NCBI GenBank assembly: GCA_963668025.2
Contig: CAXXTH010000012.1
Span: forward strand, 32,001-96,000
Reading direction: 5' to 3'
DNA: 64,000 nt
Source: Candidatus Hydrogenedentota bacterium
GTDB taxonomy: Bacteria; Hydrogenedentota; Hydrogenedentia; Hydrogenedentales; SLHB01
The notes beneath the pieces are model-generated. The model saw nothing but the letters and a program-made list of their open reading frames with translations. It was not told where the DNA came from and searched no databases. The position numbers and the translations under genes are program-made. Every line of letters begins with the position of its first letter. Position 1 is the stretch's first letter. Shown here in pieces: positions 1 to 64,000 of this stretch.

Positions 1-1
1 A

Positions 2-358
2 GCCCACCGCATCGAGCCTTTGCCGCAATTCTTGCTGGTCGATGGATTCGCCATACCGGGATGCGCCATACCACAGCAGCGAATTGTAAAAGGAGATTGC
101 CAGTCTCTTTCCATCGCCGCCGCGAGCATCGTGGCGAAAGTTGTCCGCGACCGCATCATGACTGAATTAGATCGGCGATTCCCCGAATATGGTTTCGCTC
201 GAAATAAGGGCTATGGCACCGGGGAGCACCTCGATGCGCTACGCAAGCATGGGCCGTGTCCCGTGCATCGTACCAGTTTCGCACCCATTTCTGGTATAGT
301 ACAGCAAGAGATGTTCAACGAGGCCGCCGAGGGTAATGCTGAATGGAACCGCGCGTAA
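2..358 (+). CDS. rnhB: Ribonuclease HII, 5'-truncated by window edge
   Basis: Frame is open from base 2. Motifs [40 protein letters not shown] are typical of RNase HII. Confidence 0.95.
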
Positions 359-2034
359 GACGGGCCGTTATCGTTTGCATGCTGGCGCTGCTGATCGCAG
401 GCTGCCAGACTATGTCCACCCAGCGCGCTTCACGCGGATATGCGGGCGGTTCGCCGCGTGCGCAAGCCTATTCGCATTATATCGCCGCAGTCATCTATGA
501 ACGCCGGGGGCGCCTCGAGGACGCCATCATCGAGCTGCGCAGGGCGCTTCGCCAATCGCCCGATAACCTGAGGCTGCACCTCGAATTGATTTTGGCGTAC
601 CGCCAATTGGGCGATTTCGAGAGCGCCCGCACCATCTGCCAGCGGGCCACGGAACGCTGGCCCGAAGACCCTGCTCTATGGATGGTCTTGGGCTGGCTGA
701 ACCAGCAGCTCGACCAATATGACGCCGCCGTCGATAGCTATAGCCGCGCCGTGGCGCTCAAGCCCGGCGATACGGTGGGATATGCCCCCCTCATCCTCGC
801 GGCAGAAGAAGCCAACGACCTGGTGGCCGCTATTGATATCTACGAGAAATTGATCGAACTGCGCCCCGAATCCGCCTTGTTCCGCCTCCAGCTCGGCATT
901 ACCTTGGTGCGGGTGAATGATCTAGATAAGGCGAGGGCTTCTCTCGAAAAGGCCCTTGAACTCAAACCCACCTTATCCGAAGCGCGAAGCGTCCTCGGCT
1001 TGGTTTATCTCGATCTTAATCGGAATGAAGAGGCCATCCAGCAATTCGAGCAGTACCTCCAGGAGCAGCCGGATGATCCTTCCGCCATGGAAAACTTGGC
1101 GGCGGTATATGCCCGCCAGGGCCAATGGGACCGGGCTCTCGAAATAATCTGCGCTCTTCTTGAAACAGAAAACGCGGAGCCCATTCATACGCTGGAACAG
1201 ATTTACATCTTGCAGCGTTTAGGCCGGTTCAAAGAAGCTTCCACCGTAGCGCCGCCTAATGAAGCTCCCTTGTTTGGCACGGTGATGCGCGCTCTTTCCC
1301 ATCGGATGAATGGCGATCCCTATCGTATGCCCCTCGATACCCTCGATAAAGTCGAAGGCGATATAGACGAAGAATGCCAGTCTTTCCTCTCCGAAATCAT
1401 GCTGCTCTTTGGACAGAAAGACACGGGGGAATTTCTGGCACAAGGCATTGAAGGCATGCGGGCCGAAGGCGTGAAGTCTAAATGTGTGGACTTGCTGCTC
1501 GCCCGCATCTATATGGGCTTGGATCGGGATGCGGAAGCGGAACAGGTGCTGCTCGCCATACTGGCTGCGTACGGCTCCGACAAATGGGCGCATTACTATC
1601 TCTCCACCCTCTATGATGACGCCAAGCGCAGTCCCGAAGCGGAACAGCATCTTATCGAGTGCCTTTCGCTCGATCCGCTCGATCCGGAAATCAAGAATTT
1701 TCTTGCCTATATGTATGCCGAACAGGGCGTCAAATTGGATGAGGCGGAGCGCTTGATCTTGCAAGCCCTCGAGATTGACCCCACCAACGGCTATTATCTG
1801 GATAGCTTAGGCTGGGTGTATTATAAAATGGGCGACGCCGAACGCGCGGTGGATTATATCCGCCGCGCTATTTTCAGCATGAAAAATGATGACGCCACCT
1901 TGCGTGATCACTTGGGCGATGCGTATTTCCTGCGGGGCGACAAAGACAAAGCCGTGGCGGAGTGGAAGCGAGCCGGCCGGCTCGATCCGGAACTCGAAGG
2001 CGTCCAGCAAAAGATCGAGCAGTACGAGAAATAA
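343..2034 (+). CDS. Tetratricopeptide-repeat lipoprotein
   Basis: Signal peptide with lipobox LIAGC; many TPR units; C-terminal N.LAY.YAE / [11 protein letters not shown] / DHLGDAY repeats. Confidence 0.9.
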
Positions 2035-2129
2035 ACCGCCTTCACGCTGAGGCAGTGACGCAACCAAAGTGTTTCGTTTTTTTGCCGCGAATGAACGCGA
2101 ATATATCCTCTAACATGTTTTTGCATCTC

Positions 2130-2181
2130 CCGTGGCGTGGGCGTCCCGGCCATGCATATGGGCAGGACGGCCACGCCACGG
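2130..2181. repeat. REP-like palindrome (GTAG/GTGG type)
   Basis: ccgtggcgtgggcgtcc...ggacggccacgccacgg is a near-perfect inverted repeat; a related copy in the opposite orientation lies at ~29943-29989. Confidence 0.75.
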
Positions 2182-2236
2182 AAGGCATTCTTCAACAAAT
2201 CATAACGTTTCCACTGGGGCGAGCGGCGCTTCTTTC

Positions 2237-3706
2237 CTATTCCAGTGCTATCGCTTGGAGCATTGCCGGTTGAGCGCCCTTCGCCCGGATAGTGACGGTG
2301 ATTTGTCCGTGGCTATTTGGTGTCACATCCTCGGCGCGGATGTCGATGGACCGGTTTTTCCCTCCCGCCGCTTGTAGCGGATCGAAACTGGAATAGAACA
2401 CCCGGCCATTCACCTCGATGTCCATTGGCCGTTCACCTGCTTGTTCGAGCCACATCTCGGCAAATTTCATCCGCACGTTGTAGAGTCCCGCAGGCATATC
2501 GAATGTGTAGGTTATTTCCTTGCCCACTCGAGCCGTCTGGTAGAGCGGATAATCATAGAGCGTCGGCGTCGCTAGAATGACCTCGCCGTTTGAAGAAAGC
2601 GGCTCGCCCGAGGCCGCATCTTTCGCCCAGACCGAGTTGTTCCAATCCACGAAGCTTTCACCACCACAATTCAAGTACACTTCCGGTTTCATTTGCGGCA
2701 GGATCTCGATGGCCTTGAGAAGCGCTTCTTTGGTTGTCTGGAGCGGCTCCCAGCCGCCGGTCAAACGCAATACGATGTTTCCTTCCGCATCAGGAACGAC
2801 ATAGGAAACGAGGCGCTCAAACGCTTTATTTACGCCTCGGCTCGCTTGTGCGATATCGTAGTTATGAAGCTCTCGTGCGCCGTTGACATATAGATCGAAA
2901 GGACGCTCGAACGACCACTCTTTCTCGGTCTCGGCGAATTTAAGGCGCACCGTGTAGATGCCGTCCGGCACAGGAATGCGGTAGGTGAAATCCTTGCCTT
3001 GGCGCCCATGCGCGTACAGCTCCGTATCTTCAAGTGATGGATATGCGCCGGAGACTGGCTTATTCGATAGGACGGCGCGGCCGCCTTTGAAACAGGTATC
3101 CGCCGACCAGGTATTTCCGGATGAATCCGTGTACTCTTTCTCGGAACCGCAGAGAATCCGAATGACCGCACCACCGAATTGCGGTGCGGGCTCTAGATAT
3201 TGGATTGTGGGCATCCAAGCGAGCACGCCATCGTCTTCGGTCATGGATTTATCCAAGACAAATCGCAGCTCATCTCCCTCTTGGATATCAAGCTGGAGCG
3301 TATGCGCCGCGCCTACAAGGTCGCCACCCGCGATCTCCGCCCAGCCGGAATCCGGCCAGATTACATCGGCGTTACGCATGATCCGGACCTTCATCGGAGA
3401 AGTCTTCGAGCGGGTGTAATAATCCCGGAATGCCCGGCCTACAACGCTGATCTTCCCAGCGCGAGGGGCCGTCCACTTGCGCACACTCGCCCATCCGGGC
3501 GTCGAGGCCTGCCATCCCCGGCTGACTTTGGCCACGGGCTTTCCGTTTGCCTCTTCGGGCTTTTCGGACATCCACACTCCGGACAAGCCGCCCGGCTGCA
3601 TGCAATTTCCGCCATATTCGATGGCTTTAATGCCTTCATGCGGCACGATTACCATCGGTTCGTACGTGGCGAAATCAACGGTTTTCTCCGCCTGCCAGCC
3701 TTCCCG
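2237..3706 (-). CDS. C-terminal part (beta-sandwich plus two malectin-like domains) of a frameshifted multidomain glycoside hydrolase
   Basis: Two malectin-like repeats (ILCGS..Y.D..G..W.AD; Y.V...GIYTVRLKFAE....ERPFD..VNG). Protein-like sequence begins at REGWQAE and joins the upstream ORF if one base at ~3707 is removed. Confidence 0.8.
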   Translation of the reverse strand, partial: REGWQAEKTVDFATYEPMVIVPHEGIKAIEYGGNCMQPGGLSGVWMSEKPEEANGKPVAKVSRGWQASTPGWASVRKWTAPRAGKISVVGRAFRDYYTRSKTSPMKVRIMRNADVIWPDSGWAEIAGGDLVGAAHTLQLDIQEGDELRFVLDKSMTEDDGVLAWMPTIQYLEPAPQFGGAVIRILCGSEKEYTDSSGNTWSADTCFKGGRAVLSNKPVSGAYPSLEDTELYAHGRQGKDFTYRIPVPDGIYTVRLKFAETEKEWSFERPFDLYVNGARELHNYDIAQASRGVNKAFERLVSYVVPDAEGNIVLRLTGGWEPLQTTKEALLKAIEILPQMKPEVYLNCGGESFVDWNNSVWAKDAASGEPLSSNGEVILATPTLYDYPLYQTARVGKEITYTFDMPAGLYNVRMKFAEMWLEQAGERPMDIEVNGRVFYSSFDPLQAAGGKNRSIDIRAEDVTPNSHGQITVTIRAKGAQPAMLQAIALE

Positions 3707-6632
3707 CGCCAGGCTCGTCAAACTGGCCTCCCAACACGGCGTAGGTAAACGGTTTGCCTTCCATCGAGGATGCATCAAGCCAGCCACTTGCGTTGCCGTC
3801 GCCGTCGATGGTTCGCACTGCATAGGCGGCGTCAATACCATAGCCGATGGAACGGTCAAAATAGAATGTGCCTGTGCCCGCCCGGCCAAGCACTTTACCG
3901 TCGCGCGCGATTTCATAGTAGCTGATCCAGTTATTATCCACACCCGGAGACCAATAGACGCCGATACCTGAGAAACCCAAATTGGTTTCGTAGCGTTTGA
4001 AAGCGCGCCCAGGCTCGGATGGGGGCTGGCTGTCGCGTTCGTTTCCAGGAATATCCGGCAAACCCAAATAAATCACTTCGGCAGGTTTCTGCCGTTTGAT
4101 GCCGATGCCGTTGGCCATCAGGTCTTTTCCACTGCGCTTGACGAGTGATGTGGCGTTTTCAAAACCTACTGTATATTCGTGGCCCGCTATCAATCCCTTT
4201 GGATAAATAGTCACGGCATGATCCGTGCGATGCTTTAAGATGATGCAGGCGCGCTCCCGGTCGTGGCTGAGCCGTTGGAAATAGTAGATCGGATTATCTC
4301 CGTCCACCTTGGGCCGTTCCACGTAGCTCCACCGGCCCGCGACGCCTTGGCCAACTAAATAATGATAGATTTCCGCGTTGCGGCGGACCGCTTCGCGGTC
4401 ATATGGGTGCCTCGCATCGGGCCATGGCTGGAGCGAATCATAGCGGTCGCTGGCTTTTGCCGATGGCGGAACCAGCGCCTTGAAGAGATCATTATGGCGC
4501 TTACGGGCTTCATCGAAGCGATGGGTCATGTATGCCCAAGACACAGCGCTAGTCAGTTGGTTGCGGTCCGCGTCTGGATTGAAGACGCCCAATCCGCCCC
4601 ACATCGTGACGATATCGAGCCATTTATCGGGCGTATCGAGAAGTGATGCGTAATAATTGGTTTCATCATTTCGTCCATAGTCCGCGAGATAATTAATCGA
4701 AGTAAGCCGCTGGATATCGAAATTGTGGGAATAGGTGCCTCCAAAGGCGCAGGTGTGATACGCGCATCGTGGGAAGTTGCTGAGCAACTGCTCGACCATC
4801 TGCTTCCATTCACGCTCGACCTGAAAACTGGGGAAGGTCACGCTGTCGGTGCGCCATTCGAAATTGCCCCAGCTTCCCACGTAATTCGTGAGCTGGCCGA
4901 GATCGGGATTCCCGGCGATCCAGAGGTTCCAGTCCATCTGTTGCTTTTCAATCGTGCGCAACATCGGGGCGAAATCAGGGCCATCCTTGGGTTTCCAGAA
5001 GTCCGGTTTCGGAGTGCCGGGCGTGGGTTCGGTGACGGTCCACCCGGCGTCGTCCCATATCATGTCATACCCCATATCACGCGCGTTCTCGATGCTCTCC
5101 ATGCCGCTGGCCGACACCCGCCCCGTGAACTGGTCTTGTAGGTTGAGGCCGCTCACAAACCACTCGGTCGCCCAGCGCGCCCGGGCGTAATGGTCGTAGT
5201 TGGTCATATCCCACATGTATGCATACTGCCAGTCATACACATGGCGGCTCATGTCGTCCAGCGTATTTTCAAACACCCCAAGGACAAGAGATGGAAGCGA
5301 GATTTTTTCGCTCGGAGCGAGCCGGTAATCGGCCAGCTCCGCCACATTCGCGCTCATTTCCACGGTGCTTCCATCCGGGCTGGCGGTTTTTAGAGTCCAT
5401 TTGCCGATATATTCGAGCGATGTGAAAAGCCCGCCGCGCTCTCCTGTCGTAAGGCCCAGCCAGGGCAAGAATGGAGAAGTGGCTGTTCCGTTCAGGATCT
5501 TTTCGGTTCCCGTCGTGATTTTCTCCGTCGAGAGGCCAATAGAGCCTTCATACGTCATCCAATAGAGATTTCCCGGCGAGTTCGCCAAATCCAGGCGCAG
5601 TTGGAAGGGCTTGTATTCAGGCAGAAGCGCGACGCTATCCGTCGTGTTCACCAGATAATTGTCTAGCCGTATGATAGGCGTGCCGGGAAATGCGGTCAGA
5701 TGGACCTGCATATCGCAAGCTCCGTTCGACAGGTCGAATATCAGCGCGGCCGCAGGGCGGCCTCCGACGCGGACAAGCGCAGTGGAACTATCCCGGAGAG
5801 TCCATTCATTTTTAAAGGGGATTTGGCTTTCTTCAGCAGGTTTGGGCGTTGCCCTGATCACGCTCAAATCGACCGCGCTTGCCGCCATGTGATTGGCATT
5901 CTTGGCGGACCCCGAGAGTGTGACCACGCCGTCCTTGGGCGCAATCCATAGCCTCAGGGCATGATGGTTATCCGACGGATGCAGGTAGGTTCCATTCACG
6001 TGAGGGCAGTTTCCGGGCACGCGAAACGCGGAGGTATTACTAGGGATTCGAACTACGCCAACCGGCTCGAAAGACTCGGACGAATCCATCTCCTCAATAC
6101 ACGATTGTTCGGGAGAATAGACGCCATATTTCCATACAGGCCCTTGTTCCAAGGCCTTGTCGTCAGCAGAAACATACTGTTCGCCGTCCGCATATTGGAC
6201 GGTAGTGGCCCATTCGGTTTCGTCGAACGAATACCCACCCGCCGGGCCCACGGCGAATCCAATAAGATCGCCTTTCCTTACCTCCAACTGGAGCGTAGCA
6301 GGATCCAGCACGGCGGTCTGGTCGCCCAGCATGCGCGTATTCCAAAGTGTTTCAATGTTATATTTCGATGTACAGGGGGATGCTGGCCCGAAATCGAATA
6401 ACGGCGGTTCATCGCCTGAGACATATTCAATCGCGTTCTTATTCGTTTTATTCTGGAGGCTTTTAAGGACAAGGCCGTTGTTAGCATATTCGAGCTGTAG
6501 CTCAATTAAGGAAGTGCCAATGGTGAACGAATTCCCGGCCTTATCGGCCTTGGCATACGCATCCGGCCACATGGCCTCGGTAGCGAGTGGCGACACTATC
6601 ATCGCGAAGGCCAGCATAGTAGTAGTTGCCAT
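3675..6632 (-). CDS. Secreted GH36/GH27-like (alpha-galactosidase clan) glycoside hydrolase with Fn3-like domain; N-terminal part of frameshifted gene
   Basis: Signal peptide; GH36-N-like sandwich; barrel motifs IWDDAGW and WRTD; Fn3-like ISYYEIARDG...YAVRTIDGDGNAS. The last ~10 aa are out-of-frame read-through. Confidence 0.7.
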   Translation of the reverse strand: MATTTMLAFAMIVSPLATEAMWPDAYAKADKAGNSFTIGTSLIELQLEYANNGLVLKSLQNKTNKNAIEYVSGDEPPLFDFGPASPCTSKYNIETLWNTRMLGDQTAVLDPATLQLEVRKGDLIGFAVGPAGGYSFDETEWATTVQYADGEQYVSADDKALEQGPVWKYGVYSPEQSCIEEMDSSESFEPVGVVRIPSNTSAFRVPGNCPHVNGTYLHPSDNHHALRLWIAPKDGVVTLSGSAKNANHMAASAVDLSVIRATPKPAEESQIPFKNEWTLRDSSTALVRVGGRPAAALIFDLSNGACDMQVHLTAFPGTPIIRLDNYLVNTTDSVALLPEYKPFQLRLDLANSPGNLYWMTYEGSIGLSTEKITTGTEKILNGTATSPFLPWLGLTTGERGGLFTSLEYIGKWTLKTASPDGSTVEMSANVAELADYRLAPSEKISLPSLVLGVFENTLDDMSRHVYDWQYAYMWDMTNYDHYARARWATEWFVSGLNLQDQFTGRVSASGMESIENARDMGYDMIWDDAGWTVTEPTPGTPKPDFWKPKDGPDFAPMLRTIEKQQMDWNLWIAGNPDLGQLTNYVGSWGNFEWRTDSVTFPSFQVEREWKQMVEQLLSNFPRCAYHTCAFGGTYSHNFDIQRLTSINYLADYGRNDETNYYASLLDTPDKWLDIVTMWGGLGVFNPDADRNQLTSAVSWAYMTHRFDEARKRHNDLFKALVPPSAKASDRYDSLQPWPDARHPYDREAVRRNAEIYHYLVGQGVAGRWSYVERPKVDGDNPIYYFQRLSHDRERACIILKHRTDHAVTIYPKGLIAGHEYTVGFENATSLVKRSGKDLMANGIGIKRQKPAEVIYLGLPDIPGNERDSQPPSEPGRAFKRYETNLGFSGIGVYWSPGVDNNWISYYEIARDGKVLGRAGTGTFYFDRSIGYGIDAAYAVRTIDGDGNASGWLDASSMEGKPFTYAVLGGQFDEPGAGRLAGGENR

Positions 6633-6709
6633 TTTCCGCTTCTCCTCATTTTTATGTGTCCATCATAGGTATATGGAAAGGCGATACTGAAGCTCCTGTC
6701 CTCCATATG

Positions 6710-8464
6710 TTATATCGCGCCTCGGGACTTCAGCTCCTCATATGTTCCCACGTCCGCGATCTCCCCGTGGTTCAAGACATATATGCGGTCCGCAAACCGC
6801 ACGGCGCTTGGCGTATGCGTAATGAAAAGAACGGTTTTCCCCAAGAAGTCGCGGCGTATGGCTTGATACACCCGCAACTGGGAATCGATATCCACGGAGG
6901 CCAGCGGTTCATCGAGCATCAATACATCCGATTCACGGGCGAGCGCGCGAGCAATCGTCAGGCGCTGTTTCTGTCCTCCCGACAGATTGCCGCCTTCATC
7001 CATGGGCGTATCAAGCCCGTCTGGCAGCTCATCGATAAATTCGGCGCAATCCGATGCTTCCAAGGCCGCACGCAGTTTCTCCGCCGAAACGCTTCCCGAA
7101 GCGCCGTAAACGATATTTTCATGCAGAGTGCCGGGAAAGACTTGGGGATTTTGCATCACCACCCCGAGCCGGCGCCGGTAGTAATCCGCATCCATATCGC
7201 GCAAGTCCACGCCATCCACCCGTATCGCGCCCGAGCCAGGATCGCGAAAACGCAGGAGCAATCCGAGCAGAGTGGATTTTCCACAGCCCGAATGGCCAAT
7301 GAACGCGACGTGCTCGCCAGGTTCAATCGTAAATGACACGTTTTTCAACACGGTCTCGCCGTTATACTGGAAATTCACGCCCTCGCATTCGATACGGCCC
7401 AGCAAACGGCTGGGGCGGACCGGCTTGGCCTTTTCAGGAATACGGCTGCGAACATTCAATATATCCAGCACCCGTTCGGCGGCCACCATTTCCCGGCAAA
7501 GCGTTTGGTAATTTAAAATAACAGTCGAGATGGGAACCAAACCCATTTGGATAAGCCCGACAAGCGCAATCCATTGGCCCAGGGTGATTTGTCCGGCGAT
7601 ATGCAAGTATCCAAGCACATACCCCATGCTAGCGGAGAAGATCGTGGCCAAGCCAGCCGGGCAGATCAGCCCCTCCTGAATGCCTTCAAAGACAAACCAG
7701 GCATATAATGACCGCAAAAATGGGCTAAGGAAAGATTGATATCGCTGGGCTTCATCTTCTTCTCGTGCGGATACTTTTACTACGGCCACGTGGGTATAGG
7801 TTTCTTGCAAGTGCGCCGTCACGCGCGAACGCGCTTCGCGCATTGAACGATCCGAGCGCCGCCATAATTTGGTGAAATACTGGGTGATCAGCACATAGGG
7901 TGGGAAAAACAAGGCGATAGCCACTGCGGGACGCCAGTCAATGAAGAGGGTGATGGAGATCATGAGGAGGCCTTGCAATACCATCGCCGCCGCCGTGGGC
8001 AGCGACACTCCTAGCATGCGCGCCGTGTCGTGGGTATCGGTGAATGTGCGGAAAATCCGCTCGCCCACGGAATGCTTCGTATGAAACGCCATGGACATAT
8101 CGAGCATATGGTTATAAAAATCCCGGCCTAAATCACGCAGGATTTCCATTTTCAAATTAAACCGGATAAAGCCCTCGATCAGGAAATTGCTGTCGCGCAG
8201 CACTGCTCCGAGGAATCCCCCGGTCACGAATAGCGCCACCCAGAAATATTTGCCCCGGGGTAACACCTCGTCCAGCAGGATGATGCTTAATACCGCTATC
8301 AGGGAACTTATGACAGCTCCCACGATGGGCGTCAAGAGGAACACGAGGATGAGCTTGGGCCAATGCCTGCGGTAATAGGGGGCATACCTGCGAATGACCC
8401 GGATTTGTTGCAGCAAGCTCGCACTTTCCGTGGGTGCGGCGGCCTGGGTTTCTGGAACGCTCAT
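6710..8464 (-). CDS. ABC transporter fused permease/ATP-binding protein (exporter fold, MsbA-like)
   Basis: N-terminal TM domain; Walker A GHSGCGKST, signature LSGGQKQ, Walker B LMLDE, H-switch ITH. Confidence 0.93.
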   Translation of the reverse strand: MSVPETQAAAPTESASLLQQIRVIRRYAPYYRRHWPKLILVFLLTPIVGAVISSLIAVLSIILLDEVLPRGKYFWVALFVTGGFLGAVLRDSNFLIEGFIRFNLKMEILRDLGRDFYNHMLDMSMAFHTKHSVGERIFRTFTDTHDTARMLGVSLPTAAAMVLQGLLMISITLFIDWRPAVAIALFFPPYVLITQYFTKLWRRSDRSMREARSRVTAHLQETYTHVAVVKVSAREEDEAQRYQSFLSPFLRSLYAWFVFEGIQEGLICPAGLATIFSASMGYVLGYLHIAGQITLGQWIALVGLIQMGLVPISTVILNYQTLCREMVAAERVLDILNVRSRIPEKAKPVRPSRLLGRIECEGVNFQYNGETVLKNVSFTIEPGEHVAFIGHSGCGKSTLLGLLLRFRDPGSGAIRVDGVDLRDMDADYYRRRLGVVMQNPQVFPGTLHENIVYGASGSVSAEKLRAALEASDCAEFIDELPDGLDTPMDEGGNLSGGQKQRLTIARALARESDVLMLDEPLASVDIDSQLRVYQAIRRDFLGKTVLFITHTPSAVRFADRIYVLNHGEIADVGTYEELKSRGAI

Positions 8465-10308
8465 GTTTCGACCTCCCCAGCTTGTGAATGGCCGCTTTCA
8501 CCCAGCTCCGTCTGCATGGACCATAAGGTGCAATAAAGCCCCTGCTTGTCGAGAAGCTCCTCATGGCTGCCTTCTTCCCACACGATTCCTTGATTCAACA
8601 CGATGATCCGATCCAGGCTGTGCAACGTAAGTAAATCGTGGGAAATGAACAGCGCCGTTTTGCCTGCGGCGGCGGCGTCAATACCCTCGACAATGGCATG
8701 CTTTGCTTCAGGATCCGCTAAGGCCGTCGGCTCATCCAGGAGGGCCACATTCGGAGCGCCCGCCATACATCGAGCCACGGCCACACATTGGCGCTGGCCA
8801 AGCGATAAGCTCCCGCTGCCTTCCAGCAATGTATCCAATCCATTCGGCAAACTATGAACTGCCTCTTCGAGATTCGTACTCCGCAGCACCTCATCCAAAT
8901 TCAACATGTCGTTGTCTCGAACGCCATACAGGATATTTTCGCGCAAGGTGCGCTCGAAAATGACCGGCGATTGAAGCACAATGCCGAACTGCCTGCGATA
9001 CTCCGCCAGCCGGTATGTGCGGATATCACGGCCATCCACGAGGATGCGCCCGCTGTCGGGTTCATAGAACCGTAATATCAGGTTGAGAATCGTGGATTTG
9101 CCAATGCCAGACGGCCCTACGAAGGCCACGCGGCTGCCCGCCGTAATCTTGAATGAAACGCCCTTGAGCACCGTTTTGCCTGGTGAATAAGAAAACCAGA
9201 CATTCTCGAATTCGATATCGCCGCGAAGAGGTTCCGTGAGCGCCACCGCATCTGGCGCGTCTTGCACGCGATCATCAAGGTCGAGGAGATGCAGAATTCG
9301 CTCCGCGGGAATCATGCGCAAGCGGATCATTTGGTAATAGTTCAACAGAATCCCGAGGGGAACGATCGCTTGAATAATGAGCAACGAGAGGGCTTGCCAC
9401 TGGCCGAGGGTTATGCTCCCCGAGATTACCCAAAAAGCGCAAAGGCCGATGATATAGGTCGCTACAGCCGCGGGCATGCTCGATGGCCAAACAATCACGA
9501 TACTGACTTGATGCAGGAAGAAATAGATCATGTTGGCGGTGCTATAGCCGACCAAGGCGCGGAAATATTGGAGCATCGTCTTTTTGCGCGCCCCATGTGA
9601 ATATACCACCGAGATGTTGGAGAGGCTTTGTTCGATGAACGACGTGAGTTTCTGGCCTTGAATTCGTTGGCGCAGGTCGATTTTACGGTAATAGTTGAAA
9701 AATTGCTGCGCGATAAATAGAAATACTGGTGAACAGGCAACGGCAATTGCAATAGGCCGCCAGTCGATAAGGCAAACGGCCACGATGGTCACCAAGAATT
9801 GGCATAAATATAACGCCGTCATGGGAAACGCGGAGCCCAGCAATTCCGCCGTATCAAGTATATCGGTATCGGACCGGAAGATTTTCTCGCCCACGGGCGT
9901 GGTTTGGTGGTAGCGCATGTTTAGGTCGAGCATGTTGCGGTAGAAGCGCCGGCCCAGCACTTCGATCACCCGCTTGCGAAGATGGGCATTCGTCGCATTT
10001 CGCACCATGACCAATAAGAAACGTTCGAGCACTATCATGGATACGGCAGTTCCACCGAAGATGGCAAGCAAGACAACAGAGTGCCTCGGGAAAGCCACAT
10101 CAATGATCATGCGATGGCACAAGGCGGGCACGACCGTGATGACCGCGCCCGCTAATGGCAAAATAACAATCAACAAGACCAGCTCAGGCCAATTGGGAAG
10201 CAAAATCGGCAGATACCGCTTGAGCAGCTTCACCGTGCGGCTAAAAGAAAGCGGTGGTGCTGTGGATTCGATGCTTGCCTGTTTTGCTGCCGCTTCCTGT
10301 GCGCTCAT
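8461..10308 (-). CDS. ABC transporter fused permease/ATP-binding protein (exporter fold), partner subunit
   Basis: TM domain; Walker A GPSGIGKST, variant signature LSLGQRQ, ALLDE, ISH; 4-nt overlap with the downstream paralog. Confidence 0.93.
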   Translation of the reverse strand: MSAQEAAAKQASIESTAPPLSFSRTVKLLKRYLPILLPNWPELVLLIVILPLAGAVITVVPALCHRMIIDVAFPRHSVVLLAIFGGTAVSMIVLERFLLVMVRNATNAHLRKRVIEVLGRRFYRNMLDLNMRYHQTTPVGEKIFRSDTDILDTAELLGSAFPMTALYLCQFLVTIVAVCLIDWRPIAIAVACSPVFLFIAQQFFNYYRKIDLRQRIQGQKLTSFIEQSLSNISVVYSHGARKKTMLQYFRALVGYSTANMIYFFLHQVSIVIVWPSSMPAAVATYIIGLCAFWVISGSITLGQWQALSLLIIQAIVPLGILLNYYQMIRLRMIPAERILHLLDLDDRVQDAPDAVALTEPLRGDIEFENVWFSYSPGKTVLKGVSFKITAGSRVAFVGPSGIGKSTILNLILRFYEPDSGRILVDGRDIRTYRLAEYRRQFGIVLQSPVIFERTLRENILYGVRDNDMLNLDEVLRSTNLEEAVHSLPNGLDTLLEGSGSLSLGQRQCVAVARCMAGAPNVALLDEPTALADPEAKHAIVEGIDAAAAGKTALFISHDLLTLHSLDRIIVLNQGIVWEEGSHEELLDKQGLYCTLWSMQTELGESGHSQAGEVET

Positions 10309-10348
10309 GTCTTGCTCATATCCTTGATAGCCCGGTAATCATATAGCT

Positions 10349-13300
10349 CTATCGATTTAAGAGGTTCTTTTTCGCTAACAAACCTATCCCCGCCACCGCG
10401 CCCGCATGGGCCAGCGGGCCAAGAGGAAAGGCGGTTTGCCCTTGTTCGCCGCTAACGGATAGCGCTAGGTCTTCTCCGGGCCGCAGCGTTACTTCCCGTT
10501 CCGTTCCCACATCGAGCAAATCGCCGTTGCGCATATGAAATGCGGTGTGGAGCCCTTCCGGGGCATAGACCGTATGCACGCGCACTTTCCGGGATTCGCG
10601 CACCACCTTAGGCAGCGTTTCGCCGCCGCAATCCACCGTGACCGCCACGCCGGATTTCGGCTCCGCGAGGTCGTGGGCGCGCAACCGGTATAACCGCCCG
10701 CTCTCGAGCGACGCTTCCGCGTTCACCCACACCCACTGGCCATCCCGCACATGGCGCATCCAATTTTTCGCCACTTCCACCCATAAATCGCCTTCTTTCC
10801 GTTCGAGCGTGAGGCATACCCGCGCACCGCCGTTGAAGGGGATATCCGTTGCGGCGTAATGGGCCTGCACACCAGCTTTGCTGAATGGCGCCGCTGGAGT
10901 GAATTCCCACATATTGGCGGACGAAGCGCCCGGGGCTGCTTCCACGGATTCACGTACGGCTTCGATGTTGAAGTTGTATACACCGCCCTGGCTGCCCACA
11001 TTGTCAATGGCGATGCTGTCGAGCGCCGAGGGTACGCGTGGATTCAGGGACAAGCCGCCTGGCCGCAATTCCGCGCCCAGATATGCGGCCACTTGCGCTT
11101 CTCCCAGCGAACCGTTGCTCGGGAAAATCTCCCGGTATCCCTCGATATCCGCCCGGTTCACATTCGGCTCGCCGAAATGCCAGCGGCCACGGCCGCCGGG
11201 ATCATCATACGTGCGCCCGCCGGTGAGCCGGTCGGGGCTGGCGAACCGGGCAAGCACCTGCTCGTTCCGCTCATGCATGTTATCCATCGAGAGATACTTC
11301 GCGCGCACGGTGAGATCACGGGCCTCATACATCAGGCGCGTGCCGCCGTTTGACAATACTTCCATGTACGGCAGCTTGCCCGTGATGCCGACCCAGCCGT
11401 CGATTTCATTTGTGTTATACGGCGGAGAGATCTGCCAGATGCTATAGATGTCTTCCTGCCATGGCCCTGCGGGGTCACTCTTCCAGTATCCGGTATCAAG
11501 CCACCAAATGATATCCCGCGCTTGAGCGCGCGACGTGATGCCGAAGTCCGCCGCTTCGAGATTGTAATACGTAAAGCCAAAATCATGAATGACGCCGTCC
11601 CAGTCACGGCAGCCAAAATACCGGTTGAAGGTCTTGCCGTTCTCCTGCACGCCATACCAGAAGGTGCGGTTATAGGCCTCTTTTGCGCGGCGTTCGAGTT
11701 CGAGGAAATGTTCAGTGGCGTTTGCGTCGCCGCGCATGGAAGCCATATAGGCCATGGCCTTGCACGCGGGGGGATACCACAAGCCCATCAAGGCGTCATA
11801 ACCGCCGCCGAGGCATTCGTGAAACGAATTCTGCATCGTCACCAGCGAACGCCCCGATTTCTGGTTCGCGATGTTGTATTCGGGGTCGTTTTGGTAATAC
11901 GACACATCCGTGGTTTTCGCCCCGGTGTATTCATACAGATAATTAAAAATGACCTGCATCTCGTCATATATCGAGCCCGAGAAGGGGCCGAATGAAGCTT
12001 CGCCCCCAACGTAATTCCCTTCGGCTTCCGTCCACCAAAATATGCCCGGTCCAAAATAATCCTTGCCGCTGCGCATGTCATAAACGCGCACTTCGTATTG
12101 GCCAGGCTCGGCCTGTTCGGTAAGGTCTGCCGATACATATTGGCTGTTCATGCCTTGGCTGAGCGGGCGCTGGATATCCGCAAAGACTTTATTATCCGAA
12201 AGCCGCGTGACGGTAATGCGGGCAGTCACGCTGGTGGGCGCGCCAGCGGGGGCTGTTCCCGTGCCCAGGCGGAGTGTCACCTTAGAGAACGGTTTGCGGG
12301 TGGTGAACGACTGGCCAAGGCTGAACACTTTGGATGGCGTTTTGCCATCGAGCCGCTTGTCGCCGGCCGCGAGGACATGATGCTGCATGGATGCGTTTTC
12401 GCCGCATAAAGGCTGCGCTTCTTCCCCATCGGTCTTGACCCATCGCTCCGGGCGCACGTCCAGGATCGAGGCGTCCCCCGTGGACATGACATATTCCGAC
12501 AGCGCGATAATGAACATGGCGTTGACGTGCAGGAAGCGCATGTCATATGCGCCATTATTCGCGGGGATATTGAGCAACGCGCCCGCGCCATAATCGGGGT
12601 AAGTTCCCCAATTGAAGATCATGCCGAAGTGCTCGAAGCGGTCATAACCGATCAGCGGAAGATTGCTCAGGAAACCGCGCCGCAATACTTCATCGTAGTT
12701 GCTCCGGGTATCCACAAACCGGAATGTACGCACGGCGTCGAACACCCACTCGCCGTTGAACATGGTTTCAGGGTGCCAGCCTATCGCCATCTGAAGCAGG
12801 TCCGTAGCCAGCGGAGAAGCGTCCGCAGCCTTGCCGGTTTGATCAAAGGTGACATTGAAGGAAGGCGAGAACGCCATTTGAGGCCGTTGCGGCACGCACG
12901 GAATATCCGACTCGGAAGGCAGCGCGCGGACCTCTACGGGATTTGGTGTCACTCCCCACTTCAAGGAGAGGAAATTTTCACCCACCTCCGGGAAAGCCGC
13001 TGTCTGGCCTGGACAGTTCACACTCAGAACGCCGCCGATCTCCGGTTCGCCCACGACCCAGAAGGTGTTGCCGTTCAACAGGTTCAACCACAAGCCATGA
13101 GCGCCGATGGGCAGGCGCTTGAAATACTCGATGAACAAGGTTTGGCTGTTGCTGGTAAGGAATTTGCGTATTGGCATGACATGGGATGCGCCTCCCGCCA
13201 CCTGGGGTTCGGGATAGAGCATGTGCGCATCCGCGTCGTAATACCCCGCCCGATCAAAGGGAAATGGCCACGACACCCCGCCCGCCGCCGTGTCGAAGAG

Positions 13301-13570
13301 CAGGCGGTCGTCCTCGATACGAGGATTCGACACCCCTGTGATGCTTTTCCCGTCCGCTACGAGATTTGAACCATATGCGCCCTGCCCCGTGGCGTCGATG
13401 CGCAGCGAAGTGATATTCGGCGAAGTATACATAACGTCGAAATAGCCATTTTGTAATCTGGGCATTTCCTGTTCCATGGCGTTCTCTCCCCACGCGAGTA
13501 ATGACAGTAACAACAGGAATACAGACAAACCTAAACCATGCCTATTCATCCGTCGTCTTGGATATTGCAT
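10349..13570 (-). CDS. Large secreted (alpha/alpha)6-barrel glycoside hydrolase-like protein with C-terminal anchor
   Basis: Signal peptide; NAMFIIALSEYVMSTGDASIL helix typical of six-hairpin glycosidases; inserted LGQSFT beta modules; hydrophobic plus basic tail. Family not assignable by eye. Confidence 0.6.
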   Translation of the reverse strand: MQYPRRRMNRHGLGLSVFLLLLSLLAWGENAMEQEMPRLQNGYFDVMYTSPNITSLRIDATGQGAYGSNLVADGKSITGVSNPRIEDDRLLFDTAAGGVSWPFPFDRAGYYDADAHMLYPEPQVAGGASHVMPIRKFLTSNSQTLFIEYFKRLPIGAHGLWLNLLNGNTFWVVGEPEIGGVLSVNCPGQTAAFPEVGENFLSLKWGVTPNPVEVRALPSESDIPCVPQRPQMAFSPSFNVTFDQTGKAADASPLATDLLQMAIGWHPETMFNGEWVFDAVRTFRFVDTRSNYDEVLRRGFLSNLPLIGYDRFEHFGMIFNWGTYPDYGAGALLNIPANNGAYDMRFLHVNAMFIIALSEYVMSTGDASILDVRPERWVKTDGEEAQPLCGENASMQHHVLAAGDKRLDGKTPSKVFSLGQSFTTRKPFSKVTLRLGTGTAPAGAPTSVTARITVTRLSDNKVFADIQRPLSQGMNSQYVSADLTEQAEPGQYEVRVYDMRSGKDYFGPGIFWWTEAEGNYVGGEASFGPFSGSIYDEMQVIFNYLYEYTGAKTTDVSYYQNDPEYNIANQKSGRSLVTMQNSFHECLGGGYDALMGLWYPPACKAMAYMASMRGDANATEHFLELERRAKEAYNRTFWYGVQENGKTFNRYFGCRDWDGVIHDFGFTYYNLEAADFGITSRAQARDIIWWLDTGYWKSDPAGPWQEDIYSIWQISPPYNTNEIDGWVGITGKLPYMEVLSNGGTRLMYEARDLTVRAKYLSMDNMHERNEQVLARFASPDRLTGGRTYDDPGGRGRWHFGEPNVNRADIEGYREIFPSNGSLGEAQVAAYLGAELRPGGLSLNPRVPSALDSIAIDNVGSQGGVYNFNIEAVRESVEAAPGASSANMWEFTPAAPFSKAGVQAHYAATDIPFNGGARVCLTLERKEGDLWVEVAKNWMRHVRDGQWVWVNAEASLESGRLYRLRAHDLAEPKSGVAVTVDCGGETLPKVVRESRKVRVHTVYAPEGLHTAFHMRNGDLLDVGTEREVTLRPGEDLALSVSGEQGQTAFPLGPLAHAGAVAGIGLLAKKNLLNR

Positions 13571-13607
13571 CCTTATCCCCTCCGAAAATGAGCTGCTTGG
13601 ATACTGG

Positions 13608-13721
13608 AACCGCGAATGGATGCGAATGAACGCAAATGAGGGAAACGTTGGCGCTCATCTTGCCATTCAACAAGGCAAGCGCCTTTCATGGCTCGTCATT
13701 CATTGCGCCCATTCGCATCCA
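13608..13721. repeat. Inverted pair of 9-nt-period repeats
   Basis: aaccgcgaatggatgcgaatgaacgcaaat (13608-13637) pairs with cattgcgcccattcgcatcca (~13701-13721). Confidence 0.7.
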
Positions 13722-13739
13722 AGGCTAATGGCATATCCT

Positions 13740-16454
13740 CTATCGCACTTGTATCCGGACCGGCCCGAAAAGGCCGCTGCGGCGGCGTTCCGGGAAATCA
13801 CCACCTCCATTGAGCGGCTTATCGTTAAAGTATGGGAACTGGGCCATGTAGTTCGAGAGCGTATTCGCAACGCGCACCTCGAATTGGTTCACGCCCGGGC
13901 GCACCTTGCCAGTGATATCGAGTTCATAAGGTTCGAAGAATTTTATACCCGCCGGTTGGCCGTTCACGATGACTTCCACCGTGTTATGCACCTCGCCTAA
14001 ATCGAGCAGCACGCGGCCCGTGGCCGCTTCCTCGGGTAATACCGCTTCAAAGGCATAACAGCCGATGCCCGAGAAATGGGCAAGGCCTTGCTCGCTCCAA
14101 TCACCCGCGTTCAACTGTGCGGGAATGGCCAGTGGGGTAGTGTGTGATGGCGCATACCCTTCGGCGTCTTCGGCGAAATTCCAAGCGATCTCAGGACGCC
14201 GGAACGTTTCTTCCGCTGAAAATGTGAATGGCCCGGAGATCTCGATGGCCTGGGCGGCGCACGGGCTTTCAATCGGTTTCACCGCTCCGTCGCGGTGGAA
14301 CGCCAGCACCTGCATGGCATACGGCGCGAAAGCCAGCCGCAGCCACGTGTATCCCTGCCCGGCGTGCTCGGGAGCCATTGGCGTGCATGCCCCCGTCTCC
14401 GCATCCCACAACTCCACGGCGCCCTCCGCTTTCAAGCGGATGCACGTCTCGCAAGGGGCGTCCGTATAGTTGAATACAAGGAAAACATCGCCGTCGTCCA
14501 GGATGCGGTGGAACGCCACGAAACGGCCAGGCCCTTCCCACTGCAATTCCGGCTCGCATGCCTCGCCCAGCAGTGCGGGCACATCGGCCACGGTTGGTGC
14601 GAATCCGGCTCGGCCGCCCGACGGGTGGGCATGCCAGAATGGACGTTCCGATGGCCGCGCTGTTCCCAATAGGTGAACCAGCGACGACGCCACGGCGGGG
14701 TCGTCCGTTCCTTGTTCATACGAATGTTTGGGCAGCGACCCTACGAACAGCAGCGTGCCGCCCGACGCCACGAAGGCTTCCCACCGCGTAAGCAACGACA
14801 CACGTACGCCGTCCACGGGTGGCGCCACCACCACATCAAACCGTTCCGTCGCCGTCACGATCTGACCGGCGGCGCAGCAGGATTGTTCGAGGAACGCGCG
14901 GTCGTCGAGAATATCGAAGTCATACCCCGCGAAGCGGATGGCGTCGCCGAGGGCGTTGAAGGATTTCGAGCGTTCGCGCAAGGTGTCGTGGTCCCAGGCA
15001 TGGGTCCAGATGTCCACTTCGGGATATGCGAGCGCCACCTGGGCGCGATGGCCGCTCCCGGCGGTGAGGGAGCACACCCGCGCCTCGTAATCGGCGAAAG
15101 GCCGTATGTGGTCCCAGTAAGGCTGTTGGTAGCTCAAGCCGGGAGGATAGAATGTCGTCCGGTTTATCCCGCGCAGCGAATATTTATAACAGATGGGCAC
15201 TTGCATGCTGATGCCGTTGACATGCTCCCAGTTCACGATGCGGCGCATATCGCGCGGCGTGATGCCCCAGCCCGAGGCGGCGAAGGTTTCCGCCCAGGAT
15301 TGATGCCGGCCCATGAGATGCGCCATCGAAGTCGGATATTTGGGCGTGGTGGCGGGCAGATCGTGGAAGGTCTCTTCGAAGGGATGAATCCAATCCATGC
15401 CCGGCACATGCATGTAGCGGAAATGCGTGGGCAGATTGCCCCCCTGCTGGGCGAGATGATTATAAAATTCTTCCTCGATCACCAAATGCCCGCTCGATAG
15501 CATGCCGCGTTCTTCACAGAAGCGGTAGATTTGGCCGAAGTAATTCTCGCTGTACAAATAACAGCAGGTCTCCCAATACCGGCATTGGAAACGCAGGCGC
15601 TCGGGGCCTGCCGGGTGGTACAACAGCGGCAGGTTGCGCCGCCATGGCATGCTATGGCGCGCTTCGAAGGTTTTCTCGAGTTCGGGCGTGAAGGGCATGG
15701 AAGGATACCACGGGAACCGTTCCCATTCGATCATCGAGAGGGAAAAGGCAGGTTCGTCGGTGAAGAATCCCGTGATGGATGCGCCTGGAATCGCCTTGAC
15801 GCGCTCCTCATGGCCGCCATACACCCAGCTCACGAATTCACCCATGGCTTCGCGGCTCATCAAGTCGCCATACACATCAATGAGCAAGCCTAGGCCTTTC
15901 CGTGCCGTGTACAGGGCGACGGTCCAATTGCCTGCGGGCGCATCCCATTCTAGACGGCCTTCATTTACTAGGGGCGTCAAATCCGTGAGGGTGTCTTCGA
16001 TGAGTTGATTGTCTTCGAGCTGGAATGCGGACGCTGCGACGAAGCCGCCTTCCCCCGCTTCGAGGCTCACATGCGAGCCGCCTGCATGGGCCGACTCGGC
16101 GCAATGCAAGTATTTCCAGGAATAATCCGGATAGCGCTCCACCAATTGGCCGCCGATGGACCCCGAAGGCCAGTCTTCTTCGTCGTAGGCCCAGAACGCC
16201 AGCCCATACTCCGCGCATAGCCGCGCGGTCATGTCTACAACCTTCCACCACCAATCCGTGCAGAATTTCTCAGGCGCGCCTTCCTGGAAATACTCGCAAC
16301 AGAGAAATACGCCGCCGAATCCTTGTGTTTTCAATGATTGAAGCTGGTAGCGCAAGTGTTCTTCGCTTATTTCATCATTGATGCGCAACAGAGGGGTCAT
16401 GCGGTATTCGCGGGAAGGATTTTGGAAGGATGAGTGCAGCTCAGTAAGTTTCAT
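13740..16454 (-). CDS. GH106-like (alpha-L-rhamnosidase-like) glycoside hydrolase
   Basis: FQNP..EYR..P, W.YDEEDWPSG, GFFTDEP, SGHL..EE, PGMD, AETFA motifs; C-terminal GH2-N-like LDLGEV...VNG...N.FEVRVAN. Confidence 0.8.
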   Translation of the reverse strand: MKLTELHSSFQNPSREYRMTPLLRINDEISEEHLRYQLQSLKTQGFGGVFLCCEYFQEGAPEKFCTDWWWKVVDMTARLCAEYGLAFWAYDEEDWPSGSIGGQLVERYPDYSWKYLHCAESAHAGGSHVSLEAGEGGFVAASAFQLEDNQLIEDTLTDLTPLVNEGRLEWDAPAGNWTVALYTARKGLGLLIDVYGDLMSREAMGEFVSWVYGGHEERVKAIPGASITGFFTDEPAFSLSMIEWERFPWYPSMPFTPELEKTFEARHSMPWRRNLPLLYHPAGPERLRFQCRYWETCCYLYSENYFGQIYRFCEERGMLSSGHLVIEEEFYNHLAQQGGNLPTHFRYMHVPGMDWIHPFEETFHDLPATTPKYPTSMAHLMGRHQSWAETFAASGWGITPRDMRRIVNWEHVNGISMQVPICYKYSLRGINRTTFYPPGLSYQQPYWDHIRPFADYEARVCSLTAGSGHRAQVALAYPEVDIWTHAWDHDTLRERSKSFNALGDAIRFAGYDFDILDDRAFLEQSCCAAGQIVTATERFDVVVAPPVDGVRVSLLTRWEAFVASGGTLLFVGSLPKHSYEQGTDDPAVASSLVHLLGTARPSERPFWHAHPSGGRAGFAPTVADVPALLGEACEPELQWEGPGRFVAFHRILDDGDVFLVFNYTDAPCETCIRLKAEGAVELWDAETGACTPMAPEHAGQGYTWLRLAFAPYAMQVLAFHRDGAVKPIESPCAAQAIEISGPFTFSAEETFRRPEIAWNFAEDAEGYAPSHTTPLAIPAQLNAGDWSEQGLAHFSGIGCYAFEAVLPEEAATGRVLLDLGEVHNTVEVIVNGQPAGIKFFEPYELDITGKVRPGVNQFEVRVANTLSNYMAQFPYFNDKPLNGGGDFPERRRSGLFGPVRIQVR

Positions 16455-16807
16455 ATGCCGCTCCTGGTTGCCGGGGCGCTCATGGAAGCCCCAGAGGTTC
16501 TAGGATTCTCGGAAGCATCGATTGAAACAATGATACACTAAGTGTGCATAAATATCAACAATCATTCATGATTCGCTATGCAGCCGCCCAGGTTTCCATA
16601 AGAAGTTCCAAATGAACAAAAAACGCCCATTTTCGGCCACAACCGCTAGATGGGGTTCCGGGTTATGGAAAGGCTCGGGTTTCGTTCATGCGATTTTGCT
16701 TGAAAAACCACCCTTTTCGTGTTATGGTTGTGCGCGTTCATGCATGATCGCGCACGATATGGCTTATCGGTCGCATGCGATGCTGGAGTGGCAAGGATGA
16801 AGACGCC

Positions 16808-17641
16808 ATGACATTGCCAAACCTTTGCTCGGTCTTACAGGAAATGGAAGCGGATTTTGGACGGCGGGCCGCCGAATTGGCCCCATATGACGCCCTTGCG
16901 TGGGTGGGGTATCCGGCGCGGTCTCATGTTTCCTGGCCTGATGCCATTGCGGCCGCCGATGCGCTCGAGGCGGGGCCGATCCACCGCGCCCTTTTGTCGC
17001 ATACGGCGGGGATGCTTCACGACCCGATTGCGGGCAACCGCATGCTCGCGGAAGTGTTGCAGGCGCTGCCCGGCTGCCACGGCGTGATGTCGTTACTGCC
17101 TGGAACGCTTCAACCCGATTGGGATATCCGCGCACACATTGATGTTTGTTTTCGCGCGGGCATGCGCGCGGCGCGGTTATTGCCGAAGTTGCACCGGTAC
17201 ACGCTGAAAACACCCGGCATGCAGGAACTCTTCGAGGCGCTGGCCGTTCGCCGGATTCCGCTATTTCTGCCTATCGGGCAAACCTCTTGGGATGAACTGG
17301 GCGCTATCGCCTTGGCTTACCCTAAACTGAATATCCTGGCCGAATCGGCGGGCCACCACGAATACCTCAATATGCGCGCGGCTTTGCCTTGGCTCGAAAA
17401 AGTGTCGAATGTGTTCGTACCCACGAACCGGCAGTTTCTAGCGGGTGGTATCGAGCTGCTCGTGGAACGCCTCGGGGCGCACCGGGTGCTGTTTGCGTCC
17501 GGCCAGCCCATCGAGGATCCCTGGGCATCTCTTGGACCGCTCGTGATGAACCGCCTTTCCGATGCGGCCTGCCTCCAAATCGCCCATGAAAACCTGGAAC
17601 GCCTGCTCGCGGAAGCCCATGAAGGGGAGAATGCGCTATGA
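16808..17641 (+). CDS. Amidohydrolase-fold protein with degenerate metal site
   Basis: Aligns to Amidohydro_2 (ARLLP, RVLFASG.P, IAHENLERLL) but has DALAW in place of DxHxH and lacks the strand-8 Asp. Start ATG 16808 follows AAGGA. Confidence 0.75.
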   Translation: MTLPNLCSVLQEMEADFGRRAAELAPYDALAWVGYPARSHVSWPDAIAAADALEAGPIHRALLSHTAGMLHDPIAGNRMLAEVLQALPGCHGVMSLLPGTLQPDWDIRAHIDVCFRAGMRAARLLPKLHRYTLKTPGMQELFEALAVRRIPLFLPIGQTSWDELGAIALAYPKLNILAESAGHHEYLNMRAALPWLEKVSNVFVPTNRQFLAGGIELLVERLGAHRVLFASGQPIEDPWASLGPLVMNRLSDAACLQIAHENLERLLAEAHEGENAL

Positions 17642-18414
17642 CGGCCCCATTTATCATCGACGCCCACGCCCATCTGGGCCCTACCCAGGCATTTGAAGCC
17701 TATCACGGCGGAATGGACGCCATGATAGCCGCTATGGATCTCCTCCATATCGAGACCACGATCTTTTCCGCCATGCCGTCCCTCGAAAACGAGTTCGAGG
17801 AAGGGTATCGCTTGTCTATCGAAGCCATGGAACGTTTTCCGGGCCGGTTCCGCGCCTATGCGGTTTTCAATCCCAATTGGCTCGAACCTTCGATGCACTA
17901 CATCGAGCGTTTGATGGCGCATCCCGGTTTCGCTGGTATTAAGATCCATCCCGCCATGCATGCCATGGACCCGATAGACGCGCGATACCAGCCGTTATGG
18001 GAAATGGCGGACGAACACAAGCTGGCCGTGCTCGCCCATACCTGGAGCCCTGATCCCGCCAAACCCGTGCAGAACCTTTCCGTTCCCGAGCGCTTCGCGC
18101 CGGTTCTCGAACGCTATACGCGCCTGCGCGTGATCCTGGGCCATTTCGGCGGCAGGGACGTGGGTATGCGGCAGGCTATCGCCCTCATGAACGCCTATTC
18201 CCACTGCTACGCGGATCTTTCTGGCGATTGCTGGGAAATGGGCCAGCTCGAATGGCTTTGCGCACAGACGGACCCATCGCGCATTTTATTCGGCACGGAC
18301 ATGAACTGGATCGAAGGGCGGTATGTCTTCGGGCATGTGCTCAAGGCCCGGTTGTCTCCGGAAATCAAGCTGGCCATATTCCGCGAAAACGCCCTGCGGC
18401 TATTCGGCGGATGA
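17638..18414 (+). CDS. Amidohydrolase_2 family metal-dependent hydrolase
   Basis: IIDAHAH, GIKIHP, VLAHT, ILGHFGG, RILFGTD; ATGA overlap with the upstream paralog. Confidence 0.9.
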   Translation: MTAPFIIDAHAHLGPTQAFEAYHGGMDAMIAAMDLLHIETTIFSAMPSLENEFEEGYRLSIEAMERFPGRFRAYAVFNPNWLEPSMHYIERLMAHPGFAGIKIHPAMHAMDPIDARYQPLWEMADEHKLAVLAHTWSPDPAKPVQNLSVPERFAPVLERYTRLRVILGHFGGRDVGMRQAIALMNAYSHCYADLSGDCWEMGQLEWLCAQTDPSRILFGTDMNWIEGRYVFGHVLKARLSPEIKLAIFRENALRLFGG

Positions 18415-18471
18415 TCCATCCGATCCGTCCGCTCCGTCCGATAATCTGAAACCTTCAAGGGGGATGCTATC

Positions 18472-21400
18472 ATGAATGCTGTTGGGCAAACTCGAGATAA
18501 TCTAGACGCCTTTCGCCCTGTCTTGATGTGGTTCTGGAACGCCTCACTGAATGAAGCAGAAATCCGCCGCCAAATAGCGATGTTTGAACAAGCCCGCATC
18601 CGCGAGTTCTTCATTCACCCTCTCTATGGCCTCGAGGTTCCCTACTTGTCGGATGCCTATTTCGATGCCTTCGGCGTGGCTATTGACGAAGCGCGGAAAC
18701 GGGGCATGCGCGTCTGGCTATATGATGAATATGCCTGGCCCAGCGGCACGGCGGGCGGCAGCGTGATTCGCGATCATCCGGAAGACCGCATGATGGCGCT
18801 TTGGCATGCCCGTTTCGAGCTCGAACCTGGTGAAGAAGCAGAGTGCGCACCGCCAGGAAATCTCGTCTCGGCGCACGTCATTCAATGGAAACAGACACTG
18901 AACGGCATTGCCGCGCAAGCGGAGCGCCTTGAAGCCCTCCCGCCTCGCTGGCGCAATGACAGCGCTGGCCGGGTGAGCCTATTGGTGTGCAGCGAACAGG
19001 CCTCGGAGGGCCTGCATCCCTCGGCCCGCTGGCGTTCGGATGCATCGAATCAGCGAGGCTCGCTCGATGGGTGTTCGCCTGAAGCCGTTCGCCATTTCAT
19101 TGACGCCACGCATGAAGCCTATTACCGGCGCTTTCCAGACGCCTTCGGCACGGTCATCGCAGGCTCGTTCACGGATGAGCCGCCTCTGAATATCGGCTGG
19201 GTCTTGCAGCCTATCGGTTCCTTCACCGGCCTGCCATGGCATCGCGGCCTGCTAGAGGCGTTTGAAAAGGAAATGGGTTACAACCTGGCGGACAAGCTGC
19301 ATGAACTCACCTTTCCCATCGGGAATTATGTACGCACACGTTGTGATTACTGGCGGTACCTTACCCAGCGCTTCGAAAACGCCTACTTCCGCCAAATAAG
19401 CGAGTGGTGCCAGCAGCACGGCATCGCCTTGACCGGGCACGTCAACGCGGAAGAAAGCCTGATCGCGACGCTGTTATGCACCGGCGATTGGTCCGCGGCC
19501 CTCAAATGGTTCCATGTCCCCGGTATCGATAACATCCTGTCCCGGCAGCAGCTTGGCACGGACGCCTCGGTTCCACCCGCCAAACAAGTGTCCAGCCTGG
19601 CCAGCCAGCTTGGACGCGAGCGGACACTGTGCGAAACCTATTCTGGAAGCGGATGGAACACCACGTTTCTCGATATGAAACGCATTCTGGACCGCCTGGC
19701 CGTCCTCGGCGTAAATCAGATCCAGTATATGGGCGGCTATTACACCATGAAAGGTTTCCGAAAATTAAAGCCCGATGCCGGCTGGCCCCCCTCCCACTTC
19801 GAACAAAACAGTTTGTGGCCCTATTATAGCCACTTTTCGGATTATGCGGCGCGGGTATGCCTTGCGAATACCCAGGGAACGCATGCCGCCGAAGTGGCCA
19901 TGCTGTATCCCATCGTGTCGGCGTGGGCGGGTTTTCAATTTGGCCACGACACCCATATGAGCACGTCCACGACGTACCGGCGGAAAATGGATTGCCTGTC
20001 CAAAACCTACGAAGGCATGGCGTGCGCGCTTCTCGAAGTGCAAGCGGATTACGAGATCTTATATGAAGACAGCCTGGCCCGCGCCACCATCGAAGATGGT
20101 TGGATTCGTTTGGATGGCGGCTTGGCCTTTTCAACCCTTATCCTGCCTGCTTGCACGGCGCTGCGCCCGCGCACACTCGAACAGATGGAGGCATTTGCCG
20201 CATCTGGCGGCCGGCTCTTGTTTGTTAACGGTCTTCCGACTCACTTTGATACGGGTGAATCCATATGTGTCCGCGTCACTCGCGCATGGAACATGGATGT
20301 CGAGGCCACGAACAGCCTCGTGATGGAAGTGATTGACGGGGAAGTTCCGTGCGTACTGCCCGCCGATATCATCTACACCAGCGCGAACACGCCTAACGTG
20401 CGCGCCATATCCACAAATTGCCTGCAAGGCCCCGCACGGGCCAAGCTTCAGGAAGCTTTGATTCGCGAATTGCCGGAATCCGCCCGTGTCCGCTTCGAGC
20501 CGCAGTCGGCGGCGCTAACCATTCACTGCCGACAGGTGGAGGATGCGTCGTGCGTGTTCATCGTGAACGGAGCGCCAGAATCCTATGCAGGAAGAGTTGC
20601 CATTCCACCCCATCATGCGGTGGAGTTTTATAAACCCGAAACGGACACGTGGAGCGCCGCAATGATCGAAATGCGCGGCGAAGACGCCTTTGCTACTCTC
20701 CGCCTCGCTCCATATGAAGCCGCCGTGCTTCGGCAGACACCCGGCGCAAGCCTAGATACCGGCGCGTCCGCGCCAGAATCCAATGCATTCGTGCTGGACG
20801 GCCCTTGGACCGTAACGCCAGTATCGCCGAATCTCCTTCCGCTGTTCGCTTCCGTATTCGAGGAGGATGGCGCGCCATTGAGCCTGGAAAAAGCGGAAAC
20901 GCTCGCGCCGGAGCAATTCGCACCATGTATTGACGGCCGCTTTGTTGAAGGCTATTCCATGGGCGTGAGCGAAGGAAACGGCTGGGGCGTCATGCAAGGG
21001 GCGTATCCCTTGAGCTCCTTCGTAAAAGGAAAGGCATATTGGGTGCGAGCCGAGTTTGATGTCCTTTCCGCGCCTGAAGGCATGCGGCTCGTCACGGAGG
21101 CATTGGGGCAGACCGTAATTGCGTTAAATGGCCGTCCGTTGTGTTTATCACCATGCCGGGATTGGGATGAAAGCAACCTAGGCGCATGCGTGGATGGCAT
21201 GCTTCAGCCCGGGCGTAACATCTTACTTATGCGCCTCGTTATGCCCGAATGGGAAGGCCCCCATGCCCTGCCCTTCACCGCGCTGTGCGGTCCGTTCCAA
21301 CTGGATGCCCAGCACCGGATTATCCTGCCGCTGCCGATACGTGAAACCGGCGACTGGTGCGGGCAAGGATATCCATTTTATTCCGGGACGATGTCCTACC

Positions 21401-21717
21401 GGCAGACATTCACGTTTTCAGGTTCGGAAGGCGTTCCAGCGCGGCTCATCATTGAAGATGCGGCGGATGTAGTGGAGCTGGCCCTGAATGGAATCGGCGT
21501 GGGAGTATGTCTCTGGCCTCCATATGTGTTTGAAGTAGGAAAACTGCTTCATCCTGGGAAAAATGACATCGAAATACGGATAACGAATATCTCTTCCAAC
21601 CGCTATATGTCTGTCCAAGATGCCAGTACGGCTTGTCCTACGGGGCTTACGGAAGATCTACGCAATTATAAGCCCATCCCAGCGGGATTGTTGGGAGCGC
21701 TCCGGCTTGTTTGGTAG
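18472..21717 (+). CDS. GH106-like glycoside hydrolase
   Basis: RP..MWFWN, WLYDEYAWPSG.AGG, GSFTDEP, LTGH...EE, PGID, LCETY; C-terminal beta-sandwiches. Confidence 0.82.
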   Translation: MNAVGQTRDNLDAFRPVLMWFWNASLNEAEIRRQIAMFEQARIREFFIHPLYGLEVPYLSDAYFDAFGVAIDEARKRGMRVWLYDEYAWPSGTAGGSVIRDHPEDRMMALWHARFELEPGEEAECAPPGNLVSAHVIQWKQTLNGIAAQAERLEALPPRWRNDSAGRVSLLVCSEQASEGLHPSARWRSDASNQRGSLDGCSPEAVRHFIDATHEAYYRRFPDAFGTVIAGSFTDEPPLNIGWVLQPIGSFTGLPWHRGLLEAFEKEMGYNLADKLHELTFPIGNYVRTRCDYWRYLTQRFENAYFRQISEWCQQHGIALTGHVNAEESLIATLLCTGDWSAALKWFHVPGIDNILSRQQLGTDASVPPAKQVSSLASQLGRERTLCETYSGSGWNTTFLDMKRILDRLAVLGVNQIQYMGGYYTMKGFRKLKPDAGWPPSHFEQNSLWPYYSHFSDYAARVCLANTQGTHAAEVAMLYPIVSAWAGFQFGHDTHMSTSTTYRRKMDCLSKTYEGMACALLEVQADYEILYEDSLARATIEDGWIRLDGGLAFSTLILPACTALRPRTLEQMEAFAASGGRLLFVNGLPTHFDTGESICVRVTRAWNMDVEATNSLVMEVIDGEVPCVLPADIIYTSANTPNVRAISTNCLQGPARAKLQEALIRELPESARVRFEPQSAALTIHCRQVEDASCVFIVNGAPESYAGRVAIPPHHAVEFYKPETDTWSAAMIEMRGEDAFATLRLAPYEAAVLRQTPGASLDTGASAPESNAFVLDGPWTVTPVSPNLLPLFASVFEEDGAPLSLEKAETLAPEQFAPCIDGRFVEGYSMGVSEGNGWGVMQGAYPLSSFVKGKAYWVRAEFDVLSAPEGMRLVTEALGQTVIALNGRPLCLSPCRDWDESNLGACVDGMLQPGRNILLMRLVMPEWEGPHALPFTALCGPFQLDAQHRIILPLPIRETGDWCGQGYPFYSGTMSYRQTFTFSGSEGVPARLIIEDAADVVELALNGIGVGVCLWPPYVFEVGKLLHPGKNDIEIRITNISSNRYMSVQDASTACPTGLTEDLRNYKPIPAGLLGALRLVW

Positions 21718-21741
21718 TTCGCGAATGCGCACTTATGCGCG

Positions 21742-21753
21742 TTTGTATACAAA
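21742..21753. promoter_or_regulatory. Palindromic operator candidate (GntR/FadR type)
   Basis: Perfect palindrome tttgtatacaaa ~24 bp upstream of a -35 box; matches the TKGT-N2-ACMA pattern. Confidence 0.55.
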
Positions 21754-21776
21754 TTGTAGATATATTGTTTTTCTTA

Positions 21777-21805
21777 TTGACAGTAGGCTTGAAAACAGGT
21801 ACGAT
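21777..21805 (+). promoter_or_regulatory. Sigma70-type promoter
   Basis: TTGACA-17 bp-TACGAT upstream of the gene at 21919. Confidence 0.7.
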
Positions 21806-21918
21806 ACTTCAGAATTATCTACCAGAGAGTAAGATTTGAGCAAGAGGATGCAACAACAGGATGCTGCGGAGCCTGTCAGAGTACAGGCTCAAAACTCGGA
21901 AGGGAGGATGTTATAATT

Positions 21919-23484
21919 ATGAGTATTCCACGATTTTGCATGGCTATGGCGATTCTGTTCGCCGGAATCATGGCGTTTGCGCCCGCGAACGCCGCAGTAC
22001 TTGAGGTGACACATACGCCTGGGTCAGGCCAATATGCCAGTGTGACGGAGGCAGTAGCGGCGGCGGCGGCTACGGGGGACACTATTCGCATTATCGACAA
22101 TAGTGCGCCGTTCGAGGAGACTGTCCTCATTAATAAGGTTGTGACGGTGGAAGGCGATGCCAGCCTGGATCCCCGCCCGACCATCCTTGGCCAATGCCAA
22201 GCTGACATTGGTGGTTACTTGTGTACACTTTCTTTTGGGGATGCCTATCCCGATGGATGCGTGTTTCGCAACTTGATTTTTAAGTCTATAGATTTGAATA
22301 ACGATGGCTGGGAGTCAGGCTCTTCGGTCGTGGTATTGCGGCACTGTTTCAATACAGTGTTCGAGAATTGCGAGTTCGATGGAGAGGACCATGTCGAAAC
22401 GACGGTCACCCAGCGGTGGTATTGGGCCAATGTGTTCAATAATTGCACCTTAAAAGGAGGGCAATACACACTGATAACCATGGGAGGAACCGTTACGTTC
22501 AATTCTTGCTTGTTTGAAAAAACAGGCGGGGGCTCTCCTATGATGATGAATAGTAGCGACCAGGAATTAACGGCCACATTCAATGATTGCACCATCGATT
22601 ACACCGACACTTGGGCTGTCCAAACGTATGACCTGTGGGGTGAAAACCTCAAAACCTTCAACTACTCCCGCTGCCTCTTTATTGCTACGGCATCGGCCGG
22701 TGTTCAGACTGTCGCGATACGTCCCGGTGAATCGACCACGACCGATCCTACCTTCAATATTGACAACTGCGACTTTGTGAGGACACCCGAATCCGCGGGA
22801 ACTACATATGGTATTCTGATGGCACATACCTCGAATTTCACGTTAACCGATTCAATCTTCTACAACCTGAATCCTGGCGTAGCCTTCTGGAATCCATGGG
22901 GGTTAACGGGTGGAACCTACACGAACGATTACAATGTATTCCAAGGGAATGAATTTAACATTGAAGGTTTCACCGCAGGCGAGCACACCACCATACTGAA
23001 TACGGGCGACCCACTGTATGTGGATGCCGCAGCCGGAAATTACAAGCTGCTCGATACCTCCGTGGCGGCTACGTATAGCAGCGGCAATACTGCGGAGACC
23101 TGGGCGGGCTCGCAAGGCGTTCTCGCTCCTTATGAAGTCACCGCTGATCCCACAGGCGCGGTTTCGGAAGGCGGAACGCTCACGTTGACCGGCCCTGCGG
23201 ATGGCACGGATTACTACTGGGAAAAAGACGGCGAAGCGCTGTCTGACGATGCGCCGCGTGTAACGGGCACGACTTCCCAGACATTGTCCTTCACATCTGT
23301 CGAAGCGGGTGATGCGGGCGTTTATACCGTGTATTTCAATGATGGCACCGGCGTCCAAAGCGCTTCGTATACGCTCGAAGTGTCTGCTGCTGGTGATTTA
23401 CCCGTCGCTGGCGGCATCGGCCTCGCGCTGGCCAGCCTGGCGATGGGAATCATTGCTGCCCGCAGGGCAAGGCGGACTCGGTAA
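21919..23484 (+). CDS. Secreted right-handed beta-helix protein with Ig domain and C-terminal sorting signal
   Basis: Signal peptide; Y.SV.EAVAAA..GDTI, repeated F.NC.F units; Ig-like YYWEKDG...DAGVYTV; tail LPVAGGIGLALASLAMGIIAARRARRTR. Confidence 0.8.
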   Translation: MSIPRFCMAMAILFAGIMAFAPANAAVLEVTHTPGSGQYASVTEAVAAAAATGDTIRIIDNSAPFEETVLINKVVTVEGDASLDPRPTILGQCQADIGGYLCTLSFGDAYPDGCVFRNLIFKSIDLNNDGWESGSSVVVLRHCFNTVFENCEFDGEDHVETTVTQRWYWANVFNNCTLKGGQYTLITMGGTVTFNSCLFEKTGGGSPMMMNSSDQELTATFNDCTIDYTDTWAVQTYDLWGENLKTFNYSRCLFIATASAGVQTVAIRPGESTTTDPTFNIDNCDFVRTPESAGTTYGILMAHTSNFTLTDSIFYNLNPGVAFWNPWGLTGGTYTNDYNVFQGNEFNIEGFTAGEHTTILNTGDPLYVDAAAGNYKLLDTSVAATYSSGNTAETWAGSQGVLAPYEVTADPTGAVSEGGTLTLTGPADGTDYYWEKDGEALSDDAPRVTGTTSQTLSFTSVEAGDAGVYTVYFNDGTGVQSASYTLEVSAAGDLPVAGGIGLALASLAMGIIAARRARRTR

Positions 23485-23782
23485 TATCTATAGTTAATGG
23501 TAGGGCGCTTTTTCTGGATGCGCGCCTGCAATACGCGCGGTGTGTATGGCAGGGCGGGGAAAGAGAAAGCGCCTTTCCTTTTCTTTGCGGAAACACCTCC
23601 AATAATACCGGTTCTGTTTTTCCACCGATTGCGCTGATGACACTGATGTCCGGAAAAATAAATAGTATACTACTATTTGTCGAAATCTTGTTTCCTTGCA
23701 TGTATTTTCTGTGTAAGTCAAATAGAATCTAATTGTTATAGCATACGTTTTAAATAATGTCTTAGTTGGCTCTTCCTTTGAT

Positions 23783-23842
23783 TGGTGGGGCAAGCCCCAC
23801 CCTACACTTCAAATTTTAGTGTATTTAGTGTATTTAGTGGTT
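23783..23842. repeat. Composite REP (ggtggggcaagccccaccctac) plus 9-nt-period repeat (ttagtgtat)n
   Basis: Near-identical inverted copy at 56465-56517; REP-only copy at ~63559-63580. Confidence 0.85.
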
Positions 23843-23903
23843 AGATCGGGCTCTTTGGTTATGGATTCATCCCTACTCTCCGGCAAAATCGTTGCGGAAT
23901 GTA

Positions 23904-24306
23904 TTATTCCTCTTCCTCCAAGCTATCCAGGACATCTTGCGTGACATTCACCGCAGGAATAGCAGGATCAATTGCTGCAAAATATCCTGCTTGGACCAAG
24001 AGGTCATAATCGGAGCCTTTGCCAAAATCTCTCACTGCCCGAATCGCCCGGGAATTGGCCTTATCCAGTAGAATCCAGTATTCTCCGGTGCCTCTTTTAA
24101 TCTCTCGCTTTTTTATGGCTTTATATGCATCCGTATTTTGCACCAGCGTCGTGAATACGATTTCTCCCGGTTTGTTGAAGCCATCGAGAGAGCCCCAGAG
24201 CACCTGGGGTGGGATCTTGCTTTTCTTTCGGCACGGCATACGTGCTCGCGCCTCCCATGGAAGCGAGGAAAAACAAGACAAATGCGGTATACAATAACTT
24301 CTTCAT
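23904..24306 (-). pseudogene. Small secreted Skp/OmpH-like protein interrupted by a 1-nt frameshift (possibly a sequence error)
   Basis: GGAGG RBS, then MKKLLYTAF signal peptide. Removing one base from the G4 run at 24206-24209 gives a continuous 133-aa ORF ending DYDLLV...NVTQDVLDSL. Confidence 0.65.
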
Positions 24307-24597
24307 GAGTCTTTGAACCTCCCGGACGCGTTAGGCCTGCTTGGACTGCCAGGCAACCCCTTTTCACGTGTTCAGCCTCGACTCCGGCCTTCTTTGCCAT
24401 ACCGCAGCGGATACAATCCGCGAGCCGTTTCGGTTTTAGGCAAAAAAAGCTACATCAGTCTATACTATGATCCTGCCTGTTTTTGAAAAGTTCCCGTTCA
24501 TTCATATGAAATACCGGCGCATGCCATTTCGGAGGTCCGCCTATCCCTGAAGAGGCTTTACTCGATATACATAGTTCCAAATACATATGTTTTTATA

Positions 24598-24626
24598 TTG
24601 ACTAGAACATAATGTCGTGTTATACT
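24598..24626 (+). promoter_or_regulatory. Sigma70-type promoter
   Basis: TTGACT-17 bp-TATACT, with ACAT/ATGT palindromes at 24583-24590 and 24607-24615. Confidence 0.75.
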
Positions 24627-24686
24627 CTAGCCAATGAAATATTTCTTTATTTTGTTTGTATGCATGGAATGAAGGAAACCGGAAAG

Positions 24687-25361
24687 ATGGATACTACAGA
24701 TCCCGTCGAGGCCGGGCATGCGCCATTCAGCCAATCGCTAGATCCCCTGACAGGGCTGCCGGGGCAGCCTGCGTTTACGTCGGTTTTTTCCGAAGCCTTG
24801 GCTCACGCGGAACAGGCGGGCGAGCCCGTTTCGCTTGTGTTGGCGGATATTGATCGGTTCGAAGCCATGAACCGGCAGCTTGGGCGGGATGCAGGCGATG
24901 GCGCGCTCAAGAGTGTCGCGCAAACGATGTCCGGTGTCGTAGCGCAAACGGGCCAGGTGTTTCGATACGGCGGCGATGCGTTCATTGTTCTGATTGAAGG
25001 CATGGAAAAAGAAGATGCCTTCCTGCTGGGTGAACGGGTCCGAAGCGCCATCGAGCAAAGTGATGCAACCATGTCCGCGGAATGTCCTTTGCGCATTACG
25101 GCGGGCGTGGCGGCTTACTCCGATGACGGCGGCACGGTGCAGGAAGTCATCCGCAAGGTCAACGAAGCCTTATACCGAGGCAAAGTACGCGGCGGCAACA
25201 CGGTCTGCATCGCCCGCGAAGAGAAAATGGTCACCAAGACCAGCCACTACACCCAGGGCCAATTGCTCGGCCTGACACGCCTCGCCAAGCGCGAGGGCCT
25301 CGGCGAAGCGGAATTGCTCCGCGAGGCGCTAGACGACCTGCTGAGGAAGTATAACGCGTGA
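24687..25361 (+). CDS. GGDEF-domain protein (variant GGDAF) fused to C-terminal ribbon-helix-helix domain
   Basis: DPLTGL, DIDRF..MN..LG...GD, RYGGDAF, ALY.GK..GGN.V; tail KMVTKTSHYTQGQ...L..LAKREG...AELLREALDDLLRKY has an RHH pattern. Confidence 0.85.
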   Translation: MDTTDPVEAGHAPFSQSLDPLTGLPGQPAFTSVFSEALAHAEQAGEPVSLVLADIDRFEAMNRQLGRDAGDGALKSVAQTMSGVVAQTGQVFRYGGDAFIVLIEGMEKEDAFLLGERVRSAIEQSDATMSAECPLRITAGVAAYSDDGGTVQEVIRKVNEALYRGKVRGGNTVCIAREEKMVTKTSHYTQGQLLGLTRLAKREGLGEAELLREALDDLLRKYNA

Positions 25362-25603
25362 GGAGGCGGCTGCCGGGAGTAATACCCCTAAAGCCTCGTG
25401 TTATAATCACCTGAGTAAAGAAAGAGGATGCGGGTGTTGATATCGGCCTCAGTCGTAACAGGGATAAATGGGCCATTTATCGTCTCTCGCATGGATGCAG
25501 AAGGGTAAGCTTTTAGCGCCTTTTGGTTTTCGCCCCTCTTTTTGTTTGCCATCCGGTGGCGGGTCGCAACAATAGTCCGGCAAACTATGGAGGAAATCTC
25601 CAA

Positions 25604-26179
25604 ATGCTTGTATTCTACAAACGGAATAAGAGGAACATTTCATTTTTCCTGCTTCTCTGCGTAATGGCAGGCGGATATTATGGATATTTGCAAATTTCGG
25701 GGAATTTCCACACAGTTGTGCCTGGTGCATTATACCGGTCCGCACAGATTACGCCGGGGCAGATCTCCAGATACAAAGAACGTTATGGCATCCGCACCAT
25801 CATCAATCTTCGAGGAGATAGTGCTGGCAACGATTGGTACGAAAAAGAAGTGGCGGCAGCTCAGCAACTTGGCATTCAGCATGTTGATTTTGGCATGTCT
25901 GCTAATAAGACACTTTCTATCGCCCAGGCAGGCGAGCTTGTTAAGCTGCTGAAAGCAGTTCCGAAACCGGTGCTGATTCATTGTAAGGCAGGTTCCGATC
26001 GGAGCGGGCTAGTGGCCGCGATATACCTTGCCGCCGTTGATGGCTCTAATGAAGGCCGGGCGGAACGGGAGATATCCATTTGTTACGGCCATATTGGAAT
26101 TCCTTACATATCCTCGGCATACGCCATGGATGAGACGTGGGAGAACCTAGAGCCCTGGCTTGGCTTTGGAGAATCGTAG
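25604..26179 (+). CDS. Membrane-anchored tyrosine/dual-specificity phosphatase family protein
   Basis: N-terminal TM; NFH.V.PG.LYRSAQ, GIRTIINLRG, CX5R loop HCKAGSDRSG; GGAGG RBS. Confidence 0.88.
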   Translation: MLVFYKRNKRNISFFLLLCVMAGGYYGYLQISGNFHTVVPGALYRSAQITPGQISRYKERYGIRTIINLRGDSAGNDWYEKEVAAAQQLGIQHVDFGMSANKTLSIAQAGELVKLLKAVPKPVLIHCKAGSDRSGLVAAIYLAAVDGSNEGRAEREISICYGHIGIPYISSAYAMDETWENLEPWLGFGES

Positions 26180-26219
26180 CCGGCCCAGCGGAACTGTCCA
26201 GCTGCGGGTGTCATGGCTG

Positions 26220-26253
26220 TCGCGCCTGGTGGAAGACATCAGGCGCGAAAAAA
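26220..26253. terminator. Stem-loop, probable terminator
   Basis: tcgcgcctg...caggcgcga followed by an A-run. Confidence 0.5.
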
Positions 26254-26316
26254 GGTATCGAGAGAGGCCACGTTAATACTTTATGTCATACTCGCTTGGC
26301 CTAGAGGAGGTAAAAC

Positions 26317-26616
26317 ATGGAGTTGCCGATTCGGATTGATAAAAGCCAGATAGCGGTATTTTGCAAAAAGCACCATATAACGAAGCTGGCGCTTTTCGGG
26401 TCCGTCTTGACCGAGCATTTCACCGAGGAAAGCGACGTGGATGTGCTGGTGGAATTTGAGCCGGAGCATATCCCGGGCCTGATCCGGCTCTGTGGCATGG
26501 AGCGCGAGCTTTCCGGCATTCTCGGGAGGAAAGCGGACATGCGCACGCCTGGCGATCTAAGCCGGTATTTCCGCGATGAAGTCATCAACTCCGCCGTGGT
26601 GCAATATGCTGCTTGA
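26317..26616 (+). CDS. Minimal nucleotidyltransferase (MntA-type antitoxin)
   Basis: GS-X10-DXD motif (GSVLTEHFTEESDVD); strong GGAGG RBS. Confidence 0.92.
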   Translation: MELPIRIDKSQIAVFCKKHHITKLALFGSVLTEHFTEESDVDVLVEFEPEHIPGLIRLCGMERELSGILGRKADMRTPGDLSRYFRDEVINSAVVQYAA

Positions 26617-26947
26617 CGGTGATCAGGTGAGGCTGAAACACATACTTGATGCCCTTCAAGAAGCTGTAGATTATGTAATGGATGTTGAGTGGACCGAGTT
26701 CGCAGCCAAACGGCCATTACAGCATTCGGTGGTGCGCTGCATTGAAATTGTGGGTGAGGCATCCAGCCGATTATCGAAGGAACTACGAGAATCAAATCCA
26801 CAAATTCCATGGGTGGATATGATTGGCATGCGCAATCGCATTGTACACGCCTATTATGAAATTGATATTGATATTATATGGAAAACAGCGAAAGAAGATT
26901 TACCGAATTTGTTGCCAAAGATAAAGGCTGCCACTCAAAAGCCGTGA
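26606..26947 (+). CDS. HEPN/DUF86 (HepT-type) RNase toxin
   Basis: IEIVGEA, IPW..MIGMRNRIVH.Y (RX4H); overlaps the MNT stop. Confidence 0.92.
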   Translation: MLLDGDQVRLKHILDALQEAVDYVMDVEWTEFAAKRPLQHSVVRCIEIVGEASSRLSKELRESNPQIPWVDMIGMRNRIVHAYYEIDIDIIWKTAKEDLPNLLPKIKAATQKP

Positions 26948-26976
26948 TCTTCAGAATAGATAATATATGCGTTTTC

Positions 26977-27006
26977 ATTCGTGTAAATTGGTGTCCATTC
27001 GTGGTT
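26977..27006. repeat. 9-nt-period repeat (right-arm type, ends gtggtt)
   Basis: attcgtgtaaattggtgtccattcgtggtt, immediately after the TA pair. Confidence 0.65.
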
Positions 27007-27037
27007 CAACTGAATGCTCGATAAGTAGGGGCGTTAC

Positions 27038-27625
27038 ATGGCTTCAACTCCCAAATCTCGATGCGGATGGCCGGGCGATGACCCGTTGATGCGAGCGTAT
27101 CATGACGCGGAGTGGGGCGCGCCACAGCATGACGACCGGGTGTTGTTCGAGTTCGTGACGCTCGAGAGCGCCCAAGCGGGATTGAACTGGAAGACCATCT
27201 TGAACAAGCGTGAGGGCTACCGCCAGGCGTTCGCGGGATTCGACCCGGCGGCTGTGGCGCGGTTCACGGAATGCGACCAGGCACGGCTTCTGGCCGATGC
27301 GGGCATCGTCCGAAACCGCCTCAAGATAGCGGCGGCCATCACCAACGCCCAGGCGTTTCTGGCGATACAGGAGGCCTTCGGCAGTTTCGACGCCTACAGT
27401 TGGCGTTTCGTGGAGGGCGCGCCCATTCAGAACCATTGGCGCACGCTGGCCGAGATTCCAGCCCGTTCCGCCGAGTCAGACGCCATGAGCAAGGATATGA
27501 AGCAGCGCGGCATCAAGTTTTTTGGCACTACCATCTGTTACGCCCACATGCAGGCGGTGGGCATGATGAATGATCATATAATGGATTGTTTCCGGTGGCG
27601 GGAAGTGCAAGCGGTAGGCAAGTGA
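27038..27625 (+). CDS. tag: DNA-3-methyladenine glycosylase I
   Basis: RCGW, YHD.EWG, LE.AQAGL.W.TIL.KR, IVRNRLKI, G.TICYA.MQAVG..NDH...CF. Confidence 0.96.
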   Translation: MASTPKSRCGWPGDDPLMRAYHDAEWGAPQHDDRVLFEFVTLESAQAGLNWKTILNKREGYRQAFAGFDPAAVARFTECDQARLLADAGIVRNRLKIAAAITNAQAFLAIQEAFGSFDAYSWRFVEGAPIQNHWRTLAEIPARSAESDAMSKDMKQRGIKFFGTTICYAHMQAVGMMNDHIMDCFRWREVQAVGK

Positions 27626-27640
27626 ATGGGAGACAAAGTC

Positions 27641-27943
27641 ATGCATACGCGGGAATCAGCGCTGCGGGTTCTGCGTGAGAGCTTGCCGGAATTGAGGAAA
27701 GCTTATGGCGTGCGCCGTTTGGCTTTGTTCGGATCCGTCGCGCGGGATGCTGCACGAGAGGAAAGCGATGTCGATGTGCTGGCCGAATTTGACCGGCCCA
27801 TTGGTTTCCTTTTTGTCGATTTTGCGGAGCATCTTGAACATATACTGGGCGCGAAAGCGGATGTGCTGACGCCCGATGGCGTGGCCGCGATTCACAATCC
27901 TGAGATTGCCACACGTATTCTGGAATCAGCCATCGATGTCTAA
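27641..27943 (+). CDS. Minimal nucleotidyltransferase (MntA-type antitoxin)
   Basis: YGV.RLALFGSVARD.....SDVDVL.EF; start could instead be 27626. Confidence 0.9.
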   Translation: MHTRESALRVLRESLPELRKAYGVRRLALFGSVARDAAREESDVDVLAEFDRPIGFLFVDFAEHLEHILGAKADVLTPDGVAAIHNPEIATRILESAIDV

Positions 27944-28289
27944 ACGTTCGGATAAGGAACTCATTGATGACATGCTTAATGCGTTGAGCCGTATGGAGGC
28001 ATACTGCGCGGAGATGGATTATGCAAGCTTCTTAGAGGATAACAAGACGCAAGACGCGGTGATACGAAATGTGGAGATCCTAGGTGAAGCGGCCAAACTG
28101 GTTTCCGAGGATTTGCGACAAGCCTACCAGGAAATACCATGGCGCAGTATAGCGGGCACACGCGATCGACTTATTCACCATTACTTTGGTGTGAACTGGG
28201 AGATCGTATGGAACATAGTCAAGAATGATAGTCCGATTTTGATTGACAAACTGAACCAAGTTCGATTTAACCAAAAGAGAAACTGTTGA
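27936..28289 (+). CDS. HEPN/DUF86 (HepT-type) RNase toxin
   Basis: TQDAVIRN.EILGEAAK, IPWR.IAG.RDRLIHHYFGV (RX4H). Confidence 0.92.
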   Translation: MSKRSDKELIDDMLNALSRMEAYCAEMDYASFLEDNKTQDAVIRNVEILGEAAKLVSEDLRQAYQEIPWRSIAGTRDRLIHHYFGVNWEIVWNIVKNDSPILIDKLNQVRFNQKRNC

Positions 28290-28322
28290 GTAAATGGTTA
28301 TTGGATAGGAGTAACACGCAAA

Positions 28323-29732
28323 ATGCCGAAGAACATCTATGAAAAAATCTGGGACGCGCATTTGGTGCATGAAGAAGCGGGGCAGTCGCCCATTCTCTAC
28401 ATCGACCGGCAGTATGTCCATGAAGTGACCTCGGCGCAGGCTTTCGATGGATTGCGCCTGTCGGGGCGCAAAGTCCGGCGGCCCGAATTGACCTTCGCCA
28501 CCATGGACCACAATATCCCGACGACCGGGCGCGGCAAGCCCATCGCTGACGCCCTGTCGCGCCAGCAGGTCGAGACGCTCTCGAAGAACTGCGCGGAATT
28601 CGGCGTCGCGTGCTTCGGCATGGATCATCCCTTGAACGGCATCGTCCACGTCATCGGCCCTGAACTGGGCCTAACCCGCCCCGGCATGACCATCGTCTGC
28701 GGCGATTCCCACACGGCCACCCATGGCGCGCTGGGCGCGCTGGCCTTCGGCATCGGCACGAGCGAAGTCGAGCACGTCCTGGCGACACAGACCCTTTTAC
28801 AGAAGAAATCGAAGACCATGGAAGTGCGCGTCACGGGCGCCCTCAAGCCGGGCATCACGGCGAAAGACGTTATCCTGGCCATCATCGGCATCATCGGCAC
28901 GGACGGCGGTACGGGCTACGTCATCGAGTTCACGGGCGACGCCATCCGCGGCTTGAGCATGGAAGGCCGCATGACGGTGTCGAACATGACCATCGAGGCG
29001 GGGGCGCGCGCGGGGCTGATCTCGCCCGACGACACGACCATCGAATACTTGAAAGGCCGCGAGTATCTGCCGAAAGACCAGCCGTGGAACGCCCTCGCGG
29101 CAGGATGGAAGAGCTGGGCCTCGGACCCCGGCTGCGCGTACGACAAGGTGGTCGTGCTCGACGGCGCGTCCATCGAGCCGCAAGTCACGTGGGGCACCTC
29201 GCCGGGCATGGTCACGAGCATTACGAGTAAAACGCCCGTGCTGGCGGACATCGCCGATGCGGATAAGCGCGATTCGGCAGCAAAAGCCCTCGCATACATG
29301 GGCTTGGGCGAAGGCGTACCCATGATGGATATCGCCGTCGACAAGGTGTTCATCGGCTCCTGCACGAATGGACGCATTGAAGACCTGCGCGAAGCCGCGA
29401 AATTCGCCAAGGGCCATAAGGTCCACGCGAATATCCGCCAAGCGCTGATCGTCCCCGGCTCGAACAAGGTCAAACAGCAGGCGGAGGCCGAAGGCTTGGA
29501 CAAGATTTTCATCGAAGCGGGATTCGAGTGGCGGGAAGCGGGCTGTTCCATGTGCCTGGCCATGAACGACGACCGGCTCGATCCCGGCGACCGCTGCGCC
29601 GCCACGTCGAACCGGAACTTTGAAGGCCGGCAAGGCAAAGGCGGCCGCACGCACCTCGTCAGCCCCGCCATGGCGGCGGCGGCGGCGGTGGTCGGCCACT
29701 TCGTGGATATCCGTAATTGGAAATGTGATTAA
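28323..29732 (+). CDS. leuC: 3-isopropylmalate dehydratase large subunit
   Basis: [50 protein letters not shown]. Confidence 0.98.
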
Positions 29733-29753
29733 CTGTATAAAAAACGCTCTCAT

Positions 29754-29819
29754 CGTCATTCCCGCGCAGGCGGGAATCCAGGGCTACTCGCATGGGGCCA
29801 TGCTTTCGCGGGAATGACG
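29754..29819. repeat. CGTC-tagged palindromic repeat, copy 1
   Basis: cgtcattcccgcgcaggcgggaatcca...gggaatgacg; second copy at 30062-30127. Confidence 0.85.
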
Positions 29820-29833
29820 GTGGAGAGCAATAG

Positions 29834-29989
29834 ACGCAGAGGCGCGGAGTACGCGGAGAGGACATAAAGTACAGAACAATAGCCACAAAATCCACAAGAG
29901 GCATCAAATGCTTCTTGAACACCAGATAGGAAGGATGAGAACCCGTAGCATGGGCGTCCCGCCCATACGCATGGCCGGGACGGCCATGG
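29834..29989. repeat. Cluster of 9-nt-period repeats and a GTAG REP
   Basis: acgcagaggcgcggagtacgcggagag; agccacaaaatccacaagaggca; gtagcatgggcgtcccgcccat...catggccgggacggccatg. Confidence 0.7.
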
Positions 29990-30135
29990 TGGCGGCGGTT
30001 GGACACTTCGTGAATATCCAGGACTGAAAATGCAATTTACGGCATAAAAAACGGCCTCAACCGTCATTCCCGCGCAGGCGGGAATCCAGGGCGATTTACA
30101 CGAAGCCATGTTTTCATGGGAATGACGGTGGAGAG
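29982..30135 (+). pseudogene. Decayed duplicate of leuC 3' end plus downstream palindrome
   Basis: Translates AMVAAVGHFVNIQD*KCN versus LeuC ...[16 protein letters not shown]; nucleotide similarity to ~29666-29827 continues through the CGTC repeat to gtggagag. Confidence 0.85.
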
Positions 30136-30228
30136 TATCATACGCAAGGCGAGGAAAAGGCAACAGATGAAGTCAGAAGTAGGGACGGTATTGTGAGACA
30201 CATTGGATAATGCATGGAGTAGTTTGAA

Positions 30229-31047
30229 ATGCCAGCGATAACGGATCATCCTTGTTTTCCGCAGCCTGAGGATGCTGACACCAAAATCTGGCGTTACATG
30301 GATTTACCAAAATTGCTTTGGATGCTGGAAGAGAATGCTCTCTACTTTTGCAGAGTGGATTTACTAGAAGATACGTTTGAGGGTACAAGGACTCCGTCTA
30401 CTGAGCCCTTGATTAACGAAGATAGGTGTCCTGATCTCCTGAAGCAATTTTTTCGAGAAGAAAGAAAAGCTAGACGTTCTTTGGTTTTTGTGAACTGTTG
30501 GTACTTTGGTGATCACGAATCTGTTGCTATGTGGAAGATATACGGGAAAGAGAATAAGTCAATCGCTGTGCAGTCAACTTATCGTTCCTTATTTGAACAG
30601 TTAAATCTAGTTCGATTTCTAGAAAACGAAGAATTAGTTCACGACTGTTTCTTAGGGCTTGTCTCATATATTGACTATACTAAGGAGAGTCTGGGTCGCC
30701 CTCAGAATTTGCTCTCTCCATTCATGCATAAGAGAGAGTCATTTGCCTTTGAAAAGGAAGTGCGTGCATTGGTCGATTCAGAATTCATCAAGAATCTTGG
30801 TGATTATTGTGCGAAGAAATCAGATAGGCAAAAAGAAGCGAGGCGTATTCGTGATCTGTATGCCAGGCATGTGAAAGAGTGCTCAGGAATCACTGTTCCC
30901 GTTGATCTATCTGCGCTTATCGAAAGCATTTACGTTGCACCCAAAGCAGAGCTGTGGTTTGTGGAACTCGTAGAGAAAGTAATACGGCGATATGGACTCA
31001 ATGTGCCGGTGAAGCATTCGTCTTTGGATGCCGATCCACTATACTAA
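30229..31047 (+). CDS. DUF2971-like protein, AT-richer than flanks
   Basis: IWRYMD..K...L....LYF.R.D...D.FEG, VNCW....ES.AMWK.Y, KR..F.FEKEVR, LIE.IY.AP. Confidence 0.75.
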   Translation: MPAITDHPCFPQPEDADTKIWRYMDLPKLLWMLEENALYFCRVDLLEDTFEGTRTPSTEPLINEDRCPDLLKQFFREERKARRSLVFVNCWYFGDHESVAMWKIYGKENKSIAVQSTYRSLFEQLNLVRFLENEELVHDCFLGLVSYIDYTKESLGRPQNLLSPFMHKRESFAFEKEVRALVDSEFIKNLGDYCAKKSDRQKEARRIRDLYARHVKECSGITVPVDLSALIESIYVAPKAELWFVELVEKVIRRYGLNVPVKHSSLDADPLY

Positions 31048-31075
31048 GATGTCTCTGATTAGGGATGAAAACGTC

Positions 31076-31153
31076 ACATAGTGGCTGTTGTGCTCGTTGT
31101 GGTTGAATATGGTCAAATATAAATAAACCACAACGGACACGACGAACACGAGG
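31076..31153. repeat. Hairpin-forming repeat, left copy
   Basis: acatagtggctgttgtgctcgttgtggttga...aaaccacaacggacac; direct repeat of 32250-32305. Confidence 0.8.
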
Positions 31154-31196
31154 ATCACCTAGGTAAGGTGATTCTTACGCTAGAAGGGTACGGCCC

Positions 31197-31511
31197 ATGA
31201 CGCGCGAAGAGTTATTGCTTGCCGTGAAGGAGGCCGTGCAGGCGGTGTCGCCTGGCGCGTCGGTGATCCTGTTCGGCTCGCGCGCACGGGGCGACGCCCA
31301 GCCGGATTCGGATTGGGATTTTCTGGTGCTGACCGATGAACCACTAGGCTGGAGGAAAGAAAGAGAACTCCTGCGCGGTATGTGGCGTGTGGAATGGCAA
31401 TGCGGTGAAGTGCTTAATCCTATTGTCCATTCACGTGCGGAATGGCAGTCGCCCATACGTGAAGGCTCTCCATTCCTGCAGGCCGTGAACCGGGAAGGGA
31501 TTCCCGTATGA
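31197..31511 (+). CDS. Minimal nucleotidyltransferase
   Basis: LFGSRARGDAQPDSDWD; C-terminal SPF...V.REGI.V. Confidence 0.92.
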   Translation: MTREELLLAVKEAVQAVSPGASVILFGSRARGDAQPDSDWDFLVLTDEPLGWRKERELLRGMWRVEWQCGEVLNPIVHSRAEWQSPIREGSPFLQAVNREGIPV

Positions 31512-31906
31512 ACGATTCTACACAGGAGATTGTCCTGTTTCGCCTTCGAGCGGCGCGGGAAACGCTGGTAGAAGCTCGCGCCATGTTGGACGGAGGGCAT
31601 CCCCGCGGATGCATTAACCGGCTCTATTATGCATGCTTTTACGCCGTGAGCGCATTGTTATTGGCAAAAGGGCTTTCCTCCTCCAAGCATACGGGGGTTC
31701 GCGCCTTTTTTAATAAAGAGTTCATCCATACCGGTGTGTTTTCTGCTTCTATTGGAGACACATACAACACGTTGTTTGTAAAACGTATGAGTAGCGATTA
31801 TGAAGATTTTTTCACGCCTAATAGCCAGGAAGTATCTGAGTTGTTCTCAGAAGCCGGGCAGCTTGTAGATACGATAGACGGATATTTGCAGCGAAACACG
31901 GAGTAA
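31508..31906 (+). CDS. HEPN domain protein (RLYYACF / R-x4-Y type)
   Basis: NRLYYACFYA..ALL, KH.GV...F...FI, KRMSSDY; ATGA overlap with MNT. Confidence 0.9.
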   Translation: MNDSTQEIVLFRLRAARETLVEARAMLDGGHPRGCINRLYYACFYAVSALLLAKGLSSSKHTGVRAFFNKEFIHTGVFSASIGDTYNTLFVKRMSSDYEDFFTPNSQEVSELFSEAGQLVDTIDGYLQRNTE

Positions 31907-31911
31907 TTCCA

Positions 31912-32226
31912 ATGACGCGCGAGGAGTTGTTACAAGCCGTGAAGGAAGCCGTGCAGGCGGCGGCGCCGGACGCGTCGGTGATCCTATTCGGTTCGCGCGC
32001 ACGGGGCGACGCCCAGCCGGACTCGGATTGGGATTTTCTGGTATTGACCGATGAGCCGCTGAGCGAAGCATCGCAGGAAAGTGTGAACCGGCGTATATGG
32101 GAATTGGGTTGGGACGAAGGATTGACACTATCCACCCTGTTCTATACCCGTTCTCAATGGCAGGAACCTCGGCGGCGGGCCGCAGGATTCCACCGCGCCG
32201 TGGAACGCGAGGGAATCTTGTTATGA
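31912..32226 (+). CDS. Minimal nucleotidyltransferase, orphan paralog
   Basis: First 50 aa nearly identical to 31197-31511, second half divergent; no intact HEPN follows. Confidence 0.9.
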   Translation: MTREELLQAVKEAVQAAAPDASVILFGSRARGDAQPDSDWDFLVLTDEPLSEASQESVNRRIWELGWDEGLTLSTLFYTRSQWQEPRRRAAGFHRAVEREGILL

Positions 32227-32249
32227 TGGAAGGTTCAGTTGATAATCGG

Positions 32250-32346
32250 ACATAGTGGTTATTGTGCTCGTCGTGGTTGAGTCTCAACAAACCACAACGG
32301 ACACAATGTTGGCGTTTTTTCGTGTATTTGGTGTATTTCGTGGTTC
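32250..32346. repeat. Hairpin-forming repeat, right copy, plus 9-nt-period arm
   Basis: acatagtggttattgtgctcgtcgtggttga...aaaccacaacggacac, then ttcgtgtatttggtgtatttcgtggtt. Confidence 0.8.
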
Positions 32347-32385
32347 GTATTTTTGAGGACAAACGCCAAACATAGGAGTGAGCCC

Positions 32386-32661
32386 ATGGGATGCTGTTTT
32401 GGATTGTTGCTGGCGGCGGGGATTCCGCGCATCGCGTTGATTCTGGTGTGGCTGTCGGGAAAGAGCGCGTCTCTCTTTGATACGCGCCTGTGGCCGTTGC
32501 TCGGGTTCTTCTTCCTGCCCTACACCACGTGCGGCTATTGTATCGCGGAATATTACTTTAAAGGCCCCTCGGCGGGCTGGGGCCTTGCGGTGGTGATCAT
32601 CGGCGTGCTACTCGATTTGGGCAGCCACGGCGGCGGCGCACGGCAAATGCAGCGGCGATGA
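32386..32661 (+). CDS. Small membrane protein
   Basis: AGGAG RBS; PR.AL...WL, WPLLGFFFLPYTT..Y, GVLLDLG; about 3 TM segments. Confidence 0.8.
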   Translation: MGCCFGLLLAAGIPRIALILVWLSGKSASLFDTRLWPLLGFFFLPYTTCGYCIAEYYFKGPSAGWGLAVVIIGVLLDLGSHGGGARQMQRR

Positions 32662-32667
32662 TGAATG

Positions 32668-32916
32668 TATTTTTAACACAAAGGCACAAAGACACAAGGA
32701 GGTCTCTCACCGCTTGTAGTTTGCCCATAATTCTTTGTGCCTTAGTGTCTTTGTGTTGAGTTTTTAATGAGTACAAAATCGCGAAAGCGTTGTCGAATAG
32801 ATCGTGATGTTCTAACAAAGAGAAGAAAACACATGGAATCCTTCAAGACGTTGACTAGCGTTGTGGAGCCGCTGGACCGGATGGATGTGGATACGGACCA
32901 GTCTAGAACGGAATGA
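32668..32916 (+). pseudogene. Duplicate of leuD upstream region and first 23 codons
   Basis: Direct repeat of ~33302-33537; mini-ORF 32833-32916 MESFKTLTSVVEPLDRMDVDTDQSRTE* versus Leu[24 protein letters not shown]. Confidence 0.9.
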
Positions 32917-32932
32917 TTGGAGGTGAAGAGAT

Positions 32933-33241
32933 ATGCGCGAAGTACGCTATGTTGCTAAGAATAATCGCATTCTTGTCATTTCCTTGGCATTTACATTCTG
33001 CTGGATGATTTATGCCATGTCCACCTTTTATACAGCTAAGATGGTTTGGATTTTACCCGGATTAGGCTTTATCCTAAGCGGTTTTGTTTTGTGCGGAGTA
33101 AGTGTATTGGCGGACTTGAGGCTGTTTTTTGAAAGAGAAGTAAAACTAAAAACCAGGCTGCTAGTCGGAAGCGTATGCCTTTTGGTGGTTTTATATTCTT
33201 GTTATGCTTTTCTTTCTGTGCTTAGGCAGCCAACGTTTTGA
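32933..33241 (+). CDS. Hypothetical 3-TM membrane protein, AT-rich
   Basis: GGAGGT RBS; three hydrophobic segments; sits between the two leuD 5' copies. Confidence 0.7.
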   Translation: MREVRYVAKNNRILVISLAFTFCWMIYAMSTFYTAKMVWILPGLGFILSGFVLCGVSVLADLRLFFEREVKLKTRLLVGSVCLLVVLYSCYAFLSVLRQPTF

Positions 33242-33308
33242 TAAGGATTATGCGGAAATATACAACCGACAACGCCGGGAAGATAGGTTTACTTAGACGT
33301 TTATTTTT

Positions 33309-33392
33309 TAACACAAAGGCACAAAGACACAAGGAGGTCTCTCGCCGCTTGTGGTTTGGCCTTAATTCTTTGTGTCTTAGTATCTTTGTGTT
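33309..33392. repeat. Inverted pair of 9-nt-period repeats upstream of leuD
   Basis: aacacaaaggcacaaagacacaag...ctttgtgtcttagtatctttgtgtt; also at 32675-32757. Confidence 0.8.
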
Positions 33393-33468
33393 GGAATTTT
33401 TGTAAGTAAAAATCGCAGAAACGTTATCGAATAGATCGTAATGGCCCATAACAAGGAGAAGAAAACAC

Positions 33469-34065
33469 ATGGAACCCTTCAAGACGTTGACTGGCGTTGT
33501 GGCGCCGCTGGACCGGATGAATGTGGATACGGACCAGATTATCCCGAAGCAATTCCTGAAGCGCATCGAGCGGACCGGATACGAGGATTGCTTGTTTTAC
33601 GACTGGCGGTTTCTCGAGGACGGCAAGACGCCGGATCCGGATTTCGAGCCCAACGCCGCGCGTTATGCGGGCGCGTCCATCTTGCTGGCGCGCGACAACT
33701 TCGGCTGCGGCTCGTCGCGCGAGCACGCCCCCTGGGCGCTGCATGACTATGGCATCCGCTGCATCCTTGCGCCGTCCTATGCCGATATCTTCTACAACAA
33801 CTGCTTCAACAACGGCATGCTGCCCCTGCGGCTGCCGAACGCGGTGATCGACGTGCTCTTCCCGGAAGTGCGCGCCACGGAAGGCTATTCGCTCGTGATT
33901 GACTTGCCCGCGCAAACGATCACGAAGCCCAACGGCGACGCCATTTCCTTCGAGTTGGATCCGTTCCTGAAGGAACGCCTGCTGAATGGCTGGGATCAGA
34001 TCGGCCTGACCTTGCGCCACGAAAGCAAGATCGCCGCTTACGAAAAAGCGCACGGCGTGGCATAA
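33469..34065 (+). CDS. leuD: 3-isopropylmalate dehydratase small subunit
   Basis: [51 protein letters not shown]. Confidence 0.98.
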
Positions 34066-34087
34066 AGAAACAAACTCAAGATCCGGA

Positions 34088-34142
34088 TTTTTTACCACGA
34101 AGAGCGCGAGGCTATGCCGCGTCAGGCTCTTCGTGGTGAAAA
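34088..34142. terminator. Stem-loop between convergent leuD and peroxiredoxin
   Basis: tttttaccacgaagagc...gctcttcgtggtgaaaa; similar arms at ~57611-57674. Confidence 0.55.
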
Positions 34143-34240
34143 TCCAGGGCGGAACGAGTAGGCATGCCTTGATTGCATGGGTATTCCATTTCTTTCTCGT
34201 TCTGTTCAAGCCAGCCAATGGCGAATGGTGGCCAGTGCCG

Positions 34241-34861
34241 TTATTTCTCCGCGCTCGTTTGTTTTTCTGTTTCTGGAGCGGGCTTCTCCGGTTCCTTTTT
34301 GGGTGCCAGTCCGGCTATGGCCTTGTAGAGGGGATCGAGGCCCTTGACGACATCGTACGCTTTATCCACATAGCGTATAACGCCTTCCTTGTCCACCAGA
34401 AACACCTCGCGATTGGCGAATAACCCCATCATCCGTTTGACGCAGTATGCCGCGACAATCTCGCCTTTCGGATCGCCCACCACCGAAAAGGGGAGTTTAT
34501 ATTCGCCCTTGAACCGGTCGCTCTCCGTCTGCTTGTCCACACTTACGGCCACGATGGCCAGCTCCTGGCTTTGCAACTTTTCAAAATCATCCCGGTAGCC
34601 GCACATCTCCTTGGTGCAGCCCGGCGTAAAGGCCTTTGGATAAAAGGCCACCAGCACATTCTTCTTTCCTTGATAATCAGAAAGGTGTGCCGCTTCCGGG
34701 CCTTCCGGGCCTGGGATGGCGAAATCGGGCGCTTTATCGTTGATTTTAAGTTCCACCTCAGCGGCTTGGACCATGCCAGGCCTTCCTATCAAGGCCGTGC
34801 AAACCCATGTGGCGCTCGATGCTATCGCGAGCAGTGTCCGGCGTATCTGTTTTCCTCTCAT
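34241..34861 (-). CDS. bcp: Exported BCP/PrxQ-type peroxiredoxin
   Basis: KAPDF, FYPKAFTPGCTKEMC (PxxxTxxC), R.VFLVDKEG.IRY; N-terminal signal-like region. Confidence 0.88.
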   Translation of the reverse strand: MRGKQIRRTLLAIASSATWVCTALIGRPGMVQAAEVELKINDKAPDFAIPGPEGPEAAHLSDYQGKKNVLVAFYPKAFTPGCTKEMCGYRDDFEKLQSQELAIVAVSVDKQTESDRFKGEYKLPFSVVGDPKGEIVAAYCVKRMMGLFANREVFLVDKEGVIRYVDKAYDVVKGLDPLYKAIAGLAPKKEPEKPAPETEKQTSAEK

Positions 34862-35130
34862 GAATATATCCTCGTTTTGGCGTTCTGAAACGCAGTGGGC
34901 TAAACAAATTGGAATAGCATTTCTTACCATTGAAACAGGTATAATGAGGATATTATTCATGCGGAAAAGGCCTGATATGCCGCAAGACTTGATTCCTAAA
35001 GGTTTCGGGCGCTAATCTATGCGATGGTATGAAACTTTCACCATTGAAAGTAGATAAATTCCATGCGCTTGTTTTCGTTTCTCATACAATCGAAGTGTGG
35101 GTTGCGCGCGAAATGGGCAGGTATAAAGAC

Positions 35131-35640
35131 ATGAGGAAACAACACATGGCACGAATCGCAGCTATAATGCTCATAGCGGGATTGTTGCTGGCTGGGTGCC
35201 AGACGAACTGGAATCCATTTCAGTCATCCGGAAGCTCTTCAAACGCCTCGATGGCTCCGCCGCAAGATCCCATGATGAATACAGGAGCGCCGTCTATTCC
35301 GAATCCCGGCTTAGGCATATCGCCAGATCAACGTTTCCCGGATGTTCCCCTGCCCGTGGGCCTCACCGAAGATCCGGAGCGCACCTTCGTGTACGAATCG
35401 GCTTCGCTGTCCGTGGGGCGGATGGTATATACAACCAAGGCGGATGTCAGCGAACTGGCGCAATTCTACATTGATGAAAGCCCCGTTTCCGGCTGGCAGC
35501 GGGAGAGCTTGATTCAGACGGAAGGCGCGGATTTGCTTTTCCGCAAGCCCGGTAAAACGCTCAAAGTGGTCATACGCGACCTCGGTTTAGGGCGAGGCCG
35601 CCGCCTGACGCTCACCATGGTGCCGGATGCCGCACAATGA
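35131..35640 (+). CDS. Hypothetical lipoprotein
   Basis: Lipobox LLAGC; RFPDVPLP, FY......GW motifs. Confidence 0.75.
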   Translation: MRKQHMARIAAIMLIAGLLLAGCQTNWNPFQSSGSSSNASMAPPQDPMMNTGAPSIPNPGLGISPDQRFPDVPLPVGLTEDPERTFVYESASLSVGRMVYTTKADVSELAQFYIDESPVSGWQRESLIQTEGADLLFRKPGKTLKVVIRDLGLGRGRRLTLTMVPDAAQ

Positions 35641-36122
35641 AGCATCCCGCCGCAGCGCTGATTACGATGGCCGCTGTGGCCGTGCTGGCGGGATGTCCCA
35701 CATCGGAGTTGCCTTTCAGCGTGCCCGAGATCCCTGGTATCATATCTCCGGCCATGAGCAATGAGGAGCAGGTTGCCACGGTATTGGATGATGTCCAGCG
35801 AGGCATGGAGACAAGGCGTATATATCAAGTTCTGGCGCATGTGTCCAAGAATTATAAGGATCAAGAAGGCCGGAACTACGAGGGGATTCAGGCGTATCTG
35901 AACCGGTTCTTCCGCGAATACCGGGAGATCCGCATCACGCGCACGCCGCCACGCATCCAGGTGCAAGGCAATTGGGCGCGCGCAGTCGAGACTTTCGGAA
36001 CTCGGGCGAAGCCCGAGAATCCGGATTTCGGACTGGGGCTGAATATACAGGGGCAAGTGACGGTAAATCTAGAAAAAGTTGGCGATACTTGGCAGATCAC
36101 CGAGTGGGGGCCGCTGCAATAA
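35637..36122 (+). CDS. Lipoprotein, NTF2-like fold likely
   Basis: Lipobox LAGC; VS..Y.D..G, LEK.GD.WQI ending. Confidence 0.7.
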   Translation: MKHPAAALITMAAVAVLAGCPTSELPFSVPEIPGIISPAMSNEEQVATVLDDVQRGMETRRIYQVLAHVSKNYKDQEGRNYEGIQAYLNRFFREYREIRITRTPPRIQVQGNWARAVETFGTRAKPENPDFGLGLNIQGQVTVNLEKVGDTWQITEWGPLQ

Positions 36123-36159
36123 ACAATATGCAATCGACATGGATGGAGCAGGAGTCCAA

Positions 36160-37107
36160 ATGAAACCCAAGAAACTAACCAAAAAACCAAAGTATTTTAT
36201 CGAAGAACCTAAGGCGAAAAGTGAATTCTCCGCCATGGTGGAACACATCCAAGAGCATCCCGGAGCGTATGTGGCTGCGGTGGCGGTGGTGATAGTTTTC
36301 ATTATCGGCGGCGTCGTGTATTCAGCAAATACCAAAGCGGGCAATATACTTCTCGATACAGCCTATGCGCGCGCGATTCAAGCATCAGAAAAACCCGAGG
36401 ACGCGCTGAAGGGGCTCGAGGCCATTGAGAATGAAAAAGGGGATGCCCGCCCGCGCGTATTGTATAGCTTAGGCGAAACGGCTTTCGAGCAGAAGAATTA
36501 TGATAAGGCCAAATCCGCGTTCGAGGAATTGCGGCAGGAGTATGCGGATTCGGCTTTTACCCCGGACGCAGTGGAAGGGCTCGGGTATATCTTGGAAGAA
36601 CAGGGCAAGGATTTTGCCGGTGCAAAGGCCCTGTATGAAGAGATTCGCAAGCAATGGCCCAACAGCTTTACGACCATGCGGCAGCCGTATAATATCGCCC
36701 GCTGCAATGAGCAACTCGGGCAGTTGGAAGACGCCATCAAATCCTATGAAGAGCAGAAGCAAGTGTTCGCCGAATCCAAAATAGCCGAAAAAGCGCAAGC
36801 TGCTCTGGATAGGCTGAAACAGGAGAAACCGGAACTGTTCCCACAGGAAGCAGCGGCTTCGCCCGCTGCTACGGAACAGCCCGCCGCTGCCGCGAATGCG
36901 CAATCCTTGGAACAGCAGGTGGATGCCCTTGAAAAAGATGTGGACAAGGCGTTGGATGGCGGAAGTGCCCCGTCTGAAGGCGGAGCGTTGAAACTGCCTG
37001 AACCCAATGCGGCGGAATCCGCCGATGCGAAAACGGCATTGCCTGCGGCAGCCCCTGAGAAGCGGCTGGAAATGCCTCCCGCGGATGGCGCACAGCCGAA
37101 AGAGTAG
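36160..37107 (+). CDS. YfgM-like membrane-anchored TPR protein
   Basis: GGAG RBS; one N-terminal TM, then TPRs (YSLGE..F..KNYDKA, YNIARC.EQLG); Ala/Pro/Glu-rich tail. Confidence 0.8.
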   Translation: MKPKKLTKKPKYFIEEPKAKSEFSAMVEHIQEHPGAYVAAVAVVIVFIIGGVVYSANTKAGNILLDTAYARAIQASEKPEDALKGLEAIENEKGDARPRVLYSLGETAFEQKNYDKAKSAFEELRQEYADSAFTPDAVEGLGYILEEQGKDFAGAKALYEEIRKQWPNSFTTMRQPYNIARCNEQLGQLEDAIKSYEEQKQVFAESKIAEKAQAALDRLKQEKPELFPQEAAASPAATEQPAAAANAQSLEQQVDALEKDVDKALDGGSAPSEGGALKLPEPNAAESADAKTALPAAAPEKRLEMPPADGAQPKE

Positions 37108-37128
37108 CTATTCCAATCCCGTATCAAT

Positions 37129-37155
37129 AAAGGGCGGCTCTTGAGCCGCCCTTTT
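37129..37155. terminator. Bidirectional intrinsic terminator
   Basis: aaagggcggctc-tt-gagccgccctttt between convergent genes. Confidence 0.9.
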
Positions 37156-37169
37156 GCTATATGCGCATA

Positions 37170-38078
37170 TCACCGCAGCCAACGCGCATGCTGTAGAAAA
37201 TAAGCGATTCCATCATCCAAGCCCCGCATGGGCGTCTTCAGTATGGCCCGGGCGCGCGTATTGTCGAGAGAGATATCGCGGGGGCGCGGCGCACGGCCAG
37301 GCAAGACAGTGGGATCGTTTGGCAATATTTGATGTGGATTATGCCCCATATGGAATGCGAGCCGCCGAGCCATGTGAAGGCGGCTGGCGCGTTCATTTCC
37401 CGCCAAATGAATGATGTCAGCGTATTCGCCGCCCGCTAGTTCGAGCAGCGCCTGGCCTAAAGTCACGACATCAATGGGTGTGCGCATCTCCTCCTCCGGC
37501 ACGCCGAGTTCTTTTCCCGCCTCCAGGGTCTCGAGCATACGGATGAGAAAGGCGTTGCCCTGGCCGAGCAGGGGAAGCCCCATGGTGACGGCCAAGCGCG
37601 CCACGACGCCATGCGGCCCGAGCGCAAGGACCGCCTGCTCCGCTTCAACCTTCGATGCCCCATACACATGGATGGGATGGACGGGGTCTTCTTCGTTGTA
37701 ATTTCCCCGTTCGCCATCGAAGACATTGTCGGTCGAGCAAAATAGGCAACGAGCGCCGTATTCAGCGCACAGCGCAGCCAAATGGACAGTGGCGTCCACA
37801 TTCACCTGGCAGGTTTCTTCGGGATGCGCTTCGCAGTAATCAATCGAGGCCATGGCGGCGGTGTGGATGACGGCAAAAGGCCGGACGGTGCGCATGAGTC
37901 CGGCCAGCGCATCGTAATCGAGAAGAGTGGTTTCATGCCAGCATATGCTGGCGCGCGTATCTGGCGCTGGGCCGCGCGATTGGGCATGAGCTTCCCACGA
38001 TGCGCCCGCCTGGGTGAGGATGCTTCCTGCGATAAAGCCCCTTCCGCCCGTAACCAATAAGCGCCTGGCCTCGCCCAT
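37170..38078 (-). CDS. RmlD-like SDR oxidoreductase (dTDP-4-dehydrorhamnose reductase family)
   Basis: LVTGG.GFI, HTAA...DYCE.HP, STDNVFDG..G.Y.EED..P...YG.SK, RTP, PRP.D.SL. Confidence 0.88.
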   Translation of the reverse strand: MGEARRLLVTGGRGFIAGSILTQAGASWEAHAQSRGPAPDTRASICWHETTLLDYDALAGLMRTVRPFAVIHTAAMASIDYCEAHPEETCQVNVDATVHLAALCAEYGARCLFCSTDNVFDGERGNYNEEDPVHPIHVYGASKVEAEQAVLALGPHGVVARLAVTMGLPLLGQGNAFLIRMLETLEAGKELGVPEEEMRTPIDVVTLGQALLELAGGEYADIIHLAGNERASRLHMARRLAFHMGHNPHQILPNDPTVLPGRAPRPRDISLDNTRARAILKTPMRGLDDGIAYFLQHARWLR

Positions 38079-38079
38079 T

Positions 38080-38385
38080 CTATTTTCTCCTAACTGTTTT
38101 TGCGGGCATTTTGTTATTAATACGGTAGATAAACGCCAAAACTTCCGCCACCGCTTTATATAATTCCTCCGGAATGGAGGCTCCAATATCCAGCTTAGCC
38201 AGTACGGCCACGAGGTCCGGGTCTTCATGGATATGTATGCCATTTTCCCGTGCGATAGCAATAATGCGCTCCGCAAGCAGGCGCTCGCCTTTGGCCACAA
38301 TGCGCGGAGCCGCATCATTATCGACATCGTAGCGCATCGCCACGGCGCGTTTGCGCGGATGGGGTTTGGGTGGTTCTTCCATCAT
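38080..38385 (-). CDS. Stand-alone FlhB C-terminal-like (EscU/YscU/HrcU switch family) protein
   Basis: AVA.RYD....AP.IVAKG....AERII.IA.E..I, IPEELYKAVAEVLAFIY. Confidence 0.92.
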   Translation of the reverse strand: MMEEPPKPHPRKRAVAMRYDVDNDAAPRIVAKGERLLAERIIAIARENGIHIHEDPDLVAVLAKLDIGASIPEELYKAVAEVLAFIYRINNKMPAKTVRRK

Positions 38386-39821
38386 GCGTTCATATCGATG
38401 TTAGCAAATCGTTGCATCAGGTCCGCCGCTTCATGAAGCCGGTCACCGTTCCATATGCCCACATGCACCTGCGTGTTGGGATATCCCGCACTGGACAGCG
38501 CGCTCTCGAGTTCGCCGGAAGCGGCAGTGAGCGCTTCAGCGGCCTCGGGGTCTGTTGTGCGAAGCCCGCAGATACACTGCTCCGAAACCACGGCCAGGTG
38601 AATCCAAAGGTCGCCGAGCCGCGTGGTGGAGAGGTCCATCACGATAGTGGCGTTGCGTGAATCAAATCGGCGTCCGCCCCGGCCTTCTCCGAAAAAATGC
38701 ACTTGCGCATGTTCAATCTCTCCACCAGGAGGCAGAGGGATTTCGATGAATTGATAGGCTATATCGGAAGTACGCATGTTCTGCACCGCGCTTCCATCAA
38801 GCCGGTCGAGCAGGCGGCCCAGCGTTTCTTGAAAGCTCTGTCCATGGCCTTCGGTGTGAAGAAATCGCGTTAAGCCGTCTTGGCGTTGCAGCATATCCAG
38901 AAACGAGCGCAGATCGTGGCCGGCGTCGAATGCTCCATCCTGTGTCCCTGTTTGAAAGGCGTTTGCGAGCTTCGCTTCCGAAAGCAAGCCCAGCCGTGCG
39001 GCGAGCCGGGGCAGCGCCTCTTTCCAGTCTTTGCCAGGCGCAAGCAGGGCTTCATCCAGCAGCGAGGCGAGTTCATCGGATAGCAATGCGGGTATTGCTC
39101 CGGTGGCTGCCGCTTGGGCAACCCATTGTTGTATCCGCACGAGATCCCCTCCGGTATCTCCACGCAGAATAAAGAGGGATAAGAGCTGCCGGGCAGTGTC
39201 TGCCGTGAGCGGCAGGCGTCCCGCGGCCATACGTATGGCGTCTGTTTGGCCTCCTGTGGCTTGAAGGGATTTCATTGCAGCGGTAATGGCTTCCATGAGG
39301 TTTGTCGTGGCGGAGAACGCGTTGGCCGGAGCAACAGCAGTGGCTTGCTGGGGTGTAGCGGCGGCTTGCTGGGGTGTAGCGGCTGCCTGCTGGAGTGTAG
39401 TGGCTGTTTGCTGGGGTGTAGTGGCGGCTTGCTGGGGTGTGGCGGTTGTTTGCAGGGGTGTGGCGGCTGCTTGCTGGGGCGTAGCGGCTGCTTGCTGGGG
39501 TGTGGCGGTTGTTTGCTGGGGCGTAGCAGCGGCTTGCTGCGGTGTGGAGGCATTAAGTTGAGGCGTAATGCGTAGCTGAAAACCATTGCCTTGCTGGACG
39601 AGTTCAAGCTTGATGTGTTGTCCCGGCTGGAGCGTAGGTTGTGTATTGAGCGGTATTTTCGTGCCGCCCACTCGAATGAATAGGCTCCCCGGCTCACCTA
39701 ATACGACTGTCTCCATGGGGACGCCTGGCCTTAGCCCGGCAGTCAGCCCGAGCAAGGTGGTGTTGATTAATCCCGCTGACAGCGGAATAAAACCCGGTGG
39801 CATTCCGCCCAGGCCCGCCAT
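38382..39821 (-). CDS. FliK-like (hook-length control C-terminal domain) protein with tandem repeat
   Basis: C-terminal MDLS..RLGDL.I.L......C......E....L.....EL..AL...GY pattern; coupled to FlhB-C. Confidence 0.7.
   Translation of the reverse strand: MAGLGGMPPGFIPLSAGLINTTLLGLTAGLRPGVPMETVVLGEPGSLFIRVGGTKIPLNTQPTLQPGQHIKLELVQQGNGFQLRITPQLNASTPQQAAATPQQTTATPQQAAATPQQAAATPLQTTATPQQAATTPQQTATTLQQAAATPQQAAATPQQATAVAPANAFSATTNLMEAITAAMKSLQATGGQTDAIRMAAGRLPLTADTARQLLSLFILRGDTGGDLVRIQQWVAQAAATGAIPALLSDELASLLDEALLAPGKDWKEALPRLAARLGLLSEAKLANAFQTGTQDGAFDAGHDLRSFLDMLQRQDGLTRFLHTEGHGQSFQETLGRLLDRLDGSAVQNMRTSDIAYQFIEIPLPPGGEIEHAQVHFFGEGRGGRRFDSRNATIVMDLSTTRLGDLWIHLAVVSEQCICGLRTTDPEAAEALTAASGELESALSSAGYPNTQVHVGIWNGDRLHEAADLMQRFANIDMNA
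39336..39545 (-). repeat. Intragenic 21-bp tandem repeat, 10 copies (TPQQAAA consensus)
   Basis: Ten heptads from TPQQAAA to TPQQATA counted in the translation. Confidence 0.95.
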
Positions 39822-39825
39822 GGCT

Positions 39826-40761
39826 TTAGACCCGGTCTTTGCGGATGCTTAGGATGAGCCGGACTTCTCCCTTGCCGATGCCGATCTCGTTGGCGATCTC
39901 CGAGATGGACATGCCTGCATCGCGGTATTCATATACGCGCGCCTGAAGCGGGCTCAGCTTGCCTTTGCCATTTCCTCCCGATGCGGAGAAAGAGGGAGCG
40001 GCCTCCGAAGGCTTAAGGTTCTTGTCGCTGTTTTGGGCTTGCATATTCAATAAGGCGCGGAAGGCTTCACGCGCGGCCTCTGGGTTTTCCGGCTCGGTGG
40101 GCGGTTCATCCGGCGCATCGAAAAGGCTCGGTTCAAGGCTCGTTCCGCCGATATCCAGGCCGACCCAATTATCGAGCAAATCAGGACTAGGCGCGGGGCG
40201 TGTGAGCACTTGAAGCTCCGGCGAAATAGCCGGTTTGGGGGCAGGGTTAGGCTTTGGCGTTTCCGGAGCAGGCGTTTCCTTGGGTGCTTGCCGTGGCGCA
40301 TTGGCGGCTGGCGCTGGCGCAACGGGCCGGGAACTGGCGCGTGGAACTGCGCCGGTGGCGGGTTTCTGCAGGGCTTGTTCGATGGCGTCCGCTTGTTCTT
40401 GCACATGCGCGACACTTGCTTGAATCTTGGGAAGGGTATGGGCGACAGAACCGATTTCACCACGCAGGGTATCCAAATCGCGCATCGCGGTATCGACGGT
40501 GTCTTTGATGAAGGCGACTTTTTTATCGAGGCTTTCGTTGAGCTGCCGGGCGAGTTCTTTTTGCTGGTTGAGCAGATCGCGCATCGTTTGCAGTAAAATC
40601 ATCATATTGGCGAGGTCGCCTTGCGTGGCGCGTGATGGTGCGCCCGAGGAGCGTTTACTATAGATATAAAAAAAACCAGCGACCAGGCTGCAAAAAAAGA
40701 CGACGCCTGCCGCTATGAATAGGCCTTGTTGGATTACAGCTATTGTCTCTGGATTAGGCAT
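39826..40761 (-). CDS. Flagellar-locus membrane protein with coiled coil and C-terminal HTH (DUF6115/DUF2802-like)
   Basis: N-terminal TM, coiled coil, Pro-rich linker, GMSISEIANEIGIGKGEVRLIL. Confidence 0.75.
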   Translation of the reverse strand: MPNPETIAVIQQGLFIAAGVVFFCSLVAGFFYIYSKRSSGAPSRATQGDLANMMILLQTMRDLLNQQKELARQLNESLDKKVAFIKDTVDTAMRDLDTLRGEIGSVAHTLPKIQASVAHVQEQADAIEQALQKPATGAVPRASSRPVAPAPAANAPRQAPKETPAPETPKPNPAPKPAISPELQVLTRPAPSPDLLDNWVGLDIGGTSLEPSLFDAPDEPPTEPENPEAAREAFRALLNMQAQNSDKNLKPSEAAPSFSASGGNGKGKLSPLQARVYEYRDAGMSISEIANEIGIGKGEVRLILSIRKDRV

Positions 40762-40831
40762 GGCTCATCTCGCCGCAAACACCAGCACACCACATGCCCC
40801 ACCGCTCCCTCATATGGCCAGTAACGCGGCT

Positions 40832-41152
40832 TCAGATACTGACATCAAGGACGGTTCCTTCCCCGTCCACGGTTTGGCGTTTTTTCGTATCTTGTTCCGG
40901 TTCGCCATCCGGCAGCCGTTTTGCGGCGCGCCGCCCCACAAACGGATTTTTGCGCCGCCCGTCGGCATCCACGCCCGCATGGCCGGATTCGGCGGTTTGC
41001 TGCACTTGGGTTTCGATGCTGGCACGGTTCTCTTTGGCTTCTGCGGCGCCGCGCAACTGGGAAGCCAGCGACGCGCGTTCAGTAATTTCCTGGACGCGCT
41101 GGGCGGCGGTGGTTTTAGCAACCTCCGTTTGAAAATCCACTGGTTGAGGCAT
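40832..41152 (-). CDS. Hypothetical flagellar-operon protein
   Basis: Abuts fliA stop; P.DFQT and terminal G..LDV.I pattern. Confidence 0.65.
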   Translation of the reverse strand: MPQPVDFQTEVAKTTAAQRVQEITERASLASQLRGAAEAKENRASIETQVQQTAESGHAGVDADGRRKNPFVGRRAAKRLPDGEPEQDTKKRQTVDGEGTVLDVSI

Positions 41153-41914
41153 TTAGGCGCCTCCTTGCATGGCCTTTCGCAGCGCCTTCATGGCGGCGCT
41201 GTGAATCTGGCAGATGCGTGATTCCGAGACATCGAGCACTACGCCAATTTCTTTAAGCGTCAACTCTTCATAATAATATAAGTTTAGCACTTTCTGTTGC
41301 TGATCCGGTAATCGCAATATGGCCTGCACAAGGTGTTCTTGCTTTTCTTGCTCCCGGGCCATGTCTTCGGGGGAGAGGGCCGCGGCATCACTCGTCATAT
41401 CGCCTCGACGTCCATCTTCTCCGCTTTCGCTGGGAAGGTAGTCGTCAAGGGCAAGTACATGGGCTGTCTGCACTTGGGCAATCACATCCTCGACTTGTTC
41501 GACTGGAACGCCCAATTCTTCCGCAATGTCTACATTCATGGGTTCGGCGCCGTTTTCTTGGCGCAATTTATCGCGTGCGGAACCGATTTTCCGTGCCATG
41601 GCCCGTAGGGAACGCGGGGCCCAATCCAAAGAGCGGATTTGATCAATGATGGCCCCACGGACGCGAATGGTCGCATAGGTGGAGAATTTCACGTTTTGCC
41701 GGTGATCGTACCGATCCACCGCGTCGAGCAGGCCCAGCACGCCCCAGCTAATGAGGTCGTCCATTTCGACGCTCGAAGGCACATGAATCGCCATGCGCCC
41801 GGCGATATATTTCACCACACGCATATATTCGAGGATAATCGCTTCACGCGCTTGTTGATCCCCGTATTCTTTCCAGCGCAGCCAAAGGGCGCTTTCGTCA
41901 ATAGGATTCTTCAA
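41153..41914 (-). CDS. fliA: Sigma-28 factor FliA/WhiG
   Basis: DDLIS.G.LGL.DA.DRYD, F.TYA..R.RGAI.D..R.LDW.PRS.R, LYYYEELTLKEIG.VL.VSESRICQIH. Confidence 0.96.
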   Translation of the reverse strand: MKNPIDESALWLRWKEYGDQQAREAIILEYMRVVKYIAGRMAIHVPSSVEMDDLISWGVLGLLDAVDRYDHRQNVKFSTYATIRVRGAIIDQIRSLDWAPRSLRAMARKIGSARDKLRQENGAEPMNVDIAEELGVPVEQVEDVIAQVQTAHVLALDDYLPSESGEDGRRGDMTSDAAALSPEDMAREQEKQEHLVQAILRLPDQQQKVLNLYYYEELTLKEIGVVLDVSESRICQIHSAAMKALRKAMQGGA

Positions 41915-42864
41915 CGCAGACTCTCGATCCGTTCCTTTGTGCTCACAATTTCGGTGATGCGCAGGCCGAATTTTTCGTCCACCACAACGACATCGCCCCG
42001 GGCGATGAGTTTATCGTTCACTAGCAATTCGATGGGTTCATCCACCATATGGCCTACTTCGATGATGGAGCCTGGCCCGAGGGCTAGGATTTCCGCAATG
42101 GGCATTTCCACCCGGCCGAGGCGCGCTTTGACCACCAGGCGTATATCGAGCACCATGTCCAGATTCGGCGGAACAAAGGTGGAATGCCCTCCGCTTCTGT
42201 GTTCATCGGCGTTGCTTTTAGGTGCAGGTGCGGCCTTAGGGATGCCCACATTGCCCAAAATATCATCTAATTCGCTCTGATCCAACGCTTGCCCCCCTTC
42301 CGTAGAAGCCTTCAAGACTGCTTCCTCGGGAATAATCTCCGATAAATTGGCGGTAAACAACAATGCGCCTTGGCCTTGAATGTCTGGCGGAATGGAATAA
42401 TGAAAATCCGCGCGAACCGCATGATCTCCTATAAACTCTTTAATTCCTTGCGCCGCTGCTGGGCCGCCTTCCCGCACCCGCATGTTCCGGAGCGAGATTA
42501 CTTTGCCGTATTTTTCTTTGAAGAAGCCCGCGCCGGCGCCCAGAAAGGGGTCGTATACTTCCTTCAGATGCTCACAATCACTCGCGGCCACGGGATCTTG
42601 CGGCTCCGGACCCTCTCCCATGAATGCTTTGGCGATAGCATATGCCGTGAAGGCGGGCAGCAGCAAGGCAATTGCACCCCCTTCTTGTATGGTAGTCTGC
42701 AATACACCGCCATTGTGTTCAAGAAGGGTGGCTAGGGAGTCTGCATCAAGCGGGGCGGCTGTATCGAGTTCGAACGAAGTATCCGGGGAAACCATCGTGG
42801 CGACCACATCGAAAAAGCCCGATAGAAATCCTGTGGCGAACAGATTGGATGCCTCGTTGCTCAT
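41911..42864 (-). CDS. fliN: Flagellar switch protein FliN with N-terminal CheC-like domain (FliY-like)
   Basis: C-terminal SPOA domain NLD.VLDI.L.V...LG, GSIIE, LIARGDVVVVDEKFGLRITEI. Confidence 0.88.
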   Translation of the reverse strand: MSNEASNLFATGFLSGFFDVVATMVSPDTSFELDTAAPLDADSLATLLEHNGGVLQTTIQEGGAIALLLPAFTAYAIAKAFMGEGPEPQDPVAASDCEHLKEVYDPFLGAGAGFFKEKYGKVISLRNMRVREGGPAAAQGIKEFIGDHAVRADFHYSIPPDIQGQGALLFTANLSEIIPEEAVLKASTEGGQALDQSELDDILGNVGIPKAAPAPKSNADEHRSGGHSTFVPPNLDMVLDIRLVVKARLGRVEMPIAEILALGPGSIIEVGHMVDEPIELLVNDKLIARGDVVVVDEKFGLRITEIVSTKERIESLR

Positions 42865-42930
42865 GTATCTTCCCGCTGTTTGTTGTGTTTTAGACGGATG
42901 CGCCCTCAAGCTGGCATGCTTTGCGTGGCG

Positions 42931-43917
42931 CTACTCGTCAAGCACCAGGCTGGCCAGTTGCACGGCGCTAAATTCGCCGCTGCGCCCTGGCCGCGCCCGG
43001 AATCGTTCGATGCCGCCGATATCCACCCGAATGGGGGTCAAAATATCTGAATCAAGCTGGATCACATCGCCAATTTGTAATTCGGCCAAATCCTGCAGGC
43101 TCAATTGCGCAAAACCTAATATGGAATCGACTGGCACCATGGAATGCCGGATCGTACGCAAGATTTTCATGCGGGTTTGTTCGGCTGCCCGGGCGTTCAT
43201 CTTCCGGATGAATTGGATTTGCCGGGAAATCTGATCCAGTACGGGATTCAAAAATACGAGGGGAATGCAGAGGTTCATCTGCCCTACGGCTTCGCCCACG
43301 TGCATCTCGAATCCCACCAAGATCACCATATCGCTTCCCGCCACCACTTGGACAATCAGCGGATCGCTTTCTTGCGAGCGGATGCTCATTTTAAACTCGA
43401 TCAGATGCTCCCATGAACTGCGCCAGCTATCGAGCATCATCAATACGATGCGGTGGACAATGCGCTCTTCGATGGGGCTCAGTTCGCGCACCTTGTCGAT
43501 CATCTGCCCTTTGCCCCCCAGGATGCGGTCTACGATGGGGAATACGATGCTTGGGCCTAATTCGAGCACGCAGTTTCCCTCAAGGGGGGCCATGTTGATC
43601 TCGCATAGCGAGGTCGGGCGCGACACAGATAAAATAAACTCGTCATAGGTCAGCGAATCGAGTGATATCAGGTCCACGCGCACTACGGTGCGGAAGAAAG
43701 GAGGAAGGGCGATGCTAAGCGCGCGCGCAAAGGACTCGAACAGGCTTTGAAGGCCTTTGAGCTGCTCTTTGGATACCCGGTCGGGACGCCGAAAGTCATA
43801 GGTCGCCATGTCGCGAGCCTCGACAGGCTCGTACGGTTTTTCCTCGGGTTCAATCTCGCCGCGTGAAACGGCGTTGAGCAGGAGATCGACTTCTTCTTGG
43901 CTGAGGATATCGGCCAT
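42931..43917 (-). CDS. fliM: Flagellar motor switch protein FliM
   Basis: MADILSQEEVDLLL, YDFRRPDRVSKEQL, DRILGG.G, L..GDVI.L. Confidence 0.97.
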   Translation of the reverse strand: MADILSQEEVDLLLNAVSRGEIEPEEKPYEPVEARDMATYDFRRPDRVSKEQLKGLQSLFESFARALSIALPPFFRTVVRVDLISLDSLTYDEFILSVSRPTSLCEINMAPLEGNCVLELGPSIVFPIVDRILGGKGQMIDKVRELSPIEERIVHRIVLMMLDSWRSSWEHLIEFKMSIRSQESDPLIVQVVAGSDMVILVGFEMHVGEAVGQMNLCIPLVFLNPVLDQISRQIQFIRKMNARAAEQTRMKILRTIRHSMVPVDSILGFAQLSLQDLAELQIGDVIQLDSDILTPIRVDIGGIERFRARPGRSGEFSAVQLASLVLDE

Positions 43918-43968
43918 GGACACTGGACCCTCAGGTAAACATTTGACACAAGGCTTCCACTGCCTGCG

Positions 43969-43997
43969 AGTATACCACAGGCCACCATAGGGCGCAA
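43969..43997 (-). promoter_or_regulatory. Sigma70-type promoter for the fliM operon
   Basis: On minus strand TTGCGC-17 bp-TATACT with extended TG. Confidence 0.6.
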
Positions 43998-44142
43998 GGC
44001 GGGCAAATGGGCATAAGATATGTGCTGAGAGCGAGATACGATCTCCGTATTGAAACGGAAACCGCATCTCTTAATTGCGAATAATGTCAAGAAAAGTCAA
44101 CTAATAATAAAGGGGTGAACCACCCGATTTTGCCGAATAGCC

Positions 44143-44172
44143 TTGACAACCCGCGATAATATGTGGCATCAT
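44143..44172 (+). promoter_or_regulatory. Promoter candidate with no downstream + strand gene
   Basis: TTGACA-18 bp-CATCAT with extended TG. Confidence 0.5.
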
Positions 44173-44177
44173 TTAGG

Positions 44178-44308
44178 TGTTGAGCGTGAGCGTAGCGGTA
44201 GGAAGGGTTCCCACTCAGCCTATTTGCTTTTTTGCTCAATCTCATACATAAGCGCGCGGGTTGCGTCCCCCATTCCCCCGTACCCCCTGACCCGCGCGCT
44301 CTTTTTTT
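44178..44308 (+). ncRNA. Candidate small RNA (~130 nt)
   Basis: 5' hairpin ttgagc..agcggtagg/cctatttgct..gctcaa; terminator agcgcgcgggt/acccgcgcgct plus T7 with a C-rich loop. Confidence 0.55.
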
Positions 44309-44330
44309 GATAAATCAATTTTTCACATCT

Positions 44331-45161
44331 TTATCGTTTTAATAAAAATCTGTTAAGCGAAGAGCGTACCTTAAGCCCTATTTCTGTATCGAATAAAGCC
44401 AGCAAATCAAGGTTTCCAGACACTTTGGCCTTGAAACTGGCCAGGGTGTCCGATGCGTCGATCCAGATCCGGCGTAGCTGCCAGCGATCCGCGCCCGCAC
44501 GGTTTGGCCCATACCGGTTAGAAACGGCAAAAACATAGCCGCTCTCGCGCACGAGCCGCATGGTGATGGCGTTGTAATCGCGTTGCGTGCCATATGGATA
44601 AGCAAAGGCGGAGATGGGATGCCCGAGTACTTTTTGGAGCATAAGCCCCGATACTTCGATTTCCTCGCGCTGAACCTCTTTTCTCAGACGGGAGAGATGG
44701 GGATGGGTGAGCGTGTGGGCGCCAATGGAAATGCCCATGGCTTCAAGTGCAGGGAGGTCTTCCGGCTTGAGCATTGCACCCGTTGCCGGGTCGTCTTGGG
44801 GCGTCAGCACGCCGCCCAACCGCCCCGGCACCACAAAAACGGTGGCCGCAAAGCCCAAACGCCGTAAGACAGGCGCGGCGTGTACGAGATTGTCCCGGTA
44901 TCCATCATCAAAAGTAATGGCCACGCCTTCCACACCTTCCGCGGCCTGTTCGAGCGGGATGACTGGATAATGCCGGGACAGCCATTCCATCTGGGCCTGA
45001 AAGTTTTCGGGAGTGACATTCATGGCGTGGGCGCGATGCCCGACGCTATGGTAGGTGAGAATGCGCCGTTTGTTGTAAGGCATGGGTATTAGCTTCCCTC
45101 CTATGGCGAGAAGGGATTTAGCGCCGCGCTTGAGCAAGTCCTTGGCTTCAGCGCCCCGCAT
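44331..45161 (-). CDS. Polysaccharide deacetylase (CE4)
   Basis: ILTYH, ITFDDGY, GAHTLTHP.L, FAYPYG. Confidence 0.92.
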   Translation of the reverse strand: MRGAEAKDLLKRGAKSLLAIGGKLIPMPYNKRRILTYHSVGHRAHAMNVTPENFQAQMEWLSRHYPVIPLEQAAEGVEGVAITFDDGYRDNLVHAAPVLRRLGFAATVFVVPGRLGGVLTPQDDPATGAMLKPEDLPALEAMGISIGAHTLTHPHLSRLRKEVQREEIEVSGLMLQKVLGHPISAFAYPYGTQRDYNAITMRLVRESGYVFAVSNRYGPNRAGADRWQLRRIWIDASDTLASFKAKVSGNLDLLALFDTEIGLKVRSSLNRFLLKR

Positions 45162-46014
45162 GAAGCGCTTCCTGTTTTGCGGCCAGCATGCCCCATAGAT
45201 AGCCGCAGGCATATGCGCAATATGCGCCGAAACGTTGCATGCGCCCCATGGCTAAGGAGCGCAACAGCCGGAATGGAAAGCGTGCGGCCCGGTACGCCAG
45301 GGTGGTGCGTGGATTAAAACGCGAAGAATCGAGCGCCTCGTGCGTTTCATACACGCTGTCTGGATGGAACTTGCAGGCATAAGCCGAACCGTAACCGTTT
45401 CGGAAAAAAATGTGCAGCAGAGGCCGCCAGCCTCCGGGCAACGGGTGGTAGATCCGCGCATGAGGCGCGAGCACGACGCGATAGCCCGCCGCCCGCATGC
45501 GAACCCGCATATCGGGATCTAAGCCCCGGATAATGTCTTCCCGTTCGCAGCCGATAGCTTCAAAAATCCGTTTGGGAATGGCGCAACAGCCATGGCACGC
45601 CAAATCGCTATCGGTGATGGTTTCGACCACGGGCGTATTGAATCGCGGGAATTGGCATGCGGCGCGCCGCTGGAAGGCGTTCGCCTCCGGCAGGGCTACG
45701 ATGCTGGCACCCGCCATGCCGATGGAAGCATCTCCATCCAGGACATCTATCAAGCGTTGAAAAACGGTTTCATCCGCCACGCGGCTATCGTCATCTAGGA
45801 TGAGTAAAATGTCGCCTCGGGCTTGCGCCGCGCCCTGGTTGATGGCCGCACCCTGTGGTGATACGCCTTTCACCACAATCAGCTCATAATCGCGGTATGT
45901 TTGCATCTGGACGCTATCGAGCAAACGGGGCACGCATCCTTCACGGAAACCATCGCGTGAAGGGATAATCACGGACACGCGGGGCGCGCGTGCTTCTGTT
46001 TTCGGTTCAACCAT
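45148..46014 (-). CDS. Glycosyltransferase family 2
   Basis: VSVIIP, YELIVV, NQGA..ARGDIL.ILDDD, D.D...R.R.AGY. Confidence 0.9.
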   Translation of the reverse strand: MVEPKTEARAPRVSVIIPSRDGFREGCVPRLLDSVQMQTYRDYELIVVKGVSPQGAAINQGAAQARGDILLILDDDSRVADETVFQRLIDVLDGDASIGMAGASIVALPEANAFQRRAACQFPRFNTPVVETITDSDLACHGCCAIPKRIFEAIGCEREDIIRGLDPDMRVRMRAAGYRVVLAPHARIYHPLPGGWRPLLHIFFRNGYGSAYACKFHPDSVYETHEALDSSRFNPRTTLAYRAARFPFRLLRSLAMGRMQRFGAYCAYACGYLWGMLAAKQEALHAGR

Positions 46015-46208
46015 ATGCCGGGAGTATACCCGAGCATGTGGGGCTTGTTCACGTGGAAGCCACTGACTCTCAAAGTGGCGGCGAATGCGCTTTGAACATG
46101 ATGCGCCATGTTTTTTTGTTAGAGTTCCGTGAAATCTGTTCCGCCTAGGATGCGGTGTGAATGATGAAAATATACAGTTAGCTTAATGTGCCTCCAAATG
46201 CGTTTTAT

Positions 46209-46237
46209 TTGAGCGCATGGGCTTGATGGGGTACCAT
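46209..46237 (+). promoter_or_regulatory. Sigma70-type promoter for prs
   Basis: TTGAGC-17 bp-TACCAT. Confidence 0.55.
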
Positions 46238-46322
46238 ACGGGGATATCCGTGTGGCGGTTCCGCTGAGATTGTCCGATCTTGACGGATACGAAGCGTGCT
46301 GTAATTGGAATAGGAGGCCGGT

Positions 46323-47270
46323 GTGGACGTTGATGCGATATGTGTGTTCGGCGGTTCTGGAAGCCCTAAGCTGTCGGCGAAAATCTGTGAGTATTTGGGC
46401 ATTGGCTTAGGCAAGAGTGAGACCTTGCGGTTCTCGGAAGGTAATTTATTTGTCCGCATTCTCGAAAATGTGCGGGGCCGCCAAGTATATATCGTGCAGT
46501 CCACCTCTTTCCCCGCCAACGATAATTTCATGGAACTGCTGTTCTGGATAGACGCGTTCAAGCGCGCCAGCGCGGAATCGGTCACGGTGGTGATGCCCTA
46601 TTTCAGTTATGCGAAGGGCGATAAAAAAGACGAGCCGCGAGTGTCCATCCGTGCGCGGGTGTGCGCGGACACCATCGAGGCGGCGGGCGCGGACCGCGTG
46701 GTGACCATGGACCTGCATGCGGCGCAAATCCAGGGATTCTTCCGCGTTCCCGTGGACGATCTGTACGCCCTTCCGGTATTGTGCGACGCCGTGCGGCGGA
46801 TGCATTTGCCGGATTTGGTGGTGGTTTCGCCAGACGCCGGTTTCGCTAAAAAGGCGCGTAAATATGCTTCCTGCCTGGGCGTCTCGCTCGTGATAGGCGA
46901 TAAAGAGCGTGTGGCCCACGATGAAGATGCCCATGTGCTCGAGATCATCGGCAATGTGGAAGGCCAGACGGCGTTGGTCGTGGATGACTTTTCGATTTCG
47001 GCGGGCACATTAGTGGATGTGGCCCACAAGTTAAAGGAGCGCGGCGCAAAAGCCGTTTATGCGGCAGTGACCCATGCCTTGTTTTCCCAAGCCGCCATGG
47101 AACGGATTGCCGCCAGCCCCATCGAACGGATGTTCGTGACGGACACCGTCGAGACGCTTCCGACCACCTTCATCGATAAAGTCGAGATAGTTTCCGTGGC
47201 GCCGTTGTTTGGCGAGGCCATCCGCCGGATACATCAGCGCGAAAGTATCAGCGTATTATTCCCAAAATGA
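46323..47270 (+). CDS. prs: Ribose-phosphate pyrophosphokinase
   Basis: RFSEG, NDN.MEL, PYFSYA..DKK..PR, MDLHA.QIQGFF, VSPDAG, VDD....GT; GGAGG RBS with GTG start. Confidence 0.96.
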   Translation: MDVDAICVFGGSGSPKLSAKICEYLGIGLGKSETLRFSEGNLFVRILENVRGRQVYIVQSTSFPANDNFMELLFWIDAFKRASAESVTVVMPYFSYAKGDKKDEPRVSIRARVCADTIEAAGADRVVTMDLHAAQIQGFFRVPVDDLYALPVLCDAVRRMHLPDLVVVSPDAGFAKKARKYASCLGVSLVIGDKERVAHDEDAHVLEIIGNVEGQTALVVDDFSISAGTLVDVAHKLKERGAKAVYAAVTHALFSQAAMERIAASPIERMFVTDTVETLPTTFIDKVEIVSVAPLFGEAIRRIHQRESISVLFPK

Positions 47271-47336
47271 GCACATGTGCGTGCGGCTCGTGGAAGAGGA
47301 GTTTCGAGGCTTGCCGAAAGGCAAGCCTCGTTCGCA

Positions 47337-47642
47337 TTAGAAACGGCTCCGAATCTTTTCCGAACGCCGCTGCAAAGCATCGGCGATAATAAGGGAGCCA
47401 TATACAACCGCTAAAAAGACCATATAACCCGCCAGCATGGCCATGAGAAAAAGCGCCCACGGGGGCGCTATGATCCGTTCCTGGCTCAACATCCAGCCGC
47501 GAAATAAAAACGCGCCGAAAACGCCTCCTACGATTCCCCCTATAAGCCCGGCTGCTTGTACGAAACAGCCCGCCGTGCGAAGCGATTGGACAGCAGTCTT
47601 GTGGCTTTTCTGCTTTTCGTAATTCACTCCCGCCATGGCCAT
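47337..47642 (-). CDS. Hypothetical 2-TM membrane protein
   Basis: Two hydrophobic segments; GGGGAG RBS before MAMAG; start uncertain. Confidence 0.5.
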   Translation of the reverse strand: MAMAGVNYEKQKSHKTAVQSLRTAGCFVQAAGLIGGIVGGVFGAFLFRGWMLSQERIIAPPWALFLMAMLAGYMVFLAVVYGSLIIADALQRRSEKIRSRF

Positions 47643-47866
47643 GTACTCCCCAATCGTTATGAGGCGAAGCATTTCACGCACTATTCTCACTGGTATTATA
47701 TCATCTTGAACGCCAAAGTAATAAATCTGATGCGTATTTCCTAATCGCTGGGCAAGGCCAAACGTTTTCTGACAACCCGGCGCATTGGCCCATAAAAAAT
47801 AGGCTTTATAGCCGTGTAACAAGGAATGCACAGCTTCACCTGCGTGGTGCGGTTGAGTCATCTATA

Positions 47867-47902
47867 ACGCAGAAGCGCGGAGAACGCAAAGTATCGCAGA
47901 GA
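47867..47902. repeat. 9-nt-period repeat (left-arm type)
   Basis: aacgcagaagcgcggagaacgcaaagtatcgcagag resembles 29834-29860. Confidence 0.65.
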
Positions 47903-48220
47903 ATCCACCCTGTGCCATTTCCGCGGATGCAGTGCATTTATGAATGTATGAATCAACTGTTCGAGAAGGTAAACGAGAATATACATTGTTATGTCGTTAC
48001 ATTGGGTTGTGGGCAAAGCCCACGTCAGGGTATTATCCCCTGCTTGAAGATTTTGCTTATATTTGCTATGAGTAAAACGTTTTCCTTGTATCCAGCACGA
48101 TACTGGCTCATCCCGGATCTGGTGGAGGATGGATGGACCAGCCTAGGCGGACGGCGAGCCATGCATGGCGGCTGGAGCCCATCCATGGCGCGCCCTTTTC
48201 CCATGAGGGAGCCGGAATAC

Positions 48221-49528
48221 ATGATGCGATGGGCGGGAATTGCGGCACGAGTGCTGGCAACGCTGCTGATTGCCGCCACCCTTTGCATGTGTGGGTCTCG
48301 AGGGAGCGAGCAATCCACCATCCGGTTCTGGAATGGCTTCACTGGCCCCGACGGGCGCACCATGCTGCGGATGGTAAAGGCCTTCCACCGGGAAACGCCT
48401 GACACCTATATCATCCAGCAGCGCATGGACTGGGCGACCTACTTCAATAAACTCATTGTGGCCGGCTTGGGCGGGCGGGCGCCTGAAATATTCGCCGTTC
48501 ATATTGATGATATTCCCCGATTGTTACAGGCGGGATTTATACGTCCTCTCGATGACCTTCTTTCCGGCGCGGATGGCATTGACGCAAACGATTTTTACCC
48601 GACGGTGTGGAATGCCGTGGCCCATGATGGCAAACATTATGCCTTGCCGCTGGATGTCCATCCCATGGGGATGTATTACAACAAAGCTATGTTCCGGGAA
48701 GCAGGCATTGTGGATGAACGAGGCGAAACCAAGCCGCCCCGCACGCAGGCGGAGTTCCTGGATGCCATCCAAAAAATCACCAAAGACTTAAACGGCGATG
48801 GCGAGCCCGATCAATGGGGATTTGTCATCACGTATATGCGTTATAACTTCATCAGCTTTGCGGCCCAATGGGGCGGCGGGATCATGGCGAAAGATGAAAA
48901 CACATGCATATTGGACGCTCCCGAAAATGCATCCGCACTCGAGTTCTGGCTGGCGCTGCTCGACCAAAAACTCACGCCTCCCCCGCAAGACTTCGGTTCG
49001 TGGGTGGGCTTTCTGCAAGGGCGGGTGGGAATGGCCTTTGAAGGCATCTATATGCTGGCCGACGTGAAACGCCAGAAGGATCTGGACTGGGGGGCGGCTC
49101 CATTGCCGCAAATCGGCCCGGCCCGGCCCGCCACGTGGGCGAGTTCGCATGTCTTGTGTATGCGGACGGACCTGGATGATGAGACGGTGCGGAAAGCATG
49201 GCATTTTATGAAATATCTATCCGAACATGCGCTGGACTGGGCCGAAGGAGGCCAGGTTCCTGTCCGCCTCTCCCAGCTACAAAGCCCACGTTTTCAAGCC
49301 ATGACGGCGCAATCGGCATTTGCGAAACAACTGGAATACATCGAGTACGCGCCAAGAGTGCCGTATGTGTTTGAAGCGCTCTCGACGACAGATATCGCTC
49401 TGGAACAGGCGATACGCGGCCTTCAGACGCCTGCGGCAGCTTTAGCGGATGGAAAGGCGGAAATCGAGCGCGTCATCGCACGCAGCCAGGTTATGAACGC
49501 GCAAGCGAGGAGCCGGGGGAATGAATAA
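48221..49528 (+). CDS. Sugar ABC transporter substrate-binding protein
   Basis: Signal/lipobox-like LCMC; FWNGFTGPDG, YALPLD.HP.G.YYNK..F.EAG, WASSH. Confidence 0.92.
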   Translation: MMRWAGIAARVLATLLIAATLCMCGSRGSEQSTIRFWNGFTGPDGRTMLRMVKAFHRETPDTYIIQQRMDWATYFNKLIVAGLGGRAPEIFAVHIDDIPRLLQAGFIRPLDDLLSGADGIDANDFYPTVWNAVAHDGKHYALPLDVHPMGMYYNKAMFREAGIVDERGETKPPRTQAEFLDAIQKITKDLNGDGEPDQWGFVITYMRYNFISFAAQWGGGIMAKDENTCILDAPENASALEFWLALLDQKLTPPPQDFGSWVGFLQGRVGMAFEGIYMLADVKRQKDLDWGAAPLPQIGPARPATWASSHVLCMRTDLDDETVRKAWHFMKYLSEHALDWAEGGQVPVRLSQLQSPRFQAMTAQSAFAKQLEYIEYAPRVPYVFEALSTTDIALEQAIRGLQTPAAALADGKAEIERVIARSQVMNAQARSRGNE

Positions 49529-50393
49529 CGGGCGTTTATGGCGGCGGTACTCGGGCTACTTGTTCTTGGCCCCATATCTTCTGTTGTTCAGTAGTTTCTT
49601 GGCGCTCCCTCTCCTATACGGACTCATCTTGAGTCTCTTCCAATGGGAGTTGCTCTCGCCTGCTCCACCCCATTTCGTAGGGCTGGCCAACTACGACGAA
49701 GCATTAAACAGCGTATATTTCTGGAAAGCGTTATGGGCCACTTTCCGGTTTGTCTTGATGTCGGTTCCGCTGACCGTGGGGCTGGGGCTGGCGCTGGCGG
49801 CAGGCGTGAACGCCATCTCCACCCGGCGGCAATCTTTCTACCGATCCGCGTTTTTCCTGCCCACCTTGCTCTCGATAAGCGTGGTGGGGATGCTGTGGAG
49901 CTGGTTTTACAACACGGAATTCGGCTTGTTCAATGCATGCCTGGGGTATTTTGGATATAAAGCGCCTTGGATCGCTAGTGAGCGCTGGGCCATGAAATCC
50001 ATCGTCTTGATGACCCTTTGGTGGGGCGTGGGCGGGCCGATGGTGATATTGCTGGCAGGACTACAACAAATTCCCCGGCAATATTATGAAGCGGCGGCGA
50101 TTGATGGCGCGGGGGCGTTCAGCCAATTCCGGCATGTAACCGCGCCACTGTTACGGCCGGTTTTATTGTTTGTAACCATCATGAATATTATCGGCAGTTT
50201 CCAGATTTTTGGGCAAACCTTCATCGTAACCCGGGGCGGGCCAGCCTTGTCCACCCGTGTGCTGGTTCAATACATCTACGAGACCGCTTTCACCCATTAC
50301 CGCATGGGATTGGGGGCCGCCATGAGCTGGCTGTTATTTGTATGTATCGCGGTGTTTTCCATTGTCCAATTCCGCTGGGTGAGGGAGCGCTGA
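49521..50393 (+). CDS. Carbohydrate ABC transporter permease
   Basis: YLFLAP, LAGLQQIP..YYEAAAIDGA (EAA loop), T.GGP..ST. Confidence 0.95.
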   Translation: MNNGRLWRRYSGYLFLAPYLLLFSSFLALPLLYGLILSLFQWELLSPAPPHFVGLANYDEALNSVYFWKALWATFRFVLMSVPLTVGLGLALAAGVNAISTRRQSFYRSAFFLPTLLSISVVGMLWSWFYNTEFGLFNACLGYFGYKAPWIASERWAMKSIVLMTLWWGVGGPMVILLAGLQQIPRQYYEAAAIDGAGAFSQFRHVTAPLLRPVLLFVTIMNIIGSFQIFGQTFIVTRGGPALSTRVLVQYIYETAFTHYRMGLGAAMSWLLFVCIAVFSIVQFRWVRER

Positions 50394-50397
50394 AGCC

Positions 50398-51231
50398 ATG
50401 GCAATCGAAAAGCGCATTTGGCGGTTGGCAATCGAGGGATGCACGTTCGCGGGGGCGTCGATCATGTTAGCGCCCATCGCACTCCTCGTGATCACCTCGT
50501 TCAAGACCGACAGCGAAATCATCCATTTTCAAAGCATTTGGCCGCAGGATTGGACGCTCATCAATTTCCGGACGGTATTAGGCACGCCGGAAGAGATTCC
50601 CTTGGTGCGGTGGCTGGGAAACAGCCTCTTCATATCTTCTTCGGTTACCGCGCTGGTGCTGCTGGTGGATTCTCTGGCGGCGTATGGGCTGGCCCGGCTC
50701 CACTTGCCGGGCGGAAAAATCGTGTTCGGCTTCATCATTGCTATGCTGATGGTTCCGGGACAAATACTGTTAATTCCCGTGTATCTCATTCTGAACCGCC
50801 TAGGCTGGCTGGATACCCCGCTGGCGTTGATTATCCCGGCAGGCAGCGGCGCGTTTGGCGTGTTTCTGTTGCATCAATTTTTCTTGGGCATCCCAAGAGA
50901 TCTCGAAGACGCCGCGGCGATTGACGGGTGTTCACGATTAGGCATCTATGCGCGAATTGTAGCGCCTCTATCGAAACCGGCATTGGCGACCCTGGGGATT
51001 TTTACGTTCATGGGCTCATGGAATGATTTCCTCGGGCCGATGGTGTTCATGGATAGCGTGGACAAGTATACGCTGCCGGTGGGCATAGCCCTCTTCCAGA
51101 CTTCGTATTCCATGGAATATGGATTAACGCTGGCGGCATGCCTCCTCTGCACGATACCCACCTTAATCATTTTCCTGTTATTTCAACGGCACATTGTCGA
51201 AGGCATCGCACTCACCGGGCTGAAAGATTAA
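50398..51231 (+). CDS. Carbohydrate ABC transporter permease
   Basis: TSFK, AAYGLAR, IPRDLEDAAAIDG, WNDFL.P, TLPVG, G..G.K. Confidence 0.95.
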   Translation: MAIEKRIWRLAIEGCTFAGASIMLAPIALLVITSFKTDSEIIHFQSIWPQDWTLINFRTVLGTPEEIPLVRWLGNSLFISSSVTALVLLVDSLAAYGLARLHLPGGKIVFGFIIAMLMVPGQILLIPVYLILNRLGWLDTPLALIIPAGSGAFGVFLLHQFFLGIPRDLEDAAAIDGCSRLGIYARIVAPLSKPALATLGIFTFMGSWNDFLGPMVFMDSVDKYTLPVGIALFQTSYSMEYGLTLAACLLCTIPTLIIFLLFQRHIVEGIALTGLKD

Positions 51232-51372
51232 TTGTCGATGATTTCCCTCATAATTACGAGCCGCAAAACACAGTGGATACGAAACTTACTGTGAATATTT
51301 CGGATTATTCCTCATGGAGTTAAAGAGATTCAAAGAAAATGAACATGTATTCATCGGGAGCAGATCGGCACT

Positions 51373-51882
51373 ATGCAGTTCTTTCAGATGAGATATAAGT
51401 GCAGGTATATAGGAATTGCGTGTTTTATGAGCTGCCTGCTGTTTGGATGCCGCGTATACAAAGAGTTTACCGACAGTTATGTACAGGATAAGGAACAGCG
51501 GCTGGCCATAGGCCAAGAGGAAGAGGAATTCTGGAACGGCGGCGGCAGGATGGTCAAAACTCTACCGGATATCGACGGCCTGCTTACGGTCCGCTATTCC
51601 CTGGATACAAATGAAGTTTGGGCACGGGGAACCACTGAATTACCGAGTGAAACACTTATCCAGGAATTCAAACAATCCGGTTGGCAGGAATCGGCATCAA
51701 TGGCTCCTTACCTTTTACCGCTCAGTCCCAATCATTTTCGTGCAGCGCCAGATATATCGTGGTGGCCGGGTTCCGGCCTCTCGTCTGCCACCGGCACTTT
51801 TCTGGAAGGGCCAGCCGGGACAGCGGTGCGTGCATGGATTCCTCACGGCGAAACCTGCTTCTATCTTTGGGATTTGGGGTAA
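51373..51882 (+). CDS. Hypothetical lipoprotein
   Basis: Possible lipobox LFGC; GGGAG upstream; no recognisable domain. Confidence 0.55.
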   Translation: MQFFQMRYKCRYIGIACFMSCLLFGCRVYKEFTDSYVQDKEQRLAIGQEEEEFWNGGGRMVKTLPDIDGLLTVRYSLDTNEVWARGTTELPSETLIQEFKQSGWQESASMAPYLLPLSPNHFRAAPDISWWPGSGLSSATGTFLEGPAGTAVRAWIPHGETCFYLWDLG

Positions 51883-51953
51883 TAAGTGCCTAACGAACAG
51901 AAACCCACGCCATTCTTCTTTATCCCCTGTGTTTCGGCTTGTTTCCAGCACAT

Positions 51954-51982
51954 TTGACATGGAATGTGGACGCCATTATGCT
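51954..51982 (+). promoter_or_regulatory. Sigma70-type promoter
   Basis: TTGACA-17 bp-TATGCT upstream of the DHS-like gene. Confidence 0.7.
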
Positions 51983-52064
51983 TCCAGGATATTACAACTT
52001 TTAAATTAGTAATATTTGGAAAGCGGTTTGAAAAGTCGTTTCAAAAGAAAGGCGGCATGCGCAT

Positions 52065-53183
52065 ATGGCGGCGAAACAGTCCAACCATACTACAAAAACA
52101 GTAACAAACTCGGTGTCGCGGGAGCTGAGCCGGGAAGAACGGCGTCGCAAACAGGGGTTGTTCGCCCATCCGGTGAAACCGATTGATGTGAAATCCTGCA
52201 CGGGGATTGCGAGTTTGGTGGAAGGCATGAAAGGCATGTCGATCCAAGCGCGCAATATAGGCCTGTGCGCGTCGGTGCTGGAGCGGATGATGAAGGATAA
52301 GGCGCGGCCGACGGTTTTTCTCGGGCTTGCAGGCCCTTTGATTGCAGCCGGGCTCCGCACCTTGATTCGCGATCTGGTGGCGGGAGGTTATGTGGATGCC
52401 GTCGTTTCGACAGGAGCCATCATCTACCAAGATATCTACCAGGCGCGCGGGCACCGTCATTATCAAGGGTCAGTTGTTGCGGATGACACGGCATTGCGCT
52501 CGTTATACATAGACCGCATATATGACACGTATGTAGATGAGGAGAAATTTTGGGACACCGATATCTGGTGTGGCGCGGTGGCGGATGAGTTAACGCCGGG
52601 GGCCTATTCTTCCCGGCAGTATCTCAGCCACTTAGGCTCGAAGCTTACGGATGGCGGTTCGATTCTTTACACCTGCTGCCAGATGGGCGTTCCCATGTTT
52701 TGCCCGGCGTTGAACGACAGCTCGATTGGCATTGGGCTTACACACCACCGGCATCGCTGTAAAATGGAGAAACGGCCAGGAATAACCATCGATTCCATTC
52801 AAGACAATTATGAGCTGACACAAATCGTGGTGAAATCCAAGAAGACCGCAGCCATCTATGTGGCGGGAGGCGTGTCCAAAAATTACATCAATGATTCCGT
52901 CGTGATGGGTTATATTTTTGGCCTTGATCGCGGGCATGATTACGCATTACAGGTGACAACCGCCGTCACGGCGGATGGGGGGCTTTCCTCGAGTACGCTC
53001 GGTGAAGCCCAGAGCTGGGGAAAAATCCGTTCCGATGCGGATTTCGCCATGGCTTGGGTGGAGCCCAGTGTAGCGCTGCCGTTGCTGGCGGGTTATCTTT
53101 TCGAGCGGTTCCCAGCTCCATGCAGGCCGCGCCTCCGTTATGGCTGGAATGACGACCTCTTGACTGCTTTGCGTCGGGAGTGA
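52065..53183 (+). CDS. Deoxyhypusine synthase-like protein
   Basis: FLGLAG.L..AG, VSTGA, IDRIYD, PA..DSSIG, GGV.KN, DGGLSSST..EA.SWGK (catalytic Lys). Confidence 0.92.
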   Translation: MAAKQSNHTTKTVTNSVSRELSREERRRKQGLFAHPVKPIDVKSCTGIASLVEGMKGMSIQARNIGLCASVLERMMKDKARPTVFLGLAGPLIAAGLRTLIRDLVAGGYVDAVVSTGAIIYQDIYQARGHRHYQGSVVADDTALRSLYIDRIYDTYVDEEKFWDTDIWCGAVADELTPGAYSSRQYLSHLGSKLTDGGSILYTCCQMGVPMFCPALNDSSIGIGLTHHRHRCKMEKRPGITIDSIQDNYELTQIVVKSKKTAAIYVAGGVSKNYINDSVVMGYIFGLDRGHDYALQVTTAVTADGGLSSSTLGEAQSWGKIRSDADFAMAWVEPSVALPLLAGYLFERFPAPCRPRLRYGWNDDLLTALRRE

Positions 53184-53341
53184 GCGAAAACGCGTATCGG
53201 GCAGAAAGCCAGCACATAGAGCTGTGCTATATATACGACAAGTCAATTTTTAAAATGCAATTGCTTTCATCAATAAGGCATAATTGCCGCCGTCACAAGA
53301 GAGATTGCCACTACATATCTTAACCCGGAATTGGAGGCCAT

Positions 53342-54883
53342 ATGCGAGCGCATGTATTCACAATTTATGTTTTAGCTTTGTGCATTTTACTTGCCACCGT
53401 TACCGCTTCAGGGGAAGACGAAATGACATTGTCTATGAAGTCAGGTTTGGCGCCCAATCAAGTTCTCCAGTGCGATGAGAATGACACCGCGATGCTTGAA
53501 TGCTCCGGTGAAACCACGCCAGGCGTTCGGGGAACACTCGAAGGACGAATCGTATCATCCAGTACGCCTGGTCAGGTGGTGCTTGATTGGCGGGTGTTGC
53601 GCAGGAATGTTCCTCACCGGTGGGTGGTTCGCATTAAGGATATCCCCGTGGGTGGGCCTTACACTTTGGAATTGTGCGTTCGGGATGATAAGGAGCGTGC
53701 CGTTTGCTCCCAGACTATAGCGCCATTCTTCGTTGGCGATATCTGGCTGCTCGGGGGGCAATCGAATATGGCGGGCGCCGGCAATATAACTGATGTTACC
53801 CCGCCCAATGAGCGGGTCATGGTTTTCGCGATGAATGACAACTGGCGGCAGGCCGAGGAACCGTTGCATCGCTTAGCCGAAGGACGCTATTTTGCCTATA
53901 ATCCGAGCATAAAAGGGGATGTACAAGAAGAAGCCATTCCAGACGTGAAAGGCCCATTTCTCAAGGGCGCGGGCATCGGGCTGCCTTTTGCGGATGAAAT
54001 AGCCAAGGCAACAGGCCGCCCCATTGGGCTAGTGCCCTGCGCGGTGGGCGGCACGTCCATGGACCAGTGGAGTCCTGCCCTGAAAAAAGATGGCGGCCGT
54101 TCGCTATATGGCGCGATGCTTGCCCGTTTTCATGCCGTAGGCGGAAAAGCAAAAGGGCTATTGTGGTATCAAGGTGAAGCGGAAGCTGGCCCGGAAGCGG
54201 CGGCAGTGTTTCAGTCAAAATTCGTGGCATTCGCAAAAGCATTGCGCGACGATTTCGATGCGCCCCAATTTCCTATTTACTATGTTCAAATAGGCCGTTT
54301 CATTCTTGATCCAAATGATGGGATGGAACCATCCTGGAGTTTTGCGCAACAGGTGCAGTTGGATTGTGAGCCGCTGATACAATATGGCGGAATGGTTCCT
54401 TCCGTGGATTTGGAGCTGGATGATTTAATCCACATGAATACCCAAAGCAGCAAGAAGCTTGCCCAGCGCCTCGCGAAACAGGTGCTGCGCGATCTCTACG
54501 GCGGGGCCAAAATCGAAAATGGCCCACGGCCGCAGTCCGCCGTATGGGTGGATACGCCATATGGCCCCACCATCCGTGTTACGTTCAAGGGCGTGAATGG
54601 CCGCCTCCTCTGTAATGGACGCCTGAGCGGTTTCAGGCTCTGTGATGCGGATAAGAATACATTGCCGGTCGTTTATAACCAGCAAGTGGCAACGGATGCG
54701 CCCGACACGGTTGTCCTTTGGATTTCAAACATACCCGAGATGAAGCTCACCGTCGCCGAGCCGGAAAAGACCTTTGTGTATTACGGGAGAAGCAGAAATC
54801 CTTACTGCAACCTTACAGATGAACAAGACATGGGCACGCCTGCATTCGGGCCTCTGCCTGTCACGAAAAACGCCGCACCATAA
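53342..54883 (+). CDS. Secreted sialate O-acetylesterase / CE6-like SGNH esterase
   Basis: VGDIWL.GGQSNM, IGLVPCA.GGT, LWYQGE, D.IH catalytic dyad. Confidence 0.88.
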   Translation: MRAHVFTIYVLALCILLATVTASGEDEMTLSMKSGLAPNQVLQCDENDTAMLECSGETTPGVRGTLEGRIVSSSTPGQVVLDWRVLRRNVPHRWVVRIKDIPVGGPYTLELCVRDDKERAVCSQTIAPFFVGDIWLLGGQSNMAGAGNITDVTPPNERVMVFAMNDNWRQAEEPLHRLAEGRYFAYNPSIKGDVQEEAIPDVKGPFLKGAGIGLPFADEIAKATGRPIGLVPCAVGGTSMDQWSPALKKDGGRSLYGAMLARFHAVGGKAKGLLWYQGEAEAGPEAAAVFQSKFVAFAKALRDDFDAPQFPIYYVQIGRFILDPNDGMEPSWSFAQQVQLDCEPLIQYGGMVPSVDLELDDLIHMNTQSSKKLAQRLAKQVLRDLYGGAKIENGPRPQSAVWVDTPYGPTIRVTFKGVNGRLLCNGRLSGFRLCDADKNTLPVVYNQQVATDAPDTVVLWISNIPEMKLTVAEPEKTFVYYGRSRNPYCNLTDEQDMGTPAFGPLPVTKNAAP

Positions 54884-54890
54884 CCTGTAT

Positions 54891-54931
54891 AAGAAAGCCA
54901 GCCGCCCGAATGAACGGGCGGCTGGCTGTTT
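54891..54931. terminator. Bidirectional intrinsic terminator
   Basis: agccagccgcccg-aatgaa-cgggcggctggct between convergent genes. Confidence 0.88.
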
Positions 54932-54946
54932 ACTTTGTCTATTTCA

Positions 54947-56257
54947 TTAGAACTGGGGAAGGTGCGCTTTGTTCTTGCGCAGCATTTCATCCACCATTTT
55001 CCGAATTTCCGAAAGCGTCAATACGGCGGCGGTCAGCGGATCATAAGCAATGGCTTGAAATAGCAGCTTTGCATTGCCCGTCAACGCCGCTTCAACGGCC
55101 ATTTCTTCCGTGGCTACCGCGATGTTATTCAATGCCGCAAGCTGAATGGGCAATGGGCCCGCATACATGGGGCGAAGCGTATTTTTGCTGGCCAATACAG
55201 GTACTTCAACGCAGGCGAGGTCCGGAAGGTTTGGAATGAGCCCCGTGTTGGGCACGTTTCCATTGAATACGAACGGTTCACCGCCTATATAGGCATTGAT
55301 AATGGACGCGGCGTATTCATTGCCCCGTTCGAGCGGCATGGGCGCGCCGTCACTCAGCCATTTCTCGACTTCGCGTTTCCAGGTGCGCGCCGTATTCCGG
55401 TAGTCGTTCAGCGTGAAGGCATATTCGCCGGGATTCCAGCCGGTGCCGGACATACAGTACTTTTTGAGTAAATCCGGGCGTTTCCGGAACCACCAGTTAT
55501 ATTCCGAGTTGTGGCCGCTGGATTCGGTGACATAATAGTCCAACGCGAAAAACATCTCGTTTCGCACGATCTCGCCATCGTAATACTTCTTCTTTTGCAC
55601 CGCTTTGCGAATGAGGGGATAGGCGTCCACCCCGTTCCACTCATATTTCAAAAACCATGCCAGATGATTGATACCCGCGCAAAGATAGGTGATTTCATCG
55701 AAGGGAGCGCCAATCCAGTCGGATAGCATTTTCGCGGTTCCTTGCACGCTATGGCAAAGGCCGCTCACCTTCACTTTGGATTTACGCTGCATGGCCCGGC
55801 AGAGCATGGCCATGGGATTCGTATAATTGAGGAGCAATGCATTTGGGCATACGGCTTCTATGTCCGCACAGATATCCAGCATGACGGGAATCGTGCGCAA
55901 GGCCCGGAAAATGCCGCTCGGGCCGCGCGTATCGCCCACATTAATATTGACGCCATATTTCTTGGGAATCAGGATGTCATGCTGCCAAACATCCACGCCG
56001 CCCGCCAGGATGGTGCATAACACGGCGTCCGCACCTTTTAACGCTTCCCGGCGATCCTGGGTCGCTTCGATTTTCGCCGAATATCCGCCGCGCTCCACGA
56101 TGCTTTGTACGGCGCGCACCGCAAAATCCAAGCGTTCCGCATCGATATCCATCAGCGATATCGTTGCATCGCTTAGAAGCGGATAGGTTAATAAATCTCG
56201 GACGAGGCCCCGCGTGAACCCCAAACTCCCTGCACCGATGAATGCTACCTTCGACAT
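54947..56257 (-). CDS. melA: NAD-dependent alpha-galactosidase (GH4)
   Basis: [56 protein letters not shown]. Confidence 0.93.
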
Positions 56258-56464
56258 ATAAACCCCTTTCTTCACTAATAATCCTGTAAAAATGGTGGTC
56301 GTATCCGTGCATGGCTGCCCCGGCGGCCCTCTACCCATCGGCAGTACAATAATCGTTGCTGATATAATTTGCACATTTTTTTGATGGCCGTTTGGGGGTG
56401 AAAAAAGAGTTTTCCATTAAAAACATCGCGCGGCATAGCCGCAACCAAAGAGCCGGATTTTGAG

Positions 56465-56517
56465 ACCATCAAATACACTAAATACACTAAAATTTGTAGG
56501 GTGGGGCTTGCCCCACC
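56465..56517. repeat. Composite 9-nt repeat plus GTAG REP (inverted copy of 23783-23842)
   Basis: accatcaaatacactaaatacactaaaatttgtagggtggggcttgccccacc. Confidence 0.85.
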
Positions 56518-56810
56518 GCTCAAGGGATACGCCTATATAGTCCCACCATAACTATTTGATATGCAAGGTATTATCAGGAAAATCTCCGCTAGAAAACGAC
56601 ATTTTGAAAGATAGTAGTACGTAGTGCTCAAGTGATGCGCGTTAAACAAACCGAAAGTCAATAAATAGTGCATAAAAATGCCTATATCAGTCATGAATTG
56701 CCTTCTGCAGCCTCTTGGCATAAGATATGGTGAGAGTAGCTCAGATTCACAGGTTGAAAGGCCAGTTTTGATTTGCAAGTTGAGCCGGTTGAGAAGAAGG
56801 AGGATGAGCA

Positions 56811-57500
56811 ATGGCGGATGCCTTTCGTGGCGTAGGCGCGCCTTACACAGGAAAAGAGCCGGGTTGGAAAGTTACGCTTGGCCGATGGTTCGAAGGCTGC
56901 CGCGATGCGTATAATGCCTATCGCGCAGGACGGGAATTTGCACGATATAGCGTGCTAGGTCTGAATGCGCTTGTTTTTTCCACATCGAGCTGTTTTAACG
57001 GCGGCCGGCGGGAAGACATCCATATCGGCCAGGGATTTGTGTGCCGCGGAATTCTGCGCCGGGAAACCTACGGCGCGGGAAAGATCGAGATTGGCGAGCG
57101 GGTCTATATTGGCGATAACACGATCGTGAGCAGCGCCGCAGGCATTCAGATTGGGCATCACACGCTTATATCCCACAACTGCCATATTTTTGATAACAAT
57201 TCACACAGCATTAATGCATTGGTGCGCATGCGCCATTTCGAGGCTCTCCTGTCGGTGGGGCATACGGAAAAATCATTTGATGTCTCTACTGCGCCGGTGT
57301 CGATTGGGGCCCATTGCTGGCTAGGATTTAACGTGACCGTCATGCGCGGAGTAACGATAGGCGACGGCTGTATTATCGCCTCGAATAGCGTAGTACTAAA
57401 AGATATACCGCCTTGGTCGCTGGCAGCAGGCAATCCGGCCAAAGTCATACGCCCGCTGGAAAATCTGGAAAGCGAGCTGCAACAGCAAGCAAGCCAATGA
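56811..57500 (+). CDS. Left-handed beta-helix acyltransferase (maltose/galactoside O-acetyltransferase-like)
   Basis: Hexapeptide repeats, D.NSH, V.IG..CW.G, GVTIGDG.II...SVV.KDIP, AGNPAKVIR. Confidence 0.9.
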   Translation: MADAFRGVGAPYTGKEPGWKVTLGRWFEGCRDAYNAYRAGREFARYSVLGLNALVFSTSSCFNGGRREDIHIGQGFVCRGILRRETYGAGKIEIGERVYIGDNTIVSSAAGIQIGHHTLISHNCHIFDNNSHSINALVRMRHFEALLSVGHTEKSFDVSTAPVSIGAHCWLGFNVTVMRGVTIGDGCIIASNSVVLKDIPPWSLAAGNPAKVIRPLENLESELQQQASQ

Positions 57501-57690
57501 GATGCGCGCTTCGCAACATCACAACCAACGATGTGGATTATCGGACCACGAAAGCCTTGCCGCATAACTGCGGTAAGTTCTTCGCTGCTGGGAGATGAGC
57601 TTTCCGGATATTTCACCACAAAGACGCCTGCCGCTCGGCTGCTCTTATTTTTTTACTGGCGCGTGGTGAGAAAATGTGGTATACTGCGGT

Positions 57691-57807
57691 TAGTGAAAGC
57701 AGCGTAGCGAGAATGGCTAAGCGTGAGTCCCGCAATGGACCTTCGATGGCATTTATAAAATGCCGGGAAAAGAGTAGCGCTCTCGACGCCGCTTTCACTA
57801 TTTTTTT
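57691..57807 (+). ncRNA. Candidate structured small RNA (~115 nt)
   Basis: Extended -10 TGTGGTATACT ends at 57685; 5' tagtgaaagcagcgt pairs with 3' acgccgctttcacta followed by T7; two internal hairpins. Confidence 0.55.
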
Positions 57808-57819
57808 GTGTCTCCCGCC

Positions 57820-58359
57820 TTATTCTGGCCCATGCCGACTGCTGAAAACCGCCGCGAGTTGTTCCCGGTTATGGGTGCTTACAAGCCGTTGTATGTCTCC
57901 CAGCGCACATGGACTACGCAGAGTATGCATTTCAGCGCTCTCCTGTCGGCGAACGGCTTCCAGTTTATTCTCTAGTTTTATGATGCCCCGCAACACATCC
58001 TGCCGTGTAATCACGCCCGCCAATGTTTCATTGTCAACGACCGGCAAAGCGGGGAAGTTGGACAGCAAGAATAATTGCGCCACGGTAAACAGGTCCATCC
58101 CCACACTGACCGCCATTTTTACTTCGGACATGAACTCACTCACCGTGCCGGAAACGACATTGCTGTACGCGGAAGTGCTTATGATCCGCAAGCAGTCTTT
58201 TTCCGTCAAAATACCCACCAAATGGCGGTTGGAATCGACTACCGGCGCGCCGGAAGCCTGTTTTTTCACCAATAGGTCTATGGCTAAGAAAACGTCCATA
58301 TCCGGCTGGAGCGTAAAATAGGACTTCGCCATACAATCACGAGCGGTTGGGATAACCAT
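57820..58359 (-). CDS. CBS domain-pair protein
   Basis: ARDCM, SGAPVVD...LVGILTEKDCL, V.EFM, LPVVD...L.GVITRQDVL; GGAGG RBS. Confidence 0.92.
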   Translation of the reverse strand: MVIPTARDCMAKSYFTLQPDMDVFLAIDLLVKKQASGAPVVDSNRHLVGILTEKDCLRIISTSAYSNVVSGTVSEFMSEVKMAVSVGMDLFTVAQLFLLSNFPALPVVDNETLAGVITRQDVLRGIIKLENKLEAVRRQESAEMHTLRSPCALGDIQRLVSTHNREQLAAVFSSRHGPE

Positions 58360-58450
58360 CTTTACCCCTCCTTTTTCACAATTACCAATTGATCAAGGAA
58401 CGCCCGATATGCTTTGGCCTATTCCCCGCCTGTCTCGCGAGGAAAGGGCA

Positions 58451-58933
58451 TCAGGATGGATTGGGGGCTGGAAGAGGCAAGGATTTTACAGAAAGTATGT
58501 GTAGCGGACGCCATCTTCCTGATGGCGTATACTCGATCTGCACCGGATCATCCGTCTGAAATTGTTCCCAAAGAGAACGTTCGACCGCAAGCCCGCCTCG
58601 ATAAGGTTCTGCGTTCATGTCGTCAGATTTGATGGAAATAGGCTCGAATTCAAAATAAAGGGCATATATCTCTTGAGCTTTTTCAAGGGCGCGCACCTCT
58701 TTTCCTATTATCCGGCCTTCTGCATACTCAGTAATGGAACCCCGGAATGAATCTGTTATCCGTTGTCCGAAAAACGCGCCGGCAATCAAGATGGTTGTAA
58801 TGACGATGACCAGGCGGTTCGATTGCCGTAAAGAGAGGCGGCGCCGGAATAGAGGCTGGACAGCGGAGCCTTGAAAACGCTGGGTCCCTAAGGCCCGATC
58901 ACGAAAACTGTCCTTATTGTATTTTGTGGCCAT
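58451..58933 (-). CDS. Hypothetical single-TM protein
   Basis: Basic N-terminus, one TM, small beta domain (G.I.GK, W.....D.V.IEY). Confidence 0.65.
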   Translation of the reverse strand: MATKYNKDSFRDRALGTQRFQGSAVQPLFRRRLSLRQSNRLVIVITTILIAGAFFGQRITDSFRGSITEYAEGRIIGKEVRALEKAQEIYALYFEFEPISIKSDDMNAEPYRGGLAVERSLWEQFQTDDPVQIEYTPSGRWRPLHILSVKSLPLPAPNPS

Positions 58934-59077
58934 CTGGTCTTGCCTTTCGTTATATACGGCCTTGCTTGCGCTTTATTATAATAGCATTGCACGGCTGCCG
59001 CCATGCGGATTTTTTGACATGGTTGTAACGGTTGTAGGATGATCCGCCAATTCTGGGCAAGATGAGGGAGTATTTCA

Positions 59078-60421
59078 ATGAATGTCTTTGTGGCGGGAGG
59101 CGGCCGTGTCGGGTTTCATCTGGCGCGCTTGCTCACCATCGAAGGGCATGATGTCACCATTATCGAAATTGATCCCAACCGGGTCGAGCAGGCGGATTAC
59201 GCCTTGGATGCGCGGACCATCACCGGCAATGCCGTGTCCGTCATGCTGCTCACCGAGGCCGGAGTGGGCGCCGCGGATGTATTCGTGGCGGCGTTGCGCA
59301 CGGATGAATTGAATCTGCTGGCCGCGGCCACGGCCAAATCGCTGGGTGCGAAGCAAGTGGTGGCCCGGGTGGATGATGCATCATACATCGAATCCTCGAT
59401 GCTTTATGAAACCTTGCTCAATATCGACTACATTTTAAGCCCTGACGCCCTGACGGCGGCGGAAATAGCGCGGTTTATCGAGAATCCCGGTATGATCGCC
59501 ATGGAAGAATTCGGCCGGGGGCTTGTCCAGATGCGCCAAGTCCGCGTGGCCAAATCACCCACGCGCAATGGGCGCACCTTGCGTGATGTTTGCCCTCCGG
59601 GCTGTGGCGCGCTGCTGGGCACCATTAATCGCAAAGGCCAGACCATGGTGCCCAACGGCAGCAGCGTGGTCGAGCCGGGCGACCTTATCACGTTGATCGG
59701 CAAACGGGAAAGCATCCCCACACTACAGAGCCAATTTCAAGGCCATATCACCAAAACGGACCACATCACCATCATGGGCGGCGGTAGCATCGGGCTGCAT
59801 TTGGCCCAGCTCCTGGATAACCGAGCTTGTTCCGTTAAGCTCATTGATTGGGACATGGAACGGTGTAATTTTCTGGCGGCCAAACTCAAGCGGGTGAAAG
59901 TGGTCTGCCGCGACGCCTCGAGCCGCAGCGCCCTCGAGCAAGAGCATATCGACGAAATGGACCTGTTCGTGGCCACCACGAGCGATGATGAGCGCAACAT
60001 CATGGCGTGCGTGCTCGCCAAGGAAATCGGCGCGGCCCATTCCGTCGCCGTGGTGAATCAGCCTGATTTTGCACCGCTAGTGGGAAGATTGGGAATTGAC
60101 CACGCCGTGACGCCCAGGGCGTGCCTGTCGAATCGCATTTTACGGCTGATCCATCAAAAGAATATCTCAACGCTGGCCGTGCTCGATGAAGGCCAGGTTG
60201 AGATCATCGAGTTTAAAGTAGAAGCTCCTGCACCTCTCACAGGGAAAAGCTTGCGTGATATTGCTGGCCGTTTCCCAAAAGGAGCTTTGGTGGCCACCAT
60301 CTTGCGTGGTGAAGAGGTCATCGTTCCCAGCGGCGAAAGCCGTATTGAAGTGGGGGATTCCGTGGTCATGGTCGCGGCGCTTGATTCCATTGACGCTGTA
60401 TTGAAGCTTTTCACATCATGA
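59078..60421 (+). CDS. trkA: Trk potassium uptake NAD-binding subunit
   Basis: Two RCK units: GGGRVG, DELN; GGGSIG, DDERN, IVP.G...I..GD.V. Confidence 0.96.
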   Translation: MNVFVAGGGRVGFHLARLLTIEGHDVTIIEIDPNRVEQADYALDARTITGNAVSVMLLTEAGVGAADVFVAALRTDELNLLAAATAKSLGAKQVVARVDDASYIESSMLYETLLNIDYILSPDALTAAEIARFIENPGMIAMEEFGRGLVQMRQVRVAKSPTRNGRTLRDVCPPGCGALLGTINRKGQTMVPNGSSVVEPGDLITLIGKRESIPTLQSQFQGHITKTDHITIMGGGSIGLHLAQLLDNRACSVKLIDWDMERCNFLAAKLKRVKVVCRDASSRSALEQEHIDEMDLFVATTSDDERNIMACVLAKEIGAAHSVAVVNQPDFAPLVGRLGIDHAVTPRACLSNRILRLIHQKNISTLAVLDEGQVEIIEFKVEAPAPLTGKSLRDIAGRFPKGALVATILRGEEVIVPSGESRIEVGDSVVMVAALDSIDAVLKLFTS

Positions 60422-61956
60422 ATTATCGTCTTGTAGCTAAAATGATGGGGCTCTATGGGTATGCCATTGGGGCCGTGTTTCTGCCTTCCATTTTATGGGC
60501 GCTCTACTATAAAGAATGGGAAACCATCCCGGGATTTCTGTATTCCATTCTTGTGTCCTGCGCCGTAGGCGTTGTATTGCGCCTGCTGGGGAGGAATGCT
60601 TCCCCCCGATTTTTTCAGCGTGAAGCCTTAGCGGTGGTCGCTTTGAGCTGGGTGCTCACGGGCATACTGGGGGCACTGCCGTATATTTTCAACGGAGTGC
60701 TCCACGTAGTTCCCGCCATATTCGAGAGCGTTTCCGGGTTTTCCACCACGGGGGCAAGCGTCATCGACGACGTGGAAGCCGTGCCTAAAGGCGTTTTATT
60801 CTGGCGCGCGTTGACCCACTGGCTCGGGGGCATTGGCATCATTGTGCTTTATATCGCCGTGCTTCCCTATTTGGGAGCAGGTGGCAAACAGCTCTTCAAA
60901 TCGGAATCCTCGATTGATCCCCGGGCGCTCCGCCCCCGGATCAAGGAGAGCGCCCTGATCTTACTGGGCATCTATTCGGGCCTCACCACGCTCGAGATTA
61001 TCGCATTACTCTGCACGGGGCAGATGAACCTGTTCGAAGCCATGTGCCATAGCTTTGCGACGCTGGCCACGGGCGGATTCTCTACGCGCAATCTGAGCGT
61101 CGGCGCATACAACAGTATTGCCGTGGAAGTGGTGATTATGATTTTTATGATCAGCGGCGCTTCCAGTTTCTTGCTGTACTTTAATGTGCTAAAAGGGCGG
61201 TGGAATGCCTTTTTCGAGGATATGGAATGGCGCACGTTCATTTCGATCTTGGGTGTTTCCACTCTGCTCATCGCGCTTAATGTTTCTGGCCTATTCGGCG
61301 GACCCGATTTTCATCCCTCCGATGTTTCTGGCAATCCGCCTGTAGCGCATGCCGCCGAACCTACGACGTTTGCCCATGCCCTTCGCGAAGCGGCTTTTAA
61401 CGCCACTTCCCTTATGACCAATACGGGCTTCATGGCAGATGATTTTGATTATTGGCCCTTCTTTTCGAGAATGCTGCTCATTGCATTGATGACCCTCGGA
61501 GGCTGTGCGGGCTCGACATGTGGCGGTATGAAAATCGTCCGAATCATCATTGTAATGAAAATGATAGCCATCCGCATTGGGCAGACTTTCCGCCCGAAAA
61601 CGGTTTATGCGTTGCGAGTCGGCGGAGAAGTCGTGAGTGATATTGTTCAACAGCGGTCCGCCGTGTTTGTGCTGACGTATTTATTGTGCCTGGCTGTTTG
61701 TTCACTTTGCATGTCGGCGTTTGGCCTTCCATTTGACGCAGCCGTCTCCTCCGTGGCAACCTGCATGAGCGGCACAGGCCCAGGATTGGGCCTCGTTGGC
61801 GGTATTGAAACGTATTCGTTTATTCCATACGGAGGGCAATTATTCCTTTGCTTTTGCATGATATTGGGTCGGCTCGAGTTATTCAGCTTGCTGGTGTTGT
61901 TTGCGCCAGGATTCTGGCGTCTCGCTCCGGAGAAACCTTCCCAAGATACTATTTGA
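60418..61956 (+). CDS. trkH: Trk potassium uptake permease
   Basis: FESVSGFSTTGAS, FWR..THWLGG.GII, ATGGFS, GGCAGST.GG.K, GRLE. Confidence 0.95.
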   Translation: MNYRLVAKMMGLYGYAIGAVFLPSILWALYYKEWETIPGFLYSILVSCAVGVVLRLLGRNASPRFFQREALAVVALSWVLTGILGALPYIFNGVLHVVPAIFESVSGFSTTGASVIDDVEAVPKGVLFWRALTHWLGGIGIIVLYIAVLPYLGAGGKQLFKSESSIDPRALRPRIKESALILLGIYSGLTTLEIIALLCTGQMNLFEAMCHSFATLATGGFSTRNLSVGAYNSIAVEVVIMIFMISGASSFLLYFNVLKGRWNAFFEDMEWRTFISILGVSTLLIALNVSGLFGGPDFHPSDVSGNPPVAHAAEPTTFAHALREAAFNATSLMTNTGFMADDFDYWPFFSRMLLIALMTLGGCAGSTCGGMKIVRIIIVMKMIAIRIGQTFRPKTVYALRVGGEVVSDIVQQRSAVFVLTYLLCLAVCSLCMSAFGLPFDAAVSSVATCMSGTGPGLGLVGGIETYSFIPYGGQLFLCFCMILGRLELFSLLVLFAPGFWRLAPEKPSQDTI

Positions 61957-62011
61957 CGCCGTAGAGGTTTAGAGGCTTTTGGCCCGCAACCCAAGGAGAT
62001 TGGGAATCACC

Positions 62012-63511
62012 ATGATCAACCATCTGATCCTGGCAAAGCTCCTCGGGCATGCGAGTATCACCATTGGGGCACTCATGGCTCCATCGCTTCTTGCCGCGGC
62101 CTGTTTCCGGGAATGGGGAGCGCTCGTGGCGTTTTTGGAGTCCATGGCCGCCAGCGCATGTTTCGGTTTTTTCTTGCTTGCCATAGGCAAAAAAGCAAAA
62201 GAGCATTTCTATCAGCGCGAAGCCCTCGGTTTTGTGGGGATATCCTGGATATTGGCCGCCGGTTTAGGCGCGCTGCCATTCATTTTTGGCGGTGTCCTTG
62301 GCCCCGTGGACGCCTACTTCGAGAGCATGTCTGGCTTCACCACCACCGGTTCGAGCGTTTTTGGCCCCGTGGAATTCGAAACGACTCCTAAAAGTATCAT
62401 GTTCTGGCGCTCGTTCACCCATTGGCTGGGCGGCATGGGTATCATTGTGCTATTCCTGGCCATATTGCCGTACTTGAGCGCGGGCGGCAAGCATATGTAC
62501 CGCTCGGAATCACCTGGCCCCGATCCGCGCGGCCTGCGCCCTCGCATTCGTGATACCGCCGCCATACTTTACACGATCTATTTGGGCATAACTGTTGCGC
62601 AGACGGCCTGCCTCATGCTCGCGGGCCTCAACCTGTATGAAGCCCTCTGCCAAACTTTTGGCACGTTGGCCACGGGGGGATTCTCGACGCGGGTTGATAG
62701 TATCGCGGGATTTCATAGCTTGTCCGTTGAAATCATCATTACCGTATTCACGATTGCCGCTGGGGCCAACTTCGCCCTGCATTTCGACGTGCTGCAAGGG
62801 AAATGGCGCTCATTGCTGAAAGACACGGAGTTTCGTGCTTATATCGCCATTTTGGCCATTGGCTCCATTGTCGTAGCGCTTAATCTTTTAGGAGCGCAGG
62901 CATCCTCACCGCCAGGAGTTGCCGCAGCCCCAGCACCTTTTTATCATTCCATTGGCGGAGCCTTTCGCCATGCAGTATTCCAAGTGGTCACCATCATGTC
63001 TACCACTGGTTTTTGTACGACGGATTTCGATCAATGGCCCGGTTTTTCTCGTATGTTTCTGGTTGTGATCATGTTCGTGGGCGGCTGCGCAGGCTCCACC
63101 GGTGGCGGGCTCAAGGTCGTGCGGGTGGTCATGCTGGCTAAGATGGCGTATTGGCTGCTGGAATCCACTTTTCATCCTAAAACCGTCCGCGCGTTGCGTA
63201 TCAACGGCGAAGTAGTTGATGAAGGCATGCAACGGATGGCCTACGGATTCTTTTTGATTTATATAGGCTGGTTTGTGCTGGGCTGCCTGGTCATGTCTTT
63301 TCTAGGCTTGCCTTTCCAGGGCGCGGTTACTTCCGTCGCCGCGACATTGAACAACGTCGGGCCCGGCCTTGATGTAGTTGGACCAGCCACCAATTTCGCG
63401 GCGGTACACCCCATGGGTAAGCTCTTCTTGTCCTTATGCATGGTCCTCGGGCGGCTTGAACTGTTCAGCATCTGCGCCCTGTTCATGCCATCCTTCTGGC
63501 GTTCCCATTAA
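62012..63511 (+). CDS. trkH: Trk potassium uptake permease, second paralog
   Basis: FESMSGFTTTG, WLGGMGII, ATGGFS, STTGF, GGCAGSTGGGLK, NNVGPG, GRLE. Confidence 0.95.
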   Translation: MINHLILAKLLGHASITIGALMAPSLLAAACFREWGALVAFLESMAASACFGFFLLAIGKKAKEHFYQREALGFVGISWILAAGLGALPFIFGGVLGPVDAYFESMSGFTTTGSSVFGPVEFETTPKSIMFWRSFTHWLGGMGIIVLFLAILPYLSAGGKHMYRSESPGPDPRGLRPRIRDTAAILYTIYLGITVAQTACLMLAGLNLYEALCQTFGTLATGGFSTRVDSIAGFHSLSVEIIITVFTIAAGANFALHFDVLQGKWRSLLKDTEFRAYIAILAIGSIVVALNLLGAQASSPPGVAAAPAPFYHSIGGAFRHAVFQVVTIMSTTGFCTTDFDQWPGFSRMFLVVIMFVGGCAGSTGGGLKVVRVVMLAKMAYWLLESTFHPKTVRALRINGEVVDEGMQRMAYGFFLIYIGWFVLGCLVMSFLGLPFQGAVTSVAATLNNVGPGLDVVGPATNFAAVHPMGKLFLSLCMVLGRLELFSICALFMPSFWRSH

Positions 63512-63558
63512 GAATGTACAGTTAGGCTTATCCAGCTATTTGTGTTATTAGCCTTGTA

Positions 63559-63580
63559 TGGTGGGGCAAGCCCCACTCTA
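63559..63580. repeat. GTAG-type REP copy
   Basis: tggtggggcaagccccactctac, third copy of this family. Confidence 0.75.
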
Positions 63581-63594
63581 CGGGATGATCAAGA

Positions 63595-64000
63595 ATGAAT
63601 GAGCAGCAGAATAAACCGAAGCGCCGCAAGGCCGGGTGCATTTTTGCCCTCTCGGCCATTCCCATACTGCTTGCACTTGTCGCCGGTGTTTTCATCGCTT
63701 TATCGCTACGGATGCCATATGATGCGCCGCTGGCGCGGATGTATCGCGCGGAGACGGAAGTGCGCGCCTTGGCCAAAGCCGTCGATACGTATTATGGCAT
63801 GTATAAGGAATATCCGCCTGCCGGGAAAGAAGGCCTACAAATGGCCACGCGCTTCTTATCCGCCCGGGCCAATTATTTCCCGAAAGGCCCTCCGCCGGAC
63901 CCGTGGGGCCATTCCTACCGGTATGCGCCTGGCAACGCATATGAAACGCCAAGCAGCGAAGCGCTCCGCTCCCCGGATGGTTTTCACGCTCCGGGAGCAT
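63595..64000 (+). CDS. GspG/pseudopilin-like protein, 3'-truncated (not in ORF track)
   Basis: Own translation: MNEQQNKPKRRKAGCIFALSAIPILLALVAGVFIAL...EVRALAKAVDTYY...EYPP...GL...PPDPWGHSYRY, a T2SS-G-like DPWG motif. Confidence 0.75.
   Translation, partial: MNEQQNKPKRRKAGCIFALSAIPILLALVAGVFIALSLRMPYDAPLARMYRAETEVRALAKAVDTYYGMYKEYPPAGKEGLQMATRFLSARANYFPKGPPPDPWGHSYRYAPGNAYETPSSEALRSPDGFHAPGA

Follow-up and report, generated by a model that had tools for sequence, protein, structure and literature searches.

The locus lies on contig CAXXTH010000012.1 of a metagenome-assembled genome (MAG) of a Candidatus Hydrogenedentota bacterium (GCA_963668025.2, 24 contigs), from which a stretch of 64,000 nucleotides (the window) was analysed. 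The genes for the two subunits of 3-isopropylmalate dehydratase, leuC and leuD, were both found to be intact and scored above the cut-offs of their NCBIfam equivalogs (TIGR00170, 774.6 bits against 560, and TIGR00171, 280 bits against 116). Between them, all on the + strand and in this order, were a DUF2971-like gene (PDC-S31), an MNT-HEPN-MNT module, a gene for a 91-aa membrane protein and an AT-rich membrane ORF of 102 aa (Table 1). The DUF2971-like gene, whose Pfam DUF2971 score was under the cut-off, is AT-rich (GC 0.39-0.45 in the GC profile) and present as one copy in this genome; its closest metagenome relative was 40% identical, and leuC, leuD or the membrane gene was found near none of the 17 metagenome loci of its relatives. 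This gene was probably acquired. The 102-aa ORF is also single copy (GC 0.40-0.43), with one relative found, 81% identical.

Table 1. Features of the leuC-leuD locus, with positions in the window.
Feature	Position	Strand	Evidence
leuC, 3-isopropylmalate dehydratase large subunit, intact	28323..29732	+	Pfam Aconitase E 2.8e-177
leuC-end duplication copy 1: last 66 nt of leuC, spacer, REP-A palindrome	29667..29838	+	repeat search
Non-coding 135 nt inside leuC-end duplication, with REP-B palindrome (29935-29973) at its end	29839..29973	.	blastn
leuC-end duplication copy 2: decayed leuC remnant, degraded REP-A	29974..30146	+	73-79% to copy 1
DUF2971-like gene, PADLOC defence candidate PDC-S31	30229..31047	+	PDLC04993 E 1.6e-22
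hp1 hairpin, 28 nt past the DUF2971-like stop	31076..31140	+	fold z -3.2
MNT1, minimal nucleotidyltransferase (MntA-like antitoxin)	31197..31511	+	Pfam NTP_transf_2; PADLOC PDC-S09
HEPN-domain protein, presumed toxin partner	31508..31906	+	Pfam HEPN E 1.2e-15
MNT2, second MNT without its own HEPN	31912..32226	+	MNT1 comparison
hp2 hairpin (32250-32305), then REP-C element (32314-32345)	32250..32345	+	repeat search, blastn
91-aa membrane protein gene	32386..32661	+	AGGAG 7 nt before ATG; alignment A1
leuD-end duplication copy 1: REP-D hairpin, leuD leader, decaying codons 1-23 (32833-32901)	32668..32901	+	repeat search
102-aa AT-rich membrane ORF, cargo of leuD-end duplication	32933..33241	+	GGAGG precedes ATG
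leuD-end duplication copy 2: REP-D hairpin, leader, first 23 codons of live leuD	33302..33537	+	repeat search
leuD, 3-isopropylmalate dehydratase small subunit, intact	33469..34065	+	Pfam Aconitase_C

The four direct repeats that a preliminary description had placed between leuC and leuD were all recovered by repeat search at nearly the same positions, and they are far too long and too similar to have arisen by chance. At the leuC end, 29667-29752 was repeated at 29974-30059 (73%), continuing as 29739-29838 at 30047-30146 (79%). The leuC remnant of the second copy (29974-30027) carried a 2-codon gap and a Trp codon changed to a stop, and its top match anywhere was the leuC end of its own genome (75%). 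The segment between the two copies contained no ORF and gave 141 blastn matches in the genome; this duplication encloses no gene, the bracketed DNA being only 132-135 nt of repeat sequence. At the leuD end, three pairs were aligned (32670-32777 with 33305-33412, 88%; 32775-32809 with 33409-33443, 86%; 32813-32901 with 33449-33537, 94%). Relative to the live copy, the upstream fragment showed 4 changes in 23 codons, all four nonsynonymous, and a weakened ribosome-binding site, and it was more distant from relatives. That every change was nonsynonymous favours two copies of one allele, a pattern at least as compatible with a local duplication as with the import of DNA from a divergent source. 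The duplicated leuC 3' and leuD 5' ends are decaying scars of additions made inside the gene ends, with both genes intact. Among relatives such gene-end duplicates were uncommon, being present at 1 of the 41 loci that were compared with themselves, which does not bear out the suggestion that gene ends serve as recurrent recombination sites.

REP/REPIN-like palindromes were found at almost all junctions of the gap. The REP-A hairpin of copy 1 (29745-29830) gave a DNA fold of -26.2 kcal/mol (z -5.7), and its degraded copy (30053-30138) just -18.8 kcal/mol. The REP-A core occurred 20 times in the genome and the REP-B core was counted 157 times, while 27 of the 29 blastn matches of a query covering REP-C (32227-32352) lay elsewhere in the genome; REP-D hairpins were located at 32668-32760 and 33303-33397 (fold z -4.7 for the downstream duplicate). 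The hairpin hp1 gave two blastn matches in the genome, its sole partner being hp2 (31076-31117 with 32250-32291 and 31110-31140 with 32274-32304, 81% each). The boundary palindromes, which had been proposed as recombination sites, proved to be four unrelated, genome-dispersed REP-like families (REP-A to D) and one local pair (hp1/hp2).

The remaining repeat, in the 5' halves of the two MNT genes (31194-31345 with 31909-32060; 152 nt, 88% identical in the repeat search of the window), had been read as a duplication bracketing an insertion. Past the shared 5' ~150 nt, MNT1 and MNT2 were 57% identical. Within genomes, the first 140 nt of MNT copies were 80-99% identical and the 3' parts 55-62%, against 60-71% and 46-58% between genomes, and this pattern of high 5' and low 3' identity was seen in all 4 genomes with at least two gap copies. 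The repeat is a tract homogenised between tandem paralogues, by recombination or gene conversion. The MNT-HEPN-MNT order was also present in another genome (G040, locus L133), and 12 other genomes had MNT1 homologues, 41-50% identical, in their leuCD gap, with HEPN homologues following the gap MNTs in relatives. Of 133 genomes, 13 (from 5 families) had homologues in or beside the gap, and 13 of the 15 best non-self MNT1 matches lay there. A tree of 39 MNTs placed 19 of the 21 non-gap copies within two well-supported clades, and the gap/non-gap label required 4 changes on it, compared with 13.2 for shuffled labels (0 of 500 shuffles as low). One MNT-HEPN toxin-antitoxin lineage is thus an old resident of the leuCD gap. 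The 91-aa membrane gene, which matched no Pfam family, was present as a single copy in 54 of 133 genomes, in 22 of these 54 in or beside the leuCD gap, and is likewise an old (ancestral) resident. Both had been taken for captures by this genome; they are instead lineage-wide.

Across 106 genomes of the order, the leuC-leuD gap ranged from 8 bp to 4.25 kb, exceeding 120 bp in 48, 500 bp in 30 and 2 kb in 5, whereas the spacing of the control pair trpB-trpA exceeded 120 bp in only 4 of 117 genomes. Because the counted genomes are kin of one order, these counts are not independent events. The gap genes were unrelated across genera (GNAT, acyltransferase, DUF1232, DUF3500, ankyrin, ParDE, Yip1 and an endonuclease/exonuclease/phosphatase-family protein), and gaps of 170-310 bp in relatives were occupied by REP-like elements. 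In the examined gaps, 16 of 28 same-strand ORFs had a Pfam match, compared with 0 of 24 opposite-strand ORFs, so that the described co-orientation of passengers with leuCD holds for every Pfam-recognisable gene. The gap is a real, order-wide insertion hotspot, which supports the claim of recurrent insertion.

Five more repeat-bracketed inserts were found in this genome's assembly (contigs alone), with repeats of 100-323 nt. Each full-length repeat occurred only twice in the genome, although at two of the five a 30-45-nt part also matched a dispersed repeat. The cargo was co-oriented with the gene abutting the repeat in these inserts, and no recombinase domain was found in any of the five cargoes. 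The process is therefore not confined to leuCD. In a genome of another genus (G092), the leuD ribosome-binding site together with 13 codons was present three times. The leaders were of two types, which resembled those of different sister species (moderately, 76% and 64-69%), as would be expected if two alleles had been joined additively, and both displaced leuD fragments ran directly into REP-A-type palindromes.

On balance, we think it probable that the leuC-leuD gap is a long-lived hotspot inside the leuCD operon, with layered content, repeats of several origins and additions that need no site-specific enzyme; it is not a cassette array with a dedicated recombinase. The oldest layer would be residents travelling with leuCD in several families, namely the 91-aa membrane gene and the array remnant MNT-HEPN-MNT, to which the AT-rich PDC-S31/DUF2971-like gene and the small AT-rich membrane ORF may have been added later, with the palindromes of the four dispersed families forming a third layer. 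The leuC-3' and leuD-5' repeats would be local duplications produced during the addition of DNA within the gene ends, the complete gene being kept on one side while the displaced fragment decayed on the other, and hp1/hp2 would be a local repeat. Additions could have occurred by homologous crossover in leuC or leuD combined with an illegitimate join, or by template switching that returned upstream, and selection would retain only those products that left the two subunit genes intact, along with their signals and orientation. We infer that the most likely process is recombination that involves no dedicated site-specific enzyme and whose products are filtered by selection for an intact operon. 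Experiments on homology-facilitated illegitimate recombination mostly give deletions, not duplications, which counts against the proposed join. The order of events at the locus is inferred from a comparison set of genomes of other genera, in which no empty-site or donor allele of this genome was seen.

It is unlikely that the palindromes directly caused the duplications, themselves or as hairpins at replication forks, with joins at REP ends and the genes as bystanders. On its left the leuD duplication begins where REP-D starts, REP-A closes the leuC duplication, the G092 fragments and the short gaps of relatives point the same way, and a REP-A copy lies 40 nt beyond a dehydrogenase remnant at C10:1360194; tandem duplications in Salmonella have REP join points, which we take as favouring such an origin. 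However, at three of the five other bracketed inserts no core of REP-A, B or D lay within 150 nt, the palindromes flanking the two RAYT-like single-copy Y1 genes were not REP-A to D, and a plain tandem duplication would leave the foreign cargo at the joint unexplained. IS200/RAYT-type transposition is not known to us to duplicate its targets, and to our knowledge an association of REPs with gene-end duplications is not part of described REPIN biology.

Rather improbable, too, is the integration of islands, Campbell-fashion, at att sites in the leuC 3' and leuD 5' ends, each island bringing a replacement gene end and later losing its integrase and most cargo. The bracketed DNA is merely 132-135 nt at the leuC end and ~400 nt at the leuD end, and the contig carries no integrase or integrase fragment, although integrative elements are classically marked by a duplicated gene end next to foreign DNA, as with e14 in icd, and such an arrangement is seen here. 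A true example lies elsewhere in the genome, where 128-nt repeats, 98% identical (C23:358551-358678 and 364308-364435), enclose a PF00589 match (C23:359147-359650); the other repeats, by comparison, range in length from 52 to 323 nt, lie at unrelated targets and show no shared junction motif by eye, and the G092 case contains REP DNA only.

The reading as an integron-like array or attC cluster without integrase, in which promoterless cassettes were captured at a fixed site through hairpin sites, is close to refuted. Small co-oriented genes, toxin-antitoxin content and intergenic hairpins would suit it, as would hp1 and hp2, each lying 23-28 nt past a stop codon and having a variable centre between conserved ends. 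Junction hairpins nevertheless belonged to at least 5 unrelated sequence families, four of them genome-dispersed, rather than to a single attC-like family; a crude pattern test of low power found 0 attC-like R''/R' pairs, and two supposed cassettes are order-wide residents. Recombinase or transposase domains were found by Pfam in 0 of the 56 window ORFs scanned, none of the genome's 11 PF00589 matches (tyrosine recombinase) lay on this contig, and the nearest Y1 transposase fragment was ~58 kb from the locus, in agreement with the remark that no integrase was in view. Recurrent insertion, co-orientation and the missing integrase therefore survive from the gene-capture interpretation, and the cassettes and the leuCD specificity do not.

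That strain haplotypes of one locus were joined in tandem during assembly is scarcely credible: although the MAG is in 24 contigs, the probable source run has a depth of 4-6 and unitigs break at REP copies sharing identical stretches, Logan contigs from low-depth public runs crossed both odd junctions with 0 differences in run X1 (29755-30089, the REP-B/leuC-remnant joint, and 32679-33334, the joint of leuD codon 23 and cargo), the former being crossed also by an identical 335-nt contig in X3 and by 0-difference pieces in X5 (another study), and the copies differ by 6-27%, like separate loci, with even depth over the units.

Integration hotspots between core genes were reportedly described by Touchon and colleagues in 2009, and also in later surveys. 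The gap resembles these in being a fixed interval with differing accessory genes per genome, mostly without recognisable mobile-element genes, but it lies inside an operon, between two subunit genes of one enzyme, is conserved order-wide and not species-wide, and has all inserts co-oriented with the operon. In e14 or phage 21, Campbell-type integration into icd supplies a substitute gene end. The duplicated, slightly divergent gene end around foreign DNA, with the gene intact, is similar here, whereas there is no integrase, the cargo is 0.13-2 kb, repeat length varies and the targets within one genome are many and unrelated. The MNT-HEPN module resembles MntA-HepT (type VII) in the 4-nt overlap between a small nucleotidyltransferase gene and a HEPN gene; it differs in its MntA equivalog match (35 bits, far under the cut-off of 60), in a PF05168-type HEPN with R-x4-Y, not R-x4-6-H (by eye), and in the partner-less second MNT.

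The likeness to REP/REPIN elements and RAYT transposases, as described in Bertels and Rainey 2011 (PMC3116915) and in Nunvar et al. 2010 (PMC2817692), consists of dispersed extragenic palindromes, some in inverted doublets, and of single-copy Y1 genes that in this genome have palindromes of their own on either side, but REP-A to D were tied to no Y1 gene. For arrays of orphan toxin and immunity genes at T6SS, Rhs and CDI loci, Kirchberger et al. 2017 (PMC5361080) describe formation by sequential displacement, with homology-facilitated illegitimate recombination proposed. As outlined there, a conserved 5' stretch acts as homology anchor and new modules push older pieces downstream, giving orphaned gene ends and partner-less immunity genes, much as seen here; at leuCD, however, the modules are MNT-HEPN toxin-antitoxin pairs inside an operon for biosynthesis, it is the antitoxin gene whose 5' half is conserved, and the displaced fragments also include the ends of housekeeping genes.

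The intact leuC and leuD genes of the source genome (G000; 6.1 Mb in 24 contigs, with the window at C12:32001-96000) were found to be separated by 3.7 kb in which every feature lies on the plus strand (see table), and a direct-repeat search recovered all four of the direct repeats claimed in the preliminary description, close to where they had been placed, with 73-94% identity over 65-235 nt. Misassembly was checked in X1, the probable source run: its Logan contigs spanned 29755-30089 and 32679-33334 with 0 differences, so that both joints that a mix-up of haplotypes must invent are covered, by contigs of depth 4-6. The contig across 29755-30089 was also present in run X3, and pieces with 0 differences were found in X5, a run from a different study. 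One contig of depth 2.1 in a wastewater metagenome (X4) passed from the end of the first copy of REP-D, one of four dispersed palindrome families (REP-A to REP-D) at junctions in the gap, at 32757, to 32914, at the head of the AT-rich ORF, via 35 other letters, and this joint may represent an allele without the displaced leuD fragment. Contig joints skipping the gap (3.8-4.1 kb) were rejected as traces of excision because their source records, of <95% likeness and mostly with short sides, belonged to other organisms with adjacent leuCD.

Features of the leuCD locus (positions in the window) and repeat-bracketed inserts elsewhere in the source genome (contig and positions), with their cargo
Feature	Position	Strand	Description
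leuC	28323-29732	+	Intact; above NCBIfam equivalog cut-off
Decayed copy of leuC 3' end	leuC-leuD gap	+	
DUF2971-like gene, AT-rich	leuC-leuD gap	+	Match to PADLOC candidate PDC-S31, E 1.6e-22
MNT-HEPN-MNT	leuC-leuD gap	+	Pfam NTP_transf_2, HEPN
91-aa membrane-protein gene	32386-32661	+	
Fragment: leuD leader + 23 codons	leuC-leuD gap	+	
102-aa AT-rich membrane ORF	leuC-leuD gap	+	
leuD	33469-34065	+	Intact; above NCBIfam equivalog cut-off
L169	C17:510849-511575		Repeat-bracketed insert
L170	C10:207718-209309		Repeat-bracketed insert
L171	C23:84439-85646		Repeat-bracketed insert
L172	C14:10634-11967		Repeat-bracketed insert
L168	C10:1360256-1362595		Repeat-bracketed insert
Cargo	Between flgH and flgI		PD-(D/E)XK_3 gene
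Cargo	Upstream of fliQ-fliR		HEAT-repeat gene
Cargo	Upstream of short-chain dehydrogenase gene		161-aa ORF
Cargo	Upstream of another MNT-HEPN pair		Two ORFs (210 and 73 aa)
Cargo	After 2-hydroxyacid dehydrogenase gene		Two inserted genes; last ~42 codons duplicated 2.2 kb downstream

In this order the leuC-leuD gap is an insertion hotspot, occupied by different gene families from genome to genome, and more so than comparable intervals. The leuC 3' end and leuD 5' end lay on one contig in 106 of the order's 133 genomes, at a distance of no more than 120 bp in 58, more than 120 bp in 48, more than 500 bp in 30 and more than 2 kb in 5 (counts that are not independent events, the genomes being kin), with the gap of G000 the second largest of the 106; the control pair trpB-trpA was more than 120 bp apart in 4 of 117. 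Gap genes varied by genus and included GNAT, acyltransferase, DUF1232, DUF3500, ankyrin, ParDE, Yip1 and endonuclease/exonuclease/phosphatase-family proteins, and Pfam matches were obtained for 16 of 28 gap ORFs on the leuCD strand versus none of the 24 on the other strand, so that every recognisable insert is co-oriented with the operon. A literature search found no published account of a leuC-leuD hotspot. When a donor of the DUF2971-like gene was sought in metagenome contigs, the best match was 40% identical and none adjoined leuC or leuD. The trpB-trpA pair was itself split by 499 bp in G002 (C65:7768-8268), which also carries an MNT (minimal nucleotidyltransferase) homologue 1.5 kb past trpA (C65:5165-5458), and by 721 bp in G028 (C4:261323-262045). 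Separate contigs carried leuC and leuD in G031 (C4 vs C69) and G105 (C1 vs C24), with leuD 9.8 kb and ~339 kb from the contig end, respectively; in these two genomes the genes may be more than several kb apart, or unlinked.

Two of the genes that the preliminary description had taken for captured passengers, the 91-aa membrane-protein gene and MNT-HEPN, are instead ancestral residents. The 91-aa protein (motifs PR...LWP.LGF...P.TTC.Y) belongs to a small widespread family that has no Pfam model; its members (loci L021-L100) occur in Hydrogenedentota, Planctomycetota, Acidobacteriota and others, with a tie to leuCD observed in Hydrogenedentota only. The gene was single-copy in 54 of the 133 genomes and stood at the leuCD gap in 22 of these 54, strictly between leuC and leuD in 19 and, in 3, next to whichever of the two genes remained where the contig breaks. 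The MNT translation carries the GS...D.D motif GSRARGDAQPDSDWD, and a nucleotidyltransferase fold was found together with a neighbouring HEPN gene, which overlaps the MNT gene by 4 nt. The predicted HEPN showed, by eye, R-x4-Y (KRMSSDY) versus the reference nuclease motif R-x4-6-H, and R-x4-Y was kept in the copy of another genome, G010. Pairs of the gap type were scarce in G000 (one other, 33-38% identical), and 12 other genomes, spread over five families, had homologues 41-50% identical at their leuCD gap, strictly between the two genes in 10 and at contig breaks in 2 (strictly between in 11 of 13 with G000 included), in the form of an orphan MNT, a single pair, MNT-HEPN-MNT (in G040 too) or an array with two or three pairs. 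Within the order, 13 of 15 best non-self MNT matches lay in the gap. A tree of 39 MNTs placed 19 of 21 non-gap copies in two well-supported clades, and the gap label required 4 changes versus 13.2 in shuffles; the gap MNTs may have a single origin, but the backbone of this tree is poorly resolved. Upstream of leuC, at 26317-28289, a tag (3-methyladenine glycosylase) gene lies between two MNT/HepT (DUF86-type) pairs; in G031, leuD or the small membrane gene has homologues of the first of these pairs as neighbours, and in G040 leuD adjoins an MNT homologue. The surroundings of leuCD in the window and these two genomes therefore also collect toxin-antitoxin genes.

The repeated 5' half of the two MNT genes had been counted as a sign of capture, and proved to be a tract homogenised within the genome. 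The first 140 nt of gap MNTs were 80-99% identical within a genome, with the remainder at 55-62%, in 4 of the 4 genomes with at least two gap MNTs; between genomes the corresponding values were 60-71% and 46-58%. This pattern points to concerted evolution, or to recombination acting repeatedly through the 5' tract, for which no published counterpart in MNT-HEPN was found in a literature search.

The duplicated gene ends were of local making. The upstream leuD fragment differed from the live copy in 4 of 23 codons, all nonsynonymously, had a weakened ribosome-binding site and stood further than the live copy from all relatives; the leuC remnant, a displaced duplicate of the leuC 3' end, contained a stop as well as a 2-codon gap and matched the leuC of G000 itself best. 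A foreign origin was rejected for both, each matching the genome's own gene best, and this match together with the marks of decay identifies both as decaying remains of local duplications, the leuC duplication (~27% divergence) being older than that of leuD (6-12%). One further gene-end duplicate was seen when the loci of 41 relatives were each compared with themselves, at a blast threshold prone to miss old, short remnants. In this case (G092, locus L130, C23:258500-262200, at 1969-2613 of the locus) the leuD ribosome-binding site and 13 codons were present in three copies, 97-98% identical, both displaced upstream copies being fused directly to REP-A palindromes; two leuD leader types were present, each like that of a different sister species. 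The same locus contains a 169-nt tandem unit (2274-2442 and 2443-2611).

Campbell-type integration makes repeats from the end of its target gene, and the repeats here do copy the 3' end of leuC and the 5' end of leuD; the DNA they bracket, however, is 132-135 nt of REP sequence with no ORF at leuC and ~400 nt with one membrane ORF at leuD, and neither holds an integrase or excisionase. A REP/REPIN-RAYT system would fit the palindromes, which are short, dispersed and partly arranged as inverted doublets, form strong hairpins and gave 25-141 blastn matches per family (core counts of 20 for REP-A and 157 for REP-B). Relatives' leuC-leuD gaps of 170-310 bp contain nothing but REP-like palindromes. 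Of six Y1 loci examined, comprising three single-copy genes, an IS200 copy and two fragments, none had a match to REP-A to REP-D within 900 nt, and no RAYT link to these families was found: the single-copy RAYT-like Y1 genes at C17:774393-774734 and C10:313783-314124 are flanked by inverted palindromes of their own, distinct from those of the leuCD locus. The closest Y1 transposase fragment is ~58 kb from the locus. The genome also has about nine IS200-like Y1 transposase genes of 163 aa (on C8, C6, C9, C10, C18, C21 and C24), eight with equal family scores and one slightly lower. An integron was not supported: gap genes are co-oriented as cassettes would be, but a single attC family (R''-L''...L'-R', core GTTRRRY) after each cassette was not found at the gap junctions, where the hairpins are those of REP-A, REP-B, REP-C and REP-D plus a strictly local pair (31076/32250), mutually unrelated in sequence, and a crude pattern test of low power gave 0 candidate attC-like R''/R' pairs. 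Nor does an IntI recombinase adjoin the gap: Pfam detected recombinase or transposase domains in 0 of 56 window ORFs, and none of the genome's 11 PF00589 (tyrosine recombinase) matches lay on the window's contig, C12. In Rfam the sole matches were two hairpins that hit miRNA families by chance, with scores well under the gathering thresholds. A promoter scan gave 6 sites versus 5.0 expected, an uninformative count, and terminators in the locus were not above shuffle expectation.

Judged from sequence, the insertion process is not confined to leuCD. Self-comparison and inspection of the assembled contigs of G000 revealed a further five inserts, each enclosed by repeats of 100-323 nt that occur at full length only twice in the genome, although a 30-45-nt part of the repeat also matches dispersed repeats at the flgH-flgI and MNT-HEPN inserts. 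Two of the five sit in flagellar gene clusters (flgH/flgI and upstream of fliQ), the cargo of all five consists of lower-GC genes co-oriented with the gene abutted by the repeat, and a recombinase domain was found in none (0/5). A REP-A copy lies 40 nt past the duplicated 2-hydroxyacid dehydrogenase end.

The repeats of the preliminary description are confirmed, and what stands of its interpretation is a recurrent, co-oriented, integrase-free insertion site; the cassette model is wrong, since no cassette system is present and two of the genes taken for captures are ancestral. From their fit to the data, we infer that the additions may be made by general recombination. One route, of the kind that Kirchberger et al. 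(2017; PMC5361080) proposed for orphan immunity arrays, would pair a homologous crossover in a conserved flank with an illegitimate join. The other would be template switching with return upstream of the point of departure. In a compact operon a product would survive only if the gene end were duplicated, not deleted, and orientation were kept; such a filter would account for the footprint with no dedicated enzyme needed, and the REP hairpins at several joints may be break or switch points. Ku, for end joining, was not found in G000, a 93.75%-complete genome, and ComEC is present but too widespread to argue for competence.

A joint reading, which we hold only tentatively and think unlikely as a whole, is that Hydrogenedentota add small genes to operons by an undescribed route without integrase, transposase or attC-like site, leaving a target duplication of 0.05-0.3 kb, with the leuC-leuD gap as the most used site and the homogenised MNT 5' half as a recombination handle for swapping specificity modules (MNT 3' half and HEPN). 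In almost half of the order's genomes a variable region parts the two subunit genes of an essential enzyme, both of which remain intact; this offers a natural system for studying how operons tolerate and filter insertion, co-orientation and gene-end preservation included. One toxin-antitoxin lineage tracking the gap in five families, with its homogenised 5' tract, suggests that modules of toxin-antitoxin arrays are exchanged by recombination, a process already described for polymorphic toxin loci and for which no description in MNT-HEPN was found in a literature search. Repeat-bracketed, recombinase-free inserts at seven loci of G000 suggest an acquisition route that standard mobile-element finders would miss.

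The same genome provides a classical contrast in a 5.9-kb unit (C23:358551-364435) with 128-nt direct repeats (98% identical) around a tyrosine-recombinase gene, likely a small integrative element: an integrase-bearing island, unlike the leuCD-type inserts. The proposed MNT module swapping would resemble the orphan toxin arrays of Rhs, CDI and T6SS loci, with the difference that the leuCD case is wired into an amino-acid biosynthesis operon.
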